Shown: one piece after another, positions 1 through 64,000 of the stretch
Numbering within the stretch: the first letter of the stretch is position 1
Layout of the letters: each line of letters begins with the position of its first letter
Assembly (NCBI GenBank): GCA_050178795.1
Contig: JBFXFT010000004.1
Location: 25,630 to 89,629 of the forward strand
Direction: 5' to 3'
From: Spirochaetales bacterium
GTDB taxonomy: Bacteria > Bacillota > Clostridia > Christensenellales > UBA1242
Length of the DNA stretch: 64,000 bases
Position numbers and translations under genes: made by a program
Notes under the pieces: model-generated
The model's input: only the letters and a program-made list of their open reading frames with translations
Databases searched by the model: none
What the model was told of the DNA's origin: nothing

Positions 1-1
1 A

Positions 2-1525
2 GTTGCTTACTGAAAGTTTGCTTGAAGTATTGAAGTCTGCAAGGGTCTTTATGGAGTCCCAGAAGTGTTTTATGTATTTTGCATTTGAATTTTTTAATAA
101 ATCTGCTAGTGGGGAACTATTTAGTTCCATACTATTTGGCTCGGAATGTAAAAACTCTCTTGCTGTCCTCGTTATTACGTTGTTTATGTTCTTGTTTGAA
201 GCGAGGTAGTAAACATAGGCATTTAGTAGCATTACAACCTCTTGTATGTAAGGTTTGTCTTCAATATTGCTTTGATTTACGGTATTTAGTAGGTCTTTGA
301 ACTCTCTTGAACTGTTTGTTATTATCATTTCCCTTACTATGTGCATAAGTGCAATTTTAAAGGCGCTTTGCTCTGTTAAATTGTCTTGTTGTGGGTGAAT
401 TAATGTATTAAATAATATGGATAGCAGTTTATTTTTGGTAGGGGCAGGCACTTTTGAATTTAGTAATATAGAGGTGTAATAGTTGTAAAATGAACTTGCA
501 ACGCTATTTACAAAATTGTTGTCGCCTTTAATTTTGCTCCACTCTGATAGGTGCTCGTGAATGTTGTATTCTTCAATGTCTAGTGTAGTATAGTTTACAA
601 ACCTTAGAGATACGCTTTCAATAAGTTCGCTTATTATGCTTGAATATTCGCTCTCTGTAATTTCTGAACTGATATAATTTGTAAGCAATGTGTCTAGCGT
701 TTCAAAATTGTTGGTCCTTATTAAGTCAATAAGGTTGTTTTTTAAACTCTTTAATACTTGTGGAATATAACTTGTCTTGTCGCTCATTTTTAAATTTTGA
801 TATATGTGAAGTAGAAAGGTTATGTTATATTCGGTTCTTTTTAATTCGTTGTTTGTAATCCTTCTTTTTGTTTCATTTTCAAGCGACAAAATTAGTTGTT
901 TTAAGTCAAGAATGGTCTTTCCTGTATTTATTTCCTTTTTTACTATTTTGTCTACGCGGTTTACGATTACGCGAGAGTTAAATACATAAGAAAACGCATT
1001 ATTTAGCATATAAATAATAAAGAACAGGTTTGCAGCGGTAACCACTAAAACAGCAGGTGCTAACCCCAAAAGAACAAATGGAATATTCAATAAAACTAGC
1101 AATATACACATTATGCTTTGGTGCCAAAAACTAACCTCAAAAAAGTTGATTCTCGCCATTAAAATGTCCTTTATTGAAAGTCCATAAAATATGTCCTTTA
1201 CTATGCTTGTCATAATGTTAGAAATAAAGAAGGCAAGAACTGTTACGGTTGCTTGAACCGCCCAAGCCGAGTAAATAAATTGAGTGTTGCCTACAAGTAG
1301 TGTTGCAAGGTAACTTGACCCAAAAACATTGGCAACAAGAAAGTCGGCTAGAATGGCAAGTCCTGTAAAAAGTACAAGCCAAAAAGTGATAGATAGCAAG
1401 TTTTGCAAACTATTTACTTTGCTTAACTTACTTGCTGGCACATATTTTTTTGCAAACATTTTTGCAAAACCCTTACCTAATTTTTTAAAAAAGTTACCAA
1501 TTCTACCAAACATTTTTTTGAACAT
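2..1525 (-). CDS. hypothetical multi-pass membrane protein; C-terminus cut by left window edge
   Basis: Not in the ORF track because it runs off the window. Minus-strand frame read by hand from ATG 1525-1523 (MFKKMFGRIGNFFKKLGKGF...), with GAGGT about 9 nt upstream. No in-frame stops where checked base by base (2-121, 1142-1200). Hydrophobic helices in the first ~150 aa, then a soluble region. It explains the ORF-free gap 300-1329. No family recognised. Confidence 0.6.
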   Translation of the reverse strand, partial: MFKKMFGRIGNFFKKLGKGFAKMFAKKYVPASKLSKVNSLQNLLSITFWLVLFTGLAILADFLVANVFGSSYLATLLVGNTQFIYSAWAVQATVTVLAFFISNIMTSIVKDIFYGLSIKDILMARINFFEVSFWHQSIMCILLVLLNIPFVLLGLAPAVLVVTAANLFFIIYMLNNAFSYVFNSRVIVNRVDKIVKKEINTGKTILDLKQLILSLENETKRRITNNELKRTEYNITFLLHIYQNLKMSDKTSYIPQVLKSLKNNLIDLIRTNNFETLDTLLTNYISSEITESEYSSIISELIESVSLRFVNYTTLDIEEYNIHEHLSEWSKIKGDNNFVNSVASSFYNYYTSILLNSKVPAPTKNKLLSILFNTLIHPQQDNLTEQSAFKIALMHIVREMIITNSSREFKDLLNTVNQSNIEDKPYIQEVVMLLNAYVYYLASNKNINNVITRTAREFLHSEPNSMELNSSPLADLLKNSNAKYIKHFWDSIKTLADFNTSSKLSVSN

Positions 1526-1675
1526 ATTTAACTTACCTCTTGCATCTAAAAAATTATAATTAAAGTATAACAAATTTAAAAAAGTGCGTAAAGCAAAAGC
1601 GCTCAGCAAAAAGACAATATATTTGTTATATATAATTATACTGAGTAAAAAAGTTTAGTTTTTATGGTTTAAAGA

Positions 1676-1704
1676 TTGACAAACAAGGGTTTATATAGTA
1701 TTAT
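1676..1704 (+). promoter_or_regulatory. sigma-A type promoter of the rplU operon
   Basis: TTGACA (1676-1681), 17-nt spacer, TATTAT (1699-1704). Confidence 0.6.
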
Positions 1705-1705
1705 T

Positions 1706-1786
1706 TGTTTTGAGCCGCGTGGTTTGGGTAACAAAGTGTATTTTCTACCACCTAAAACAGCGAGTACGAAGTAAGGAGGACCTAAA
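1706..1786 (+). promoter_or_regulatory. structured 5' leader upstream of rplU (L21-leader-like)
   Basis: About 80-nt leader between promoter and SD. gtttt..gtgg (1706-1722) can pair with ccac..aaaac (1748-1758). Position matches the L21 leader known in Firmicutes. Not verified against a covariance model. Confidence 0.4.
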
Positions 1787-2098
1787 ATGTACGCAGTAGT
1801 AAAGACTGGTGGTAAGCAATATACTGTTGAACCAAACCAAGTTTTTGAGACCGAAAAATTGGACTTAGAAGTAGGCACAAAATTTGAACTAGACGCACTA
1901 ATGGTTGTAGACGACAAAAAAGTAGTTACAGGCGCACCTGTAGTTAAAGACTACAAAGTTGTTGTTGAAGTTGTAAACCATGGCAAAGACGCTAAAGTTG
2001 TTGTATACAAATACAAACCTAAAAAACGTGTTAGAACAAAACAAGGACACAGACAACAATTTACAGCACTAAAAGTATTAGAAATTGTAAAGAAGTAG
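1787..2098 (+). CDS. rplU: 50S ribosomal protein L21
   Basis: MYAVVKTGGKQYTVEPN canonical N-terminus, AGGAGG SD, rplU-prp-rpmA context. Confidence 0.95.
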   Translation: MYAVVKTGGKQYTVEPNQVFETEKLDLEVGTKFELDALMVVDDKKVVTGAPVVKDYKVVVEVVNHGKDAKVVVYKYKPKKRVRTKQGHRQQFTALKVLEIVKK

Positions 2099-2102
2099 TT
2101 AA

Positions 2103-2444
2103 ATGACAAAAGTAAAAATTGTAAAAAGAAATAATGACATAGTTGAAGTCATTGCTGACGGTCATACAGGTTATGGCGCAAGTGGAGAAGATATTGTTTG
2201 TTCTGCTTTAAGCAGTGTGGTTCAAACCTGTGCTCTAGGTTTACTTGGCGTTGCAAAAGTTAACGCTAAAATAGTGAGGGACGACAAACTAGGCTATATT
2301 AAAATTAGTTTACCTAGGGAGTTATCTAAAGAGCAAAGGCACGATTGCAACCTTATTTTAAACACTATGTTAATAGGTATTTCGGATTTGCATGAAGGCT
2401 ACTCAGATTTTATTGAATTGGAGGTATTAAATGATGTTTATTAA
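2103..2444 (+). CDS. prp: ribosomal-processing cysteine protease Prp (YsxB family)
   Basis: 113 aa between rplU and rpmA, with GHTGYG...DIVCSALS His/Cys motifs. Confidence 0.85.
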
Positions 2445-2712
2445 TATACAACTATTCGCTCACAAAAAGGGCGGCGGAAGCACTAAAAACGGTAGAGACA
2501 GCAATTCTAAACGTTTAGGCGTAAAGAGGACTGACGGTCAAGTTGTTAGCGCTGGTAGCATTTTGGTTAGACAAAAAGGCACTAGTGTACACCCAGGCAA
2601 CAATGTTGGAATGGGCAAAGACTATACACTTTTCTCACTTGTTGATGGCGTTGTAAAATTTGAAAACAAAACTCAAAAAGTTAAAAAAGTAAGCGTTTAT
2701 CCTGAAAATTAA
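2431..2712 (+). CDS. rpmA: 50S ribosomal protein L27 with N-terminal propeptide
   Basis: [22 protein letters not shown] core preceded by [10 protein letters not shown] extension (Prp cleavage-type F-A/H junction). Overlaps the prp end by 14 nt. Confidence 0.95.
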
Positions 2713-2733
2713 TTTTATTAAACACATAAATTT

Positions 2734-2758
2734 AAAAGAGTATTTTTTACTCTTTTTT
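2734..2758 (+). terminator. intrinsic terminator after rpmA
   Basis: aaaagagta/tactctttt stem followed by a T-run. Confidence 0.75.
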
Positions 2759-2795
2759 ATTGTATTAATTGTACTCTTGTGTTAAAATTTGAACT

Positions 2796-3650
2796 ATGAA
2801 TTATTTAAAAGAAAAAAATAAAATAACGATTTATGATATAGATAGTTTTAATGTAACTCACATATTTGAATGCGGGCAAGTTTTTAGGTACACCAAGACC
2901 GATGAATACTATGAAGCAGTAAGTAAAGACCAAATTGCAAGGGTCTATAGTTATGAAAATAGAGTAGAAATTTTGTGCAGTGATGAAGATTATTTTGAGA
3001 ACTACTTTGATTTAAAGACCGACTATAAACAAATAAAAAATAGCCTTAAAGCGTTCAAAATAGACGCTTTAAATATGGCAATAGACTATGGCTATGGCAT
3101 ACGAATTTTAAGGCAAGACGAACTTGAAACAATAATAAGTTTTATAATAAGTGCAAACAACAACATAAAGCGCATTCAAGGCAGTTTAAAAAAACTTAGT
3201 GAACGCTTTGGAACTAAACTAAAAAGCAAAATATTTGGCGAATATTACGCCTTTCCAACCCTAAAACAACTATCTAAAATTAATGAGGCACAGTTTGTTG
3301 AACTAGGTACAGGTTACAGGGCAGGGCAACTAGTAAAAGCCATTTTACAACTACAAAATATGAACTTAAAAAATGTTTATAATTTAAGCACAAATACTGC
3401 TACAAATACCTTCATTGAAATGAGCGGAATTGGTCCTAAAGTTGCCGATTGTGTGCTACTATTTGGCTACTATAAAATGGACGTTTTTCCAGTAGATACT
3501 TGGATTGAAAAGGTTTTTAACCATTATTTTTGTAACGGTAATCCGCTTACGAATAGGCCATTAATAAGGAAAGAATTAGTAAAAATATTTGACGGTTTAA
3601 GTGGCTATGCACAACAATATTTGTTCTATTATGAGCGCACACAAAAGTAA
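2796..3650 (+). CDS. ogg: 8-oxoguanine DNA glycosylase (HhH-GPD family)
   Basis: HhH-GPD region GIGPKVADCVLLFG...VFPVDTW; 284 aa. Confidence 0.8.
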   Translation: MNYLKEKNKITIYDIDSFNVTHIFECGQVFRYTKTDEYYEAVSKDQIARVYSYENRVEILCSDEDYFENYFDLKTDYKQIKNSLKAFKIDALNMAIDYGYGIRILRQDELETIISFIISANNNIKRIQGSLKKLSERFGTKLKSKIFGEYYAFPTLKQLSKINEAQFVELGTGYRAGQLVKAILQLQNMNLKNVYNLSTNTATNTFIEMSGIGPKVADCVLLFGYYKMDVFPVDTWIEKVFNHYFCNGNPLTNRPLIRKELVKIFDGLSGYAQQYLFYYERTQK

Positions 3651-3671
3651 ATTTTTGAAGTGCGCTTTTTT
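3634..3671 (+). terminator. possible terminator after ogg (stem overlaps CDS end)
   Basis: agcgcac (3634-3640) pairs with gtgcgct (3660-3666), then tttttt. The loop is long (19 nt). Confidence 0.45.
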
Positions 3672-3744
3672 ATTTAAAAATGTAAAAAAATGTCGCAAAT
3701 AGTCTAAAATTTACTTGCCACAAAATTTGTTTTATGATAACCTT

Positions 3745-3833
3745 TTACACGGAAACAAAATCCCCAATTTTTGTTTCTGATATTTAACCTTATATGGGGA
3801 AGCGACTTTTTTTAAAAAGGTCGCTTCTTTGTT
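3745..3833 (+). ncRNA. candidate small RNA: C-rich-loop hairpin plus own terminator (RsaE/RoxS-like architecture)
   Basis: Hairpin gaaacaaaa-tccccaat-ttttgtttc (3752-3777). Then a long hairpin gaagcgac..gtcgcttc (3799-3827) followed by tttgtt. Lies between the ogg terminator and the nfeD promoter. Confidence 0.3.
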
Positions 3834-3886
3834 ACTAAAAAAGAGCATTTATTACCTTAAAATTTGTAAAAAATTAAAAATAACTA

Positions 3887-3915
3887 TTTATTTTTTGTTT
3901 TTACTATGTTATAAT
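3887..3915 (+). promoter_or_regulatory. extended -10 promoter for nfeD-floA
   Basis: TGtTATAAT at 3907-3915; weak -35 (tttatt). Confidence 0.4.
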
Positions 3916-3948
3916 TAAACATAAATATAATATTTAGTAGGAGGCTAC

Positions 3949-4470
3949 TTGTCTATGTGGGAGCAAATTGTTACTCTATTTACTGAAATGGGTACACTAT
4001 CGGCAGTCTTTTTGCTGATTGGTATGGTGCTTGGCATAATTGAAGTTTTTATACCTGGTTTTGGCATCTTTGGCATTATGGGCATAATTATGAGTGTTCT
4101 AGGCATAGTGTTTAGAATTTTGGTCGGCATTAGTCTAACCCAAGTATTTATTTTAATATTTATTGTGTTGGCTGCGTTCTTACTATTGTTCCTTATTTTT
4201 ACTTATTCCGCTAGGTTCGGACTTTTAAGTAGAACAGGAATTGTTGAAAGCGGTACAGCCGTTTCAAAGGACTATAATAGCGACGCTAAAAACTTTGCTT
4301 ATTTACTTGGAAAAATTGGTGCAACTTCAACGGTTTGTAAACCAGTTGGAAAAGTTACAATAGAAAACGTTGACTATCAAGTATTCTCAAGCGGAGAGTA
4401 TTTGCCAAAAGGTGTAAACGTAAAAGTTATTGAAGTAGATGGTTCAAATATCATCGTAAAAAAAATATAG
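3949..4470 (+). CDS. nfeD: NfeD-family membrane protein
   Basis: TM helices followed by a C-terminal beta domain (KVIEVDGSNIIVKKI), directly upstream of floA. TTG 3949 or ATG 3955 after AGGAGG. Confidence 0.75.
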   Translation: MSMWEQIVTLFTEMGTLSAVFLLIGMVLGIIEVFIPGFGIFGIMGIIMSVLGIVFRILVGISLTQVFILIFIVLAAFLLLFLIFTYSARFGLLSRTGIVESGTAVSKDYNSDAKNFAYLLGKIGATSTVCKPVGKVTIENVDYQVFSSGEYLPKGVNVKVIEVDGSNIIVKKI

Positions 4471-4494
4471 ACAAATTATTAGGAGAAGAAGATT

Positions 4495-5553
4495 ATGTTA
4501 AATTTATTAGGTGCTGCTTTAAGTCAAGATGTAATATGGTTCATAGCATTAGGTGCTTTAATCATAGTTATTGCCATAGTTGTGGCAATAGTTCCAGTTA
4601 AAGTTTGGTTTAGGTGTTTAGTTTCTGGCGCGCATGTTGGTATGGGAAGACTAATCGGTATGCGTATGAGGGGCGTTAACACTAAGTTAATTACTGAGTC
4701 ATACATAAGCGCTAAAAAAGCAGGTTTAAATTTGAGTATTGCCGAACTAGAAACTCACTACATGGCAGGCGGTAATGTTGATAAAGTTGTTTGGGCTTTA
4801 ATTTCAGCACACAGTGCTAAACTTAGCCTATCTACCGAACTTGCAAAGGCAATTGACCTTGCAGGAAGAGACGTTCAAAAAGCCGTTGAGGAAAGCGTTA
4901 CTCCAAGGGTTATTATGACTAACGAAATAAGCGCCGTTGCTAAAAATGGTATTGAATTAAAGGTTACCGCAAGGGTTACCGTTAGAACAAATTTGGAAAG
5001 ATTAATTGGTGGTGCTGGTGAGCAAACAATTATTTCACGTGTTGGTGAAGGTATTGTAACAACAGTAGGTTCTGCAGAGACTCACGAACAAGTTTTGCAA
5101 AACCCAGATGCAATTTCTGCCGTTATTCAAGAGAAAGGTCTTGATGATGGAACAGCCTTCCAAATTATTTCTGTAGATATTGCAGATATTGATGTTGGAC
5201 GTAACATAGGTGCTGACCTTCAAACCTTCCGTGCAGAAGCAGATAAGATTATTGCTCAAGCAAAGGCAGAGGAAAGAAAGGCAGAGGCTATCGCCCTAGA
5301 ACACGAAATGAGAGCTATGAGCGAGAGTATGCGTAGTAAATTACTTGAGGCAGAGTCTAACGTTCCAAAAGCGTTGGCAGAAGCCTTTAAAGACGGAAAA
5401 ATTGGTGTTATGGACTACTACAAAATGCAAAACCTTATCTCTGATACTACTATGAGAAACGCACTTGGTGGCAAACAAGACAACACTGTAACTCCTAAGA
5501 GTTTACCAGACAGCAGTTCATCAACTTCTAGAAGACCAAGCAAAAAATCTTAA
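4495..5553 (+). CDS. floA: flotillin-like protein FloA (SPFH, YqfA/UPF0365)
   Basis: N-terminal TM, then WFRCLVSGAHVGMGRLIGMRMRGV and an SPFH body. nfeD-floA pairing. Confidence 0.9.
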   Translation: MLNLLGAALSQDVIWFIALGALIIVIAIVVAIVPVKVWFRCLVSGAHVGMGRLIGMRMRGVNTKLITESYISAKKAGLNLSIAELETHYMAGGNVDKVVWALISAHSAKLSLSTELAKAIDLAGRDVQKAVEESVTPRVIMTNEISAVAKNGIELKVTARVTVRTNLERLIGGAGEQTIISRVGEGIVTTVGSAETHEQVLQNPDAISAVIQEKGLDDGTAFQIISVDIADIDVGRNIGADLQTFRAEADKIIAQAKAEERKAEAIALEHEMRAMSESMRSKLLEAESNVPKALAEAFKDGKIGVMDYYKMQNLISDTTMRNALGGKQDNTVTPKSLPDSSSSTSRRPSKKS

Positions 5554-5571
5554 AACCGTAGGAGGTAATTG

Positions 5572-6054
5572 ATGAAACCTGAATACATTATTATAATTAT
5601 TTTCGGGTTGCTTGCAGTTTATATAATAGTGGAATCACTTATAAATAGCAGTAAGGTAAAAAAGTCCAAGACAGACGCAAAAAAGCCTGACGATAAAGGC
5701 AAAAAAGCAAGCGATGTTGTGGAATTAAAATCTGTCATTACTCCTAGAATAGATGGAGAGGCTGTAGAAAGAAAGAGCAATGAAGACGCTCTAAAAGAAG
5801 CGGCAGCAGAGAGCATACAACTAGAAAAAGAGTGGAAAGATTCCCTTTTAAAAGAAGAACAAGTAGCAGCGCAAAAAATTGAAGAAAAAAATAAACAAGA
5901 AGAGTTAGAAAAAAAAGTAGCAGAAATGCGAAGAAGACTTGACGCAATAGAACTAAGTGACGAGGAAGAAACCTTTGTAGACGAAGTTTCTATGCTAAGT
6001 CCAGAGTTAAAAGCTATACTTTTTGCGGATCTTCTTAAACGCAAAGACTATTAA
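5572..6054 (+). CDS. hypothetical membrane-anchored E/K-rich coiled-coil protein (position of B. subtilis yqfB)
   Basis: GGAGG 6 nt before ATG 5572. One N-terminal TM (IIIIIFGLLAVYIIV), then a charged helical region. Confidence 0.6.
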   Translation: MKPEYIIIIIFGLLAVYIIVESLINSSKVKKSKTDAKKPDDKGKKASDVVELKSVITPRIDGEAVERKSNEDALKEAAAESIQLEKEWKDSLLKEEQVAAQKIEEKNKQEELEKKVAEMRRRLDAIELSDEEETFVDEVSMLSPELKAILFADLLKRKDY

Positions 6055-6185
6055 AACAGTTTAAATTTGGTCAATCTCATCGTTTACTGCGGTGCCAAGT
6101 CAAACAGTCACATATTACATATATGCTCCTGCTTGAACTTGACACCGCGAGCCTTGACCTTGACACAAATTTAAACTGTTTTTTT
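6053..6185 (+). repeat. structured repeat, full copy 1 (subfamily A)
   Basis: P1 6053-6074/6160-6182 (22 bp); CGTTTACT 6081-6088; P2 6089-6101/6135-6148; AAACAGTC 6102-6109; P3 6110-6125; CTCCTGCTT 6126-6134; GAGCCTTG 6149-6156; T-run 6179-6185. Confidence 0.9.
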
Positions 6186-6199
6186 GTTGCAGTAAAATA

Positions 6200-6249
6200 A
6201 TTACAAAATTGTGTGAGCATTTTTCTTGCACAAATTAAACTATTTTTTT
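6200..6249 (+). repeat. 3' fragment of the structured repeat (copy 1b)
   Basis: attacaaaat junction, then gtgtGAGCAtttttcttgcacaaattaaactattttttt. Near-identical to the 3' part of copy 3 (gtgtGAGCCttgttcttgcacaaattaattcttttt). Confidence 0.75.
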
Positions 6250-6358
6250 GTCACGGTATTTTTAAGGGCGCTAAAGTTTTTGTGGCTATTCCTTTTGCTC
6301 GTTTTGGTTTAATGTGTTAAAATAATTATATACTTTAAATTTTAAGGAAATATTTGAT

Positions 6359-6844
6359 ATGATAACTTTTGTAAACAATACTCTAGAAAAAGAGACAACT
6401 AAATTGTTAAAAAAAATATACAACAGAACTTTGCGCATGGAAGGGCAAAGAGTACATAAAATTGAGGCTTGTTTGGAGTTTGTAAATAACGAGGCAATGC
6501 AAGAATTAAATAACAGAACAAGAAAAATAGATAGACCTACCGATGTTTTAAGTTTTCCAAACCTTGACGACGTTTTTAACAAAAAAATCAACAAAAAAAC
6601 ATACCCAATGGAGTTAGACCCAAAGACAAATAAAATACTTCTTGGCGATGTAGTAATAAATTTAGACATGGCAAAAGAGCAAGCGGACGAGTACGGACAC
6701 TCATTAAATAGGGAAATTTGCTACCTATTTGTTCACGGTTTACTTCATTTACTAGGCTACGATCACGAAGATGAGTTAGACAAAAACTTAATGCGCGGTC
6801 AAGAAGAGGCAATTTTAACAAAATTTAGACTTTTAAGGGTCTAA
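6359..6844 (+). CDS. ybeY: rRNA maturation endoribonuclease YbeY
   Basis: HGLLHLLGYDH metal-binding motif; upstream of era. Confidence 0.9.
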   Translation: MITFVNNTLEKETTKLLKKIYNRTLRMEGQRVHKIEACLEFVNNEAMQELNNRTRKIDRPTDVLSFPNLDDVFNKKINKKTYPMELDPKTNKILLGDVVINLDMAKEQADEYGHSLNREICYLFVHGLLHLLGYDHEDELDKNLMRGQEEAILTKFRLLRV

Positions 6845-6866
6845 AATAAATAAAAAAGGACGATTT

Positions 6867-7757
6867 ATGTTTAAGAGCGGTTTTGTAACCATAATAGGTA
6901 AGCCAAATGTTGGCAAGAGTACCTTACTAAATAGAATAATAAACGAAAAAGTTTCAATAGTTTCGCCAAAGCCACAAACTACTAGAAACAACATAACAGG
7001 CATTTTGAATGGCGAAGGTTACCAAGCAGTGTTTTTAGACACTCCGGGTATGTTAAAACCAAAAAGTAAGTTGGACGAATATATGTTGCAGTCAATAAAC
7101 GCTTCACTAGATGGAATTGATGTAATTTTATATCTATTAGACGCAGGCAAGCCTTTTAGCGATGATGAACTAAACCTAATTGAAGGTTATGCAAATGGCG
7201 ACGCCAAGTTAATTTTGGTAGTAAATAAAATTGACGAAACCAATTTTGAAAACCTATACCCAAAACTTGACAGGCTAAACAAACTAAAAAATATTGTAGA
7301 CATAATACCAGTGAGCGCCCAAAAAGGCAAAAATGTAGACGTACTTGTAGAGGCGGTGTTAAAACTACTTCCTGAGGGCATAAAATACTATCCAGACGAC
7401 GAGCACACAGACAGTTCAGAAAGGTTTCTAGTAACCGAAATAATAAGGGAAAAAGCGCTTTGGCACTTGCAACAAGAAATACCTCACGGAATAGCAGTAA
7501 TTTTAGAGCGATTTGAACAAAAATCAAAAATTATTGAAATAGACGCCCTAATTATTTGCGAAAAGGCATCGCATAAGAATATAATAATAGGTAAGAAGGG
7601 TGAGATGTTAAAGAAAATTGCAACCAATGCAAGGCTTGACATTGAAAAACTTTTAAACAGCAAAGTGTATTTAAATATTTTCGTAAAAGTAAAGGACAAA
7701 TGGAGGGACAATTTAACTGAAGTAAACGCTTTTGGTTATAAGAAGGACGAAATTTAA
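6867..7757 (+). CDS. era: GTPase Era
   Basis: GKPNVGKSTLLN, DTPG, NKID, C-terminal KH domain. Confidence 0.95.
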   Translation: MFKSGFVTIIGKPNVGKSTLLNRIINEKVSIVSPKPQTTRNNITGILNGEGYQAVFLDTPGMLKPKSKLDEYMLQSINASLDGIDVILYLLDAGKPFSDDELNLIEGYANGDAKLILVVNKIDETNFENLYPKLDRLNKLKNIVDIIPVSAQKGKNVDVLVEAVLKLLPEGIKYYPDDEHTDSSERFLVTEIIREKALWHLQQEIPHGIAVILERFEQKSKIIEIDALIICEKASHKNIIIGKKGEMLKKIATNARLDIEKLLNSKVYLNIFVKVKDKWRDNLTEVNAFGYKKDEI

Positions 7758-7774
7758 TTATAGGAGGTGTGAAT

Positions 7775-7939
7775 ATGACAAAATTTGCTAATGACTTTAC
7801 TAAATTAGTGTGGGAGAATTTTGAAGCCACAGGTAAAGTGGGATTATTTATGTTGTATTTTGCGCTTCAATACCCAGAAAAAGTGGCTTACAGGTTAGGT
7901 TCGGAGTTTGAAACAATAGAGGACATAAAGGAACTTTAA
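7775..7939 (+). CDS. yqzL: YqzL-like small protein (54 aa, below ORF-track cutoff)
   Basis: GGAGG SD, ATG 7775, MTKFANDFTKLVWENFEATGKVGLFMLYFAL... TAATG overlap with recO. era-yqzL-recO order as in Bacillus. Confidence 0.65.
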   Translation: MTKFANDFTKLVWENFEATGKVGLFMLYFALQYPEKVAYRLGSEFETIEDIKEL

Positions 7940-8664
7940 TGGAAGAGTTTAAAGTAAAAGCTATTGTATTAAAGGCAATAGATTATAAAGAAAAAGACAA
8001 AATAGTGCACTTATTTTCGCTAGAACACGGCAAGATAAGTGCTATTTTAAAAGGTGTAAGGAGCGAAAAAGCAAAACTAAAATTTGCCGCTCAACCTTTT
8101 TGTTTTGCCGACTTTATTCTCGTTAAAAAAGGCGACTTATTTATAGTAACAAATGTAGACTTAGAGGACAGTTTTTTTGACCTAACAAAAGACCTAAACA
8201 GTTATTACCTATCATTTACTCTACTTGAAATGGTAGATGTAGCACTTATGGAAGAGGAAGCAAATGCCCTTGTCTTCATCAATCTATTAAAAGCGCTAAA
8301 ACTAATTTGCTATGACAAAGTGAACGCTAAACTGGTCGTTTTAAAATTTGTTTTAGGTATGTTAAAAGTGCTTGGTTACAGGTTTAATTTTAACGAGTGC
8401 GAAGTTTGTAAGGCTAAATTTATAAACAAAAAGTTCTTAAACCTAGACAACGGCTCAATAGTATGTGGAAGTTGTCAAACAATAAATTCTAAACAGATGA
8501 CCGACAATGTTTTTAACTTAATAAAAGCACTATATGTAACAGAAATTGAGCGTGTAAACACAATAAACGCAAAAGATTCAGTTTTATTAGAAGCCTTAGA
8601 CCTTATGGTAAAAAACTTTGAGTATCGCACCGAGTCCAAACTAAAAACATTAAAAACACTGTAA
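7939..8664 (+). CDS. recO: DNA repair protein RecO
   Basis: N-terminal OB region, CxxC...CxxC zinc motif (CEVCKA...CGSC); synteny after era. Confidence 0.85.
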   Translation: MEEFKVKAIVLKAIDYKEKDKIVHLFSLEHGKISAILKGVRSEKAKLKFAAQPFCFADFILVKKGDLFIVTNVDLEDSFFDLTKDLNSYYLSFTLLEMVDVALMEEEANALVFINLLKALKLICYDKVNAKLVVLKFVLGMLKVLGYRFNFNECEVCKAKFINKKFLNLDNGSIVCGSCQTINSKQMTDNVFNLIKALYVTEIERVNTINAKDSVLLEALDLMVKNFEYRTESKLKTLKTL

Positions 8665-8782
8665 TTTAGTTAACTTCTTCGTTTACTATCTTGCGGCGCA
8701 AAACAGTCACATATTACATATATGCTCCTGCTTTGACGCCACAAGCCGAGCCTTGAATTTAATCTAAATTACCGTGTTTTTT
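8652..8782 (+). repeat. structured repeat, full copy 2 (subfamily A)
   Basis: 5' arm 8652-8669 contains the recO stop; CGTTTACT 8680-8687; CTCCTGCTT 8725-8733; GAGCCTTG 8748-8755; 3' arm 8764-8782 with T-run. Central 35 nt identical to copy 1. Confidence 0.9.
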
Positions 8783-8794
8783 GTTGTTATAAAT

Positions 8795-8850
8795 ATTACA
8801 AAATGCAAAACCACCACGAGCCTCGTACTTGCATAAATTAAAGGCTTTTT
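8795..8850 (+). repeat. 3' fragment of the structured repeat (copy 2b)
   Basis: attacaaaat junction, then ccacGAGCCtcgtacttgcataaattaaaggcttttt, resembling the 3' part of copy 4. Confidence 0.7.
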
Positions 8851-8866
8851 ATTATCATTGTTTAAT

Positions 8867-8884
8867 CTAAATTACAGTGTTTTT
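8867..8884 (+). repeat. second, perfect 3' arm complementary to the recO-end 5' arm
   Basis: ctaaattacagtgttttt is the exact reverse complement of 8652-8669. Confidence 0.8.
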
Positions 8885-8924
8885 CATTACAGTGCACAGA
8901 TTAAACTTTTTGTCATTTTTAATT

Positions 8925-8946
8925 AAGCCCTTTAATGGGCTTTTTT
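8925..8946 (+). terminator. conventional intrinsic terminator downstream of the recO repeat cluster
   Basis: aagccc/gggctt stem followed by tttttt. Confidence 0.65.
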
Positions 8947-9059
8947 ATTAAACTTTTTTCAACTAAATTGGCTTTTAAGCGGTAAAATATTTGCCTTAAT
9001 TTGGGGTTTATGTAACAATAGTAAATGGTATAAACTGATATATTAAAAGGAGAAAATTT

Positions 9060-11687
9060 ATGACAAAAAAATATGTTTATATGTTTGAAGAGGGCAACGC
9101 ATCAATGCGCGACTTATTAGGTGGCAAGGGTGCAAATTTGGCAGAAATGACAAATTTAAAACTACCTGTTCCACAAGGTTTTGTAATTAGCACAGACGCC
9201 TGCATCAAATATTATGACGACGGAGAAAAAATTAATGACGAAATTATTGAACAAGTAATGACTTCATTAAAAAAGATTGAAAAAATTAATAATAAAGGCT
9301 TTGGAGACGAGAAAAACCCACTTTTAGTTTCTGTTAGAAGTGGTGCAAGGGTTAGTATGCCAGGTATGATGGATACAGTATTAAACCTTGGTCTAAACGA
9401 CAAAACTGTTTTAGGGTTTGCAAAAGTTGGCAACGAGCGTCTTGCTTATGATAGTTACAGACGTTTTATTCAAATGTTTTCAAATGTAGTTATGGGTTTA
9501 GATATTTCTAAATTTGAGCACGCTTTGGAAAGTGCAAAAACTAAAAAAGGTGTAACGCTTGACACAGAACTAACTGCAAGCGACCTAAAAGCATTAGTTG
9601 CAGAATATAAAGTTATTTACAAAGGTTTAGCAGGAACAGAGTTTCCTCAAGACGTTAACGAACAACTTATTAAAGCAATTCAAGCAGTATTTATGTCTTG
9701 GCAAAACCCAAGGGCTATTGTTTACCGTAGATTAAACGATATTCCAGCAGAATGGGGCACAGCAGTAAACGTTCAAACAATGGTTTTTGGTAACAAAAAC
9801 GAAAATTCTGGTACAGGTGTTGCATTTACTCGTAACCCAAGTACCGGTGAAAAGGTGCTATATGGCGAGTATTTATTTAATGCACAAGGTGAAGACGTTG
9901 TTGCCGGTATTCGTACTCCTCAACCAATGGCAAAATTAAAAGACGAAAACGCAAGATTATATAGAGAATTTGAAATTATTTGCAACATTTTGGAAAGTCA
10001 CTATAAAGATATGCAAGATATGGAATTTACCATTGATGATGGCAAATTGTATATGTTACAAACAAGAAACGGCAAGCGTACAGCAAAAGCTGCACTTAAA
10101 ATTGCTGTAGATTTAGTAAATGAGGGCGTACTTGAAAAAGATCAAGCGTTATTAAAAGTAGACCCATTACAACTAGATGCACTTTTACACCCACAATTTG
10201 AAGAGAGCGCACTAAAAGAGGGCACAGTAATCACTCAAGGTTTGCCAGCAAGTCCTGGTGCAGGCAGTGGTGTTATTGTTTTTGACTCTCAAGACGCAAT
10301 AAAACTAAAAGAGCAAAAAATTAAAACAGTTTTAGTTAGAACAGAAACTTCACCAGAAGACATTGAAGGTATGAACGCAAGCGAAGGTATTTTAACCGCT
10401 CGTGGTGGCATGACCTCTCACGCAGCAGTTGTTGCTCGTGGTATGGGACTTCCTTGTGTTGCAGGTTGTAGCGAAATTAATATTGACGAAGAAGCAAAAC
10501 TATTTACAGTAAACGGCAGAACCTATAAAGAGGGCGATGCAATATCTATTGATGGCTCTACTGGTAAGGTTTATGACGGACGTATTAAGACCGTTCCAGC
10601 GACATTGAGTGGCGACTTTGCTACAATTATGGCTTGGGCAAAAGAGTACAAGTATTTGGGCGTTAGAACAAACGCAGACACCCCAGCAGACGCAAAACAA
10701 GCACTTGATTTTGGTGCAGAGGGCATAGGTCTAACCAGAACAGAGCATATGTTCTTTGAAGAGACAAGAATAAAAGCCGTTCGTGAAATGATACTAGCTA
10801 GCACAGTTGAAGAGCGCGAAAAAGCTTTAGCAAAAATTTTACCAATGCAAAGAGAAGACTTTATAGGACTTTACACAGTTATGAAGGGTTACCCAGTAAC
10901 AATTAGGTTCTTAGACCCACCTCTACACGAATTTTTACCAACTGAAGATGAGGACATAAAAGAACTAGCAAAAGAAATGGGCGTTACTTTTGAAACTTTA
11001 AAGCAAAAAACACTAAGTTTAAAAGAGTTTAACCCAATGTTAGGTCATAGGGGTTCAAGGCTTGCTGTAACATTCCCAGAAATTGCAAGGATGCAAACTC
11101 AAGCGGTAATAGAGGCAGCACTAACAGTTAAAAAAGAAAAAGGCTACGACATTAAGCCAGAAATTATGCTTCCATTAATTGGCGACAAAAAAGAGTTTGA
11201 CTTTGTTCGTGCAATAGTAGCAAAAGAAGCAGAAAGAGTTATAAAAGAGGCTGGGACATATCTTACTTACAAAATAGGTACAATGATTGAAATTCCAAGG
11301 GCGTGCCTATTAGCAGACGAAATTGCAAAATCTGCCGAGTTCTTTAGTTTTGGTACTAACGACTTAACTCAAATGACTTACGGCTTTAGTAGGGACGACG
11401 CAGGCAAGTTCCTAAGTGACTACTATAGTAACAAAATATTTGCATTTGACCCATTTAGCAAAATTGACTTTGATGGCGTAGGCAAATTAATTAAAATGGC
11501 AACTACTCTAGGTAGAGAGGCAAGACCAGACCTAAAAGTTGGTATTTGTGGCGAGCAAGGTGGCAACCCTGCAAGCGTAGACTTCTGCCACAACGCAGGT
11601 CTAAACTATGTAAGTTGTAGTCCATATCGTGTGCCGATTGCAATATTATCCGCAGCTCACGCAAACATCAAAAATAAAAAGAATTAA
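9060..11687 (+). CDS. ppdK: pyruvate, phosphate dikinase
   Basis: 875 aa; GGMTSHAAVVARGMG phosphohistidine motif; C-terminal PEP-utilising domain (GICGEQGG). Confidence 0.95.
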   Translation: MTKKYVYMFEEGNASMRDLLGGKGANLAEMTNLKLPVPQGFVISTDACIKYYDDGEKINDEIIEQVMTSLKKIEKINNKGFGDEKNPLLVSVRSGARVSMPGMMDTVLNLGLNDKTVLGFAKVGNERLAYDSYRRFIQMFSNVVMGLDISKFEHALESAKTKKGVTLDTELTASDLKALVAEYKVIYKGLAGTEFPQDVNEQLIKAIQAVFMSWQNPRAIVYRRLNDIPAEWGTAVNVQTMVFGNKNENSGTGVAFTRNPSTGEKVLYGEYLFNAQGEDVVAGIRTPQPMAKLKDENARLYREFEIICNILESHYKDMQDMEFTIDDGKLYMLQTRNGKRTAKAALKIAVDLVNEGVLEKDQALLKVDPLQLDALLHPQFEESALKEGTVITQGLPASPGAGSGVIVFDSQDAIKLKEQKIKTVLVRTETSPEDIEGMNASEGILTARGGMTSHAAVVARGMGLPCVAGCSEINIDEEAKLFTVNGRTYKEGDAISIDGSTGKVYDGRIKTVPATLSGDFATIMAWAKEYKYLGVRTNADTPADAKQALDFGAEGIGLTRTEHMFFEETRIKAVREMILASTVEEREKALAKILPMQREDFIGLYTVMKGYPVTIRFLDPPLHEFLPTEDEDIKELAKEMGVTFETLKQKTLSLKEFNPMLGHRGSRLAVTFPEIARMQTQAVIEAALTVKKEKGYDIKPEIMLPLIGDKKEFDFVRAIVAKEAERVIKEAGTYLTYKIGTMIEIPRACLLADEIAKSAEFFSFGTNDLTQMTYGFSRDDAGKFLSDYYSNKIFAFDPFSKIDFDGVGKLIKMATTLGREARPDLKVGICGEQGGNPASVDFCHNAGLNYVSCSPYRVPIAILSAAHANIKNKKN

Positions 11688-11806
11688 TTCGCACAATAAC
11701 TGCGTTTACTACACGGCTGTCTCAAACAGTCGTGTATGTTTTTATACGCTCCTGCTTGAAGACAACCGTGTGAGCCTTGTTCTTGCACAAATTAATTCTT
11801 TTTATT
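11673..11806 (+). repeat. structured repeat, full copy 3 (subfamily B)
   Basis: 5' arm 11673-11689 is the ppdK last codons plus TAA; perfect 17-nt complement at 11790-11806; CGTTTACT 11703-11710; CTCCTGCTT 11749-11757; GAGCCTTG 11772-11779. Confidence 0.9.
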
Positions 11807-11814
11807 GATAGAGT

Positions 11815-11851
11815 AAAGCCTTGAATTTATCAAAAATTAAAACTTTTTATT
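11815..11851 (+). repeat. 3' fragment of the structured repeat (copy 3b)
   Basis: aaAGCCTTGaatttatcaaaaattaaaactttttatt. The tail aaaattaaaacttttt recurs at 45895-45910. Confidence 0.65.
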
Positions 11852-11865
11852 GATTATAAAATAAC

Positions 11866-11893
11866 AAAAAAACCTCATTTATTGAGGTTTTTT
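11866..11893 (+). terminator. conventional intrinsic terminator downstream of the ppdK repeat cluster
   Basis: aacctca/tgaggtt stem followed by a T-run. Confidence 0.7.
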
Positions 11894-12037
11894 ATTGCTT
11901 ATTTTTTAGTGAAAAATATTTTTTAAAAAAAGTTTAGGAATTTTTAAACTTGCGTTGAATAATACTAGTATAGGGCTAATGATTAATTGGCAAGGGTTTT
12001 TATGGCGAATATTGCAATAAAAATACTTGGAGAGTAG

Positions 12038-13807
12038 ATGAATAACAAGGGTTACGACGACGATTTTAAAGAGAAATTAAAATTTAATAACGATATTGTA
12101 AGCGTCATAGGTAAGTATGTAACGCTACAACAAAAAGGCAAGAGTTATTGGGGCTGTTGTCCTTTTCATAATGAGAAAACACCAAGTTTTGCCGTAAATG
12201 CAACCGAGCAATATTACCACTGTTTTGGCTGTGGCGAGAGCGGCGATGTTATTAAATTTGTAGAAAAAATTGAAAATACAGACTTTATGTCGGCGGTTAA
12301 AATTTTAGCCGACAATGCTGGTATGGAAATACCTGATTTTTTAGGCGATGAAAGCATAAAAAAGAACAAAGAGAAGAAAGATTTAATATATAAAGCAAAC
12401 AAAGATGCAGCAATTTACTATAACAAGATGTTATTTACAGAAAAAGGCAAATTTGCACTAAACTATTTGTTTAAGCGTGGCGTAAATAAAGAGACTATTA
12501 TGAAATTTGGTCTTGGTGCAAGCATAGATTGGACTAGTCTAGTGACTTATTTAAAAAAACTAGGTCACAAAGAGCAAACTTTGCTTGAAGCAGGTTTAGT
12601 TGCAAAGGGCAATAATGGTTATTACGACATAATGGCAGAGCGATTGATGTTTCCTATTATAGACAGTTATAACAATGTAATTGGCTTTAGTGGAAGGGCG
12701 CTAAAAGACGGCAAGTTTGCAAAATATAGAAATACCGAACAAACCCTAGTATTTGACAAGGGCAAAGTTCTTTATGGCATTAATTTGTTGAAGAAGTTAA
12801 AGCAAAAAGAAGGCTTAAATGAAATAATTTTGGTAGAAGGTCAAATGGACGCAATAGCAGTTCATAATGCAGGCTTTGGCAACGCGGTTGCCTCAATGGG
12901 TACTGCACTAACAAAGTACCACGCAAAGGAATTTAAGCGCTTTGTAGACAAAGTTGTTGTTAGTTTTGACGGCGACGCAGCAGGGCAAAAGGCTACATTT
13001 AGGAGTTTAGACATTTTGCAAGAAGAAGACCTAAATGTTTACGTAATAGCACTACCAGAAAACCTTGACCCAGACGAATACATTAAAAAATATGGCAAAG
13101 AGGCATACGCAAAACTAGTTAAAGAGGCTGTGCCACTAAACGACTATAAAATAGAGGCAATAAGCAAAAAATTTGACTTAACAGACAACAGAGAGATTAT
13201 TAAATTTATTGAAACCGCACTTGAAGAGGTAGCAAAACTTAAAAAGATTTCGGAACGCGAAATTTACTTAAAAATGATTGCGGACAAAACCAAAGTTGAT
13301 GTAAATACACTACAAAAAGACTTAGATTACAAACTAAAAAACATAGATAAACCAGTAGAGGAAAATAGGCCAAGCGATAATGTTGTAAAGGACGCAAACT
13401 ATTTAGCGAGTGAGTTCATTTTAGCAAGCGTACTACACAAAAAGGACTATGCAAAACTACCTGAGATTGTGCTATTTGAAAATGATAATCACATAAAATT
13501 ACATAAGTTTTTAGATGAAGCAATAAACGATGGCAAAGAGTACAAAATTGGCAATTTATTTACAATTTTTAGCGTGGATGAAACACCCGCAATAAAGGAA
13601 ATTATTGATTATAACTTCACTGGCGAAAACCCAGAAAAGTATTTTAATGAGTGCGTAAAAAATTTGCAATTAGATTACTTATTTAGAAAGCAAAAACAAC
13701 TAATTACTGAATTTGAAAAAGAAACAGACGCCGAAAAGAAAAATAAAATAATGCAAGATTATCAAAAAATTACAAAAGAAATAAAAAATAAAAAGGTGGA
13801 GGGTTAG
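12038..13807 (+). CDS. dnaG: DNA primase
   Basis: Zinc finger CPFHNEKTPSF...CFGCGESGD; TOPRIM EGQMDAIA...DGDAAG. Confidence 0.95.
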   Translation: MNNKGYDDDFKEKLKFNNDIVSVIGKYVTLQQKGKSYWGCCPFHNEKTPSFAVNATEQYYHCFGCGESGDVIKFVEKIENTDFMSAVKILADNAGMEIPDFLGDESIKKNKEKKDLIYKANKDAAIYYNKMLFTEKGKFALNYLFKRGVNKETIMKFGLGASIDWTSLVTYLKKLGHKEQTLLEAGLVAKGNNGYYDIMAERLMFPIIDSYNNVIGFSGRALKDGKFAKYRNTEQTLVFDKGKVLYGINLLKKLKQKEGLNEIILVEGQMDAIAVHNAGFGNAVASMGTALTKYHAKEFKRFVDKVVVSFDGDAAGQKATFRSLDILQEEDLNVYVIALPENLDPDEYIKKYGKEAYAKLVKEAVPLNDYKIEAISKKFDLTDNREIIKFIETALEEVAKLKKISEREIYLKMIADKTKVDVNTLQKDLDYKLKNIDKPVEENRPSDNVVKDANYLASEFILASVLHKKDYAKLPEIVLFENDNHIKLHKFLDEAINDGKEYKIGNLFTIFSVDETPAIKEIIDYNFTGENPEKYFNECVKNLQLDYLFRKQKQLITEFEKETDAEKKNKIMQDYQKITKEIKNKKVEG

Positions 13808-13810
13808 ACC

Positions 13811-14872
13811 TTGATTTACGAAAAATACAAGATAGACATAGACAAAATTTTTAAGACTTTTAAGAAAAAAGGTGTTGTAATTGAGGAAGACATTTATTTA
13901 AGATTTTTAAAGTATAATTTATCGGCAAAAGAAGTAGAAGAAATAATTGAATATTTAAAGTCGCAAGATATTAAAATTATTCCAAGCGAAGAGCAAGAGG
14001 GCATTGAGCCAGCAGAAATGGATGATTTAATAAATCAAGCAAGTGTTAGCGACCCAGTCAAAATGTATTTTAAAGATATGGGCAAAGTGCCACTACTATC
14101 TGCCGATGAAGAGATTGAACTTGCAGAGGCAATGGCAAATGGCGACGAGGCAGCAAAAGCAAGGCTTAGCGAGGCAAACTTGCGTCTAGTTGTATCAATA
14201 GCAAAGCGCTACACAGGTAAAAGCGGTATGCAATTTTTGGACCTTATTCAAGAGGGCAACATCGGTTTACTTCGTGCGGTAGAAAAATTTGACCATACCA
14301 AAGGGTTTAGGTTTTCCACTTACGCAACTTGGTGGATAAGGCAAGCAATTACACGTGCTATTGCAGACCAAGCAAGGACAATAAGAATACCTGTACACAT
14401 GGTTGAAACCATTAACAAACTAAGTAGAGTTAGTAAAAAGTTGCTTCAAGAGTTAGGTCGTGAACCGACCCCAAAAGAAATTGCTAAAGAACTTAATATG
14501 CCAGAGGAAAAAGTTGCAGAAATTCAAAAAATTGCGCTTGACCCAATAAGTCTTGAAAGCCCAGTAGGCGAAGAAGAGGACAGTAAAATTGGCGACTTTA
14601 TTGAAGATGAAACAAGTTTAAACCCAGCAGAAGCTGCAAATAGGGCAATGCTAAAAGAGCAATTACTTGCAGTTATTGACACTTTGACTCCTAGGGAGCA
14701 AAAAGTAATAAGGTTGCGTTATGGACTTGATGATTCGCACCCAAGAACCTTGGAGGAAGTTGGACGTGAGTTTAATGTAACTCGTGAGCGTATAAGACAA
14801 ATTGAGGCAAAGGCTTTAAGGAAACTTAGACATCCAAACAGAAGTAAAAAATTAAAGGATTTTTGTGAATAA
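13811..14872 (+). CDS. sigA: primary RNA polymerase sigma factor (sigma-A/RpoD)
   Basis: [32 protein letters not shown], region 4 [20 protein letters not shown]; TTG start; dnaG-sigA pairing. Confidence 0.95.
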
Positions 14873-15563
14873 GATGGGAACAGTATTAAATTTAGGAAAG
14901 AGGCTAGAAACAGTTGTAGACTTTTGTTCTAGAACTAGAGTAATAGCAGACATAGGTTGCGATCACGGGCAAGTTACTGCCGAACTTATTTTGGAGGCAA
15001 AGGCTTACAATGTTATTGCAAGCGACATAAGTAAAGACAGCATAAACAAAGCGGTTAGACTATGTAGCACGCTAAACATTTTGCCGTTTGTAAGTTTTAG
15101 AGAGGGCGATGGCTTTGCGCCAATAAGTAGGTATGACGATGTTGACTGTGCCGTTATTGCTGGCATGGGCGGAAGCGAAATAATCAACATTTTAAAGGAG
15201 AGCAAAATTAGGGTCAATGAACTAGTTTTACAACCTATGAAAGATGAGGTTAAACTTCGCGGTTACTTGTTACAAATAGGTTTTAAGATTGTTGAAGACA
15301 AAATAGTCAAAGAAAATGATAATTTTTATACTGTAATTAAAGCAAAAGATGGTAAAATGAAAATAACCGACTTGGAACTTTATTTTGGCGTTACCAATTT
15401 AAGAGAGTTCAATCCAGAATTTTCTGAGTATTTGTATGTTGAAAAGCAAAAATTATTAAAAGTTGAACAAATGGTTGGGGAGTTATCTAAGGCACATAAG
15501 TCACAATTAGCGCGCATTGATAAAGTCTTAGATATGATTGCAAATAAAGAAATAGGAGAATAG
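14865..15563 (+). CDS. trmK: tRNA (adenine22-N1)-methyltransferase TrmK
   Basis: DIGCDHG SAM-binding motif, position after sigA. GTG 14865 (AAGGA SD) or ATG 14874. Confidence 0.8.
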
Positions 15564-15570
15564 GAACGAG

Positions 15571-16266
15571 ATGTTAGATAATTTTTTAGAATATCAAAAA
15601 TTGGATGCTCAGTTATTAAGTTTGGAAAAACAAGTGGCAGACAATACAAATAAAAAACAAGCGAATTTAATGATTATGTTTATTAAAGATGCACAAGAAA
15701 AAAGCAAAGACCTAGACGATAAAGCAGGCAAATTAATAGCAGAACTTGAAAAACTAAAAGAGGTAAAAGATAAAGGTTTTAACTTTGTTGAAAAGTACTC
15801 AAAGCAAAATTTAGAGGGTTTAAGTTTTGACGAACTTAAGGCACTTGAAAGCAGTGTAACCGCTGCAATCAACAACCTAAAAGAAGTAGAAAAAAGAATT
15901 TTAGTAAACTCTGAAAAAATGAACGCAATGCTTACAGAATTTGAGACTACTAAGAAAAAAGTAATGTTGGCAAGGCAAAAGCACAAGGAGCATAAAGAGG
16001 TTTATGACAAACTTGTGGCAGATACTGAACCTCAAATTAAAAAGATACAAACGGCTTTAAAACAAAAGGAAAAAGACCTAGATAAGGAACTATTTGAAAA
16101 ATATAAAAATTTGCGTAAAGATGGAATTTTCCCAATAGTTGTTGAATTAAAGGAAGGCGCTTGTAGCGGTTGTGGTATGGGGCTTGCTTCAAACACTCTT
16201 GCAAAGTTAGACCAAAAAGGTTACTTACAATGTGAGCAATGCAGGCGAATTATTTACTCTAAGTAA
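15571..16266 (+). CDS. coiled-coil zinc-ribbon protein (COG1579/DUF164 family)
   Basis: Long coiled coil, then C-terminal CSGCGM...CEQCRRI zinc ribbon. Confidence 0.7.
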   Translation: MLDNFLEYQKLDAQLLSLEKQVADNTNKKQANLMIMFIKDAQEKSKDLDDKAGKLIAELEKLKEVKDKGFNFVEKYSKQNLEGLSFDELKALESSVTAAINNLKEVEKRILVNSEKMNAMLTEFETTKKKVMLARQKHKEHKEVYDKLVADTEPQIKKIQTALKQKEKDLDKELFEKYKNLRKDGIFPIVVELKEGACSGCGMGLASNTLAKLDQKGYLQCEQCRRIIYSK

Positions 16267-16273
16267 TATGTTA

Positions 16274-16310
16274 AACAAAAACAACTCTTTTAGGGGTTGT
16301 TTTTTGTTGT
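16274..16310 (+). terminator. intrinsic terminator
   Basis: aacaaaaacaac/gttgtttttgtt 12-bp stem, T-rich tail. Confidence 0.7.
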
Positions 16311-16381
16311 TTTAATTTATAAATTTTATTATAATAAGTTGAGTTGCTGTGTACTTAGTAGCACCAAATGAGGATTAACGC

Positions 16382-17437
16382 GTGAGAAACAATATTACAA
16401 TAAAAGTGGCACTTTTAGTTTTAGGTATAGTGGTAGGAGCAGGCTTTGCCAGTGGAAGAGAAATACTTACATTTTTTGGCGATTATGTGCCCTATTATCC
16501 ATATATGTTAGTCTTACTTTCTTTGATAGTTGTATACATAATTTATATTTTCATTAGAGTTGGTAAATTCATAAAACCTAAGGGTGTAAACGACATAACA
16601 AAGGTCGTAGTTGGCAAGTTTTCGCCAATACTTGATATAGCCATTTTGTTTAGTCTTTTTGACAGCGTTTTTGCTATGTTTGCGGGCGCAGACGCACTAG
16701 CCGCACACGTAATAACAGGCTATAGTTTTCCATACTTTGGAATATTGCTCGGCATAATTGTAATAGTAGTTGTACGCGGTGGCTTTACGAGAATTTTAAA
16801 GACCAATTCAATTATTGTTCCAATTATGATTGCGCTAGTTTTACTTGTTACAGTTGTATTTTTAACATCTGGTACACTTGGCACAGTTACAACCACAACG
16901 CCAGAGGGCATTTTAGGGGTAGGTGAGGCACTAGCATCAATAATACTTTATGGCAGTATGAATATGCTTGCGGTAAGCATTCTTGTTGCCGAAATGGGAC
17001 CAATAATTAAAAAAGAAAGCACTCTAAAAATTGGCATTTTGTCAGCAATTTTAATAGTTGGTTGTGTGTTTATTGTACTATTTACTTTACTAAACAGTTC
17101 CGACGCCGTATTTGTGGCAGAGATGCCTATGATTGTGCTATCATTTGGGCTTGGAAATGTGTTTGGTTACCTATATAGCGTAGTTATTTTGTTTGGCATT
17201 TTAACCACGGTTATCGCTTGTAGTTTTGCTTTATTTAACTGGGTAAATACATTTATAAAGAACAGATTTTGGGCTATTACAGCAATAGTAATTGCTGCAT
17301 TTACAATAAGTAGGCTAGGTTTTTCAAACATTGTAAGCATTTTTTACCCTATTGAGGGGGCTCTAGGTCTTGTGTTTATAATATCTGTTCTTGTTTACTA
17401 TTATAGGCACAGAAAAGAAATAAAAGAATTAAACTAA
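16382..17437 (+). CDS. YkvI-family multi-pass membrane protein (putative transporter)
   Basis: VGAGFASGREILTFF N-terminal motif, about 10 TM helices; GTG start. Confidence 0.6.
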   Translation: MRNNITIKVALLVLGIVVGAGFASGREILTFFGDYVPYYPYMLVLLSLIVVYIIYIFIRVGKFIKPKGVNDITKVVVGKFSPILDIAILFSLFDSVFAMFAGADALAAHVITGYSFPYFGILLGIIVIVVVRGGFTRILKTNSIIVPIMIALVLLVTVVFLTSGTLGTVTTTTPEGILGVGEALASIILYGSMNMLAVSILVAEMGPIIKKESTLKIGILSAILIVGCVFIVLFTLLNSSDAVFVAEMPMIVLSFGLGNVFGYLYSVVILFGILTTVIACSFALFNWVNTFIKNRFWAITAIVIAAFTISRLGFSNIVSIFYPIEGALGLVFIISVLVYYYRHRKEIKELN

Positions 17438-17482
17438 TTTTGGTTTAAAACGACATAAATTTTTTGGTTTAAACACTACACA

Positions 17483-17505
17483 AGCACATAAATATGTGCT
17501 ATAAT
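17483..17505 (+). promoter_or_regulatory. extended -10 promoter for pgsA overlapped by an 18-nt palindrome
   Basis: agcacataa/atatgtgct (17483-17500, 16 of 18 symmetric); TGcTATAAT 17497-17505. Confidence 0.45.
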
Positions 17506-17530
17506 CAGTTGCAAAAAAGGGGGGCAATTT

Positions 17531-18070
17531 ATGAAGAATAAAACATTGACAATACCAAATATTCTTACTATTTTCAGACTATTTTTAGTGCCTGTTTTTG
17601 TTCTCATTTATTTTTATGTAGATAAAACTTTAGCCCTAGGAGTGTTTTTACTCGCTAGCGCGACAGATGTTTTAGATGGGTATTTGGCACGTAAATTTAA
17701 TTGGATTTCTGACATTGGTAAAGTTTTAGACCCACTTGCCGATAAGAGTTTAAGGGTTACACTTGTAAGCGTATTTTTTGTAGACGGAGTTTTGCCTTTG
17801 TGGGTACTACTTATAATGGTTATCTTTGACTTAGGGCTTGTCCTTACTAGCGCCGTATTATTTAAAAAGAAATACGTGGTAAGCAGCAATATTTTTGGCA
17901 AAGTAGCAGAAATTTTTGTTGTTGTTAGTTTTGTACTTTGCTTTTTTGCTAATAGCGTTTCGCCATGGCATTTATATGCGGTGTATTTAAGTTTAATATT
18001 AATTTTAATTTCTATAGTTATCTATGGTTTGGAAGTACTAAAAAATTATGGCAAGCATAGAGAAAAATAA
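17531..18070 (+). CDS. pgsA: CDP-diacylglycerol--glycerol-3-phosphate 3-phosphatidyltransferase
   Basis: CDP-alcohol phosphatidyltransferase motif DVLDGYLARKFNWISDIGKVLDPLADK. Confidence 0.9.
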   Translation: MKNKTLTIPNILTIFRLFLVPVFVLIYFYVDKTLALGVFLLASATDVLDGYLARKFNWISDIGKVLDPLADKSLRVTLVSVFFVDGVLPLWVLLIMVIFDLGLVLTSAVLFKKKYVVSSNIFGKVAEIFVVVSFVLCFFANSVSPWHLYAVYLSLILILISIVIYGLEVLKNYGKHREK

Positions 18071-18074
18071 ATCA

Positions 18075-18107
18075 AAAATGGATGAAAATTTACTCATCCA
18101 TTTTTTT
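18075..18107 (+). terminator. intrinsic terminator after pgsA
   Basis: aaaatggatga/tcatccatttt stem followed by a T-run. Confidence 0.75.
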
Positions 18108-18276
18108 AGCACCATATTTTTTTAATATGCAAATTTGTTCCAAAATTGCATAGTTATAATATCATAACTATTTTATTTTTGGTCACATAATAATATTTTT
18201 TTTACTCTGTATTGTTGACATACGCTTAAGTTTGGAATATAATATTTTTAATTAAATGTCAACAGGAGAAAAGAAT

Positions 18277-18507
18277 ATGTCATTGTTATTGGTAACCAGT
18301 TTGATTGATAGATTGACACAAACAAACGTAATTTTGGGTATTGCCCTTGCTATAATTGGCTTAACTTTTAGTTTAATTGCAACCAGGTTTGCAAGAATGG
18401 TTAGAAAAACCTCTCACGTTGACCCTAACGATAAGGTTATTATAGGCATGAAGTCTTTTGGGCTTATTCTAATTTTAATTGCCTTAATAGTCATTGTAAT
18501 AGAATAA
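18277..18507 (+). CDS. hypothetical small membrane protein
   Basis: GGAG 8 nt before ATG 18277; two predicted TM helices; no family recognised. Confidence 0.5.
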   Translation: MSLLLVTSLIDRLTQTNVILGIALAIIGLTFSLIATRFARMVRKTSHVDPNDKVIIGMKSFGLILILIALIVIVIE

Positions 18508-18514
18508 AAAAGTT

Positions 18515-18537
18515 AACTGGCATAAGCCAGTTTTTTT
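18515..18537 (+). terminator. intrinsic terminator
   Basis: aactggc-ataa-gccagtt followed by ttttt. Confidence 0.75.
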
Positions 18538-18551
18538 AAGTAGTTAAATAT

Positions 18552-18580
18552 AAAAAACCTCACTATCAAGTGAGGCTTTT
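18552..18580 (-). terminator. intrinsic terminator of the minus-strand DUF4364 gene
   Basis: cctcac/gtgagg stem; T-run on the minus strand. Confidence 0.65.
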
Positions 18581-18581
18581 A

Positions 18582-19115
18582 TTAATCTGTAAGTATTTCG
18601 TTTATATTTTCGTATATGCTTGGGGCTTTTTCCTTCCATTTTTTAACGGCTACAATGGCTGCGTACCTTGTAGGCAGTTTAATTTGTATCTCAAATAGGT
18701 TTTGGCTTTCAAGTGGGTCTTTTATCCTTAAAACTGCGGTGTGTGAACCATCTGTATTTTTAAAGTAGTCCCCAACGTATTCTTGTGCTCTTTTAAATTG
18801 CATACGGTTGTTTTTTGCAAAGGCTGTAATTGCTTCACGCATTGAAGACGGTATTCTTAAAAAGAAGTGTGAAAGGCAGTTCCTGCCCTCGTAAGTTATG
18901 TTATAACGGCTCTCGGTGCCATTGTCTATTGTCTTGTAGACAAAACCAACTTCCATTAATTGCCACAAAACATCTTTGCAGTCCATATAATTTAGCCAGT
19001 TATTGCGGCTTGTTACAATGTCCACAATAGAGTTTTCTGTTAGTGGAATTTCCATTTTATCTAACACAAACAGCAGTATTAACTTATTTACGGTGGAGTC
19101 AGCGACAAATTCCAA
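18582..19115 (-). CDS. DUF4364-family protein
   Basis: NKLILLFVLDKMEIPLTENSIVDIV...WLNYMDCKDVLWQLMEVGFV resembles the winged-helix-like N-terminus of Clostridial DUF4364 proteins (from memory). Confidence 0.55.
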   Translation of the reverse strand: MEFVADSTVNKLILLFVLDKMEIPLTENSIVDIVTSRNNWLNYMDCKDVLWQLMEVGFVYKTIDNGTESRYNITYEGRNCLSHFFLRIPSSMREAITAFAKNNRMQFKRAQEYVGDYFKNTDGSHTAVLRIKDPLESQNLFEIQIKLPTRYAAIVAVKKWKEKAPSIYENINEILTD

Positions 19116-19301
19116 AATGTTTACCTCTTTAGTTAAATTCGCATAAATTATAACATAAACACTACATCAAAGTAAATAATTTTTAGAATAACGCGCTAAA
19201 TTTATAAATAAACATAACTGCATAATTTATATTAAAAGAGTTTTGAAAAAATACAATATATGCTATAATACTATATAGTTTTTAGTGTGTTGGGGGAATA
19301 T

Positions 19302-20114
19302 ATGGAAAATAATTTAAACGCACAACAGTTGACACTGGTTGCCGATTTTATTAGCAGTATGAACAACTTAATAAACGGCAAGTTTATTTTGGCAGATGTA
19401 AAAATTGCCGAAGTACTAAAAAAAATTGAAGATAGCGAAGCACTTTTTAGGTTTGTTTCTGAGAGCCTAATTAATTTTAGTTTTGAAAAGGAATTAAGAA
19501 AGGCAGAAATAAAAAACAGGTTTAACGGTGGGGTGTTTAAACTTCCTAACGAGTCTCATTTAATAGTGGCACTTGTATTTTGTTTACTTGTTGAGTTTGA
19601 CGCTAAACGCATTGATTTTTATGACTTTATTAAAGAAAACTTCCCTACGCTAGACAATAAGGGCGACCAAAAAGCCTTTTCTGAGACTATTTTGGTACCA
19701 TTTAGAGACATTATTGCAAGGTTCTTTGGTTTAAGCAAGGAAGACAATGAGGCACTTATAAAGGAACTAAAAGCAGAAATTGTTAAAGAACAACAAGAGG
19801 AAGAAAGACAACAAGAAATTTTAGAGGTTGAAAAGACAAGGGAAGACACTTTGTTTGAAAACATTACCCAAATTGAGCAAAATATACTTCAAATTGTTGA
19901 AGACGATATAAAAATTAAAGAGGGAGTAAGGGAAGACCTAATATTTATATTAAAGGCAATGATTTACTCCAACAAATATCAAGACTTAAAAATTGTTAAC
20001 GCACTTCTTGTAAGTTTTGAGTCTATGAGCCATAAAATTGCTTCAATAAAGTTTGTATATAGCGAGTTAAAACAAATTTTGCTTGATTACTATAGAGAGA
20101 GCATGGAAAACTAA
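19302..20114 (+). CDS. hypothetical protein
   Basis: GGGGGAA SD before ATG 19302, TGcTATAAT promoter at 19261-19269; helical, central E/Q-rich segment; no family recognised. Confidence 0.6.
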   Translation: MENNLNAQQLTLVADFISSMNNLINGKFILADVKIAEVLKKIEDSEALFRFVSESLINFSFEKELRKAEIKNRFNGGVFKLPNESHLIVALVFCLLVEFDAKRIDFYDFIKENFPTLDNKGDQKAFSETILVPFRDIIARFFGLSKEDNEALIKELKAEIVKEQQEEERQQEILEVEKTREDTLFENITQIEQNILQIVEDDIKIKEGVREDLIFILKAMIYSNKYQDLKIVNALLVSFESMSHKIASIKFVYSELKQILLDYYRESMEN

Positions 20115-20125
20115 TTATAAAAAAT

Positions 20126-20153
20126 AAAAACAGCCAAACGGCTGTTTTTTTTT
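20126..20153. terminator. bidirectional terminator between convergent genes
   Basis: cagcc-aaac-ggctg flanked by an A-run and a T-run. Confidence 0.7.
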
Positions 20154-20156
20154 GTA

Positions 20157-21404
20157 TTATTTTACTTTTATTAATTTTGTGTAAATGTCCTTTGCTGGCA
20201 ATAGGTTTTTATTTAACAGCAAGTTATATACGGCATTGCTGTTGTCTTCAATTTGCATAAGTTCCTTTACATATTTTGTCTTTTTTAGGTTGTCTACATC
20301 GTTTTTTCTTAAAATTAATTTTGAACTGCACTTCAAATTTGAAAGTAGTTCCTTGTTATTTTCGTTTATTGCTAGCGCTTTAATAAACGGCAATTTTTCT
20401 ATTTTATATACGTGTTTTATTACCTCGTTATGTATGTTTAAAACACCATTTAAAAGTATGCTATTTATCCTGCTATTTTTGTATCGTTTTGTGTGTACTT
20501 GTTCTTTAAATTCGGCACTTGTAGCGCTTTTTATTGCAACTATCTTTATGCGGTTTTCAAGACCTTCGCTCACGTTATAAAGCGTCTTTAATTCATTAGT
20601 ATTTGTAGTCAAAAATTTGTAGCGCGCTAGGTCAATTAATTTGTTTTCATCTACTAAACCGTGCTCTTTTACATAGTTTTCTAGCGCTTCAAAACTTGGT
20701 TTAGGTAGAGCCGCCTTAACTTTTAAAATTTCGCCGTTATAGACGCTTTTTCTTATTGCTGTAGCGCTTGAAAAGGTGCCCTCAAATTTTTCTTCATTAT
20801 AGTCGCTGCCAAGCCTTTGAACTAGAACAGGTTTAATGTTACTGTTAATGGTCTTTAAAGCCTTTACGTATTCAACTGCCAAAATGTTGTTTGGCTTAGT
20901 AAGTAGGTTTATTACAGCCTCTTTATTTTTTAATGTTACTTTGTTTTCGGCAATAAGTTTTTTAACCGTTTGAATTCTACTCTCGCTAAAAGATAAGCCA
21001 GAATCCAAATAGTTTTTTAATAGTATTTTATAGTCTGTTGTTTCGTTTAGTAAAAACTCTGCCGTCTCATTTAACGCGTTTAAATTTGGCTCTTCCATGC
21101 CAAAACTTATCCATTCAACATCTTTAAAGGCGCTAGCAATTTTGACGCTCGCTAGTGCAAAAACCTCTGCATTGTTTGACGCATAAGGGGCGGGTATGTT
21201 TACAACTAGGTCTGCGCCACACTCTATTGCTACTTTTGCCCTTTCGTACTTATCCATAATTGCGCACTCTGCACGCTGAGAAAAATTGCCACTCATAATA
21301 CATATTATTCCGTCGCAATTTGTAAGTTCACGCGTTTTATTAATTTGATATAAGTGCCCGTTGTGAAAAGGGTTATATTCACACACTATTACGGCTAGTT
21401 TCAT
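20157..21404 (-). CDS. tmcAL: tRNA(Met) cytidine acetate ligase (TmcAL / YlbM, UPF0348)
   Basis: CEYNPFHNGHLYQI HxGH nucleotidyltransferase motif; 415 aa. Confidence 0.8.
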   Translation of the reverse strand: MKLAVIVCEYNPFHNGHLYQINKTRELTNCDGIICIMSGNFSQRAECAIMDKYERAKVAIECGADLVVNIPAPYASNNAEVFALASVKIASAFKDVEWISFGMEEPNLNALNETAEFLLNETTDYKILLKNYLDSGLSFSESRIQTVKKLIAENKVTLKNKEAVINLLTKPNNILAVEYVKALKTINSNIKPVLVQRLGSDYNEEKFEGTFSSATAIRKSVYNGEILKVKAALPKPSFEALENYVKEHGLVDENKLIDLARYKFLTTNTNELKTLYNVSEGLENRIKIVAIKSATSAEFKEQVHTKRYKNSRINSILLNGVLNIHNEVIKHVYKIEKLPFIKALAINENNKELLSNLKCSSKLILRKNDVDNLKKTKYVKELMQIEDNSNAVYNLLLNKNLLPAKDIYTKLIKVK

Positions 21405-21530
21405 ATTCTTTGTCCTTTAATTAGTTTACAAAAATCGTCTTTTGGTGTAACATTAACTTGTTAATATTCTTATTATATATTAAATACGTTTTTTTAACAA
21501 ATGGTTTTTAAGGAGTAAAAATAGGTAAAT

Positions 21531-22769
21531 ATGTTTGATTTTGTTTTTAGAAATAAATTAGAGAGAAAACTGCTAAAAAAAGCACAAAATGTGCAAATGA
21601 CAATAGCCCTTCCAGAGGCTAGTTTTAGTGGGATAATAATAGAGGCAGCGGAGTACTGCGTTAAGACAGAACTTGCCAAAGTAGTGCTAATTGGTAGCGA
21701 ACAAAAAATTAAAAACACCTATTTACAAGCCAATTTTGAGGGCATAACCTTTATAGACCCAGAGACTTACGAAAAGACATCTGAATTAGCACATAAGTTG
21801 TACGAAATAAGAAAAGAAAAGGGTCTACTTTTAAAAGAGGCTCAAAAGTTGATTCACGACCCAATTTATTTTGCAACTATGTTACTTAACGAAGGTGTGG
21901 TTGACGGTGTTGTAGGCGGTGCTGCAACTAGTACTGCAAATATGCTAAGACCAGCGCTTCAAATTATTAAAGGCGAAGATGGTATAAAAACAATCTCGTC
22001 AAGTTTTATTATGATCAACAAAAGTAGGCACAATATAGGAGATAAAGGGGTAGTCGTTTTAGGTGACTGTGCTGTAAACGTTGACCCAACGGCAGAGCAA
22101 CTTTCCGATATAGGCTTAGCGACCATAAATACTGCAACAAAAATTGCTGGACTAGAACCTAGGGTTGCTATGCTTTCATACTCTACTCACGGCAGTGGAA
22201 GCGGCGAAAGTGTAGATAAAGTGGTTAAGGCAACAAAACTATTAAAAGAAAAAGCGCCAGACACAGTGATTGAAGGCGAACTTCAAGCAGATAGCGCACT
22301 AAGTCTTCGCGTGGCTAGAGTAAAATGCAGGAACAACTCTTGGAAGGGAGATGCTAATGTACTTATATTCCCAGAGTTAAATAGCGGAAACATTGGTTAC
22401 AAATTATTAAAGTTTGGCGGAAATTTTAGGGCTATTGGACCTATTATGCAAGGCTTTAGAAAACCAGTTAATGACTTAAGCCGCGGCGCAACGCTAAAAG
22501 AAATTGTTTTGACAATTGCAATTACCTGTATTCAAGCAAACAAACTTGACGAAAAGGAACAAGCAATAAGAAGAGAGCAAGAAAAGGTAGCAAAAGCACT
22601 TGCAAAAAAAGAGTTAAAAGAGCAAAAGAAACAAGAAAAACTTTTGGCAAAACAACCTAAAAATGAAGTAGAGGTAAAGGAAGAGGAAAAAGTGGTTACA
22701 AAACCTGAGCCAGTTGCAAAAGTGGCACCTGCTACAAAAAAAGAGGAAGAAAAAGAAATTACTAAATAA
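21531..22769 (+). CDS. pta: phosphate acetyltransferase with K/E-rich C-terminal extension
   Basis: PTA_PTB body (GDCAVNVDP, SYSTHGSG, NDLSRGA) of about 330 aa, plus an ~80-aa charged tail; followed by ackA. Confidence 0.9.
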   Translation: MFDFVFRNKLERKLLKKAQNVQMTIALPEASFSGIIIEAAEYCVKTELAKVVLIGSEQKIKNTYLQANFEGITFIDPETYEKTSELAHKLYEIRKEKGLLLKEAQKLIHDPIYFATMLLNEGVVDGVVGGAATSTANMLRPALQIIKGEDGIKTISSSFIMINKSRHNIGDKGVVVLGDCAVNVDPTAEQLSDIGLATINTATKIAGLEPRVAMLSYSTHGSGSGESVDKVVKATKLLKEKAPDTVIEGELQADSALSLRVARVKCRNNSWKGDANVLIFPELNSGNIGYKLLKFGGNFRAIGPIMQGFRKPVNDLSRGATLKEIVLTIAITCIQANKLDEKEQAIRREQEKVAKALAKKELKEQKKQEKLLAKQPKNEVEVKEEEKVVTKPEPVAKVAPATKKEEEKEITK

Positions 22770-22779
22770 GGGAGACAAA

Positions 22780-23979
22780 ATGAAAATACTAGTTATAAAT
22801 TCAGGAAGTTCAAGTTTAAAGTATCAATTAATTGATATGGATAACGAAAAAGTTTTATGCAAAGGTGCAGTGGAAAGAATAGGTTTGGACGGCAGTTTTT
22901 TAAAGCATAAGTATGCCGACAAAGAAGTGCAAATAGACGCAACAATTTTGGACCACAAAAAGGCAATTTCGCTAGTTTTTGAGACGATTACCAATAAAGA
23001 ATACGGAGTTATAAAAAGCCTAGACGAAATAGGCGCAGTGGGACATAGAATAGTCCACGGTGCCGAAGACTACAAAAAATCAGTTTTAATTACTGACGAT
23101 GTTTTAAAAGTATTAAAAGGCAATATAGCACTTGCACCACTTCACATGCCAGCAAATATTATGGGCGTTGAAGCGGTTAGGCAAATTGCTCCAAATATGC
23201 CAAATGTGGCAGTTTTTGACACGGCTTTTCACGCAAATATGCCAAATTATGCGTTTATGTATGCACTACCTCAAAAGGCGTACAAAGACTTTAAAATAAG
23301 GAGATACGGTTTTCACGGTACATCTCACTATTATGTTTCACATAGGCTTGCAGCACTAGAAAATAAGGACATTAAAGACCTAAAAATAATTACTTGCCAT
23401 TTAGGCAATGGTTCAAGCATAGCGGCTGTAGACGGCGGAATAAGCGTAGATACTACAATGGGCTTTACACCACTTGAAGGACTAATGATGGGGACAAGGA
23501 GTGGCGATGTTGACCCTGCAATACACGAATATTTAATGGAAAAGACTGGTTGGGACATTAAAAAAGTTAACAACTACCTAAATAAAGAGAGTGGACTTTT
23601 AGGCATAAGTGGAGTAAGTAGCGATATGAGAGACTTACTTGAAGCCGCAAAGACAAATAAAGACGCACAACTAGCCTTGCAAATGCTAGCGTACAGAATT
23701 AAAAAATACATAGGCTCTTACGCTGCCGTTATGGGCGGAGTGGACGCAGTTGTATTTACTGGCGGAATTGGTGAATATACGCAATCAATAAGGGCGGACG
23801 CTCTATCTAATTTAGAGTTTTTTGGAATTGAACTTGACCCTTATAAAAATGATAATGCTCCAAGAGGTAAAGAGTACAAAATAAGTAAAGACACGAGCAG
23901 AGTTGCCGTTTACATTATTCCTACAAACGAGGAATTAGTGATAGCACAGGACACTCTAAAAATAGTAACTAAAAATTAG
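22780..23979 (+). CDS. ackA: acetate kinase
   Basis: MKILVINSGSSSLKY at ATG 22780 (GGGAGA SD), FHGTSH, TCHLGNGSS. The ORF-track start 22714 is an upstream in-frame extension inside pta. Confidence 0.95.
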   Translation: MKILVINSGSSSLKYQLIDMDNEKVLCKGAVERIGLDGSFLKHKYADKEVQIDATILDHKKAISLVFETITNKEYGVIKSLDEIGAVGHRIVHGAEDYKKSVLITDDVLKVLKGNIALAPLHMPANIMGVEAVRQIAPNMPNVAVFDTAFHANMPNYAFMYALPQKAYKDFKIRRYGFHGTSHYYVSHRLAALENKDIKDLKIITCHLGNGSSIAAVDGGISVDTTMGFTPLEGLMMGTRSGDVDPAIHEYLMEKTGWDIKKVNNYLNKESGLLGISGVSSDMRDLLEAAKTNKDAQLALQMLAYRIKKYIGSYAAVMGGVDAVVFTGGIGEYTQSIRADALSNLEFFGIELDPYKNDNAPRGKEYKISKDTSRVAVYIIPTNEELVIAQDTLKIVTKN

Positions 23980-23999
23980 AAATATTTTAAATTATCAAG

Positions 24000-24028
24000 T
24001 TGACAAGGTAGTATTTTTAATATATAAT
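24000..24028 (+). promoter_or_regulatory. consensus sigma-A promoter for rpmF-plsX
   Basis: TTGACA, 17 nt, TATAAT. Confidence 0.7.
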
Positions 24029-24070
24029 GTAACAGCAAAACTTTAAAATTAACTAGGAGGTGCATATAGT

Positions 24071-24268
24071 ATGGCAGTACCAAAAACTAAAGTTTCAAAA
24101 GCAAAACGTGATTCAAGAAAGGCTAACTGGAAAGTTTCAACACCTTCTCTAGTTGAATGTTCTAATTGCCACGAAATGATTAAACAACACCAAGTTTGTC
24201 CAAAGTGTGGCTATTATAAAGGCGAAAAGAAAATTACTTTAAAAAGCGATAAAGAAACAAAAAACTAA
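24071..24268 (+). CDS. rpmF: 50S ribosomal protein L32
   Basis: MAVPKTKVSKAKRDSR, CxxC...CxxC zinc knuckle. Confidence 0.9.
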   Translation: MAVPKTKVSKAKRDSRKANWKVSTPSLVECSNCHEMIKQHQVCPKCGYYKGEKKITLKSDKETKN

Positions 24269-24290
24269 CGAGCGAATGCTCGTTTTTGTT
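24267..24290 (+). terminator. hairpin and T-run after rpmF (possible partial terminator)
   Basis: aacgagc-gaat-gctcgtt followed by ttttt. Confidence 0.6.
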
Positions 24291-24346
24291 TTATTTGTGG
24301 CTTTTTTTTGCTATAATTACTCTATCAAAAATATAAAGGTAACAAT

Positions 24347-25390
24347 ATGGACGAAAATAAAAACTTAACTGCGATAGTAATTGACGCTTATGGTGGGGAC
24401 AACGCCCCTTATGAAATTGTAAAAGGTGCAGTTTTATCGGTTAATGAATATAAAGACATTAAACTTATTTTAAGTGGTAAAGAGGCAGAGATTAAAAATA
24501 TTTTGTCTCAGTTTAAGTTTGACGAAAATAGAATTGAAGTTATAAACGCTTCCGATGTAATAACAAACGACGAAGTGCCAACGGTAGCCATTCGCACAAA
24601 AAAGGACTCGTCCTTGGTGGTGGCACTAGACAGGTTAAAAGCGGACGAAAATGTTAGCGCTTTAATTTCTGCTGGAAGTACTGGTGCAGTTTTGACTGGT
24701 GGCTTTTTAAAAATCGGCAGGATGAAGGGCATAAGTCGCCCAGCCTTAGCGCCAGTTTTGCCTACAATAATAGACGGTAAAAATGTAGTGCTTATTGACT
24801 GTGGTGCCAATATGGACTCTAAGCCAATTAACCTAGCACACTTTGCAATTATGGGCAGTTTGTACGCGGAGACAATGTTTAACATTAAAAGCCCACGCGT
24901 GGCACTTTTAAGCGTAGGGGTAGAGGACGAAAAGGGCAACGAACTAGTTAAAGAGAGTTTTAAACTTTTAGAAAAATTGCCTATAAATTTTGTTGGAAAT
25001 ATGGAAGCGAGGGACACTTTGAGCGGCGACTATGACGTAATAGTGGCAGACGGCTTTGCTGGCAATGTTTTGTTGAAGAGCACAGAGGGTGCAGTTGCCA
25101 ATATGTTTAAAATTGTAAAGGCACAAATAAAGAGCAGAAAGATGAGTATGTTTGGTGCTTTATTTATGCGAAAGACCTTTAAAAATTTAAAGAGCAATTT
25201 GGACTATTCCAATAAGGGTGGTTCACCATTTTTGGGAGCTAAAAAACTCATTATTAAAAGCCACGGCAGTAGCAGTGCAATAACAATTAAAAGTTGTGTA
25301 AAACAAGCACTAGACCTACACACAAACAAGATGTTTGAAAAGTTAGAGGCAGAACTGGAAAAAATTAACTTAGATTTAGATGTGGAGTAA
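24347..25390 (+). CDS. plsX: phosphate acyltransferase PlsX
   Basis: DAYGGDNAP N-terminal motif, 347 aa, rpmF-plsX synteny. Confidence 0.9.
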   Translation: MDENKNLTAIVIDAYGGDNAPYEIVKGAVLSVNEYKDIKLILSGKEAEIKNILSQFKFDENRIEVINASDVITNDEVPTVAIRTKKDSSLVVALDRLKADENVSALISAGSTGAVLTGGFLKIGRMKGISRPALAPVLPTIIDGKNVVLIDCGANMDSKPINLAHFAIMGSLYAETMFNIKSPRVALLSVGVEDEKGNELVKESFKLLEKLPINFVGNMEARDTLSGDYDVIVADGFAGNVLLKSTEGAVANMFKIVKAQIKSRKMSMFGALFMRKTFKNLKSNLDYSNKGGSPFLGAKKLIIKSHGSSSAITIKSCVKQALDLHTNKMFEKLEAELEKINLDLDVE

Positions 25391-25392
25391 TT

Positions 25393-26073
25393 ATGTTAAA
25401 TAAAACTCAAATAAGCGAAATAGAAAAAAAGTTGAATTACTCATTTAAAAATAAGGAACTATTGAGTACGGCTTTTACGCACTCTTCTTACGGACATTTA
25501 ATGAACGAGGCGCATAATGAGCGCTTAGAGTTTTTGGGAGACAGCGTTTTGCAACTTTGCGTAACAAAGTATTTATACACTCATTTTGACCTAGAAGAAG
25601 GCGCTTTAAGTAAAATTAGGTCCTTTATTGTAAGCACTAAAAACCTATCTAAGGCAGTTAACGACTTAGACTTTATAAGTTTTTTGCAATACGCACAAAG
25701 TGGCAACAAAGTTATGTCAAACGCTATAAAAGCAGACTTATTTGAGGCGGTTCTCGGTGCAATTTATTTAGATAGTAATTTTGAAACCACCTACAATTTT
25801 GTCGTTCAAAAATTAAAATTTACAAAAGAGTTGTTTGCTGACTTAATGCAAGACGCAAAAGACTATAAAACGACTTTGCAAGAGTTAATTCAAACCAAAA
25901 AAGACAATGTATTGGAGTACAGAATAATAAAAAAAGAGGGCCCTGCGCACTTGCCTAAATTTACCGCACAAGTGCTAATTAATGGCACGGTTTTAGGAGA
26001 GGCAGAAGGTAGGAGCAAAAAGGAAGCAGAAAATATTTGTGCCAGCATTGCAATAAAAAAACTTGATTTATAA
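25393..26073 (+). CDS. rnc: ribonuclease III
   Basis: ERLEFLGDSVL signature, C-terminal dsRBD. Confidence 0.95.
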   Translation: MLNKTQISEIEKKLNYSFKNKELLSTAFTHSSYGHLMNEAHNERLEFLGDSVLQLCVTKYLYTHFDLEEGALSKIRSFIVSTKNLSKAVNDLDFISFLQYAQSGNKVMSNAIKADLFEAVLGAIYLDSNFETTYNFVVQKLKFTKELFADLMQDAKDYKTTLQELIQTKKDNVLEYRIIKKEGPAHLPKFTAQVLINGTVLGEAEGRSKKEAENICASIAIKKLDL

Positions 26074-26114
26074 AAATATTATTAATCTTTCAATTTTGGA
26101 CACTAATAATTAAT

Positions 26115-26140
26115 AAAATAGGGCAAAAAACCTATTTTTT
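26115..26140 (+). terminator. intrinsic terminator after rnc
   Basis: aatagg/cctatt stem followed by tttttt. Confidence 0.55.
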
Positions 26141-26224
26141 ATTGTGTTTACATTGAAATTTTATTGGCTTTATGCTATACTTTTATAGTATGTTGCAAAC
26201 AAAATAATACAAGAGGTATTTACT

Positions 26225-29200
26225 TTGAATTTTAAGAGAATTGAACTTATAGGCTTTAAGAGTTTTGCTGATAAAACTAAGGTAGACTTTGACGATGGAA
26301 TAACCGCCATAGTAGGTCCTAACGGTTGTGGTAAGAGCAATGTTGCAGACGCAATTAGATGGGTACTTGGCGAGCAACGCACAAAACTTTTGCGTGGTAA
26401 CAGCATGCAAGACGTAATTTTTGCTGGAACAACCGAGCGTAAAAGCCTTAGTTATTGCGAAGTTTCTTTGGTTTTTGACAATTCGGACCGTATTTTTGAT
26501 ACTGACTATGACGAAGTAATAATATCTCGTAAACTTTATCGCTCAGGTGAGAGTGATTACTCTATAAATAAAACTTCTTGTAGGCTAAAAGACATTACAA
26601 ATTTACTTTATAACTCTGGCATAGGTAGGGACGGATACTCTATTATAGGTCAAGGTAAAGTAGAAGAAATATTAAACTCTAAACCTGAAAACAGGCGCGC
26701 CATTTTTGAGGACGCGGCTGGTATTTCTGGCTTTAAAGCAAAAAAGGTGGAGTCAGAGCGCAAACTTGAAAGAACAAGGGACAATTTGACTAGGCTAAGA
26801 GACATTATAGGGGAAATTGAGCGCCAATTAAAACCTATGAAAAGCCAAGCCGAAACGGCAAAAAAGTTTTTAATTTTAAAAGAGCAATTAAAGCACTTAG
26901 AGTTAAACAACTATATTTATCAATATGATTCTGCTAGTGACCAAAAGAAGGAAATTGGCACAAAAATAGATGGTTATACGGAAGATATAGCGCAAAAAGA
27001 AGAGGATTTACAAAACATTTTAATAAATTCTCACCAAAATTTTGAAGATATTAAAGATATTGACAAAACAACCCAACAATTAAATAACGAACTACTTGAA
27101 CTAACAGTAAGTTTGGAAAAACATTCTGGCGACACCAAAGTTTTACAAGAAAAGGTAAATTATTTAAAATATTTGACTGAAAGGGTAGAGGGCATAAACG
27201 CCAAACTTGAAAGCGAGCAATTAAAGCATGTAGAAAACGAAAAAGCAGGAAGTAGTCAAAGTCAAGTTTTAAACTCTTTACGCGTAGAGAGCGGTGCATT
27301 AGAGCAAAAATTAAATGTTTTAACTGAGGAATACAACTCTACAACAAACGCTGTCAACAAATTAAATGAAAATTACATAACGACTAAGAGCGCTTTAAAC
27401 AACACAGAAAACCGCAGTCGTATGCTTAAAGAAATGCAAAGGGAATTTGAAGGCTTTGCTGGCAGTGTTAAGTTAACTTTAAAGGCAAGCGAGCAAAATG
27501 ACGCCTTAAAAAAGAGGATTGTTGGCGTAGTTGCCAATTTAATTTCTGTGCCTGAAAAATTTGTGACCGCCGTTGAAATGGCACTAGGTAATGCCGTTCA
27601 AAACATAGTTACAGAGGACGAGGACGACGCAAAATACATAATAAACTTCCTTAAAGAAAAGCGTTACGGAAGGGCAACTTTCCTACCTATGACGGCAATT
27701 AAACCTAGGTACATAAGCGACAGTGCAAAGGACTTTTTAAAAAGCAAAGGTTGTTTTGGTATTGCGTCTGACCTAATTAGTTATGACGACAAATTAGACA
27801 ACATTTTTAAGGGTTTACTTGGTGCAACCGTCATAGTTGACACTTTGCAAACGGCAATAAATATGGCAAAGGAAAGCCGTTACAGTTTTAAAATTGTAAC
27901 CTTAGAGGGCGATGTAATAAACCCACAAGGCTCTATTACAGGCGGTAGCCAAAAGAACGATATTGCAAACCTAGTAGGAAGAGATAGGGAAATTGAAAAC
28001 CTTTCAGTTCAATATGAAAAACTAGAAAAAGAACTTGAAACAATTATAGAGACAAGAAGAACTTTGTCAGAAAAATCTGTTGTTTTAAGTAATGACTTAA
28101 AAGAACTAACAAACAAGTTTAACGGCGTTCAAGTACTACTTGCTCAACAACAAGAAAAGTTTGAAAGACTAGACTTTTTAACTACCAGTGCAAGTGATGA
28201 GATTAGTGCGTTAATAAACGAAAAGGCAAATACTGAGGCTAGCATAAAATCGGTAGAAAAAGAGATAAAACTTGGTCAAAAGTTTGACCCTTTAGAGGCG
28301 GACAGTTTAACGCTTGCAAATCGTTTAGTTGAAAGCAATTTAAGTGCAGACGCAATGAAAGACGTCAAAGAAAAAATAGCCATAATTAGAGGAAAACTAG
28401 ACAACTTAGACGCACATAAAGTTGAACTTCAAAACAGTCAAAATGTGCTTGAAGAAAATAGAACCAGCGTTCAAAACGAACTAAATTTACTTCAAAACAA
28501 AAAGTATAGGGAAGAACTTAACCTAGCAAAGGTTGATACCGACATAGAAAATATGCAAGAGCGCATTTGGGAAGAGTATGAGTTAACTTATACCTCTGCG
28601 CTACCATATAAGGCTGAGGAATATGACCTAAAGCAAGGTTTAATTGACTACAACACAACAAGGCGTGACATTGACAAACTTGGCTATGTAAACGTAAACG
28701 CCATTGAAGATTGTAAAGTACTAGAAGAAAGGTACGATATTTTAAGCGCCGAGGCAAATGACTTAATAAAAGCAGAGCAAGACTTAACCAAAATAATAAA
28801 AGAGTTAAGCGCAGAGATGCTTGAAAGGTTTAATACCGAGTTTGAAAAAATAAACAACAACTTTATGAAGGTGTTTAGAGAACTATTTGGCGGTGGAAAC
28901 GCAAAACTTGTGCTTACAGAGCCAGATGAAACAGGCGACTTGTTGACGCAAGGCATAGACATTATTGCAGAGCCCCCTGGAAAGAAACTTCAAAACATTA
29001 CGCTACTTAGCGGTGGTGAAAAGGCTTTAACTGCCATTGCAATACTATTTGCAATATTGAAGTTAAGACCTATGCCATTCTGTCTACTTGACGAGATAGA
29101 GGCTGCACTTGATGACGCTAACGTTGGCAGATTTGCAAAATATTTACATAAATTTAGCAACGAAACCCAATTTATTGTAATTACTCACCGTAAACCTACA

Positions 29201-29338
29201 ATGGAGCTAGCAGATGCATTATATGGAGTTACAATGGAGGAAAAGGGCGTTAGTAAAATTGTTTCTGTCAAATTATCGGAAGCCGTACAAAACGCAGATT
29301 TGGATAAAAACAAAAACTCTTCAAATGTTGGTGTATAG
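26225..29338 (+). CDS. smc: chromosome partition protein Smc
   Basis: Walker A GPNGCGKSN, coiled coils, hinge, LSGGEKALTA, Walker B LLDEIEAALD; TTG start. Confidence 0.95.
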   Translation: MNFKRIELIGFKSFADKTKVDFDDGITAIVGPNGCGKSNVADAIRWVLGEQRTKLLRGNSMQDVIFAGTTERKSLSYCEVSLVFDNSDRIFDTDYDEVIISRKLYRSGESDYSINKTSCRLKDITNLLYNSGIGRDGYSIIGQGKVEEILNSKPENRRAIFEDAAGISGFKAKKVESERKLERTRDNLTRLRDIIGEIERQLKPMKSQAETAKKFLILKEQLKHLELNNYIYQYDSASDQKKEIGTKIDGYTEDIAQKEEDLQNILINSHQNFEDIKDIDKTTQQLNNELLELTVSLEKHSGDTKVLQEKVNYLKYLTERVEGINAKLESEQLKHVENEKAGSSQSQVLNSLRVESGALEQKLNVLTEEYNSTTNAVNKLNENYITTKSALNNTENRSRMLKEMQREFEGFAGSVKLTLKASEQNDALKKRIVGVVANLISVPEKFVTAVEMALGNAVQNIVTEDEDDAKYIINFLKEKRYGRATFLPMTAIKPRYISDSAKDFLKSKGCFGIASDLISYDDKLDNIFKGLLGATVIVDTLQTAINMAKESRYSFKIVTLEGDVINPQGSITGGSQKNDIANLVGRDREIENLSVQYEKLEKELETIIETRRTLSEKSVVLSNDLKELTNKFNGVQVLLAQQQEKFERLDFLTTSASDEISALINEKANTEASIKSVEKEIKLGQKFDPLEADSLTLANRLVESNLSADAMKDVKEKIAIIRGKLDNLDAHKVELQNSQNVLEENRTSVQNELNLLQNKKYREELNLAKVDTDIENMQERIWEEYELTYTSALPYKAEEYDLKQGLIDYNTTRRDIDKLGYVNVNAIEDCKVLEERYDILSAEANDLIKAEQDLTKIIKELSAEMLERFNTEFEKINNNFMKVFRELFGGGNAKLVLTEPDETGDLLTQGIDIIAEPPGKKLQNITLLSGGEKALTAIAILFAILKLRPMPFCLLDEIEAALDDANVGRFAKYLHKFSNETQFIVITHRKPTMELADALYGVTMEEKGVSKIVSVKLSEAVQNADLDKNKNSSNVGV

Positions 29339-29347
29339 GAGGGCATT

Positions 29348-30244
29348 ATGGGCTTTTTAAAAAACTTAATTAATGGCTTAAGACGCACCAAAGACGCGCT
29401 AGCAAGTAAAATTGAAAGCATTTTTACTGGTGGCGAACTTAATGATGAGTTTTATGAAGAACTTGAGTATGTTTTAATAGGCTCAGATATTGCAGCCTCT
29501 ACGACTGACGAAATAATTGAAGACTTAAAAAATACCGCAAAAACCGAAAAATTAAAGACGGCAGAAGATGTTAAATCGGCTTTAAGAAAAGTGCTTATTA
29601 ATATTTTAGAAAAAGTAGAAATAGAAGCCTTTGAATACCCTTTGGCAATTCTTGTAGTTGGGGTTAACGGAGTAGGAAAAACTACAACTCTTGGTAAACT
29701 TGCAAACTACTTTAAAGAAGAAAAGAAAGAGGTTTTACTGGTAGCAGGAGATACTTTTAGGGCTGCTGCTAGCGACCAACTTTCTGAATGGGCTAAGAGG
29801 GTCAACGTAAAAATTGTAAAACACAAGGAAGGTGCTGATCCATCTGCAGTCGTTTACGACGGAATAGCAAGCGCAAAAGCAAAAGATACAGATGTCGTTT
29901 TAATAGATACAGCAGGCAGGCTTCACAACAAAGTTGGACTTATGGAAGAACTTAAAAAAATTGCTAGGACTGTAGAAAAAAACTATGAAGAAGCAAATTT
30001 TAAAAAGTATTTGGTAATTGACGCTACAACTGGTCAAAATGCAATTTCTCAGGTCAAATACTTTGACGAGGCAGTGGGTATTGATGGTATAATTTTAACA
30101 AAACTAGACGGCACAGCAAAGGGCGGAATAGTTTTAACCATTATGAACGAATTAAACATTCCTGTAACCTTTATTGGCGTTGGCGAAAAGTTGGACGACT
30201 TGCAACCTTTTAGTGCTGTTGACTTTGTAACATCTATCATTTAA
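29348..30244 (+). CDS. ftsY: signal recognition particle receptor FtsY
   Basis: GVNGVGKTTTLGKLA, DTAGR, TKLDGTAKGG. Confidence 0.95.
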   Translation: MGFLKNLINGLRRTKDALASKIESIFTGGELNDEFYEELEYVLIGSDIAASTTDEIIEDLKNTAKTEKLKTAEDVKSALRKVLINILEKVEIEAFEYPLAILVVGVNGVGKTTTLGKLANYFKEEKKEVLLVAGDTFRAAASDQLSEWAKRVNVKIVKHKEGADPSAVVYDGIASAKAKDTDVVLIDTAGRLHNKVGLMEELKKIARTVEKNYEEANFKKYLVIDATTGQNAISQVKYFDEAVGIDGIILTKLDGTAKGGIVLTIMNELNIPVTFIGVGEKLDDLQPFSAVDFVTSII

Positions 30245-30262
30245 AATTTAGTTTGAGGAAAT

Positions 30263-30637
30263 ATGGAGCGAGAAAAAAGAGAAAAAATTGATAATCTTTT
30301 AAAACAGACTCATAATAGTTACGAAACTAAGAGGCATTTTTTGTTGCAAAAATATTTAGACGAACATGCCGAAAATAAAAAAGAAGACAAAACAGGTATT
30401 ATAATTGCCATAGGTGGTAACAACAATAACAATATACGAATGAAAGAACTTTTAAGCAAAATGGACGCAAGTAAAATTATAATTTCAGGCCTACCTGAAG
30501 AGGGTTTAAGTAAAGAAAAAGTTGAAGAACTTTCAAAAGCCATTACCGTGGTTGAAGAACCTGAATTTATGAAAAAAGCCAAAGATAAAGTGCCATTTTA
30601 CAAAAAAGTTGTAGAAATGCACAGCAAAAACCGTTAA
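30263..30637 (+). CDS. hypothetical protein
   Basis: 124-aa ORF with a GAGGAAA SD; charged, contains an N5 run; no family recognised. Confidence 0.5.
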   Translation: MEREKREKIDNLLKQTHNSYETKRHFLLQKYLDEHAENKKEDKTGIIIAIGGNNNNNIRMKELLSKMDASKIIISGLPEEGLSKEKVEELSKAITVVEEPEFMKKAKDKVPFYKKVVEMHSKNR

Positions 30638-30662
30638 AAATGATAGTTAGTGCAAAAAATTA

Positions 30663-30691
30663 TTGACAATATATTAATTATAATATAAAAT
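30663..30691 (+). promoter_or_regulatory. promoter for ylxM-ffh
   Basis: TTGACA, 17 nt, TAAAAT. Confidence 0.55.
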
Positions 30692-30695
30692 ATGA

Positions 30696-30728
30696 GTGTA
30701 AAGTAAAATTGCTTTACACTTATTTTTT
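30696..30728 (+). terminator. hairpin and T-run, likely terminator of the upstream gene, overlapped by the ylxM promoter
   Basis: gtgtaaag/ctttacac stem followed by ttatttttt. The predicted TSS falls inside the 5' arm. Confidence 0.5.
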
Positions 30729-30745
30729 AAAAATCAGAGGGGTTT

Positions 30746-31078
30746 ATGAACCTAGAAAAGAGTTTAGAGGTAAGTTTATTAAACGACTTTTATGGAAAAC
30801 TGTTGACAGATAAACAAGAGGCAATGCTTGTTGATTATTTTGACAACAATATGAGTCTTGCCGAAATTGCAGAGAATAACGGCGTTACTAGGCAGGCGAT
30901 TAGAGACAGTTTAGTAAAGAGCCAAAAACTTCTATATGAGTTTGAAGAAAAACTTGGGTTTATGAAAAAAAACTTGGGTTTAAAGGCAAAACTTACTGAA
31001 ATATTACTAAACGACACTTTGACTTTAAAAGAGTGTAAACAAAAATTAAAGGCTTTACTTGACGAATGGGAGGATTAG
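30746..31078 (+). CDS. ylxM: YlxM-family putative helix-turn-helix protein
   Basis: 110 aa directly upstream of ffh; LSLAEIAENNGVTRQAIRD HTH. Confidence 0.85.
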   Translation: MNLEKSLEVSLLNDFYGKLLTDKQEAMLVDYFDNNMSLAEIAENNGVTRQAIRDSLVKSQKLLYEFEEKLGFMKKNLGLKAKLTEILLNDTLTLKECKQKLKALLDEWED

Positions 31079-31084
31079 CAAAAT

Positions 31085-32404
31085 ATGGCAATTTTTAGCA
31101 GTATAAGCGAAAAATTAAATCATACTTTTTCTAAACTAACTAAGCGCGGAAAACTTACAGAGCTTGAAATTAAAGAGGCAATGCGTGAAATTAGAATTGC
31201 GCTTTTAGAGGCCGATGTTAACTTTATGGTCGTTAAAGACTTTATTAAAAAGGTTAGTGACAAAGCAGTTGGGGAAGACATTTTAAAAAGTTTAACTCCG
31301 GGTCAACAAGTAATAAAAATTGTAAATGACGAACTTACTGCCTTAATGGGTGGTACGGCTACCAAACTTGAAGTTAGTTCTAAACTTCCAACGGTAATTA
31401 TGCTGTGCGGACTTCAAGGAGCAGGCAAAACTACAATGGCTGGCAAACTTGCTTTAATGTTAAAAAAGCAAGGCAAAAAACCACTGTTAGTTGCGTGTGA
31501 CATTTACAGACCTGCGGCAATTAATCAGTTACAAGTTTTAGGCAAGCAAATTGCAATAGAAGTATTTGAAAAAGGCAAAGAGCAACCCGTAAAAATAGCA
31601 AAAGAGGCAGTAGCCTATGCTAACAAAATGGGGTACGATACAGTTATTTTAGACACTGCTGGTAGACTTCACATAGATGAAACCTTGATGAATGAATTAC
31701 TAGACATTAAAAAAGCGCTAAACCCTACTGAAATACTTTTAACAGTTGACTCTATGACAGGTCAAGACGCGGTAACAGTTGCCGAAAACTTTAACAACAA
31801 GTTAGACATTACAGGCGTAATTTTAACCAAACTAGACGGCGATACTCGTGGCGGTGCTGCTTTAAGCATTAAGGCGGTAACAGGCAAACCAATTAAGTTT
31901 AGCGGTATTGGCGAGAAGTTAAGCGATATTGAAGTTTTTCACCCAGACCGTATGGCAGGCAGAATTTTAGATAGGGGCGATGTTCTTACCCTAATTGAAA
32001 AGGCTCAAAGCGTAATTGACGAGGAAGACGCAAAAAAAATGCAAAAAGCCTTCCTACAAAACACCTTTACTTTTGAAGACTATTTGGCTCAGTTTGAAAG
32101 TCTTAAAAAAATGGGTAATATGGGCGACTTACTAGGTATGATACCAGGTATGGGTAAGTATAAGGGCGCTATTGCAAACATAGACGAACATAAAATTTTA
32201 AAACAAAAAGCAATCATACAATCAATGACAAAAGAAGAACGTTTGCACCCAGAACTTATAAAGTCTAGTAGAAAAATTAGAATAGCAAAAGGCAGCGCTA
32301 CAAGCGTGCAAGATGTCAACGCTTTACTAAAACAGTTTGAGCAAACCAAACTTATGATGAAACAGTTTAAAAAAGGCAAAACCTTTCCCAAAATGGGTTT
32401 TTAA
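31085..32404 (+). CDS. ffh: signal recognition particle protein Ffh
   Basis: GLQGAGKTTMAGKLA, DTAGR, TKLDGDTRGG, Met-rich M domain. Confidence 0.95.
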   Translation: MAIFSSISEKLNHTFSKLTKRGKLTELEIKEAMREIRIALLEADVNFMVVKDFIKKVSDKAVGEDILKSLTPGQQVIKIVNDELTALMGGTATKLEVSSKLPTVIMLCGLQGAGKTTMAGKLALMLKKQGKKPLLVACDIYRPAAINQLQVLGKQIAIEVFEKGKEQPVKIAKEAVAYANKMGYDTVILDTAGRLHIDETLMNELLDIKKALNPTEILLTVDSMTGQDAVTVAENFNNKLDITGVILTKLDGDTRGGAALSIKAVTGKPIKFSGIGEKLSDIEVFHPDRMAGRILDRGDVLTLIEKAQSVIDEEDAKKMQKAFLQNTFTFEDYLAQFESLKKMGNMGDLLGMIPGMGKYKGAIANIDEHKILKQKAIIQSMTKEERLHPELIKSSRKIRIAKGSATSVQDVNALLKQFEQTKLMMKQFKKGKTFPKMGF

Positions 32405-32462
32405 ATTTGATTAATTTTTTAAATTAATATATACTAAAAATAATTATGGAGGACATAAAACA

Positions 32463-32723
32463 ATGGCAGTAAAAATTAGATTAGCAAGACTTGGCTCAAA
32501 GAAGGCTCCTTTCTATCGCTTAGTTGTTGCAGATTCAAGAGCACCTAGAGACGGCAAGTTTATTGAGGTTTTAGGTAACTATAACCCTATGACTGAACCT
32601 GCTGCAATTTCCGTAAACAACGAAAAAGTTTTGGAATGGCTAGGCAAGGGCGCACAACCTACTGAAAGCGCTAGAGCAGTTTTAGTTAAAAGCGGCGTTA
32701 TTGAACCTAAAAAATCAAAATAA
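32463..32723 (+). CDS. rpsP: 30S ribosomal protein S16
   Basis: [26 protein letters not shown]. Confidence 0.95.
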
Positions 32724-32739
32724 TTGAGGGGATTGAAAA

Positions 32740-32982
32740 GTGGAAAAAATTGTAGAATTCATTGTTAAAGAATTAGTTGCCAATAAAGATGCAGTTTCTG
32801 TAACTTCAATTGAAGAGGGCGATAACAACATAACAATTAAAGTAACAGTTGCCGATGAAGATATGGGTAAAGTAATAGGAAAGGGTGGCAAAATTGCTAG
32901 CGCAATTCGCGCCATTATAAGGTCTGCTTCTTCCAATACGGGCAAGAAATACTTTGTAAAAATAGGAGAAAGGGAGGAGTAA
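32740..32982 (+). CDS. KH-domain RNA-binding protein (YlqC family)
   Basis: VIGKGGKIASAIRAI GXXG motif; GTG start; between rpsP and rimM. Confidence 0.85.
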   Translation: MEKIVEFIVKELVANKDAVSVTSIEEGDNNITIKVTVADEDMGKVIGKGGKIASAIRAIIRSASSNTGKKYFVKIGEREE

Positions 32983-33001
32983 AACCTCTCTTTTAATTAA
33001 T

Positions 33002-33502
33002 ATGGCAAGAGTAAGTATTGCAAAAATTTTAAAGCCTCAAGGGCTAAAAGGTCAAGTTAAAGTTATGCCTTATGGCGAGGACGCTAGCGTGTTTGAAAAA
33101 GGCAAAACTCTTTTATTAAAGAACAACGCTGAACTAAAAATTGAAAGTTCAAGTGTGCGTTCTAGCTTTTTGTATATAAATTTTGAGGGTTTTAACACTA
33201 TAGAAGAAGTAGAGACTTTAAGAAGCAAAGAACTATTTATTTTAGAGGACGAACTACCAGACTTAAAAAAAGGCGAATACTATGTAAAAGACCTATTAGA
33301 TATGGAGGTTTATGGAACGAGTGGCGACTTTTTAGGCACAGTGGTTGAAATTGAAAATTTTGGTTCGGCAGATGTTTATACCCTAAAAAATGGTTTAAAT
33401 GAGGTCACATTTGCATTCGTTACAGGACTTTTTGAAAAGGTAAATTTTGACGAAAACAAAATAGTTGTCAACTCTAAACTTTTTGAGGAGGTAGTGGTAT
33501 GA
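33002..33502 (+). CDS. rimM: 16S rRNA processing protein RimM
   Basis: KPQGLKGQVKV N-terminus, PRC barrel; ends in TGA overlapping the trmD start. Confidence 0.9.
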   Translation: MARVSIAKILKPQGLKGQVKVMPYGEDASVFEKGKTLLLKNNAELKIESSSVRSSFLYINFEGFNTIEEVETLRSKELFILEDELPDLKKGEYYVKDLLDMEVYGTSGDFLGTVVEIENFGSADVYTLKNGLNEVTFAFVTGLFEKVNFDENKIVVNSKLFEEVVV

Positions 33503-34170
33503 AAATAGACATTTTAACACTATTTCCTAAGATGTTTGAAGCGCTTGACGAGAGCATAATAGGCAGAGCAAAAGAAGACGGCAAAATTGAAATAAACGTA
33601 ATTGATATAAGGGGATTTAGCAAAAACAAGCACAAAAAAGTGGACGATTATCCTTATGGCGGTGGTGCAGGTATGCTTATGACACCTCAACCACTATATG
33701 ACGCAATAAGCAGTGTAAAGACCAAAAAAAGTTATGTGGTTTATTTATCTCCATCTGGCAATTTGTTGACGCAAGAGCGCGTTATAACCTTTGCAAAGAG
33801 TTGCGAACATTTAATTTTGGTTTGCGGACACTATGAGGGCATTGACGAGCGCGTAATTCAACTTTTAGTTGACGAAGAGATGAGTATAGGCGATTATGTG
33901 CTAACTGGTGGGGAACTGCCAGCAATGGTGCTTGTAGACGCTGTAAGTAGATATGTAGAGGGCGTTTTGAGCGAAGGCTCTACCGATGAGGAAAGTTTTT
34001 CTAAAGGGTTACTTGAATACCCACAATATACAAGGCCTCAAAAATTTAAGGGGCTTGAAGTGCCAGAAGTTTTAGTAAATGGCAATCACGCAAAAATTAA
34101 AGAGTGGCGAGAAGAAAAGTCGCTACAAAAAACCAAATTGGTAAGACCAGACTTAATAAAAAAACAATAA
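33499..34170 (+). CDS. trmD: tRNA (guanine37-N1)-methyltransferase
   Basis: YGGGAGMLM, GHYEGIDERV, IGDYVLTGGELPAMV. Confidence 0.95.
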   Translation: MKIDILTLFPKMFEALDESIIGRAKEDGKIEINVIDIRGFSKNKHKKVDDYPYGGGAGMLMTPQPLYDAISSVKTKKSYVVYLSPSGNLLTQERVITFAKSCEHLILVCGHYEGIDERVIQLLVDEEMSIGDYVLTGGELPAMVLVDAVSRYVEGVLSEGSTDEESFSKGLLEYPQYTRPQKFKGLEVPEVLVNGNHAKIKEWREEKSLQKTKLVRPDLIKKQ

Positions 34171-34195
34171 TATGTTTTTAAAAGGAGTGTTTATT

Positions 34196-35164
34196 ATGGT
34201 AATTCAATGGTTTCCTGGGCATATGAGTAAAGCCTTAAAAATGATGGAAAACGAAATGAAAGTAATAGATGTTGTGCTATATGTTCTTGATAGCAGAGCA
34301 CCTTATTCGTGCGTCAATCCTAGTTTTTTAAGGGTTATTGAAAATAAGCCAATTATTTATGTTTTAAATAAAAGTGATCTATCAGACGAAAAACTTACTA
34401 TGGAGTGGGCTAAATATTTTGAGCGCCAAGATAACTGCAAAAGCATAATGATAGATAGCACCCTAAGTGGCAGTGGAAAAAGAATTTCGGAGGCAATAAG
34501 GGAGTTATTAAAAGACAAAATTGCAAAGAATACGAATCGCGGAATAGTTATGCCTCTTCGTGCTATGGTAATAGGCGTTCCTAACAGCGGTAAAAGCACC
34601 TTAATAAACAATTTGTGCGGTAAGGGTAAAACTGTTACTGGCAATAAACCCGGGGTTACTAGGGGAAAACAATGGGTTAAAATTGATGATAATATTGAAC
34701 TACTTGATACACCAGGCACTTTATGGCCAAGTTTTGACAACATAGTAGTCGCTAAACATTTAGCCTACATTGGAAGCATAAGCGACAATGTTTTAGATTT
34801 GCCAGACTTAGCATTTGAATTTATTAAGGACGTTCAACAATTAAACTATAAGTTTTTAGAGGATCGCTACGGTTTTGTGACTAGTGGACTAAAAACTCTT
34901 GAAATATTTGACAAAATTTGCGAAACACGAGGCTTTATTATTAAGGGTGGCGAGTATGATTATTTGCGTGGGGCAAAAGCCATTTTAGACGACTTTAGAA
35001 AGGCGCGCATAGGTCACATTACACTAGATAACTTTGAAAATGTGTTTGAAGGAGAAGCCCATGCAGAAATTAATAAACTTTTAAGAATAGAAAGAGAAAA
35101 AAGCAAAAAGGTAGATAGAACAGAGCGCCTAAAAGCCTATAAAAGAAAACATAATAAAAAGTAA
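34196..35164 (+). CDS. rbgA: ribosome biogenesis GTPase A (YlqF)
   Basis: MVIQWFPGHM start after GGAG. Circularly permuted G motifs NKSDL...GVPNSGKSTLIN...DTPG. Confidence 0.9.
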   Translation: MVIQWFPGHMSKALKMMENEMKVIDVVLYVLDSRAPYSCVNPSFLRVIENKPIIYVLNKSDLSDEKLTMEWAKYFERQDNCKSIMIDSTLSGSGKRISEAIRELLKDKIAKNTNRGIVMPLRAMVIGVPNSGKSTLINNLCGKGKTVTGNKPGVTRGKQWVKIDDNIELLDTPGTLWPSFDNIVVAKHLAYIGSISDNVLDLPDLAFEFIKDVQQLNYKFLEDRYGFVTSGLKTLEIFDKICETRGFIIKGGEYDYLRGAKAILDDFRKARIGHITLDNFENVFEGEAHAEINKLLRIEREKSKKVDRTERLKAYKRKHNKK

Positions 35165-35174
35165 AAAAATAATT

Positions 35175-35199
35175 AAAAGCGTTAGAGATAACGCTTTTT
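35175..35199 (+). terminator. intrinsic terminator after rbgA
   Basis: aaaagcgtta/taacgctttt stem followed by a T-run. Confidence 0.65.
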
Positions 35200-35227
35200 A
35201 AATGTTATAATAATTTTAAGGTAATTT

Positions 35228-35851
35228 ATGGCAAAAGAAAAAATTGACAACTTAAAATATGAAAGATATTACTATAAGTTAGGTAAAACTGTAATAGCAG
35301 GGTGCGACGAGGCTGGGCGAGGACCACTTGCTGGTCCTGTAAGCGTTGCCAGCGTTATTATGCCCTTAAAAAAGGAACTAATTATTGAAGGCGTTGACGA
35401 CAGTAAAAAGTTGAGCGCTAAAAAAAGAGACGAATTATACGATAAAATTATTGAAACCGCCACCGCTTACAAAATAGTGTTTAAGGACGAAAAATTAATA
35501 GACCAAATTAATATTTTAGAGGCAACAAAACTGGGTATGAAAGAGGTAATAAATGGTCTTTCGGTGCACCCAGATATGGTATTAATAGACGCCGTTGATA
35601 AGTTAGATATTAATTATCCCTATCAAGCAATAATAAAGGGTGACGAACTATCCTACGTTATAGCGTGCGCCAGCATTTTAGCAAAGGTTAGTAGGGACAG
35701 ATTTATGCTAAAAATGGACGAAGAGTACCCACTTTACAATTTTAAACAACACAAGGGCTATGGCACAAAATATCACATAGAGCAAATAAAAAAATATGGC
35801 GAATGTCCTATACACAGGCAGTCATTTATTAAAAATTTTAAAAAAGGGTAG
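35228..35851 (+). CDS. rnhB: ribonuclease HII
   Basis: GCDEAGRGPLAGPV catalytic motif. Confidence 0.9.
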   Translation: MAKEKIDNLKYERYYYKLGKTVIAGCDEAGRGPLAGPVSVASVIMPLKKELIIEGVDDSKKLSAKKRDELYDKIIETATAYKIVFKDEKLIDQINILEATKLGMKEVINGLSVHPDMVLIDAVDKLDINYPYQAIIKGDELSYVIACASILAKVSRDRFMLKMDEEYPLYNFKQHKGYGTKYHIEQIKKYGECPIHRQSFIKNFKKG

Positions 35852-35853
35852 TT

Positions 35854-36201
35854 ATGGGTAAATTTTTAAATAAAGTAACAGGTACAAAGGGCGAGATTTT
35901 AGCGACCGAGTACCTAAAAAAACAAAAATATAAAATTATAGAGACCAATTACACCACAAAACTAGGTGAAATTGACATAATAGCAAAAGATGATGACACA
36001 CTAGTTTTTGTTGAGGTAAAAACAAGGAGCACAAAGGCTTTTGGGCTACCTCGTGAGGCGGTAACACCATATAAACAGCACAAAATAAGACTACTAGCAA
36101 CTCAGTATTTAAAAGCAAATAAATTGCTGCAAGAAAAGTGCAGATTTGATGTTATAGAAATTTTAGATACTGAAATTACACACTTAAAAAATTGTTTTTA
36201 A
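35854..36201 (+). CDS. yraN: YraN-family endonuclease-like protein (UPF0102)
   Basis: GEIDIIA...VFVEVKTR motif; follows rnhB. Confidence 0.8.
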   Translation: MGKFLNKVTGTKGEILATEYLKKQKYKIIETNYTTKLGEIDIIAKDDDTLVFVEVKTRSTKAFGLPREAVTPYKQHKIRLLATQYLKANKLLQEKCRFDVIEILDTEITHLKNCF

Positions 36202-36213
36202 AAAGTGTTTAAT

Positions 36214-36242
36214 AAAAAAACGAGGGTTAACCCTCGTTTTTT
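36214..36242. terminator. bidirectional terminator between yraN and the minus-strand HAD gene
   Basis: acgaggg-ttaa-ccctcgt flanked by an A-run and a T-run. Confidence 0.75.
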
Positions 36243-36244
36243 GT

Positions 36245-37081
36245 TTATTTTTCTGTTTGTGAGTTTTTACTTTCTTCTTTTTTAATGCTTTGTTCTTTAA
36301 TATTTAGTATTGATTTTTGAATAAAGTTCGCAAGTTCGGAGCCTTCACTATAATCGGCCTTTAAATATTCATTTAAAACACGTTTTTGTTCTAGTGCCAC
36401 CATGTCTGGTTTTTTGCCCCCATTATAAACGCAAATAGAGATTCCACCATATTTTTTCATCTCTTCAAATGCGGCAATGTCGCCCATACTGTCTCCTAGA
36501 TAAATCATGTTAGAAAAATCAATATCATCTCTTCTAATAACTCTGTCAATTGCAATATCAATTTCATTCAGTGTTCCAGCGCTTATTCTATGCAAAAAGA
36601 AGTGTTTATTATTGGTTGTTATGTTTATTTTTGGCCATATTGGCTCGTCATCTTTATTGTAAAGATAGTCGCATCCATAAATTTTTTTAAAGTGTTTTGC
36701 TATTTTAGTCCCATTGATTATTGGTGCATAGTTGGATGAAACAACATAATGTTCTAAAACTATATTATTTTCCCTAGCAAAGTTGTTTATGTGGTCAAAC
36801 CACTCTTCAACACCTTTATGAAAGTCAATTTTTTTGCCTAAGTCTTCAAAAATAGTCCTTGTAAACTTAATGCCAGCTTTTCTAAACATTTCTATTGTTA
36901 CATACATAGACATTAAAGAAATTTCGGCACCTTGTTCCTTTGTAAAGTTAAATGTTTTTTGCCAAACAAATGAATTTTCTAAATTAAGGGGTTTAAAAAG
37001 ACCATAGTCTTGGCTTGTTAATCTTGATAAGGTTTTATCAAAATCATAAACTATTTTGATGGTTGTTGGATTGCTATTCAT
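36245..37081 (-). CDS. HAD-superfamily hydrolase-like protein
   Basis: Motif I VYDFDKTLS (DxDxT), motif IV GDSMGD. Only minus-strand gene in a ~40-kb run. Confidence 0.65.
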   Translation of the reverse strand: MNSNPTTIKIVYDFDKTLSRLTSQDYGLFKPLNLENSFVWQKTFNFTKEQGAEISLMSMYVTIEMFRKAGIKFTRTIFEDLGKKIDFHKGVEEWFDHINNFARENNIVLEHYVVSSNYAPIINGTKIAKHFKKIYGCDYLYNKDDEPIWPKINITTNNKHFFLHRISAGTLNEIDIAIDRVIRRDDIDFSNMIYLGDSMGDIAAFEEMKKYGGISICVYNGGKKPDMVALEQKRVLNEYLKADYSEGSELANFIQKSILNIKEQSIKKEESKNSQTEK

Positions 37082-37228
37082 ATTTACCTCTCAACATCAT
37101 TGTGATACATACATCTTAACATTTATGCCTCACAATGTCAATATATTGTTTTTAAGCGCAGTAATTAAACATATTAAAAGGACTTATTTTAATTACTCTA
37201 AATTAATAATAAAAGTTACAAAAAACGC

Positions 37229-37257
37229 TTGAAATATTGCGTTTATTATGTTATTAT
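37229..37257 (+). promoter_or_regulatory. promoter for rplS
   Basis: TTGAAA, 17 nt, TATTAT. Confidence 0.55.
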
Positions 37258-37261
37258 TACG

Positions 37262-37335
37262 AAGTGACTTCGGGCGGTCCTCTAATTTATAACCTTTTAT
37301 GAACGTCTAGATAGAACAAGGAGGTATAAGTCATT
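37262..37335 (+). promoter_or_regulatory. structured 5' leader of rplS (L19-leader-like)
   Basis: About 75-nt leader with the cgaag-tga-cttcg hairpin and ggcggtcctc; position matches the Firmicutes L19 leader; not model-verified. Confidence 0.35.
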
Positions 37336-37677
37336 ATGAATTTGGTAGATGCTATTGAAAAAGAACAAATTAAAGACAACGTTGCAGATTTTAATGTAGG
37401 TGACACTGTTAAAGTATTTGTTAAAGTAGTTGAAGGCAATAAGGAAAGACTTCAAGCATACGAAGGCGTAGTTATTGGAAGAAGTAACGGCGGCATTCGT
37501 GAAAGTTTTACCGTTAGAAGAATTTCTTTTGGTATAGGCGTTGAAAGAATTTTCCCTTTACATTCCCCTCGTATTGACCACATAGAGGTTGTTAGAAGAG
37601 GTAAAGTAAATAGGGCAAAACTTAATTACTTGAGAGAATTGACTGGCAAAAAAGCTAAAATTAAAGAACAAAGATAA
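37336..37677 (+). CDS. rplS: 50S ribosomal protein L19
   Basis: [27 protein letters not shown]. Confidence 0.95.
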
Positions 37678-37681
37678 ATTT

Positions 37682-37709
37682 AAAACCAACTTAATTAAGT
37701 TGGTTTTTT
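37682..37709 (+). terminator. intrinsic terminator after rplS
   Basis: aaccaactt-aatt-aagttggtt followed by tttt. Confidence 0.8.
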
Positions 37710-37810
37710 ATTGTTTTTGCTTTTCTTATATATATTAGCCTAAAATTCTTTTCCTTTTTTAAAACATTTGTGCTAGAATAAAAACTGATTAGATGCTTTT
37801 GGAGATATTT

Positions 37811-39343
37811 ATGCTTGCAAAAATTAAGAGTTTCGGTTTAAACGGAATAGATGGTTATTTAGTAGAAGTAGAGGTAGATTTAAACAACGGTCTTCCTAGT
37901 TATGAAACGGTAGGGCTACCAGACACGGCGGTCAAAGAGGGCAAAGAGCGCGTACACTCTGCCATTAAAAATAGCGGTTTTGAGTTTCCAGCCGTTAAAA
38001 TTATTGTCAACTTAGCACCAGCGAACACCAAAAAAGAGGGCTCGCTATATGACCTTGGAATAGCGACAGGCATTTTGTGCGCTACGGGGCAACTCAACAT
38101 TGAGGATGCTAAAAATTACATAATTTTAGGCGAACTTGGGCTAAATGGCGATGTAAGACGTGTAAATGGAGTTTTGCCAATTTTAATAAGTGCTAGGGAA
38201 CAAGGTTACAAAAAAGTAATAATACCGAGTGCAAATAGTTTGGAAGCAAGTTTTATTGCAGGAATGGAAGTTTATGCAGTAAAAAATTTGCAAGAGTTAG
38301 TCAATGTAATTAAAAATATAGACGAATACGAAACAATAAAAATTAACTCATTTGAAAATGTAAAAAATCAAAATTTAACTATAAACGACTTTAAAGATGT
38401 CAAAGGTCAAGCGAGTGCAAAACGCGCACTTGAAATTGCTGCGGCTGGCGGTCATAACGTACTTATGATAGGACCTCCAGGCAGTGGAAAAACTATGCTT
38501 GCAAAGTGTTTTTCAAGCATACTACCAGATATGACTTTTGCAGAAGCCTTAGAGGCGACAAAAATACATTCTATCGCAGGCGTCTTAGATAGTAGCACAG
38601 GCATAATAACAAGTAGACCATTTAGGGCGCCACACCACACGGCTAGCATAGTAGCGCTTACTGGTGGTGGCAAAAACAGTAAACCTGGCGAAATTAGTTT
38701 GGCACACAACGGAGTGTTGTTTTTGGACGAAATGCCAGAATACCCAAGGAGTGCTATTGAAGTTTTAAGGCAACCTTTGGAGGACGGCAAAATTGTTGTC
38801 AGCCGTGCTGCACTTACTGCTGAGTATCCATCAAGGTTTACTCTTATTGCAAGTATGAACCCTTGTCCTTGCGGTTATTATGGCAGCAAAAAACATTCTT
38901 GCCGTTGTACACCAAGTCAAATTCATAGGTATTTAAATAAACTAAGCGGACCACTTATGGACAGGATTGATTTACACATAGAAGTAGACAGTGTGGAGTA
39001 TACTGACCTAAAAAGTACAAGGGAAGAAGAACCGTCTTCAAGTATAAAAAAGAGGGTGGACTTTGCAAGGAAGATTCAAACAGAACGCTATAAAAACAGC
39101 AAAATTCACAACAATGCCTCTATGACGCAAAGCCAATTTAAAAAGTACTGTATTCTAGACGAAGAGGGAGAAAAACTTTTAAAAGGTGCTTTTGAAAGTT
39201 TAAATTTAAGTGCTAGGGCACATAACAGAATTTTAAAAGTGGCAAGAACTATTGCCGATTTAGAGGGCAGCGAAGACATTAAGTTAGAACATTTAGCGGA
39301 GGCAATACAATATAGGTCACTAGACCGCAAATATTTTGTATAA
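37811..39343 (+). CDS. comM: Mg-chelatase-like AAA+ protein ComM/YifB
   Basis: GGAG SD before ATG 37811. Lon-like N-domain, GPPGSGKTMLA, GVLFLDEMPEY, CPCGYYGS..CRC. Confidence 0.9.
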   Translation: MLAKIKSFGLNGIDGYLVEVEVDLNNGLPSYETVGLPDTAVKEGKERVHSAIKNSGFEFPAVKIIVNLAPANTKKEGSLYDLGIATGILCATGQLNIEDAKNYIILGELGLNGDVRRVNGVLPILISAREQGYKKVIIPSANSLEASFIAGMEVYAVKNLQELVNVIKNIDEYETIKINSFENVKNQNLTINDFKDVKGQASAKRALEIAAAGGHNVLMIGPPGSGKTMLAKCFSSILPDMTFAEALEATKIHSIAGVLDSSTGIITSRPFRAPHHTASIVALTGGGKNSKPGEISLAHNGVLFLDEMPEYPRSAIEVLRQPLEDGKIVVSRAALTAEYPSRFTLIASMNPCPCGYYGSKKHSCRCTPSQIHRYLNKLSGPLMDRIDLHIEVDSVEYTDLKSTREEEPSSSIKKRVDFARKIQTERYKNSKIHNNASMTQSQFKKYCILDEEGEKLLKGAFESLNLSARAHNRILKVARTIADLEGSEDIKLEHLAEAIQYRSLDRKYFV

Positions 39344-39355
39344 TAGGGAGGAAAT

Positions 39356-40447
39356 ATGTTTACAAAAGATGAAAAAGCAATAATTTGGCTAGACATTTTT
39401 GATAATTTAACAATAAAACGCAAGTATGAATTGTTGAATATGTATGCCTCTCCAAAAGAGTTATTTGCAAACTTTAAAAACGACTTTAATAAAGTAAAAA
39501 GTATTTTAGAGGCAGACGAATTTAATAAAATGGCTTATGCCTTAGATGAAAATTTTATTGACAAGCAAATTTTTGAATATGAAAAAATAAAAGTAAGTTT
39601 AGTTACTTTGTTTTCTAAAGAATATCCAAACTTATTAAAGGAAACGGCAACTCCTCCGTTAGTTTTATATTGCCGTGGAGACTTGTCGCTATTAAATAGC
39701 GAGTGTTTAGCTGTTGTAGGAACAAGAAGGGCAACGAGGTATGGCAAAAAGGTTACCGAGAGTTTTGTAAAAGAATTAGCGTTAAATGGCTTTACAATAG
39801 TTAGCGGTTTAGCAGATGGAATAGACACGATAGCGCATAGAACAGCACTTGAAAATGGTGGCAAAACGATTGCAGTTTTAGGTGGTGGGGTAGACCAAAT
39901 TTACCCTTATGCAAATGTCGGTTTAAGTAGAGAAGTTGTGGCAAAAGGGCTATTAATTAGCGAATATAAGCCAGACCAAAAACCAGCAGGCTTTCATTTT
40001 CCTGTCCGCAATAGGATTATTGCGGGAATAAGTAAAGGAGTGCTAATTACAGAGGCTGGCGAAAAAAGCGGTTCTATGCATACAAAAGAGTACGCAATAG
40101 AGGCAGGAAGAGACCTATTTGTAGTTCCTGGAAATATTGACAGCACAGCAAGTGCTGGCTGCAATCAAATAATTAAAAGTTTGCAAGGCGCTATGGTTAC
40201 AAGTGCGGACGACATTTTAGAAAATTACGGCAAAACAAACAGTTATAAGGGCGTACTTTCTAGACCAAGTTTGCAACTAACTATGGACGAGCAAATTATA
40301 ATAAACATAATAGGAAATGAAGAGTGTCATTATGACGAACTTTTAGAAAAAACAAACTTTGACACTAAAACCCTTAACAGTTTGTTGACAACTATGCAAG
40401 TTCGTGGAATAATAAAAAAATTGCCAGGCAATTTATATGAAGTGTAA
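39356..40447 (+). CDS. dprA: DNA processing protein DprA (Smf)
   Basis: VVGTRRATRYG, SGLADGIDTIAH, C-terminal winged helix. Confidence 0.9.
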   Translation: MFTKDEKAIIWLDIFDNLTIKRKYELLNMYASPKELFANFKNDFNKVKSILEADEFNKMAYALDENFIDKQIFEYEKIKVSLVTLFSKEYPNLLKETATPPLVLYCRGDLSLLNSECLAVVGTRRATRYGKKVTESFVKELALNGFTIVSGLADGIDTIAHRTALENGGKTIAVLGGGVDQIYPYANVGLSREVVAKGLLISEYKPDQKPAGFHFPVRNRIIAGISKGVLITEAGEKSGSMHTKEYAIEAGRDLFVVPGNIDSTASAGCNQIIKSLQGAMVTSADDILENYGKTNSYKGVLSRPSLQLTMDEQIIINIIGNEECHYDELLEKTNFDTKTLNSLLTTMQVRGIIKKLPGNLYEV

Positions 40448-40463
40448 AAATAAAGGAGAATAA

Positions 40464-42596
40464 ATGAATTTAGTTATTATAGAAGGTGCAGGTAAAAAAG
40501 ATACAATAAAAAAATATTTGGGAAGTAACTATACCGTTTTTGCAACAAAAGGACATGTAAGAGACTTGCCTTCAAAGACCTTGTCAGTAGATATTAAGGG
40601 CGATTTTTCGCCACGTTATGCAATTATGCCAGACAAAAAAGACATAATTAAACAATTAAAAGAAAAGGCCTCTAAGGCAGATAAAATTTATCTTGCTTCC
40701 GACCCAGATAGAGAAGGAGAGGCCATTGCATGGCACGTCGCTTATGTTTTAGACATACCAAAAGACGAAAAATGCAGGGTAGTATTTAACGAAATTAGTA
40801 AAAAAGCCATTGAAGAGGCACTAAAGCACCCAAGGGCAATAGACCAAAAGTTGGTAGACGCCCAACAAGCAAGGCGCGTACTTGACCGCATAGTTGGCTA
40901 TACATTATCTCCAATTATAAGTAACAAAATACAACCAAAACTTAGCGCAGGTAGGGTGCAAAGCGTTGCACTTAAACTACTTGTAGATAGAGAAAAGGAA
41001 ATTTTGGCTTTTAAACCGCAAGAGTATTGGTTAATAAACGCACTACTTGAAAAAAGCGGTCAAAAACCAACTTTTAAGGCTTTACTTGCTACATATAAAG
41101 GCAAAAAAGCAAATGTAGCAAATGAAGAAGAAGCAAATGAAGTATTTAACAATTTAAAAAATGCAAAATTTACAGTAAATAAAGTAGCAAAAAAGGTACT
41201 TAAAGTTCACGCTCCAGCACCTTTTACTACGAGCACAATGCAACAAGACGCTCTAAACAAATTGGGTATGGACTTAAAGCGCACTACACAAGTTTCTCAA
41301 AACTTGTATGAGGGTGTTAATTTGCCAGAGGGTAAAACCGCTCTTGTAACCTACATAAGGACAGACTCTACAAGGGTAAGTGCTGACGCCATTAAAATGG
41401 TAAGAGAGCACATTGAGACCGTTTATGGCAAGAACTATTTGCCAGCAAAACCTAACTATTATGCCCAAAAAGAGTTGACGCAAGACGCCCACGAGGCAAT
41501 TAGACCAATCAATATGGACGTTAAGCCAGAAGAGATTAAAAAATATGTAACTTCTGACCAATATAAACTTTATAAATTAATATACGAGCGCTTTTTGGCG
41601 AGCCAAATGATAGAGGCTGAATATGATAGCGTAATTGCAGATATTGAAGCAAATAGTTACATTTTAAAAGTTACAGGCAAGGCTGTAAAATTTTTGGGCT
41701 ACACGGCAGCCTACAAAAACTATTTGACCGAAGATGAGGAAGAAGAGGAAAAAGGCAGCAACATAAAACTACCTGAACTTAACGAGGGTGACATTTTAAA
41801 TTTACTAGACATATTGAAGGAACAAAAGTTTACAAAACCACCTCAAAGGTATACCGAGGCAATGCTAGTAAAAGCGATGGAAGAAAAAGGCATAGGAAGA
41901 CCAGCGACTTATACGCCTACAATTACTACGCTTGCAACTAGAAAATATACAGAAAAAGACGGCAAAAAACTAAAACCAACCGAACTTGGTATGGTAGTTA
42001 CAGATATGCTTGAAAAGTACTTTTCAGACATAGTAGATGTTGACTTTACAGCGAGAATGGAAAAGCGCTTAGATGACGTTTCAGAAGATGGAATAGACTG
42101 GAAAGAAGACGTAATTGCAAAGTTCTATCATTGGTTTGAAAAATTAATTAAAAAAGCAGGGCAAGAAGCGCCAAAAGTTAAATTAGAACCAGTTGTTAGC
42201 GATGTTATTTGCGATAAATGCGGTGCAAACATGGTAATAAAAGAGGGTAAGTATGGCAAATTTTTGGCTTGCCCAAATTATCCAACTTGTAAAAATATTA
42301 AGAGTCTTCAAAAAGAGGAAGAAAAACCAGTGGCAAAGTGCCCAGATTGTGGTAAACCAGTATACGCAAGAAAGAGTAGGACTGGAAGGGTATTTTATGG
42401 CTGTTCTGGTTACCCAGATTGCAAATTTATATCTTGGGGTATTCCGTTAGAGGAAAAATGCCCAGATTGCGGACACTATTTGACAAGACAAGAAAACAAA
42501 AACGAGTTTGTAGTTAGATGTAGCAATGAAGAATGTACCTATAAAAGAGTAGAGCCAAAGCCTAAAAAAGAGGCAAGTGGTGAGGAAAATGAATAA
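40464..42596 (+). CDS. topA: DNA topoisomerase I
   Basis: TOPRIM (DPDREGEAIAWH), active-site YIRTDSTR, three C-terminal C4 zinc ribbons. Confidence 0.95.
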   Translation: MNLVIIEGAGKKDTIKKYLGSNYTVFATKGHVRDLPSKTLSVDIKGDFSPRYAIMPDKKDIIKQLKEKASKADKIYLASDPDREGEAIAWHVAYVLDIPKDEKCRVVFNEISKKAIEEALKHPRAIDQKLVDAQQARRVLDRIVGYTLSPIISNKIQPKLSAGRVQSVALKLLVDREKEILAFKPQEYWLINALLEKSGQKPTFKALLATYKGKKANVANEEEANEVFNNLKNAKFTVNKVAKKVLKVHAPAPFTTSTMQQDALNKLGMDLKRTTQVSQNLYEGVNLPEGKTALVTYIRTDSTRVSADAIKMVREHIETVYGKNYLPAKPNYYAQKELTQDAHEAIRPINMDVKPEEIKKYVTSDQYKLYKLIYERFLASQMIEAEYDSVIADIEANSYILKVTGKAVKFLGYTAAYKNYLTEDEEEEEKGSNIKLPELNEGDILNLLDILKEQKFTKPPQRYTEAMLVKAMEEKGIGRPATYTPTITTLATRKYTEKDGKKLKPTELGMVVTDMLEKYFSDIVDVDFTARMEKRLDDVSEDGIDWKEDVIAKFYHWFEKLIKKAGQEAPKVKLEPVVSDVICDKCGANMVIKEGKYGKFLACPNYPTCKNIKSLQKEEEKPVAKCPDCGKPVYARKSRTGRVFYGCSGYPDCKFISWGIPLEEKCPDCGHYLTRQENKNEFVVRCSNEECTYKRVEPKPKKEASGEENE

Positions 42597-43908
42597 CAAG
42601 ATAGTAAATGTAATAGGCGCTGGGCTTGCAGGCTCAGAGGCCAGTTATCAACTTGCTAAGCGTGGCATAAAAGTTAATCTATACGAAATGAAGCCAACTA
42701 ATTTTACGCCAGCACACAAAAATCAAAACTTTGCAGAACTTGTTTGTAGCAATAGTCTTCGCTCTAACGACCCACTAAATGCAGCAGGGTTATTAAAGGA
42801 AGAATTGAGGCTTTTAGATAGTTTAGTAATAAGAGTTGCAGACAAGGTAAGCGTTCCTGCTGGAAGTTCTTTGGCGGTAGATAGAGGCGCCTTTAGTAAG
42901 GCAATAACCGACGAACTAAAAAGCAATAAAAACATAACCATAATAAACGAAAAAGTTAACAAAATTGATGTAAGTGTACCTACAATAATAGCGACAGGTC
43001 CACTTACAACAGACGAACTAAGCCAAAATTTAAAAGAATTATTTGGGCAAGATTACTTGTACTTTTTTGACGCAATAGCACCAATAGTATCAGATGAAAG
43101 TATAGACAAAACAAAATCATTTTTTAAAGACCGCTACGATAAGGGAAAAAACGGTGGCGACTATTTAAACTGCCCTATGAATAAAGCGGAGTATGACCTA
43201 TTTTATAAAGAACTTATAAGTGCAAAAACCATTGAACTTAAAGACTTTGAAAACGACAAGGTTTTTGAGGGTTGTATGCCAGTTGAAGTTATGGCAAAAA
43301 GGGGCGAAAAGGCACTACTATTTGGTCCATTAAAACCTGTTGGGCTATCTCACCCTGAAACTGGCGAAAAATATTATGCAATCGTGCAATTACGAAAAGA
43401 AAATACGCTAAACGAGTTATATAATTTGGTAGGCTTTCAAACAAACTTAAATTTTGCAGAGCAAAAAAGGGTGTTTAGTTTAATACCTGCACTTAAAAAT
43501 GCAGAGTTTGTGCGCTATGGAATTATGCACAGGAACACTTTTGTAAATGCACCAGCAGTTTTAAACAAATTTTATCAAGTAAAAAAATATAGTAACTTGT
43601 TTTTGGCAGGTCAGTTAAGTGGGGTTGAGGGCTACATAGAGAGCATATCAAGTGGACTTTACTGCGCCATAAATATGGCAAACCACATAAAAAACAAACC
43701 ATTTGTTGAGTTTAGCGCTAAGACCTGTATGGGCGCAATGCCAAACTATATGGTAAACGCTAGTCCAACAAATTTTCAACCTATGAATATTAATTTTGGA
43801 ATAGTTGAAGATATGGGGCAAAATATAAAAGATAAAAACACTAGACGCAAATTAATTTATGAGCGTTCTATTGCGGAAATAAAAGAAAAAATAAAGGAAG
43901 GTGAATAA
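42589..43908 (+). CDS. trmFO: methylenetetrahydrofolate--tRNA-(uracil54-C5)-methyltransferase TrmFO
   Basis: [15 protein letters not shown] motif. ATG 42589 after GGTGAGGAAA, 8-nt overlap with topA. Confidence 0.9.
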
Positions 43909-43913
43909 AAATT

Positions 43914-44450
43914 ATGAATCAATTTGAAGGAACGACAATAGTAGCCGTTAAAAGAGACGGCAAAACAGCAATTGCTGGAGACGGACAAGTAACATTTGGT
44001 CAAAACACCATTATGAAGAATAATGCAATAAAAGTTCGCAGAATTTATGACGACAAAGTCGTAATAGGTTTTGCAGGCGGAGTTGCAGATGCTTTTAGTT
44101 TGAGTGCAAGGTTTGAAGAGATGTTATACAAATTTTCGGGCAACCTTATGAGAAGCGCGGTCGAATTAGCGCTTGCTTTTAGGACGGACGAAATTTTAAG
44201 AAAATTAGAGGCTATGATGATAGTAGCAGACAGCGAAAAACTATTAATCATAAGTGGAAATGGCGAAGTAATAGAGCCAGAAAACGGCATTTGTGCCATT
44301 GGAAGTGGTGGAAACTATGCCTACGCTAGCGCAAAAGCGTTAGTTGAAAACACAACGCTTTCTGCAAAAGAAATTGCAGAAAAAGCAATATCAATAGCAG
44401 GTGATATTTGTGTATTTACAAATCATCACATCACAATAGAGGAGGTGTAA
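43914..44450 (+). CDS. hslV: ATP-dependent protease subunit HslV
   Basis: [11 protein letters not shown] with the catalytic N-terminal Thr after a propeptide. Confidence 0.95.
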
Positions 44451-44452
44451 AA

Positions 44453-45754
44453 ATGAATTTATCACCAAAACAAATAGTAAAAGAACTTGACGAATACATA
44501 ATAGGTCAAGACGAGGCAAAAAGAGCCGTTGCAATAGCGCTTAGAAACCGTTATAGACGCAGTAAATTAAATGAAGAACTAAGGGAAGAAATTACGCCTA
44601 AAAACATAATTATGAAAGGTCCTACAGGCGTAGGTAAAACAGAAATTGCGCGTAGGCTTGCAAAATTAGTAAAGGCACCTTTTGTAAAGGTTGAAGCAAC
44701 TAAGTTTACAGAAGTTGGCTATGTTGGACGCGATGTTGAAAGTATGATTCGCGACCTAGTAGAAGTAGCAGTAAGACTGGTAAAAGAAGAAAAGTTGCAA
44801 GAAGTTGCAGTAAAGACAACTGAAATTGTAAATAAACGACTATTTGACATTATTTACCCTTTAAAAAAGGAAGTAGACATTCCAGCAGAGACTCAACACG
44901 AGCAAATTATGCAAAATTTAATTAACGGCAAATATGACGAAGAAATGATAGAACTTGATGTTGTAGATAGCCCAAAACCAGTAGAACTTATGCCAGGCAT
45001 GGAAGCGGTAAGCATAGGCAACATTTTTGGCGGTATGCTACCACAAAAGAAAAAGCATAAAAAAGTTACGGTTGCAAACGCAAGAAAAATGCTACAAGCA
45101 GAGGAGAGTGCAAAACTTATTGACCTAGACAGTGTAAACGAAGAGGCAATAAGGCGTGCAGAGCAAGAGGGCATAGTATTTATTGACGAAATAGACAAAA
45201 TAGCTGCAAAGGGCAGTCACAATGGACCAGATGTTAGCCGAGAGGGCGTACAAAGGGACATTTTGCCATTCGTTGAGGGTTGTACTGTAAACACTAAGTA
45301 CGGCATTTTGAAGACAGATCACATTTTGTTTATTGCCGCAGGTGCTTTCCACATTGCAAAACTAGAGGACTTGATACCAGAATTTCAAGGTAGGTTTCCA
45401 ATCAGGGTAGAACTTAAAAACCTAACCAAAGAAGACTTTATTAAAATTTTGGAAGAGCCAAGAAACGCAATAACTCTTCAATATATTGAACTACTAAAAG
45501 TAGACAATATAGACCTAACATTTACTAAGGACGCACTAGAAAAAATTGCAGAAATAGCAGAAAAAGAAAACGATACGTCAGAAAACATAGGCGCAAGAAG
45601 GCTACATACCATTATGGAATTAGTGCTAGAAGACATATCCTTTAACGCAAGTGGCGACCACCCAGAAATGCAAGTAGTAATAGACAAAGCCTACATTGAC
45701 AAGGCTTTAAAGACTACTATTAAAAAGTATGACCTAACCAAATACGTTTTGTAG
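44453..45754 (+). CDS. hslU: ATP-dependent protease ATPase subunit HslU
   Basis: GGAGG SD before ATG 44453. GPTGVGKTEIARRLA, GIVFIDEIDKI. Confidence 0.95.
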   Translation: MNLSPKQIVKELDEYIIGQDEAKRAVAIALRNRYRRSKLNEELREEITPKNIIMKGPTGVGKTEIARRLAKLVKAPFVKVEATKFTEVGYVGRDVESMIRDLVEVAVRLVKEEKLQEVAVKTTEIVNKRLFDIIYPLKKEVDIPAETQHEQIMQNLINGKYDEEMIELDVVDSPKPVELMPGMEAVSIGNIFGGMLPQKKKHKKVTVANARKMLQAEESAKLIDLDSVNEEAIRRAEQEGIVFIDEIDKIAAKGSHNGPDVSREGVQRDILPFVEGCTVNTKYGILKTDHILFIAAGAFHIAKLEDLIPEFQGRFPIRVELKNLTKEDFIKILEEPRNAITLQYIELLKVDNIDLTFTKDALEKIAEIAEKENDTSENIGARRLHTIMELVLEDISFNASGDHPEMQVVIDKAYIDKALKTTIKKYDLTKYVL

Positions 45755-45882
45755 GCTTTAATTAGCACAATTATTCCGTTTACTACACGGCTGTTGTCAA
45801 ACAGTCGTGTATTATTGTATACACTCCTGCTTGAACAAAACCGTGTGAGCCTAATACTTGCACCAATTAAAGCCTACAAAAC
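45746..45882 (+). repeat. structured repeat, full copy 4 (subfamily B)
   Basis: 5' arm 45746-45763 is the hslU last codons plus TAG; perfect 18-nt complement at 45865-45882; CGTTTACT 45777-45784; CTCCTGCTT 45824-45832; GAGCCTAA 45847-45854; no T-run. Confidence 0.9.
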
Positions 45883-45889
45883 AAGTGCA

Positions 45890-45913
45890 CTTACTAAAAT
45901 TAAAACTTTTTTT
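45890..45913 (+). repeat. 3' tail fragment of the structured repeat (copy 4b)
   Basis: cttactaaaattaaaacttttttt shares aaaattaaaacttttt with 11833-11848. Confidence 0.55.
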
Positions 45914-45961
45914 GGGCGTCAAGTATGTTTTTAGGTAGTTTTAATAATATAAGTTGAAAGA

Positions 45962-45990
45962 TTGACCTTTAAACTGGCTTTTGCTATAAT
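45962..45990 (+). promoter_or_regulatory. near-consensus promoter for hisS
   Basis: TTGACC, 17 nt, TATAAT. Confidence 0.7.
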
Positions 45991-46020
45991 GAAATCATAT
46001 AAAATTTGAGTGGAGAAAGT

Positions 46021-47298
46021 ATGAAAGGACAAATTATTACTGCACAAAAAGGTACGAAGGATGTTTTACCTAACGAGAGTTACAAGTGGCACTACTTAGA
46101 AGACAAAATTAAAGAGGTAACACGCCTTTACAATATTAAGGAAGTTCGCACCCCAATGTTTGAGGCGACCGAACTATTTTTGCGCGGTGTTGGTGATAGC
46201 ACAGACATAGTAAATAAAGAGATGTATACCTTTTTAGACAAAGGCGATAGAAGCATAACCCTAAAACCAGAGGGTACTGCTGGCGTCGTAAGAAGTTATA
46301 TTGAAAACGGCTTATTTAACGAGCCTCAACCAATTAAATGCTATTATGTGAGTTCAATTTTCAGGTATGAAAGACCACAAAAAGGTAGACTTCGCGAGCA
46401 TCATCAATTTGGCATAGAATACTTTGGTTCAAATAGTCCACTTGCCGATGCAGAAGTAATTATGGTAGCAGTTGACTTTATTAAAAGTTTTGGCATAAAA
46501 AATGTAAGCGTAAACATTAACAGCATAGGAAACGAAGGTGATAGAGAAAACTATAAGGCGAAATTAAGAGACTATTTTAAAAATCAACTAAATGATTTAT
46601 GCTCTGATTGCCAAAACAGATATAACACAAATGTATTAAGGCTACTTGACTGCAAAGTAGATATGGAAAAGGAAGTTGTAAAGAACGCTCCAAGCATATT
46701 AAATAGTTTAAGTGAAGAGAGCATGAGACATTTTGAAGCGGTTAAAAAAGAACTCACTGTTAAAGATATAAAATATACAGTTAACGATAAAATTGTAAGA
46801 GGACTAGACTATTACACTGGAACAGTTTTTGAAATTATAGGGGACGACATTGAGGGTCCAAGCAAAGTTATTTGCGGTGGCGGTCGTTATAATAATTTGG
46901 TTGAAGAACTTGGCGGAAAGCCTGAACCAGCAGTTGGTTTTGGTATGGGCTTAGAGCGCGTACTTATGTTACTTGACGAGTTTAAAATAAGCATTCCAGA
47001 GCCAGCAGGCGTTGATGTTTATGTAATAAGTAGCGATAAGGTTGTAAACGCTCTTGAAGTTGCAAACGAACTTCGTGAAAGAGGTGTGAGTGCAGAAGTT
47101 GATCTACTTGAGAGGGGTTTAAACGCCCAATTAAACTACGCAAATAAAATAGGTGCTAAGTTTGTAATGTTTGCAAGCGATAATAGTTTTATTGAATTAA
47201 AAAATATGAAAAATGGCGTACAAGAGCCAATGACCTTTGAAGAGGCTGTTGAATTTATAAAATTTGGCAAAAGAAAAGCAAAGTATATAATGGCGTAA
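46021..47298 (+). CDS. hisS: histidine--tRNA ligase
   Basis: Motif 2 FRYERPQKGRLREHHQ, motif 3 GGGRYNNL...GFGMGLER. ATG 46021 after GGAGAAAG. Confidence 0.95.
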   Translation: MKGQIITAQKGTKDVLPNESYKWHYLEDKIKEVTRLYNIKEVRTPMFEATELFLRGVGDSTDIVNKEMYTFLDKGDRSITLKPEGTAGVVRSYIENGLFNEPQPIKCYYVSSIFRYERPQKGRLREHHQFGIEYFGSNSPLADAEVIMVAVDFIKSFGIKNVSVNINSIGNEGDRENYKAKLRDYFKNQLNDLCSDCQNRYNTNVLRLLDCKVDMEKEVVKNAPSILNSLSEESMRHFEAVKKELTVKDIKYTVNDKIVRGLDYYTGTVFEIIGDDIEGPSKVICGGGRYNNLVEELGGKPEPAVGFGMGLERVLMLLDEFKISIPEPAGVDVYVISSDKVVNALEVANELRERGVSAEVDLLERGLNAQLNYANKIGAKFVMFASDNSFIELKNMKNGVQEPMTFEEAVEFIKFGKRKAKYIMA

Positions 47299-47302
47299 AT
47301 TT

Positions 47303-47977
47303 ATGGGTTTTGAAGAGAGAACAAAATTGGTTTTAGGCGACGAAGCCATTGAAAAATTAAAAAATGCTAAAGTCATTGTATTTGGCGTTGGTGGCGTTGG
47401 TGGCTATGTGTGTGAAATGCTTACTCGTACAGGAGTAGGCAGTTTAACCATTGTAGACTTTGACACGGTTTCTGTTAGCAACCTAAATAGGCAAATAATT
47501 GCACTAACTTCCACTTTAGGCAAGAAAAAAGTTGAAGTAATGCAAAATAGGCTAAAAGACATCAATCCAAGTTTAAATTTATTGGCGTTAGATAAAAAAT
47601 TTAGTGCCGAGACAAAAGAGTTTTTTAAATTACAAAACTATGACTATGTTGTTGACGCAATAGACATTTTAGACAATAAAATTGACTTAATTGCCTATGC
47701 CAAAGAGTTAAATGTTAAAATTATAAGTGCTATGGGCGCAGGTAACAGGGGCGGTATTCCTCACTTTGAAGTGGTTGACATATTTAAAACGAGTTACGAT
47801 AGTTTGGCAAAAAAGGTGCGTAAACTACTAAAAGATAGAGGCGTAAATAATTTGACTGTTGTTTATACAAAGGAACCTCCACAAAAATTAAAGCCAGTTG
47901 GCAGTGTGGTTTATTACCCAGCCATGTGTGGAACGGTGTTAGCCGCAAAAGTTATTAACAACATAATTAGTGGTTAA
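47303..47977 (+). CDS. tcdA: ThiF/HesA-family protein, likely tRNA threonylcarbamoyladenosine dehydratase
   Basis: GVGGVGGYVCEML nucleotide-binding loop; 224 aa. Confidence 0.7.
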   Translation: MGFEERTKLVLGDEAIEKLKNAKVIVFGVGGVGGYVCEMLTRTGVGSLTIVDFDTVSVSNLNRQIIALTSTLGKKKVEVMQNRLKDINPSLNLLALDKKFSAETKEFFKLQNYDYVVDAIDILDNKIDLIAYAKELNVKIISAMGAGNRGGIPHFEVVDIFKTSYDSLAKKVRKLLKDRGVNNLTVVYTKEPPQKLKPVGSVVYYPAMCGTVLAAKVINNIISG

Positions 47978-48007
47978 AAAATAGTTATAAATTTATAATT
48001 ATTTTGC

Positions 48008-48036
48008 TTGACTATTTAAAATGTATATGCTAAAAT
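48008..48036 (+). promoter_or_regulatory. promoter for trxA
   Basis: TTGACT, 17 nt, TAAAAT. Confidence 0.6.
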
Positions 48037-48081
48037 AAGCACGATTTAATAATATTTTATTTTAATAATAAGGAGAAAATT

Positions 48082-48405
48082 ATGACAAAACCAATTTATG
48101 TAACAGATGCAAACTTTCACGAAGTAGTTTTACATAGCGAAAAACCAGTACTAGTAGACTTTTATGCTGATTGGTGCGGACCTTGCAAAATGATTGCCCC
48201 AATTTTGGAGGAAGTTGCAAACGAACTAGGCGATAAGGCTATTATTGCAAAACTAAATGTAGACCAAAACCCATATACCGCAAGGAGTTATATGGTAATG
48301 AGTATTCCAACAATGATTTTATTTAAAAACGGCGAGATGGAAGAAAAACTAATAGGTTTACGTCCAAAAAATATGCTACTTGAAATGATTAACAATCATC
48401 TATAA
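48082..48405 (+). CDS. trxA: thioredoxin
   Basis: WCGPC active site; 107 aa. Confidence 0.95.
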   Translation: MTKPIYVTDANFHEVVLHSEKPVLVDFYADWCGPCKMIAPILEEVANELGDKAIIAKLNVDQNPYTARSYMVMSIPTMILFKNGEMEEKLIGLRPKNMLLEMINNHL

Positions 48406-48414
48406 AAACAAATT

Positions 48415-48440
48415 AAAGCCGAGTAATTGCTCGGTTTTTT
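48415..48440 (+). terminator. intrinsic terminator after trxA
   Basis: agccgag-taattg-ctcggt followed by ttttt. Confidence 0.75.
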
Positions 48441-48470
48441 GTTGTCAAAAATTTATATGCATTATTACTG

Positions 48471-48499
48471 TTGACAGTGCCTTTTTTGTGTGATATCAT
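48471..48499 (+). promoter_or_regulatory. promoter for the iscR-nifS-nifU operon
   Basis: TTGACA, 17 nt, TATCAT. Confidence 0.55.
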
Positions 48500-48543
48500 A
48501 TTCAATATCAGACCATATTGGTAGGAATTAAAGGAGGTTATTT

Positions 48544-48936
48544 ATGAAGCTATCAGCCAAGTCACGCTATGGTTTAAGAGCTATGTATTATTTAGGCAAA
48601 AACACGACAAATGAACCATTATCATTAAAGACTTTGGCAACGTTTAGTGGAGTAAGTGCCCCTTATTTAGAAAAACTTTTGGGAGTTTTGCGCGTAAACA
48701 ATTTAATTAAGACCACTCGCGGCATAAATGGTGGTTACGAACTTAGTAGAGGTGCTGAAAACATATCGGTCGGCGATATTATTAGGGCGCTAGAAGGCGA
48801 AGTATTAATTGTTGACTGTCTTGACGGTTGCACGAACACAAAATGTCCTAATAAGGCAATTTTTAGCAATTTGTATGATGAAATTAACAAAGTCTTAGAC
48901 AATACAAGTCTAAAGAGTATGATAGAAAATAATTAA
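48544..48936 (+). CDS. Rrf2-family transcriptional regulator (IscR/CymR-like)
   Basis: SAKSRYGLRAMYYL N-terminal wHTH; C-terminal Cys cluster CLDGCTNTKC; upstream of nifS-nifU. Confidence 0.85.
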   Translation: MKLSAKSRYGLRAMYYLGKNTTNEPLSLKTLATFSGVSAPYLEKLLGVLRVNNLIKTTRGINGGYELSRGAENISVGDIIRALEGEVLIVDCLDGCTNTKCPNKAIFSNLYDEINKVLDNTSLKSMIENN

Positions 48937-48947
48937 AGAGGAGTTTT

Positions 48948-50129
48948 ATGAAAAGAAGAGTTTATTTAGATGCAGCAAGCACAACCTATGTAAGCGGAGA
49001 AGTATTGCAAGAGATGTTGCCAGTTTTTGACACATTTTATGGCAACGCAAATAGCCTACATAGTTTTGGCAGAGAGGCGGCAGCACTTTTAGATGAGGCA
49101 AGGGACAAAATAGCAAAGGCAATAAAGGCAAATGCTAGTGAAATTTACTTTACTTCTGGCGGAACAGAGGCAAATAACTGGGCAATTAAAGGTTTAGCCT
49201 ACGCCAACAGAAAAAAGGGTAATCACATTATTACTTCACAAATTGAGCATCCATCTGTGCTTGAAAGTTGCAGACAATTAGAGCAAGAGGGCTTTAAAGT
49301 AACCTATTTGCCAGTTGACAAATATGGCATAGTTAGCCTAGCAAAACTTATTCACTACTTAGATAACGATACAATTTTAGTATCAATTATGACGGCCAAC
49401 AACGAGGTTGGCACAATTCAAAACCTAAATGCTATTGCAAAGACTGTAAAGGAGCGTGGGGTGTTATTCCACACTGACGCAGTTCAAGCAACAGGTAGCA
49501 TAAGTTTTGACGTAAAAAACCTAAATGTTGACGCTATGACGATGTCTGCGCACAAAATTTATGGACCAAAAGGCATGGGTGCTTTGTACGTTAAAAAGGG
49601 CGTGAAAATTAATAACCTACTTCAAGGCGGCAGCCAAGAATATTCTAAGCGTGCGGGAACAGTCAATGTGCCAGCAGCGGTTGGTTTTGGTAAGGCTATG
49701 GAAGTAGCAGTTAGAGATATGCACGCAAACAACCAAAAATTAAAAAGTTTGAGAGACTATTTTGTAAAAGAGTTAAACGCTAGAATAGAGGGCGTGCACC
49801 TAAACGGTCACCCAGTACAACGCTTACCTCACATTAGTAACTTTTCTTTTGACTTTATTGAGGGCGAGTCTATTATGCTTATGCTTGACCTTGAAGGCGT
49901 TGCGGTTTCTACAGGAAGTGCTTGTTCGTCAGGCAGTCTAGAACAATCACACGTTTTAAAGGCTATGGGTATTAGTCACGAACTTTCAAATGGGGCAATA
50001 AGGTTCTCATTTAATAAGGCAGTAACCAAAGAAGATATTGATTACACAATAGACAAATTAGAGGTAATTGTTAAAAAGTTGAGGGCAATTTCTCCTCTTA
50101 CAAAAAAATATAAAGGAGCGAAAGAATAA
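48948..50129 (+). CDS. nifS: cysteine desulfurase (NifS/IscS type)
   Basis: PLP lysine SAHKIYGPKG, active-site STGSACSSG. Confidence 0.9.
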   Translation: MKRRVYLDAASTTYVSGEVLQEMLPVFDTFYGNANSLHSFGREAAALLDEARDKIAKAIKANASEIYFTSGGTEANNWAIKGLAYANRKKGNHIITSQIEHPSVLESCRQLEQEGFKVTYLPVDKYGIVSLAKLIHYLDNDTILVSIMTANNEVGTIQNLNAIAKTVKERGVLFHTDAVQATGSISFDVKNLNVDAMTMSAHKIYGPKGMGALYVKKGVKINNLLQGGSQEYSKRAGTVNVPAAVGFGKAMEVAVRDMHANNQKLKSLRDYFVKELNARIEGVHLNGHPVQRLPHISNFSFDFIEGESIMLMLDLEGVAVSTGSACSSGSLEQSHVLKAMGISHELSNGAIRFSFNKAVTKEDIDYTIDKLEVIVKKLRAISPLTKKYKGAKE

Positions 50130-50587
50130 TGTATAGTAAAAAAGTTATGGATATATTTATGAACCCAAAAAATGTTGGTGAAATTCGTGGCGCTGAGGGC
50201 GTTGGCGAGGTAGGAAACGCCGCATGCGGGGACATTATGCGTATTTATTTAAAAATAGAAAACGACGTAATAGTAGACGCCAAATTTAAAACTTTTGGTT
50301 GTGCTGCTGCAATAGTTAGTACTTCAATAGCGACCGAAATGTTAAAGGGCAAGACTGTTGAGGAGGCTCTTCAAATTACTAACGAGCAAATTTTAAGTGA
50401 AATGGGAGAGATTCCAGCACAAAAAATTCATTGTAGCGTACTAGCAGAAGAAGCAATTTATGACGCCGTACAAAATTACAGGAAAAAGAAAGAGCGTAAA
50501 GCAAAAAAGAGCGGTACAAATGACGCTTCAGAAGAGGGCGAAACCGAGGAAAGTAGCGACGGCGATAGCGACATTGACGCAGAATAA
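50129..50587 (+). CDS. nifU: Fe-S cluster scaffold protein NifU/IscU with charged C-terminal tail
   Basis: GNAACGD, FGCAAAI, HCSVLA cysteine ligands. Confidence 0.9.
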   Translation: MYSKKVMDIFMNPKNVGEIRGAEGVGEVGNAACGDIMRIYLKIENDVIVDAKFKTFGCAAAIVSTSIATEMLKGKTVEEALQITNEQILSEMGEIPAQKIHCSVLAEEAIYDAVQNYRKKKERKAKKSGTNDASEEGETEESSDGDSDIDAE

Positions 50588-50590
50588 TCA

Positions 50591-50615
50591 AAAATAGCCA
50601 AATCGGCTATTTTTT
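50591..50615 (+). terminator. intrinsic terminator after nifU
   Basis: aatagcc/ggctatt stem followed by ttttt. Confidence 0.75.
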
Positions 50616-50711
50616 GTTAGAAAATAGTTTAGCGCAATAAAAAAACATAACAATTTTTGTTTTGATTATTGCGTTTTTTATGTTAAACTTTATGAGTATT
50701 AAGAGGTGATT

Positions 50712-51125
50712 ATGAGGGTAATGGCACTTGACTTTGGCGATGTACGAATTGGTATTGCCATGAGTGATGAGCTAAAAATACTTGCAACAGGTTTAGAAAC
50801 ATATTTAAGAAAAGACTTAGAGAGTGATATTAATTATCTTTCCGAGTTAATAAACAAAAATAGAGTTGAAACTGTTGTTATGGGGCTTCCACTAAATATG
50901 GACGGCTCAGAGGGCAAAAGGGTTGAAGTTACAAAACAATTTGCCGACGAACTTCTTAAACACATAACCGCTAAAATTGTCTATGTTGACGAGAGGCTTA
51001 CTTCGCTTGAAGCGCAAGATTTAATTATTGAATCTGTGCGTTCTAAAAAAAAGAGGCAACAAAAAGGTCTTGTAGACAAAATGGCAGCGACGATAATTTT
51101 GCAAAATTATTTGGATAGGCTTTAA
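50712..51125 (+). CDS. ruvX: putative pre-16S rRNA nuclease / Holliday-junction-resolvase-like YqgF
   Basis: ALDFGDVRIGIA motif. ATG 50712 after AAGAGG (the ORF-track GTG 50706 is less likely). Confidence 0.85.
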   Translation: MRVMALDFGDVRIGIAMSDELKILATGLETYLRKDLESDINYLSELINKNRVETVVMGLPLNMDGSEGKRVEVTKQFADELLKHITAKIVYVDERLTSLEAQDLIIESVRSKKKRQQKGLVDKMAATIILQNYLDRL

Positions 51126-51148
51126 GCCTGTATAAAAAGGAGAATTTT

Positions 51149-51496
51149 ATGAAAAAAGAAAAAGAAGCAAAAGTACAAAAAGAAGAACAAGAGTTAAGGA
51201 ATCCAATTGAGGCACTTTTAGATGCAGATGATGACTCACCAATCGTTTTATATGATGAGAACGACAAGGCAGTAACATTTGAGCAAGTTGCAATTATTCC
51301 TTTTAACAATAAGGCTTATGCAATTTTAAAACCAGCAGAGAAAATGGAAGGCGTTGAGGAAGATGAAGCAATAGTTTTTGCTTTATTTGAGGACGAAAAC
51401 GGCGAAGATATTTTGGCAGTAGAGCAAGACAATAACGTTATTGACAGAATATTTGAAGAGTACTACAGACTTCTAGATGAAGACGAAGGAAAATAA
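51149..51496 (+). CDS. DUF1292-family acidic protein (YrzB-like)
   Basis: Follows ruvX as in Bacillus; acidic, with the pattern VLYDENDKAVTFEQVAIIPFNNKAYAILKP. Confidence 0.65.
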   Translation: MKKEKEAKVQKEEQELRNPIEALLDADDDSPIVLYDENDKAVTFEQVAIIPFNNKAYAILKPAEKMEGVEEDEAIVFALFEDENGEDILAVEQDNNVIDRIFEEYYRLLDEDEGK

Positions 51497-51501
51497 CATT
51501 T

Positions 51502-51554
51502 AAAAACTTTAAATTTATGCTGGTTTAGACTTGGCACTAGTTTAAAGTTTTTTT
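51502..51554 (+). repeat. internally deleted copy of the structured repeat, acting as terminator (copy 6)
   Basis: Arms aaaaactttaaa/tttaaagttttt (12 bp). The loop retains tatgct..gtttagacttggcac, homologous to the P3-3'/CTGCTT/P2-3' part of copies 1 and 5. T-run 51548-51554. Confidence 0.6.
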
Positions 51555-51755
51555 ATGCATAAATGCCGTCAAAATGACACAATTTGAGCATTTTTTTTGC
51601 TCATTATCATTGATTTTTATTATTTAGTATGTTAAAATAAAGAGGTTCAAAAATTACACACCCATTGTTATTCTATGGCGGTTGCCAATTTTTTTTGGTT
51701 GTTATAGGAGTTTTAACGCAGTGGGGAGGTCAAAAAACAAGGAGGAAAGAAAAAA

Positions 51756-52640
51756 ATGTCTGTAATTTCAATGAAACAACTATTGGAAGCTGGTGTTCAC
51801 TTCGGACATCAAACTAGAAAATGGAATCCTAAAATGAAGGAATACATTTTCACATCTAGGAATGACATTCACGTTATTAACCTAGAAAAAACTGCTGAAC
51901 TTGTTGAAAAGGCTTATGCTTTTATGAAGGCAAGAGCAGAGGAAGGCAAAACTGTACTATTCGTTGGTACAAAAAAACAAGCACAAGATGCTATTAAGGA
52001 AGAGGCTGAAAGGTGCGGTATGTTCTACATTAATTCTAGGTGGTTAGGTGGTACTTTAACTAACTTTAAAACCATTAGAACAAGAGTAGACAGATTAAAC
52101 AAAATAGATAAAATGGAGACCGTGGGTGAATTTGACCTTCTACCTAAAAAAGAAGTAGTTAAATTAAAACTTGAAAGAGAAAAACTTGAAAAGAACCTTG
52201 GCGGTATTAGGGAGATGACACAACTTCCTGGCGTATTATTTATTATTGACCCTAAAAAGGAGCACATTGCAGTAAAGGAAGCAAGAGTTTTAAACATTCC
52301 TATTGTTGGTCTTGTTGACACTAACTGTGATCCTAACGATGTAGATGTTATTATTCCTGGTAATGATGACGCTATAAGGGCAGTTAAATTAATTGCTGAA
52401 GTTATGGCTAACGCTATTATTGAAGCACACGAGGGACAAACTGCAGAAGTAACTACTGAGGAACAAGTAGCAGAAGTTAAAGAAGCAGAGCCTAAAGTAG
52501 AAGTTGAAGAAGTAGTTGCAGCACCAAAACCAAAGACAGCAAAACCTAAAAAGGTTGCTGAAGAAAAGGTAGAGGAAGAGGCAAAACCTGCTAAAACAGC
52601 TAAACCAAAAAAAGCAACTGAAACAAAAGTTGAAGAGTAA
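51756..52640 (+). CDS. rpsB: 30S ribosomal protein S2 with K/E/A/P-rich C-terminal extension
   Basis: [19 protein letters not shown]; an ~65-aa tail follows the S2 body. Confidence 0.95.
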
Positions 52641-52674
52641 TAAATACTCATAAAAATATAAAAGGAGAATAATT

Positions 52675-53322
52675 ATGTTTACGGCACAAGATGTAGTAGA
52701 ATTAAGAAAACTTACTGGTGCAGGAATGATGGACTGTAAAAAGGCTCTAACAGAATGTAACGGCAATATGGAAGATGCAAAAGACTTTTTGAGAAAAAAA
52801 GGTGTAAGCGCTGTAGCCAAAAAGGCTGGAAGAATTGCCGCAGAGGGCATGATTGGTTCTTACATTCACATGGGTGGAAAAATCGGAGTACTAATTGAGG
52901 TTAACTCAGAGACAGACTTCGTAGCAAAGAACGAAAAGTTCCAAGAATTAGTAAAAGACCTAGCTATGCACATTGCCGCTTCTAAACCAGAAGTAGTAAA
53001 TACTGAAGACCTTTCTGAGGAAATGGTAAATAGAGAGCGTGCAATCTACAAAGAGCAAGCACTAGCAGAAGGAAAGCCTGCAAATATCGTTGATAAAATG
53101 ATTGAAGGCAGAGTAAAAAAATATTACAAAGAAGTAGTTTTAATGGAACAACCATTTATTAAGGACCCAGACAAGACTATAAGAGATGTAATGAACGACG
53201 CAACTTTAATAATTGGTGAAAAACTTGTAATTAGGCGTTTCACTCGTTATGAACTTGGCGAAGGTCTTGAAAAAAGACAAGACAATTTTGCTGAAGAAGT
53301 TATGAGTCAAGTTAAAAATTAA
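52675..53322 (+). CDS. tsf: elongation factor Ts (short form)
   Basis: ELRKLTGAGMMDCKKAL UBA-like N-terminus; 215 aa. Confidence 0.9.
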   Translation: MFTAQDVVELRKLTGAGMMDCKKALTECNGNMEDAKDFLRKKGVSAVAKKAGRIAAEGMIGSYIHMGGKIGVLIEVNSETDFVAKNEKFQELVKDLAMHIAASKPEVVNTEDLSEEMVNRERAIYKEQALAEGKPANIVDKMIEGRVKKYYKEVVLMEQPFIKDPDKTIRDVMNDATLIIGEKLVIRRFTRYELGEGLEKRQDNFAEEVMSQVKN

Positions 53323-53326
53323 TTTT

Positions 53327-53455
53327 AAAACTGTAATTTGGTTAAATTCATCGTTTACTGTGACACTTTGCTAAACAGTCATTGACATTAAAGTCAACTC
53401 CTGCTTAGACAAAATACCACGAGCCTTGACTTTAACGCAAATTACAGTTTTTTTT
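53327..53455 (+). repeat. structured repeat, full copy 5 (subfamily A, most diverged P2)
   Basis: P1 53327-53346/53431-53451; CGTTTACT 53352-53359; CTCCTGCTT 53398-53406; GAGCCTTG 53421-53428; T-run to 53455. Confidence 0.9.
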
Positions 53456-53531
53456 ATGCTCTAAATTTGATTAATGATGTAATATTTATGTATTTTAGTA
53501 AAATTAAAAAATATTACCAATAACACCATAT

Positions 53532-53548
53532 AAAATTACAGTTTTTTT
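53532..53548 (+). repeat. second copy of the 3' arm at the tsf locus (copy 5b)
   Basis: aaaattacagttttttt can pair with the same 5' arm 53327-53339. Confidence 0.6.
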
Positions 53549-53670
53549 ATGTGCTAAAAACCAATTATGTTATTTTATAATTTTCTTTTATTCTATTCAT
53601 TTGCTTTATTTAGTAAATTTTAGTAAAATTAAAAGAGTAACAAATATAATACAAAGGCGGATAAATTTAA

Positions 53671-54228
53671 ATGTACGATGAAGTTATTGAAGAGCTTAAA
53701 AGTGGCATAGAAAAGAGTTTACATTTTTATAGGAGCGAACTATCAACTGTTAGAGCTGGTAGAGCCAATCCTAAAATTTTAGATAGGGTAATGGTAGACT
53801 ATTATGGCAATCCTACACCACTTAATCAAATGTCTAACATAAGTGCTCCAGAGGCAAGGATGCTTGTTATTTCTCTATGGGACACCAGCATGATTAAGGA
53901 AGTAGTAAAGGCAATTAACGAGGCAAATTTGGGTTTAACTCCAAGTGATGACGGTAGAGTAATACGCCTTGTTTTTCCAGTGCTAACTACTGAGAGAAGG
54001 CAAGAATTTGTTAAGACAATAAGAAAAATGGCAGAGGAAGCAAAAATTGCGGTTAGAAATGAACGCAAAAATGCTAATGATATGCTAAAAGAAATGAAGA
54101 AGGAAAGTATTTTAACCGAAGATACCTTAAAGGTTGCTGAAAACGCAGTTCAAAAAGAGGTAGATGCAGCAACTGAAGATATTGACCTATTATGCAAGAA
54201 CAAAGAAAAGGAAATAATGGAAGTATAA
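53671..54228 (+). CDS. frr: ribosome recycling factor
   Basis: RAGRANPKILD motif; 185 aa. Confidence 0.95.
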   Translation: MYDEVIEELKSGIEKSLHFYRSELSTVRAGRANPKILDRVMVDYYGNPTPLNQMSNISAPEARMLVISLWDTSMIKEVVKAINEANLGLTPSDDGRVIRLVFPVLTTERRQEFVKTIRKMAEEAKIAVRNERKNANDMLKEMKKESILTEDTLKVAENAVQKEVDAATEDIDLLCKNKEKEIMEV

Positions 54229-54422
54229 TGGACTTTACAGAGTTTATTGGACGAAATAAAGAGTTGGTGCTTTCTGAACTTGAAAAACTTGGGTTTAAAG
54301 TTACATTAAAAGAAAACGGCACGAATTTAACAAAATATGATACAGAACTAGTCGTTAGAATAAAAGAGTTAAAAAATAACCATTTAGAGGTTCTAACCGA
54401 CCGATTTTTAATTGAAATATAG
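54228..54422 (+). CDS. hypothetical 64-aa protein, PASTA-like pattern
   Basis: TAATG coupling to frr. FIGRNKELVLSELEKLGFKVTLKE resembles a single PASTA domain. The ORF-track start 54192 lies inside frr. Confidence 0.45.
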   Translation: MDFTEFIGRNKELVLSELEKLGFKVTLKENGTNLTKYDTELVVRIKELKNNHLEVLTDRFLIEI

Positions 54423-54429
54423 GGGCAGC

Positions 54430-55164
54430 ATGAATATTTTTAAAAACAACGAAAAACTATTAAACAAAGACAAAATGCCTCGCCATATTGCGTTTATAAT
54501 AGACGGCAATGGGCGTTGGGCAAATAGAAGGGGTTTACCTAGAACAGTAGGGCACAAATATGGTGTTGAGGCTGTCGGTAATACCATTAAAAATTGTACC
54601 GATTTAGGCATAAAATATATGAGTTTTTATGTGTTTTCTACCGAGAATTGCAAGCGTCCAAAGGACGAGGTAGACACAATTTTTGACCTACTTAGAGAGT
54701 ACATAAAAAAGGACATATCTGAGTACAAAAATAGAGACATAAAACTTATGACAAGTGGCGATTTAAGCGCACTTCCTAAGGACATTGCAGACGAAATACG
54801 CTCGGCGGTTGAAAAGACAAAAGAGTGCAATAATTTTGTTGTAAATATTGCAATAAATTATGGCGGAAGAGCAGAAATTTTAAAGGCAATTAACGACATA
54901 TTAAAAGACGGCATAAACAGTGTAGATGAAACTTTATTTAAAGACTATTTATACACAAAAGATTTGCCAGATCCAGACTTAATAATAAGGACGAGTGGCG
55001 AGCATAGAACGAGCAATTTTATGCCGTATCAAGCGGTTTATTCCGAGTGGCATTTTCCTAGGGTTTTATGGCCAGATTTTAACAAAAAAGAGTTAATAAA
55101 ATCACTTTTAAACTATCAATCAAGAAACAGGCGCTTTGGCAATATCAAGACAGATAAAAGGTAA
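54430..55164 (+). CDS. uppS: isoprenyl transferase (undecaprenyl diphosphate synthase)
   Basis: HIAFIIDGNGRWA, RTSGEHRTSNF. Confidence 0.95.
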   Translation: MNIFKNNEKLLNKDKMPRHIAFIIDGNGRWANRRGLPRTVGHKYGVEAVGNTIKNCTDLGIKYMSFYVFSTENCKRPKDEVDTIFDLLREYIKKDISEYKNRDIKLMTSGDLSALPKDIADEIRSAVEKTKECNNFVVNIAINYGGRAEILKAINDILKDGINSVDETLFKDYLYTKDLPDPDLIIRTSGEHRTSNFMPYQAVYSEWHFPRVLWPDFNKKELIKSLLNYQSRNRRFGNIKTDKR

Positions 55165-55171
55165 AAATATT

Positions 55172-56125
55172 ATGAGAGAACGCACAATAACGGCAATATT
55201 TATAACACTTGGGTTAGCCCTTGCCTTTTTGTTTAGAGAGGTTAATTTATATGTTTTTGACGGCTTTATTGCAATACTTTCTATAGTTTGTGCGTTAGAG
55301 GTTTCGCGAGTGTTTTTGCGCTCTGGCAGAGCAAATTTTATGGGCTTAGAGGCAACTTTTGCCACGATAACTTTTATAATGACAATTTGGGGCATAAACG
55401 CTCAGTTTAGCCTTTCACAATTCATACTCGGCTATTTAATAATTTTAATAGTTATGTTCTCAATAAGTTTTGCTATGGGTTTCTTTAACAAAAGAACAGT
55501 GGAAGAAGATGAAAATTTTAAGGCATCAAAACTTGGAATATATGAATATTCCTACAAAAAGAGTATGTTGACCCTATTTATTATGATTTATCCAACACTT
55601 TTGTTTGTGCCTATGTATTTACTTAATCACATACAAGAACTTAACCTATTTACTGGTGCAGTAAACGCCTATACAGGTGTAAATTTGGGACTATTTTTAC
55701 TTGTAACAGTGTTCCTAGTCACTATGGCTACAGACACTTTGGCACTTTTAGTTGGAATGACGCTAAAAGGGCCTAAATTAGCACCGCTTATAAGCCCTAA
55801 AAAGACAATTTCAGGTGCTATTGGTGGACTATTTGGTGGAATGGTTATGGCTGTTGCCTTATTTTTACTCGCTAGTTGGTTTACACCACTTGGAGATGCG
55901 TTTAGTGCGGCAGGCATACAATTTTGGCTATTCATTATTTATGGCTTTGTAGCCTCAATAATAAGTCAAATTGGAGACCTATTTGCCTCATACATTAAGC
56001 GTAGGGCAAGGGCAAAAGATTTTAGTTCCGTGTTACCGGGACACGGCGGTTTTATGGACAGACTTGACGGCATACTTTTTAATGCCGTATTTAGTTTTAT
56101 ATTTTTTATGATTGTGCTTTTATAA
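55172..56125 (+). CDS. cdsA: phosphatidate cytidylyltransferase
   Basis: SYIKRRARAKDFSSVLPGHGGFMDRLD signature; multi-TM. Confidence 0.9.
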   Translation: MRERTITAIFITLGLALAFLFREVNLYVFDGFIAILSIVCALEVSRVFLRSGRANFMGLEATFATITFIMTIWGINAQFSLSQFILGYLIILIVMFSISFAMGFFNKRTVEEDENFKASKLGIYEYSYKKSMLTLFIMIYPTLLFVPMYLLNHIQELNLFTGAVNAYTGVNLGLFLLVTVFLVTMATDTLALLVGMTLKGPKLAPLISPKKTISGAIGGLFGGMVMAVALFLLASWFTPLGDAFSAAGIQFWLFIIYGFVASIISQIGDLFASYIKRRARAKDFSSVLPGHGGFMDRLDGILFNAVFSFIFFMIVLL

Positions 56126-56154
56126 AAGCAAAAATTTAATTTGAAGGAGAAAAA

Positions 56155-57261
56155 ATGGGCATATCACTATTAGCAACAACATTTACAGACCTATTATCAA
56201 ATGTCTTTTACATATTTATTGCAATATTAGTGCTTTTACTAATGATTACAATTCACGAATTAGGGCACTATTTGGCAGGTAAAAAACTTGGTTTTGGAAT
56301 AAAAGAATTTTCAATAGGTTTTGGAAAAAAACTTTTTTCACGCAAAAATAAAAGCGGTGAAGATTTTTCAATTAGGCTTATTCCACTAGGTGGCTACTGC
56401 GCTTTTGAAGGTGAGGACGAAGATGACAATGACAACCCTAAGGCCTTTAATAACCAAAAACCTTGGAAGAGGCTAATTGTGCTTTTTATGGGTGCATTTT
56501 TTAACTTTTTATCGGCAATAGTTTTTGCCGTAATTTTGCTTACTGCTTATGGCTATGACATTCCGCAAGTTGCAACAGTAGACGCAGAGAGCGCAAATTA
56601 TGGAATTATACAAGAAAATGATGTAATTTGGGGCGTAAACGGCGAAGAAATTAACTTTGTTACAGACACAAGTATAAGTGTTTTGCTTGCAGAGCAAACA
56701 GTTGGCGAGCCATTTACACTTAACATTGAAAGAGACCACGAAAAAATGGATATAACTGTTTCATTATATGCTGTTCCAGCACTTGACGGCGAGGGTCAAC
56801 CAGTTTTAGATGAGGAAAATAACCCAGTATTCAACAATGTTTTAGGGATAACAATAAAACTTTATGCCTTCCCATTCTTTGAGGCGTTAGGAAGGAGTTT
56901 TTACTTTGTCATAGGTATGGCTTATAAAATTTTAGCCTTCTTCTTACTACTAATTACAGGAAGGGCAAGTTTAAGTGCAATAGGTGGACCTATTACAACA
57001 ATCACTATAATCGCAAGTTATACTCAAGCAAGCCTTGCTGGATTTGTGGTTTTGCTACCTTTAATTGCAGTAAACTTGGCTGTATTTAACTTACTTCCTA
57101 TTCCTGCACTAGACGGTGCGCGAATGGTGTTTGTAGGTATTGAATGGATTAGGGGTAAGCCAGTAAATAGAGAACTTGAAGCAAAAATTCATACTATTGG
57201 ACTAGTGGTGCTACTTGCTTTTGTGCTCTTTGCGGACTTTTACCACATGCTATTTGCCTAA
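56155..57261 (+). CDS. rseP: RIP metalloprotease RseP/RasP
   Basis: HELGHY (HExxH), PDZ region, NLLPIPALDG. Confidence 0.9.
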   Translation: MGISLLATTFTDLLSNVFYIFIAILVLLLMITIHELGHYLAGKKLGFGIKEFSIGFGKKLFSRKNKSGEDFSIRLIPLGGYCAFEGEDEDDNDNPKAFNNQKPWKRLIVLFMGAFFNFLSAIVFAVILLTAYGYDIPQVATVDAESANYGIIQENDVIWGVNGEEINFVTDTSISVLLAEQTVGEPFTLNIERDHEKMDITVSLYAVPALDGEGQPVLDEENNPVFNNVLGITIKLYAFPFFEALGRSFYFVIGMAYKILAFFLLLITGRASLSAIGGPITTITIIASYTQASLAGFVVLLPLIAVNLAVFNLLPIPALDGARMVFVGIEWIRGKPVNRELEAKIHTIGLVVLLAFVLFADFYHMLFA

Positions 57262-57287
57262 TGATATATAATTAAAAGGACAAAAAA

Positions 57288-58880
57288 TTGGAAAATTTAT
57301 TAAAATATCTTAATCAAAAAACTTACAGTAAATATGCTTTTTTAAAGATGGGTGGCATAAATTATTACAAAGATAAAAATACGCTAAACCTAGTCTTTTT
57401 GTACCCAAATGAAATTGGTGCAATTACCGACGAGCAAAAAGAAGAAATTTTAAGTGTAATGAAAGATTATATGCTAAATGAAATAAAAGACGAAAGCCTA
57501 AATGTAGAAATAAAATACATAAAAAGTTTTTACGATGAGCCTTACATAAAAATGATAACAAAAGAGTTTTTAGAAAATAATTATCCGTCTATGCTCGCTG
57601 TTGTAAAGTATGGCGAATTAAAACTTGCAGAAGAGGAAAATTTTGTTAAACTTACTCTTCCATATTTGAAAGATTACGTATTTGAAAACCAAATTACAAA
57701 GTTTAAAGAGAGCCTTGAAAGGCACTTAAACGACAAATTTTTATATAACTTTGTAATTGAATTAAAAGAGGTAAAAGAAGCGCTAAATTCCAACATTTTA
57801 GAGAAAAAACAACTTGAAATTTTAGAGGAATTAGAGGGCGAAGAAGAGGTTGAAAAAAGCGTAGTAAAGGTTGAAGTTATAGAACAGTTAATAGGGCAAG
57901 AAACCAGCATAAAACCTTATTGCGTATCAGCAATTCGCTCACCAGAAACACAAGTAAGTGTTGCAGGAACAATAAAGTATTTAAATGAGCGTGAGTTTAA
58001 CAAAAAACAAAAGCAAGGTGGAACAGAAGAAGAGCAAATAGTAGAGGTAAAAAAGACTTTTTACTCTTTCTACTTGGAGAGTGCTGGAAAAGAGTTAAAT
58101 GCAGTATATTTTCCTAATAGTAGTACCATTGAAAAGGCTCAACTACTGGCTGACGGAATGCAAGTTGTTTTGACTGGTGATGTTGAAGAATATAATAGCA
58201 AACTAAGCCTAAAAGTTAAGCATATAACTCGCGTAAAAATTTTGGAAAAGCCAAAAGAAGTTACAAAGTTTAAAAATGTGCCAGCCAATTATAGATATGT
58301 TTTTCCTGAGCCTTTTGAAACAATAGGGCAAGCGAGCCTTTTTGAAGAGGAAAAGGAACAAAACGACTATATAAAAAACAACACTTTTGTTGTCTTTGAC
58401 TTAGAGACCACAGGTTTAAACTATGAGGACTGCAAAATTGTTGAAATTGGCGCAGTAAAAATAGAAAATGGCAAAATAACTGAGAAGTTTTCTACCTTTG
58501 TGGACCCAGAAGAGGAAATACCACTAGACGCAACGCAAATACACGGCATAACTAACGATATGGTTATAGGTGCACCAAAAACAGGTGAGGCAATAGCCGA
58601 CTTTTATAAGTTCTGTTACGGCAGTGTACTTGTTGCCTATAACATTGATTTTGACTATAAATTTATAAACTATTACGGTCGCCAAAATGGCTATAATTTT
58701 GACAACGAACAACGCGATGCCCTAATTATGGCAAGGCAATACATTCATGGGCTTAGAAACTATAAATTAAAGAGCGTTTGTGAATTTTTAAACATCAACT
58801 TAAGTAACGCTCACAGAGCCTATTTTGACGCGGCAGCGACCGCACAGGTGTTTTTAAAACTGGCAGAAAATATAAAATAA
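57288..58880 (+). CDS. PolC-like N-terminal and OB-fold modules plus DEDDh 3'-5' exonuclease domain; no PHP or polymerase domains
   Basis: TTG start. Exo motifs VVFDLETTGL, AYNIDFD, HRAYFDAAATA, collinear with the PolC exonuclease insert. OB-like segment ~215-310. Occupies the polC position between rseP and rimP. Confidence 0.8.
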   Translation: MENLLKYLNQKTYSKYAFLKMGGINYYKDKNTLNLVFLYPNEIGAITDEQKEEILSVMKDYMLNEIKDESLNVEIKYIKSFYDEPYIKMITKEFLENNYPSMLAVVKYGELKLAEEENFVKLTLPYLKDYVFENQITKFKESLERHLNDKFLYNFVIELKEVKEALNSNILEKKQLEILEELEGEEEVEKSVVKVEVIEQLIGQETSIKPYCVSAIRSPETQVSVAGTIKYLNEREFNKKQKQGGTEEEQIVEVKKTFYSFYLESAGKELNAVYFPNSSTIEKAQLLADGMQVVLTGDVEEYNSKLSLKVKHITRVKILEKPKEVTKFKNVPANYRYVFPEPFETIGQASLFEEEKEQNDYIKNNTFVVFDLETTGLNYEDCKIVEIGAVKIENGKITEKFSTFVDPEEEIPLDATQIHGITNDMVIGAPKTGEAIADFYKFCYGSVLVAYNIDFDYKFINYYGRQNGYNFDNEQRDALIMARQYIHGLRNYKLKSVCEFLNINLSNAHRAYFDAAATAQVFLKLAENIK

Positions 58881-58884
58881 TTAC

Positions 58885-58913
58885 TTGCAACTATATGTTT
58901 TTTATGATAGAAT
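58885..58913 (+). promoter_or_regulatory. promoter of the rimP-nusA-infB operon
   Basis: TTGCAA, 17 nt, TGaTAGAAT (extended -10). Confidence 0.6.
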
Positions 58914-58939
58914 GGTAAAGTAAGAAATATGTAGGCTGT

Positions 58940-58969
58940 TGAGAGTGGGGTTGCCCGCTCTCACTTTTT
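58940..58969 (+). terminator. leader hairpin and T-run (rimP-leader / NusA-autoregulation-type attenuator)
   Basis: 10-bp stem tgagagtggg/cccgctctca with a gttg loop, then cttttt, 16 nt before the rimP ATG. Confidence 0.6.
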
Positions 58970-58984
58970 GAGAAAGGAGCATTG

Positions 58985-59449
58985 ATGGATAACAAAATTG
59001 TTGAAAACAAAGTGCGCGAAATGGCACTTCCAATTCTTGAAAAACTAGGCTATGAATTGGTTGATGTTGAGTATAAAGAACAAGACGGAAGTATGAATTT
59101 GACACTTTTTATTTACAAGGACGGCGGTGTCTCACTTGACGATTGCCAAATTGTAAGTAGGGCGTTGGACGAGCCACTTGACGCTCTTGACCCAACTCAA
59201 AATATGCCATATAACTTTAATGTTTCTTCGCCAGGGCTTGATAGACCTCTAAAAACTATTAGAGATTTTGAAAGAAACCTAAATGAAGAACTAGAAATTG
59301 ACTTTATAGCGCCAGACGGCAACAAAAAAAGCATTACAGGCGCATTAAAAGATGTTACAAACAATGTTTTAACAATAAATCAAAAGGGTAAATTGTTAAA
59401 AGTTGAATTTGATAAAATTGAAAAAGCATTATTAATAATTAAATTTTAG
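58985..59449 (+). CDS. rimP: ribosome maturation factor RimP
   Basis: GGAG 6 nt before ATG 58985; LGYELVDVEY...SSPGLDRPL. Confidence 0.85.
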   Translation: MDNKIVENKVREMALPILEKLGYELVDVEYKEQDGSMNLTLFIYKDGGVSLDDCQIVSRALDEPLDALDPTQNMPYNFNVSSPGLDRPLKTIRDFERNLNEELEIDFIAPDGNKKSITGALKDVTNNVLTINQKGKLLKVEFDKIEKALLIIKF

Positions 59450-59460
59450 GAGAATAAAGA

Positions 59461-60606
59461 ATGGTTAATAAGGAATTTTTTAAGGCATTAGAAGACCTTG
59501 AAGTAACAAGAAAAATTAAAAAGGAGCTATTTGTTGAGGCTTTAGAGGCTGCTTTAACTGCGGCTTATAAAAAGAGTTATGGCGAAGCGAAAAATGCTGT
59601 CGTAAAACTTTCACCAGAAAAAAATGGAATAAAAATTTATTCATACAAGACAATTGTTGAAGAAGTTGAAAATCCAGACAAGGAAATAAGTCTAGACGAA
59701 GCAAGAGAGTTAAAGAAGTCTTATAAACTTGGCGATATGGTAATGGAAGAAGAAAAGCCAAAAGACTTTGGAAGAATTGCAGCACAAACCGCAAAACAAG
59801 TTGTTATGCAAAGACTAAGAGAGATGGAAAAAGATGTAACAATGGACGAACTAGCGGAAAAAGAAGATGAACTTATTACCACTATAATTAGAAGAATAGA
59901 CGGCAAGAACGTGTTTGTTGAAATTGGCGCAAATCAATTTGAAGCAGTTATGGGCGAGCAAGACCAAATACCAGGGGAAAGATACAACATAGGCGACCGA
60001 ATTAAAGTTTATGTTAAAAAAATAAAGGATTCTTTTAATGGACCTATGGTACAAGTTAGCCGTTCTAATACTGGCTTTGTAAGAAAAATATTTAAACTTG
60101 AAGTGCCAGAAATTGCAAGCGGTGAAGTAGTAATTGAAAACATCGTAAGAGAAGCAGGTTACAGGACTAAAATTGCAGTATATTCTGAAAACCCAAACAT
60201 AGACGCAGTTGGCGCTTGTGTAGGCAATAAAGGTATGAGAATAAACTCAATAGTTGCTGAGATGAACGGCGAAAAAATTGACATTATTCCGTTTAGTTAT
60301 GACGCAAAAGAGTACATTACAAACGCATTAAGCCCTGCAGAGGTTTTAAATGTTGACATTCTTGGCGAGAAGGAAAGTAGAGCAATAGTTCCAGACAATA
60401 AACTTAGTTTGGCTATTGGTAAAAACGGACAAAATGTTAGACTTGCAGCAAGACTTACAGGCTGGAAGATAGACGTTAAACCAGAAAGTCTAGGCGTTGA
60501 AAGAGTAGAGGAAGAACCAAAACCAAAGGAAATGGCAGAGGTTAACTTTGAGGCAGACCTAACCGACTTAGACGATATGTTTGCAGACGACTTAGAAACA
60601 CTATAA
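59461..60606 (+). CDS. nusA: transcription termination/antitermination protein NusA
   Basis: N-terminal domain, S1, two KH domains (VGACVGNKGMRI, LAIGKNGQNVRLA). Confidence 0.95.
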   Translation: MVNKEFFKALEDLEVTRKIKKELFVEALEAALTAAYKKSYGEAKNAVVKLSPEKNGIKIYSYKTIVEEVENPDKEISLDEARELKKSYKLGDMVMEEEKPKDFGRIAAQTAKQVVMQRLREMEKDVTMDELAEKEDELITTIIRRIDGKNVFVEIGANQFEAVMGEQDQIPGERYNIGDRIKVYVKKIKDSFNGPMVQVSRSNTGFVRKIFKLEVPEIASGEVVIENIVREAGYRTKIAVYSENPNIDAVGACVGNKGMRINSIVAEMNGEKIDIIPFSYDAKEYITNALSPAEVLNVDILGEKESRAIVPDNKLSLAIGKNGQNVRLAARLTGWKIDVKPESLGVERVEEEPKPKEMAEVNFEADLTDLDDMFADDLETL

Positions 60607-60616
60607 AGAGGTATTT

Positions 60617-60880
60617 ATGAAACAAGTTCCTTTAAGAAAATGTATTGCCTGCAAAGAGATGCTACCCAAACAAGACTTAATAAAAGTCGTAAAAAACAAA
60701 AACGATGAATTTAGTGTAGATTTAACAGGCAAAATGGAAGGCAGAGGCGCCTACATTTGTAAAAAACCAGAGTGCACAGATAAACTTTTTAAAAATAGAC
60801 TTTTGCACAAGGCGTTTTCAAAAAACGTGCCAGATACCATTTATAATGACATAAAACAAATACTAGTCAAAAAAGACTAG
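60617..60880 (+). CDS. ylxR: YlxR/RnpM-family RNA-binding protein (DUF448)
   Basis: LRKCIACKEM...GRGAYIC motif; between nusA and infB. Confidence 0.85.
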   Translation: MKQVPLRKCIACKEMLPKQDLIKVVKNKNDEFSVDLTGKMEGRGAYICKKPECTDKLFKNRLLHKAFSKNVPDTIYNDIKQILVKKD

Positions 60881-60905
60881 TGGAACAAAAAAAGAGGTGA
60901 TTTAA

Positions 60906-63413
60906 TTGAGTACAGTAAATAACAACAACGAAAACTCAAAAATTGACAATTTAAGACAACTCGCTCAAATTTTAACCAGCAATCAAGTTGCTGGGCTTTT
61001 GAAAGAAGTTAGAAACGCAAAGTATAGTTTAGAAGACTTAAACAAGCAAGTTCTTTTTAAAGAAAGAACAATTCTTGATAAGGAAGAAACTGCAAAAAAT
61101 ACTGAGCAAGTTACTAAGGTAGAAAAAGTTAATGTAGAAGTTGCAAAAACAGAAAGTGTACCAACTGTTACTCCAACTAATAGAGCGCCTCAAAATAGGG
61201 ACTCTCGTCCACCATATAATAAACCTTATGACGGAGAGAAAAAGCCTTACGAAAAACGTCCTTTTGAAGGTAAACCGTACGAAAAGAGACCTTTTGAAAA
61301 TAAACCTTATGAGAAAAAGCCTTTTGAAAGAAGACCATTTGATAGAAACACTACTGGGGGGGATTCTAAAGACAAATTCGCAGGTAAACCTTACCCTAAT
61401 AGGGACGGCAAAGCACCATATAGACCAGCCGCTAAACCAGAGGTTGCAGTGGAAGAAACAGTAGAGGTTGTAAAGAATAAATTTGCACTTGCTACAAGTA
61501 AACAAAAAGACGATGCTTTTGATAAAAAACCAAAAAATTATAGCAAAAAACAACTATTGAGGCGCGGTTTAATTGAAGAAAAAGAAATTGAAGAGCGCAT
61601 GTTAAATAGACGTTTAAAGGTTAAACGTCCAAAACAAATGATAACTATGGTTCAAAAGCCAGTAGACCGTGCGGTTATAACGACCGAAAACATATCTGTA
61701 AAACTACTTGCTGAAACAATAGGTAAGCCAGTTACAGAAATTATTAAAAAATTGTTTGAATACAAGGTTATGGCTACTATTAACAGCAATATTGATTATG
61801 ACACTGCGGAATTAGTTGCACTAGACCTAGGCATAACTCTTGAAAAGAAAGTAGAAAAGACTTTTGAAGAAAAATTGCAAGACCAATTAAACGACCACAC
61901 TGAGGACGACGTAAACTTAAAATCTCGTCCACCTATAGTTGCCGTTATGGGTCACGTAGACCACGGCAAAACCTCTTTACTTGACGCAATTAGAGAGACC
62001 AACGTAATAAAGGGCGAAGCTGGCGGAATAACTCAACACATAGGTGCTTACGTAGTTAAGACAGAAAAAGGCAAAATTACCTTTATTGATACCCCAGGTC
62101 ATGAGGCGTTTAGCGAAATGCGTGCAAGGGGCGCAAAAATTACAGACGTTGCAATTCTTGTAGTTGCAGCCGATGACGGAATTATGCCACAAACCATTGA
62201 GGCAATAAACCACATTAAAGCAGCAGACGTACCAATGATTGTTGCAGTAAATAAAATAGATAAACCTACAGCAAATGTTGAAAGAGTAAAACAACAACTA
62301 GCCGACAGTGGAGTATTGGCAGAAGAATGGGGCGGTGACGCGATTATTGTTCCTGTTTCTGCTCATACCAAAGAGGGCATAAACAAGTTACTAGAAATGA
62401 TTTTACTTGTCGCTGAAGTTAAAGAGTTAAAAGCAAACCCTCAAAGGAATGCTTCAGGCACTGTTATTGAGGCAAAACTAGACAAAGGTCAAGGACCAGT
62501 GGCAACCATTATAGTTCAAGACGGAACATTAAAGGTTGGCGATACAATAGTTTCTGGACTTGCTATTGGTAGAATAAGAGCCATGATGGACGAGAATGGC
62601 AAAGCGGTTAAAAAAGCGCTTCCTTCAACTCCAGTTGCGGTACTTGGACTTGACAGCGTACCACAAGCAGGCGACTTTGTTCATGTAGTTGACGAAAAAA
62701 TGAGTAAGCAACTTATTGAAGAAAGAAAAGAAAACGTACAAAGACAAAAGAACAATAAGTCAAAAGTTCTTACAGCAGAAGACTTATTTGGTAAAGATGT
62801 TAACAAGAAAAAATTAAATGTAATTGTAAAAGGCAGCGTAATGGGTAGCGTTGAAGCACTAAAACAAAGCCTATTAAAAATTAAGAATGACGAAGCAGAA
62901 GTAGCCTTTATTAGTGGTGGCGCTGGTGCAATAAACGAAAATGATGTGTTACTAGCACAAACTGCAAACGCAATTATTATAGGCTTTAATGTTATGCCAG
63001 ATGTAAACGCAAGAAAACTTGCCGATAAAACTGGTGTTGACATTCGTTTCTATGACATTATTTACAATGTAATTGATGACTTTGAGGCTATGATTAAAAC
63101 TATGCTTGCTCCTAAGTTTGAGGAAGTAATAATAGGACACGCCGAAGTTAGAGTGCTATACAAAATAAGTAAAATAGGCACAATATTTGGCTGTATTGTT
63201 AAAGACGGCAAAATTACAAGAAATTCTAAAGTTAGAGTTTTAAGAAAGGACAATGTAATAGCAACTGCAAGCATTGAGACTTTGAGAATACAAAAAGACG
63301 ATGTCAAAGAAGTAAAATTGGGCTTTGAATTTGGTATTAAACTTGCAAACTATAACGATGCAATGGAAGGCGATATTTTAGAGGCTTTTGTAGAAGAACA
63401 AGTAAAAGCTTAA
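60906..63413 (+). CDS. infB: translation initiation factor IF-2
   Basis: TTG start. VMGHVDHGKTSLLD, DTPGHEAF, NKID. Repeat-rich N-terminal region. Confidence 0.95.
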   Translation: MSTVNNNNENSKIDNLRQLAQILTSNQVAGLLKEVRNAKYSLEDLNKQVLFKERTILDKEETAKNTEQVTKVEKVNVEVAKTESVPTVTPTNRAPQNRDSRPPYNKPYDGEKKPYEKRPFEGKPYEKRPFENKPYEKKPFERRPFDRNTTGGDSKDKFAGKPYPNRDGKAPYRPAAKPEVAVEETVEVVKNKFALATSKQKDDAFDKKPKNYSKKQLLRRGLIEEKEIEERMLNRRLKVKRPKQMITMVQKPVDRAVITTENISVKLLAETIGKPVTEIIKKLFEYKVMATINSNIDYDTAELVALDLGITLEKKVEKTFEEKLQDQLNDHTEDDVNLKSRPPIVAVMGHVDHGKTSLLDAIRETNVIKGEAGGITQHIGAYVVKTEKGKITFIDTPGHEAFSEMRARGAKITDVAILVVAADDGIMPQTIEAINHIKAADVPMIVAVNKIDKPTANVERVKQQLADSGVLAEEWGGDAIIVPVSAHTKEGINKLLEMILLVAEVKELKANPQRNASGTVIEAKLDKGQGPVATIIVQDGTLKVGDTIVSGLAIGRIRAMMDENGKAVKKALPSTPVAVLGLDSVPQAGDFVHVVDEKMSKQLIEERKENVQRQKNNKSKVLTAEDLFGKDVNKKKLNVIVKGSVMGSVEALKQSLLKIKNDEAEVAFISGGAGAINENDVLLAQTANAIIIGFNVMPDVNARKLADKTGVDIRFYDIIYNVIDDFEAMIKTMLAPKFEEVIIGHAEVRVLYKISKIGTIFGCIVKDGKITRNSKVRVLRKDNVIATASIETLRIQKDDVKEVKLGFEFGIKLANYNDAMEGDILEAFVEEQVKA
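61219..61340 (+). repeat. 30-nt (10-aa) tandem repeats inside the infB N-terminal region
   Basis: KPYEKRPFEG / KPYEKRPFEN / KPYEKKPFER plus partial units, with synonymous differences between units. Confidence 0.8.
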
Positions 63414-63427
63414 TTTAGGAGGGCATT

Positions 63428-63781
63428 ATGTCGGCTATAAGAATGAGTAGAATAAACTCGGCAATTCAATCAGCAATTATTGATATAATTAAAAACAATT
63501 TAATAGATCCAAAACTTGACGGCGCTATTGTAAGTGTAACAAAAGTAGATACTTCTAATGATTTGTCGCACTGCAATGTCTATATTAGCATAATGACTAA
63601 TAAAAGCGCCGAAGAGGCTTTTAACGCAATAAGAAATAGTTTGCCATATATTAGAAAGCAAACGGCATCAAGGGTTAGCCTTAGAATTATGCCACAACTT
63701 CACTTTATATTAGATGACAGCATTGAATATTCCGCAAAGATTGAATCTTTGATTGAAAAAATTCATAGAGATGACAAATAA
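63428..63781 (+). CDS. rbfA: ribosome-binding factor A
   Basis: 117 aa directly after infB; KH-like fold pattern. Confidence 0.9.
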   Translation: MSAIRMSRINSAIQSAIIDIIKNNLIDPKLDGAIVSVTKVDTSNDLSHCNVYISIMTNKSAEEAFNAIRNSLPYIRKQTASRVSLRIMPQLHFILDDSIEYSAKIESLIEKIHRDDK

Positions 63782-63794
63782 AAGGAGAATTATT

Positions 63795-64000
63795 TTGCAA
63801 GACATTATTAAACTTATTGAGGGCAGTAAAAGGGTAGCAGTTTTCACACACATCAATCCAGATGGTGATGCGCTAGGCTCTTCTATAGCGATGAAGCTTG
63901 GACTAGAACAGCTTGGTAAAGAAGTTGACCTTTATTCTGCAGACACAAACATACACGAGAACTACAACTTTTTAAACATCGAAGAATATTATGTGGAGCA
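63795..64000 (+). CDS. DHH-family phosphoesterase (NrnA-like), N-terminal part, cut by right window edge
   Basis: TTG 63795 after AAAGGAG; THINPDGDALGSS DHH motif I. Confidence 0.7.
   Translation, partial: MQDIIKLIEGSKRVAVFTHINPDGDALGSSIAMKLGLEQLGKEVDLYSADTNIHENYNFLNIEEYYVE

Follow-up and report, generated by a model that had tools for sequence, protein, structure and literature searches.

The five ~130-nt repeats of the window (the whole 64,000-nt stretch of DNA that was analysed) are most likely small mobile DNA homing to transcription terminators, rather than a new kind of regulatory RNA. The best explanation, to which we assign a probability of about 0.55, is that they belong to an uncatalogued, non-autonomous and mosaic family of terminator-associated hairpins (MITE/BOX/SPRITE-like) from an uncultured clade of gut Clostridia, with loops probably recognised by a trans-acting enzyme and co-transcription as part of 3' UTRs. 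The family comprises about 150 copies, counted as covariance-model matches, in about 111 stretches from many MAGs of uncultured gut Clostridia. Its members are small (130-190 nt), non-coding and multi-copy.

The window contains exactly five full copies, all on the + strand, which score 68-82 bits in an unfiltered search with a covariance model based on 35 non-redundant members of the family. The next-best match in the window is a 3' fragment at 8767-8834 with 15.4 bits. The pattern CTCCTGCTT-N14-GAGCCT gives 5 matches at 0 mismatches in the window, on the + strand only. The copies are:

6053..6185, + strand: copy 1, full element, beginning within the TAA stop of ORF161 (downstream of floA), with T7 after P1; 82.1 bits
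8652..8782, + strand: copy 2, full element, 5' arm overlapping the final 12 nt of recO, followed by a T-run; 81.9 bits
11673..11806, + strand: copy 3, full element, 5' arm overlapping the final 15 nt of ppdK; 79.2 bits
45746..45882, + strand: copy 4, full element, 5' arm overlapping the final 9 nt of hslU (...KYVL*), with block 4 as the variant GAGCCTAA and without a T-run directly after P1; 68.2 bits
53327..53455, + strand: copy 5, full element, 5 nt past the tsf stop, followed by T8; 81 bits

Five full copies at these places and on this strand had been claimed in a preliminary description of the DNA, and both the model and an alignment of the copies over their whole length bear this out. The same holds for their position at or near stop codons (inside the stop for copy 1, over the gene ends for copies 2-4, just after the stop for copy 5) and for the T-run, of T5-T8, that follows the rod in 4 of 5 copies. 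That all copies are sense is true in the window, and the bias is also family-wide, but within the window it carries little weight because nearly every gene there is on the + strand. The name yqfB-like, given earlier to the gene upstream of copy 1, is a label by synteny only, the gene before ORF161 being FloA (YqfA family); no Pfam or NCBIfam family matched ORF161. The P1 arms pair over 14-22 bp and are related between copies, being of the TAATTTGGTTAA type in copies 1, 2 and 5 and TTAATTNGCACAAT in copies 3 and 4. The blocks common to all five copies are CGTTTACT, AAACAGTC, CTCCTGCTT and GAGCCT.

Each window copy folds as a single rod with an MFE of -39 to -53 kcal/mol and a z of -7.3 to -10.8, and no shuffle was as stable as the native sequences (0/200). 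The parts of the rod within copy 1 are:

6081..6088, + strand: block 1, CGTTTACT, 5' side of the outer internal loop
6102..6109, + strand: block 2, AAACAGTC; its AAACAG forms a helix with CTGCTT (block 3) in which an A.C mismatch is conserved
6110..6125, + strand: apical hairpin P3, covarying
6126..6134, + strand: block 3, CTCCTGCTT
6149..6156, + strand: block 4, GAGCCTTG, 3' side of the outer internal loop

The AAACAG:CTGCTT pairing with its A-C mismatch, proposed earlier, is recovered in the fold and in the family alignment, and variant copies show A-U swapped to C-G beside the retained A.C. The other mismatch, a C-A at the same position of P2 in five copies, was also described correctly, all ten coordinates carrying the bases claimed. 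Covariation of the core is strong (91% paired versus 72% in shuffled sequences; 146 double changes observed versus 46 expected). In P1, P2 and P3 it persists when 35 sequences from multiple species are aligned and shuffle and slide controls are applied. Three of the four blocks called invariant are fixed by the search pattern itself, and these blocks do vary, with changes seen in variant copies. Block 1 lies outside the pattern and is kept family-wide, with the variants CGTTAACT and TGTTTCT. Shared blocks and covarying stems are found both among the copies and across species, and the covariation of P1, P2 and P3 together with conserved block 1 supports the view of a selected fold, not a neutrally decaying repeat. 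As also described earlier, no ORF can traverse the element: its segments vary in length from copy to copy (13/14 and 16/17 nt).

The blocks had not been recognised as any known riboswitch, T-box, leader or ribozyme, and Rfam 15 was likewise negative, with 0 matches at the gathering score in the window and, at E<=1 on six loci, only a chance match to Atu_C9 (E=0.74). The implied discrete functional RNA class (riboswitch- or leader-like) is, however, unsupported. The family acts as an interspersed, mosaic and mobile repeat, with presence/absence at orthologous sites, target duplications in a sister subfamily, arrays, truncated copies and no association with any gene class seen across its members.

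The two strands of the rod are not equivalent. In all 39 representatives the minus strand has the better fold, by 4-22 kcal/mol, because the fixed C-A and A-C mismatches become G.U there. This would suit an antisense small RNA, made from the minus strand, as the selected molecule, but the advantage stems almost entirely from these two fixed positions, P1 is balanced, and one invariant U.G sits on the plus strand. No conserved minus-strand promoter-like site reads into the elements, and such an RNA has no obvious rationale at ~150 unrelated 3' ends, which makes it highly implausible. On the sense strand, P1 tolerates G.U (259) and A.C (222) with no strand-specific preference; this balance argues against sense-RNA-specific selection on the P1 helix and is as expected for a palindrome at the DNA level.

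Half-copies or orphan 3' arms are located downstream of every window copy, and conventional terminators follow two of them:

6210..6249, + strand: what is left of a second, 5'-truncated element (P2 3' arm, GAGCA, P1 3' arm, T-run), 24 nt past copy 1 and like the 3' end of copy 3
8805..8850, + strand: 5'-truncated remnant after copy 2 (P2 3' arm, GAGCCTCG, P1 3' arm, T-run), partly covered by the weak 15.4-bit match at 8767-8834
8860..8884, + strand: orphan arm with T-run that duplicates the P1 3' arm of copy 2 and complements the copy 2 5' arm perfectly
8925..8946, + strand: intrinsic terminator of conventional type, past the copy 2 cluster
11832..11851, + strand: after copy 3, an orphan segment like a P1 3' arm, plus a T-run
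11867..11893, either strand: conventional bidirectional terminator downstream of copy 3
45896..45913, + strand: after copy 4, an orphan segment like a P1 3' arm, plus T7
53532..53548, + strand: orphan arm with T-run that duplicates the P1 3' arm of copy 5

The terminator downstream of the copy 2 cluster places the elements there inside the recO 3' UTR. The element may itself act as an intrinsic terminator, given the T-run behind the rod in 4 of 5 copies and outer stems that resemble bare terminators at empty sites, but its hairpin is as long as ~130 nt and copies 2 and 3 still have conventional terminators downstream.

Across the family, copies sit at gene 3' ends with ~80% in sense orientation. 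The upstream gene is co-directional with the copy in 85 of 104 cases; tandem contexts are divided into 35 sense versus 9 antisense, 34 contexts are convergent and only 6 divergent. GC/AT skew follows the coding strand and so does not separate replication from transcription as the determinant of orientation. The bias could equally stem from a need for transcription or from the direction of replication. Tandem arrays were identified in L033, L111, L026 and L056. Truncated copies occur, also with the 3' end missing (L111), and variants bearing insertions are present and have themselves multiplied. A motif-based count of 5'- versus 3'-truncated copies was discarded as unreliable, since block 1 variants escape the pattern.

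This distribution could also reflect a function at the RNA level, primary to any spread, as a cis-acting module of the 3' UTR: a 3'-exonuclease barrier, an extended terminator or a protein docking site. Spread would then be secondary, with host co-option, as proposed for REP, ERIC and SPRITE elements. Besides the sense orientation, the T-runs and the cross-species covariation with conserved loops, such a role would agree with the location of copies 2 and 3 between stop codon and conventional terminator and with the insertion of variant domains that leave the core intact. Retention points the same way: copies are kept after rpsG in L033 and L024 and after ppdK in three divergent genomes (window, L026 and L072) that are themselves ~70-76% identical, which could mean long retention and function, not repeated insertion. 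It is nevertheless unlikely as the primary role: A.C and G.U are about equally accepted in sense-strand P1, the sense fold is weakened by two invariant mismatches while the antisense is always stabler, close relatives lack the element at the same genes, no gene class is favoured, and truncated and tandem copies suggest turnover, not maintenance.

Filled and empty sites were identified after orf161, recO and ppdK, an insertion polymorphism as in MITEs. At an Era identity of 69-76%, copies follow one or other of these genes in L112/L116 and L026, whereas a plain terminator is present at the corresponding places in L113, L114 and L115; none of the loci at <=55% Era identity has a copy. When the element-bearing loci were searched by BLAST, no clean empty allele came up in addition to this Era-anchored set. 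On these sequence comparisons the family is mobile, or at the very least dynamic. Between window copy 1 and the post-recO copy of L026, identity reaches 92.6% with flanking genes at just 69-76%, a case of either strong constraint or an exchange in recent times. There is no support for a phage or plasmid as the vehicle of such copies: a search of annotated plasmids and phages by BLAST, with the long form and with copy 1, gave nothing, and neither did a pattern scan of IMG/VR viral contigs.

Traces of insertion are seen in the long form, a sister subfamily in which exact direct repeats of 15-27 nt, specific to the locus, flank 25 of the 57 copies, against a maximum of 14 nt in the cross-locus control. 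The duplicated segment is a whole terminator hairpin (2-3 A, hairpin, 2-3 T). Its length is variable and set by the target hairpin, not fixed as in MITEs. The ends CAGACTGTYGAAAAAC...GTTTTTCRRCAGTCTG, plus a 20-nt tail ending ...GTCTACAAGCTG, provide terminal inverted repeats of the kind found in MITEs; they have no A/T tail, and the 5' flank holds no conserved motif beyond the T-tract of the target hairpin. These target hairpins differ at every locus and the loops of the element are constant. Window-type copies show no target-site duplication, the longest common substring of their flanks being 9-10 nt, the background level; we infer their mobility from presence/absence, cross-locus similarity and the sister subfamily.

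Window copy 1 and the post-recO copy of L026 have the same outer P1 (AAAACAGTTTAAA...TTTAAACTGTTTT), which matches the bare recO terminator of L113, and copies of L112 at two loci have the outer stem AAAGCGTTA...TAACGCTTTT in common with different interiors. Outer stems that travel with the core could be products of 'terminator conversion', in which terminator-derived palindromes spread and are homogenised by recombination or template switching via A-run/T-run microhomology, with no transposition. The window-type copies without duplications, the half-copies and orphan 3' arms, and a tandem duplication in L026 that takes in the ppdK promoter would fit such a process. It is quite unlikely, as the long form has clean insertion-type duplications and the constancy of four non-complementary loop blocks is left unexplained.

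For the preferred reading of a non-autonomous mobile element, partner genes were sought. Clustering of 609 neighbouring ORFs gave none that recurs beyond orthologous neighbourhoods, and the ~750 kb of fetched loci yielded neither a transposase nor IS termini that match, nor an autonomous partner. A search for a gene between orphan element ends, as an autonomous partner would be, brought up only inverted P1 arms and divergent variants. An RNA-dependent system would use the rod as its non-coding RNA, either SINE-like and retro-mobilised or as a guide or bridge RNA (IS110, or TnpB/IscB omega-like) with its protein in trans. A rod with two conserved internal loops is compatible with this, sense orientation would ensure transcription from host promoters, variable-length duplications recall target-primed insertion, and 5'-truncated copies adjoin full ones. 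Nonetheless it is very unlikely, given that no recombinase, TnpB, IscB or reverse-transcriptase gene adjoins copies in 111 loci, no Rfam bridge, omega, HEARO or group II family matched, long-form ends lack an A/T tail and 3'-truncated copies exist as well; constant loops with differing targets are, moreover, the opposite of programmable loops.

Several known classes were considered and rejected. REP/REPIN with RAYT does not fit an element of 130-190 nt with no RAYT-like arrangement and no recurrent neighbouring ORF; the L015 gene bracketed by inverted copies is a TlyA-like methyltransferase, the genes of this locus being YloV-like, TlyA-like and coat-like. Elements of the IS200/IS605 group have sub-terminal hairpins and no TSD and insert 3' of a fixed tetra- or pentanucleotide, and neither a PATE of this group nor a TnpB omega-RNA agrees with a single rod, long TSDs in the long form and no tnpA or tnpB nearby. 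The 'different 5' half' of L001/L028, considered as a TnpB/IscB omega-RNA, is actually a 104-nt insertion inside block 1 and not a gene end. Bridge and seek RNAs (IS110/IS1111) are encoded at the element end beside a DEDD recombinase and have loops complementary to target and donor; here no recombinase ORF is adjacent, and the loops are constant while the targets vary. Finally, integron attC sites have R''/R' boxes in arrays of promoterless cassettes next to intI. The present ends misfit the R''/R' consensus (RYYYAAC...GTTRRRY) and the flanking genes are housekeeping genes (recO, ppdK, hslU and tsf).

Among described repeats, ERIC/IRU are imperfect palindromes of ~127 nt and BIME are mosaics of palindromic units, both in Enterobacteria, and ERIC and REP elements affect mRNA stability or attenuation when transcribed. 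The family shares with ERIC/IRU and REP/BIME a location in transcribed intergenic regions and an unusual conservation between species (partly PMC3049150), but host phylum and sequences differ. REP are 20-40 nt with a GTAG head and tied to REP-flanked RAYT genes, an arrangement without counterpart in this family. The same kind of distribution is found in SPRITE, BOX and RUP, small interspersed repeats of Streptococcus pneumoniae, which are likewise 100-200-nt non-coding Firmicute repeats with extensive predicted structure and many copies, enriched just past CDSs and between convergent genes, with orientation mirroring coding bias, co-transcribed with neighbours and encoding no dedicated transposase (PMC3049150). 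SPRITE has the look of an over-long Rho-independent terminator, with a long duplex and a U-rich tract, and the modular BOX (A-Bn-C) is comparable to the mosaic make-up seen here (PMC3049150). The resemblance to SPRITE and BOX is one of architecture and distribution only. Unlike SPRITE, BOX and RUP, the present family has four conserved non-complementary loop or mismatch blocks in one rod, in many species of an uncultured clade, and its sister form duplicates whole terminator hairpins, which is unreported for them in PMC3049150.

With classical MITEs (Correia, Nezha, RUP/IS630-Spn1) the family has in common that it is small, non-coding, AT-rich and multi-copy, with terminal inverted repeats pairing into a rod, presence/absence polymorphism and, in the long form, target duplications. 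The duplications of MITEs have a fixed short length set by the transposase, whereas those of the long form (15-27 nt) follow the hairpin size; also unlike MITEs, no IS with matching ends was found and window-type copies lack a duplication. Bacterial class C group II introns insert after intrinsic terminators. These and the REP-targeting IS1397/ISKpn1 (REP loops; listed in PMC1525189) share with the family a stem-loop target at gene ends and a fixed orientation to the hairpin. They are, however, autonomous, measure 1.4-2 kb, code for a transposase or RT and leave the hairpin unduplicated, in contrast to an element of 130-190 nt with no protein and no group II intron domains (no Rfam match). The only precedent found for long and variable target duplications is IS1549/IS1634, with 8-514 bp and no mechanistic model; these are autonomous DDE elements whose duplications are not described as hairpin-delimited (PMC2266710). 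The literature on hairpin-defined target duplications or terminator-loop MITEs gave partial analogues only.

In the mechanism proposed for the mobile element, the folded rod, whether ssDNA or RNA, would offer its conserved asymmetric loops and its mismatches as the recognition surface, and the recogniser would be a candidate trans-acting, structure-specific mobilising enzyme encoded elsewhere in the same genomes. This enzyme may also recognise hairpin-plus-A/T-tract targets, that is terminators, and its preference for them would account for the position of the elements at stop codons. After insertion, the rod and its T-run would be co-transcribed with the upstream gene and tolerated or mildly useful, by acting like an extended terminator or a 3'-end protective hairpin. 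The window-type outer stem resembles an A-run/stem...stem/T-run terminator frame around the core, a frame that would travel with the element and be reshuffled by duplication and recombination between copies. Conservation of the unpaired blocks across many species exceeds that of typical MITEs and counts against the mobile-element reading.

A more detailed picture, speculative and rather doubtful, is an undescribed mode of mobility in which a trans-encoded structure-specific integrase or nuclease reads the loops of the rod and attacks terminator hairpins. For the long form the cut would fall at the hairpin base on both strands, duplicating the whole hairpin in a manner that recalls repeat duplication by Cas1-Cas2. 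For the window type it would fall at the tip, leaving the core inside the terminator stem. If true, this would define a 'terminator-hunting' class of non-autonomous elements rewriting 3' UTRs across a clade of gut Clostridia. The hairpin-set length of the duplications misfits the fixed stagger of DDE transposition and points to an uncharacterised structure-specific targeting, and the conserved loops, as bait RNA or ssDNA, would be a handle for finding the protein responsible.

If the family is as proposed, this gut clade carries approximately one structured repeat per 10-15 kb at gene ends (5 full copies in the 64-kb window), invisible to current annotation in Rfam and in plasmid and phage records. 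The repeats would then affect the prediction of 3' ends, terminators and operon boundaries in MAGs of the clade. They are probably also a cause of assembly breaks, because many copies lie at contig ends.

The five ~130-nt repeats (copies 1 to 5) are best accounted for as a non-autonomous mosaic hairpin repeat at terminators, mobilised in trans by a putative loop-reading enzyme and carried in 3' UTRs, a reading given a probability of about 0.55. The element would accumulate at terminators as such a repeat, its folded rod being read by the putative enzyme through the conserved loops and mismatches, and in a 3' UTR the long hairpin with its T-run would be tolerated or mildly useful, perhaps through a terminator or stabiliser effect.

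The copies lie where the preliminary description had placed them, align end to end and start, as claimed, at the stop codons of ORF161 (the gene downstream of floA), recO, ppdK, hslU and tsf. A covariance model trained on 35 non-redundant family members and run on the window with filters off gave exactly five matches, all on the + strand (68-82 bits); the runner-up, at 15 bits, is a fragment immediately 3' of copy 2. Every copy folds as a single rod (MFE -39 to -53 kcal/mol, z -7.3 to -10.8) and the bases of the proposed C/A mismatch are present at all ten positions. The arms of the outer stem P1 are not unrelated but akin among copies 1, 2 and 5 and between copies 3 and 4. The sense orientation of all copies is true but carries little weight, because nearly all window genes are on the + strand. 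T5-T8 directly follows four of the five rods, conventional terminators are still present 3' of copies 2 and 3, which therefore lie within 3' UTRs, and each copy has downstream of it either a 5'-truncated copy or an orphan 3' arm, carrying a T-run of its own.

The family extends well beyond the window. A single scan of species-representative genomes with an exact pattern gave 111 stretches, without exception from uncultured gut Clostridia or Christensenella-like MAGs, in which repeats may have been collapsed or broken during assembly; with rough E-values, the covariance model detects ~150 copies in the fetched loci, some of them divergent (30-66 bits). Three of the four constant blocks between stems (AAACAGTC, CTCCTGCTT and GAGCCT) are invariant by construction in copies ascertained by the exact pattern; model-detected variants show that these also change. 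Block 1 (CGTTTACT) is outside the search pattern yet conserved, with variants CGTTAACT and TGTTTCT. Where ACACAGTC occurs with CTCGTGCGT, C-G replaces A-U beside the mismatch and the A.C mismatch itself is retained. No copy was found in annotated plasmids, annotated phages or IMG/VR contigs, and Rfam gave no match at gathering score nor at E<=1.

The earlier proposal of a fold under selection is upheld by covariation. RNAalifold on 35 non-redundant cores predicts the inner stem P2 and the apical hairpin P3, with double compensatory changes in 14 of 21 pairs. With a slightly extended core structure 91.4% of cells are paired, against 72.3% in column shuffles and 29-46% with slid partners, and double-change cells number 146 against 45.7 expected (matched by 0 of 500 shuffles); by these controls the fold is therefore selected. 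The full-length alignment of window-type copies (10 copies, 3 genomes) has 46 predicted pairs, 30 of them with compensatory changes, P1 included. That the element has a primarily RNA-level function in the 3' UTR is judged unlikely; wobble counts in P1 are balanced between strands (259 vs 222), without a tolerance specific to sense RNA and as expected of a DNA-level palindrome. The minus strand is more stable by 4-22 kcal/mol in 39 of 39 representatives, because the invariant C.A (P2) and A.C (AAACAG/CTGCTT) turn into G.U there. This asymmetry is confined to P2 (G.U in 99 of 878 minus-strand pairs vs 8 of 737 plus-strand pairs), the excess comes mostly from one fixed position, and the two mismatches are specifically conserved features. 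It does not establish an antisense RNA, and an antisense sRNA is highly improbable.

In a survey of 125 copies, with genes taken from crude ORF calls, the gene upstream runs in the same direction as the element in 85 of 104 cases; in tandem contexts 35 copies are sense and 9 antisense, and 34 contexts are convergent and only 6 divergent. The same distribution, with the coding bias likewise mirrored, is reported for the pneumococcal SPRITE, BOX and RUP repeats (PMC3049150). Copies occur in tRNA clusters too and not solely after protein genes, since a window-type copy (L097:947-1270, minus strand) lies between a tRNA-like 3' end (…GGGTCACCA) and tRNA-Leu. Element arrays start directly after the rpsG (S7; ...AHYRW*) stop codon in two different MAG species (L033:6483-7025 and L024:3244-3490), the L033 array having three tandem copies with a period of ~226 nt.

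Presence and absence were compared in Era-anchored metagenome loci (among them L112-L116); informative are those of the nearest relatives alone, at 69-76% Era identity. Sites after orf161, recO or ppdK are filled in L112/L116 and in L026, another fetched locus, and copies are absent in L113, L114 and L115. The empty sites are plain terminators, for example AAAACAGTTTA-TT-TAAACTGTTTTTTTTT after recO in L113 and AAAAAAACAGTGA-GTA-TCACTGTTTTTTT after ppdK in L115; in filled sites the conserved core is enclosed by an A-run/stem...stem/T-run frame, and window-type copies may target terminators. The outer P1 is the same in the L026 post-recO copy and in window copy 1, and its arms are those of the L113 recO terminator. 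These two copies, at different genes, are 92.6% identical and their flanking genes 69-76%; hence core and outer stem move together. Both L112 sites have a 5'-truncated copy or orphan 3' arm downstream, like the window copies. L026:2165-2560 is a tandem duplication of the element plus ~50 nt holding a putative ppdK promoter (TTGACT-17-TAATAAT), and its second copy has GAGCCTTGACCTTGACAC duplicated internally. An ORF of ~190 aa between recO and ppdK (L112:7876-8400), putatively GNAT-acetyltransferase-like by its sequence, is found in L112 only; the window, L026 and L113-L115 lack it.

A 190-nt sister subfamily, the long form, is found in many MAGs and has an additional inner hairpin and a conserved 20-nt tail. 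Exact locus-specific direct repeats (15-27 nt) surround 25 of its 57 copies, each a full hairpin preceded by 2-3 A and followed by 2-3 T, with the A-run kept upstream only and the T-run downstream only; cross-locus controls never exceed 14 nt. In 3 of the 57 the two flanking hairpins are inverses of each other, and most of the remainder have diverged hairpins on either side.

Long-form copies and their flanks
L004, L008, L010, L012, L013, L019, L037, L053, L066, L087, L093, L101 and others: exact terminator-hairpin duplications
L039, L015, L050, L070: flipped loop, upstream and downstream hairpins matching as reverse complements and not as direct copies
L003, L014, L021, L023, L046, L047, L076: the same insertion retained, homologous flanks at 76-94% identity, several MAG species; thus an old insertion shared by descent

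The direct repeats of the long form are a mark of insertion at intrinsic terminators, and the length duplicated is set by hairpin size, unlike fixed-stagger transposition. For duplications both long and variable in length the literature yielded a sole precedent, IS1549/IS1634 (8-514 bp, without a model; PMC2266710), where they are not hairpin-defined, whereas those of the long form are. That the element spreads between terminators through recombination or template switching, with no transposition involved, is considered improbable.

The mosaic character is seen in the following variants.

Mosaic variants
L028:2074-2180 (MAG CASDQU01): ~104-nt structured insertion in place of ACTGA in block 1
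L001, L038, L039, L055, L066, L090, L109 (also MAG CASDQU01): the same block 1 insertion
L072:5074-5365 (minus strand) and L108:~7400-7760 (minus strand): ~170-nt expansion after block 3
L056:410-960: arrays in which full copies alternate with a 3' module

The block 1 insertion, at no fewer than 8 loci of one MAG, has itself multiplied. The expanded variants (L072, L108, L056) have a distinct 3' module (…GTGCCGANAGTGCAGTTTTTGNCCCAAGACT…).

No gene bracketed by orphan element ends was found in the fetched loci, and among 609 ORFs (at least 150 aa, 111 loci) no family recurs outside orthologous neighbourhoods. The sole gene bracketed by inverted copies, considered as a RAYT-like partner, is a TlyA-like methyltransferase and was rejected. 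The element falls outside REP/RAYT, IS200/IS605-TnpB, IS110 bridge RNA, attC and every Rfam family, and an RNA-dependent mobile system is regarded as quite improbable. It has most features of a MITE but lacks a duplication of fixed length, and the fetched loci yielded no partner IS. The nearest described kin in architecture and distribution are SPRITE/BOX/RUP, ERIC/BIME and MITEs; the nearest in targeting are IS1397/ISKpn1, directed to REP loops, and class C group II introns, directed to terminators. The repeats are rated as a new family among the interspersed hairpin repeats of bacteria, one whose asymmetric loops are conserved to an unusual degree and which has a sister form with hairpin-sized target duplication.

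In window 1-64000 the + strand carries nearly all long ORFs; with GC skew between +0.09 and +0.21 and a positive AT skew in 15 of 16 bins, the pattern is typical of a PolC-type Firmicute leading strand. ORF161 (5569-6054), downstream of floA (ORF352, PF12127), has no Pfam or NCBIfam match and shares only ~41% identity with the ORFs at the corresponding position in L112 and L113. EF-Ts (52675-53322) is unusually short, with 215 aa, and matches TIGR00116 (293 positions) in two stretches, the middle part being missing.
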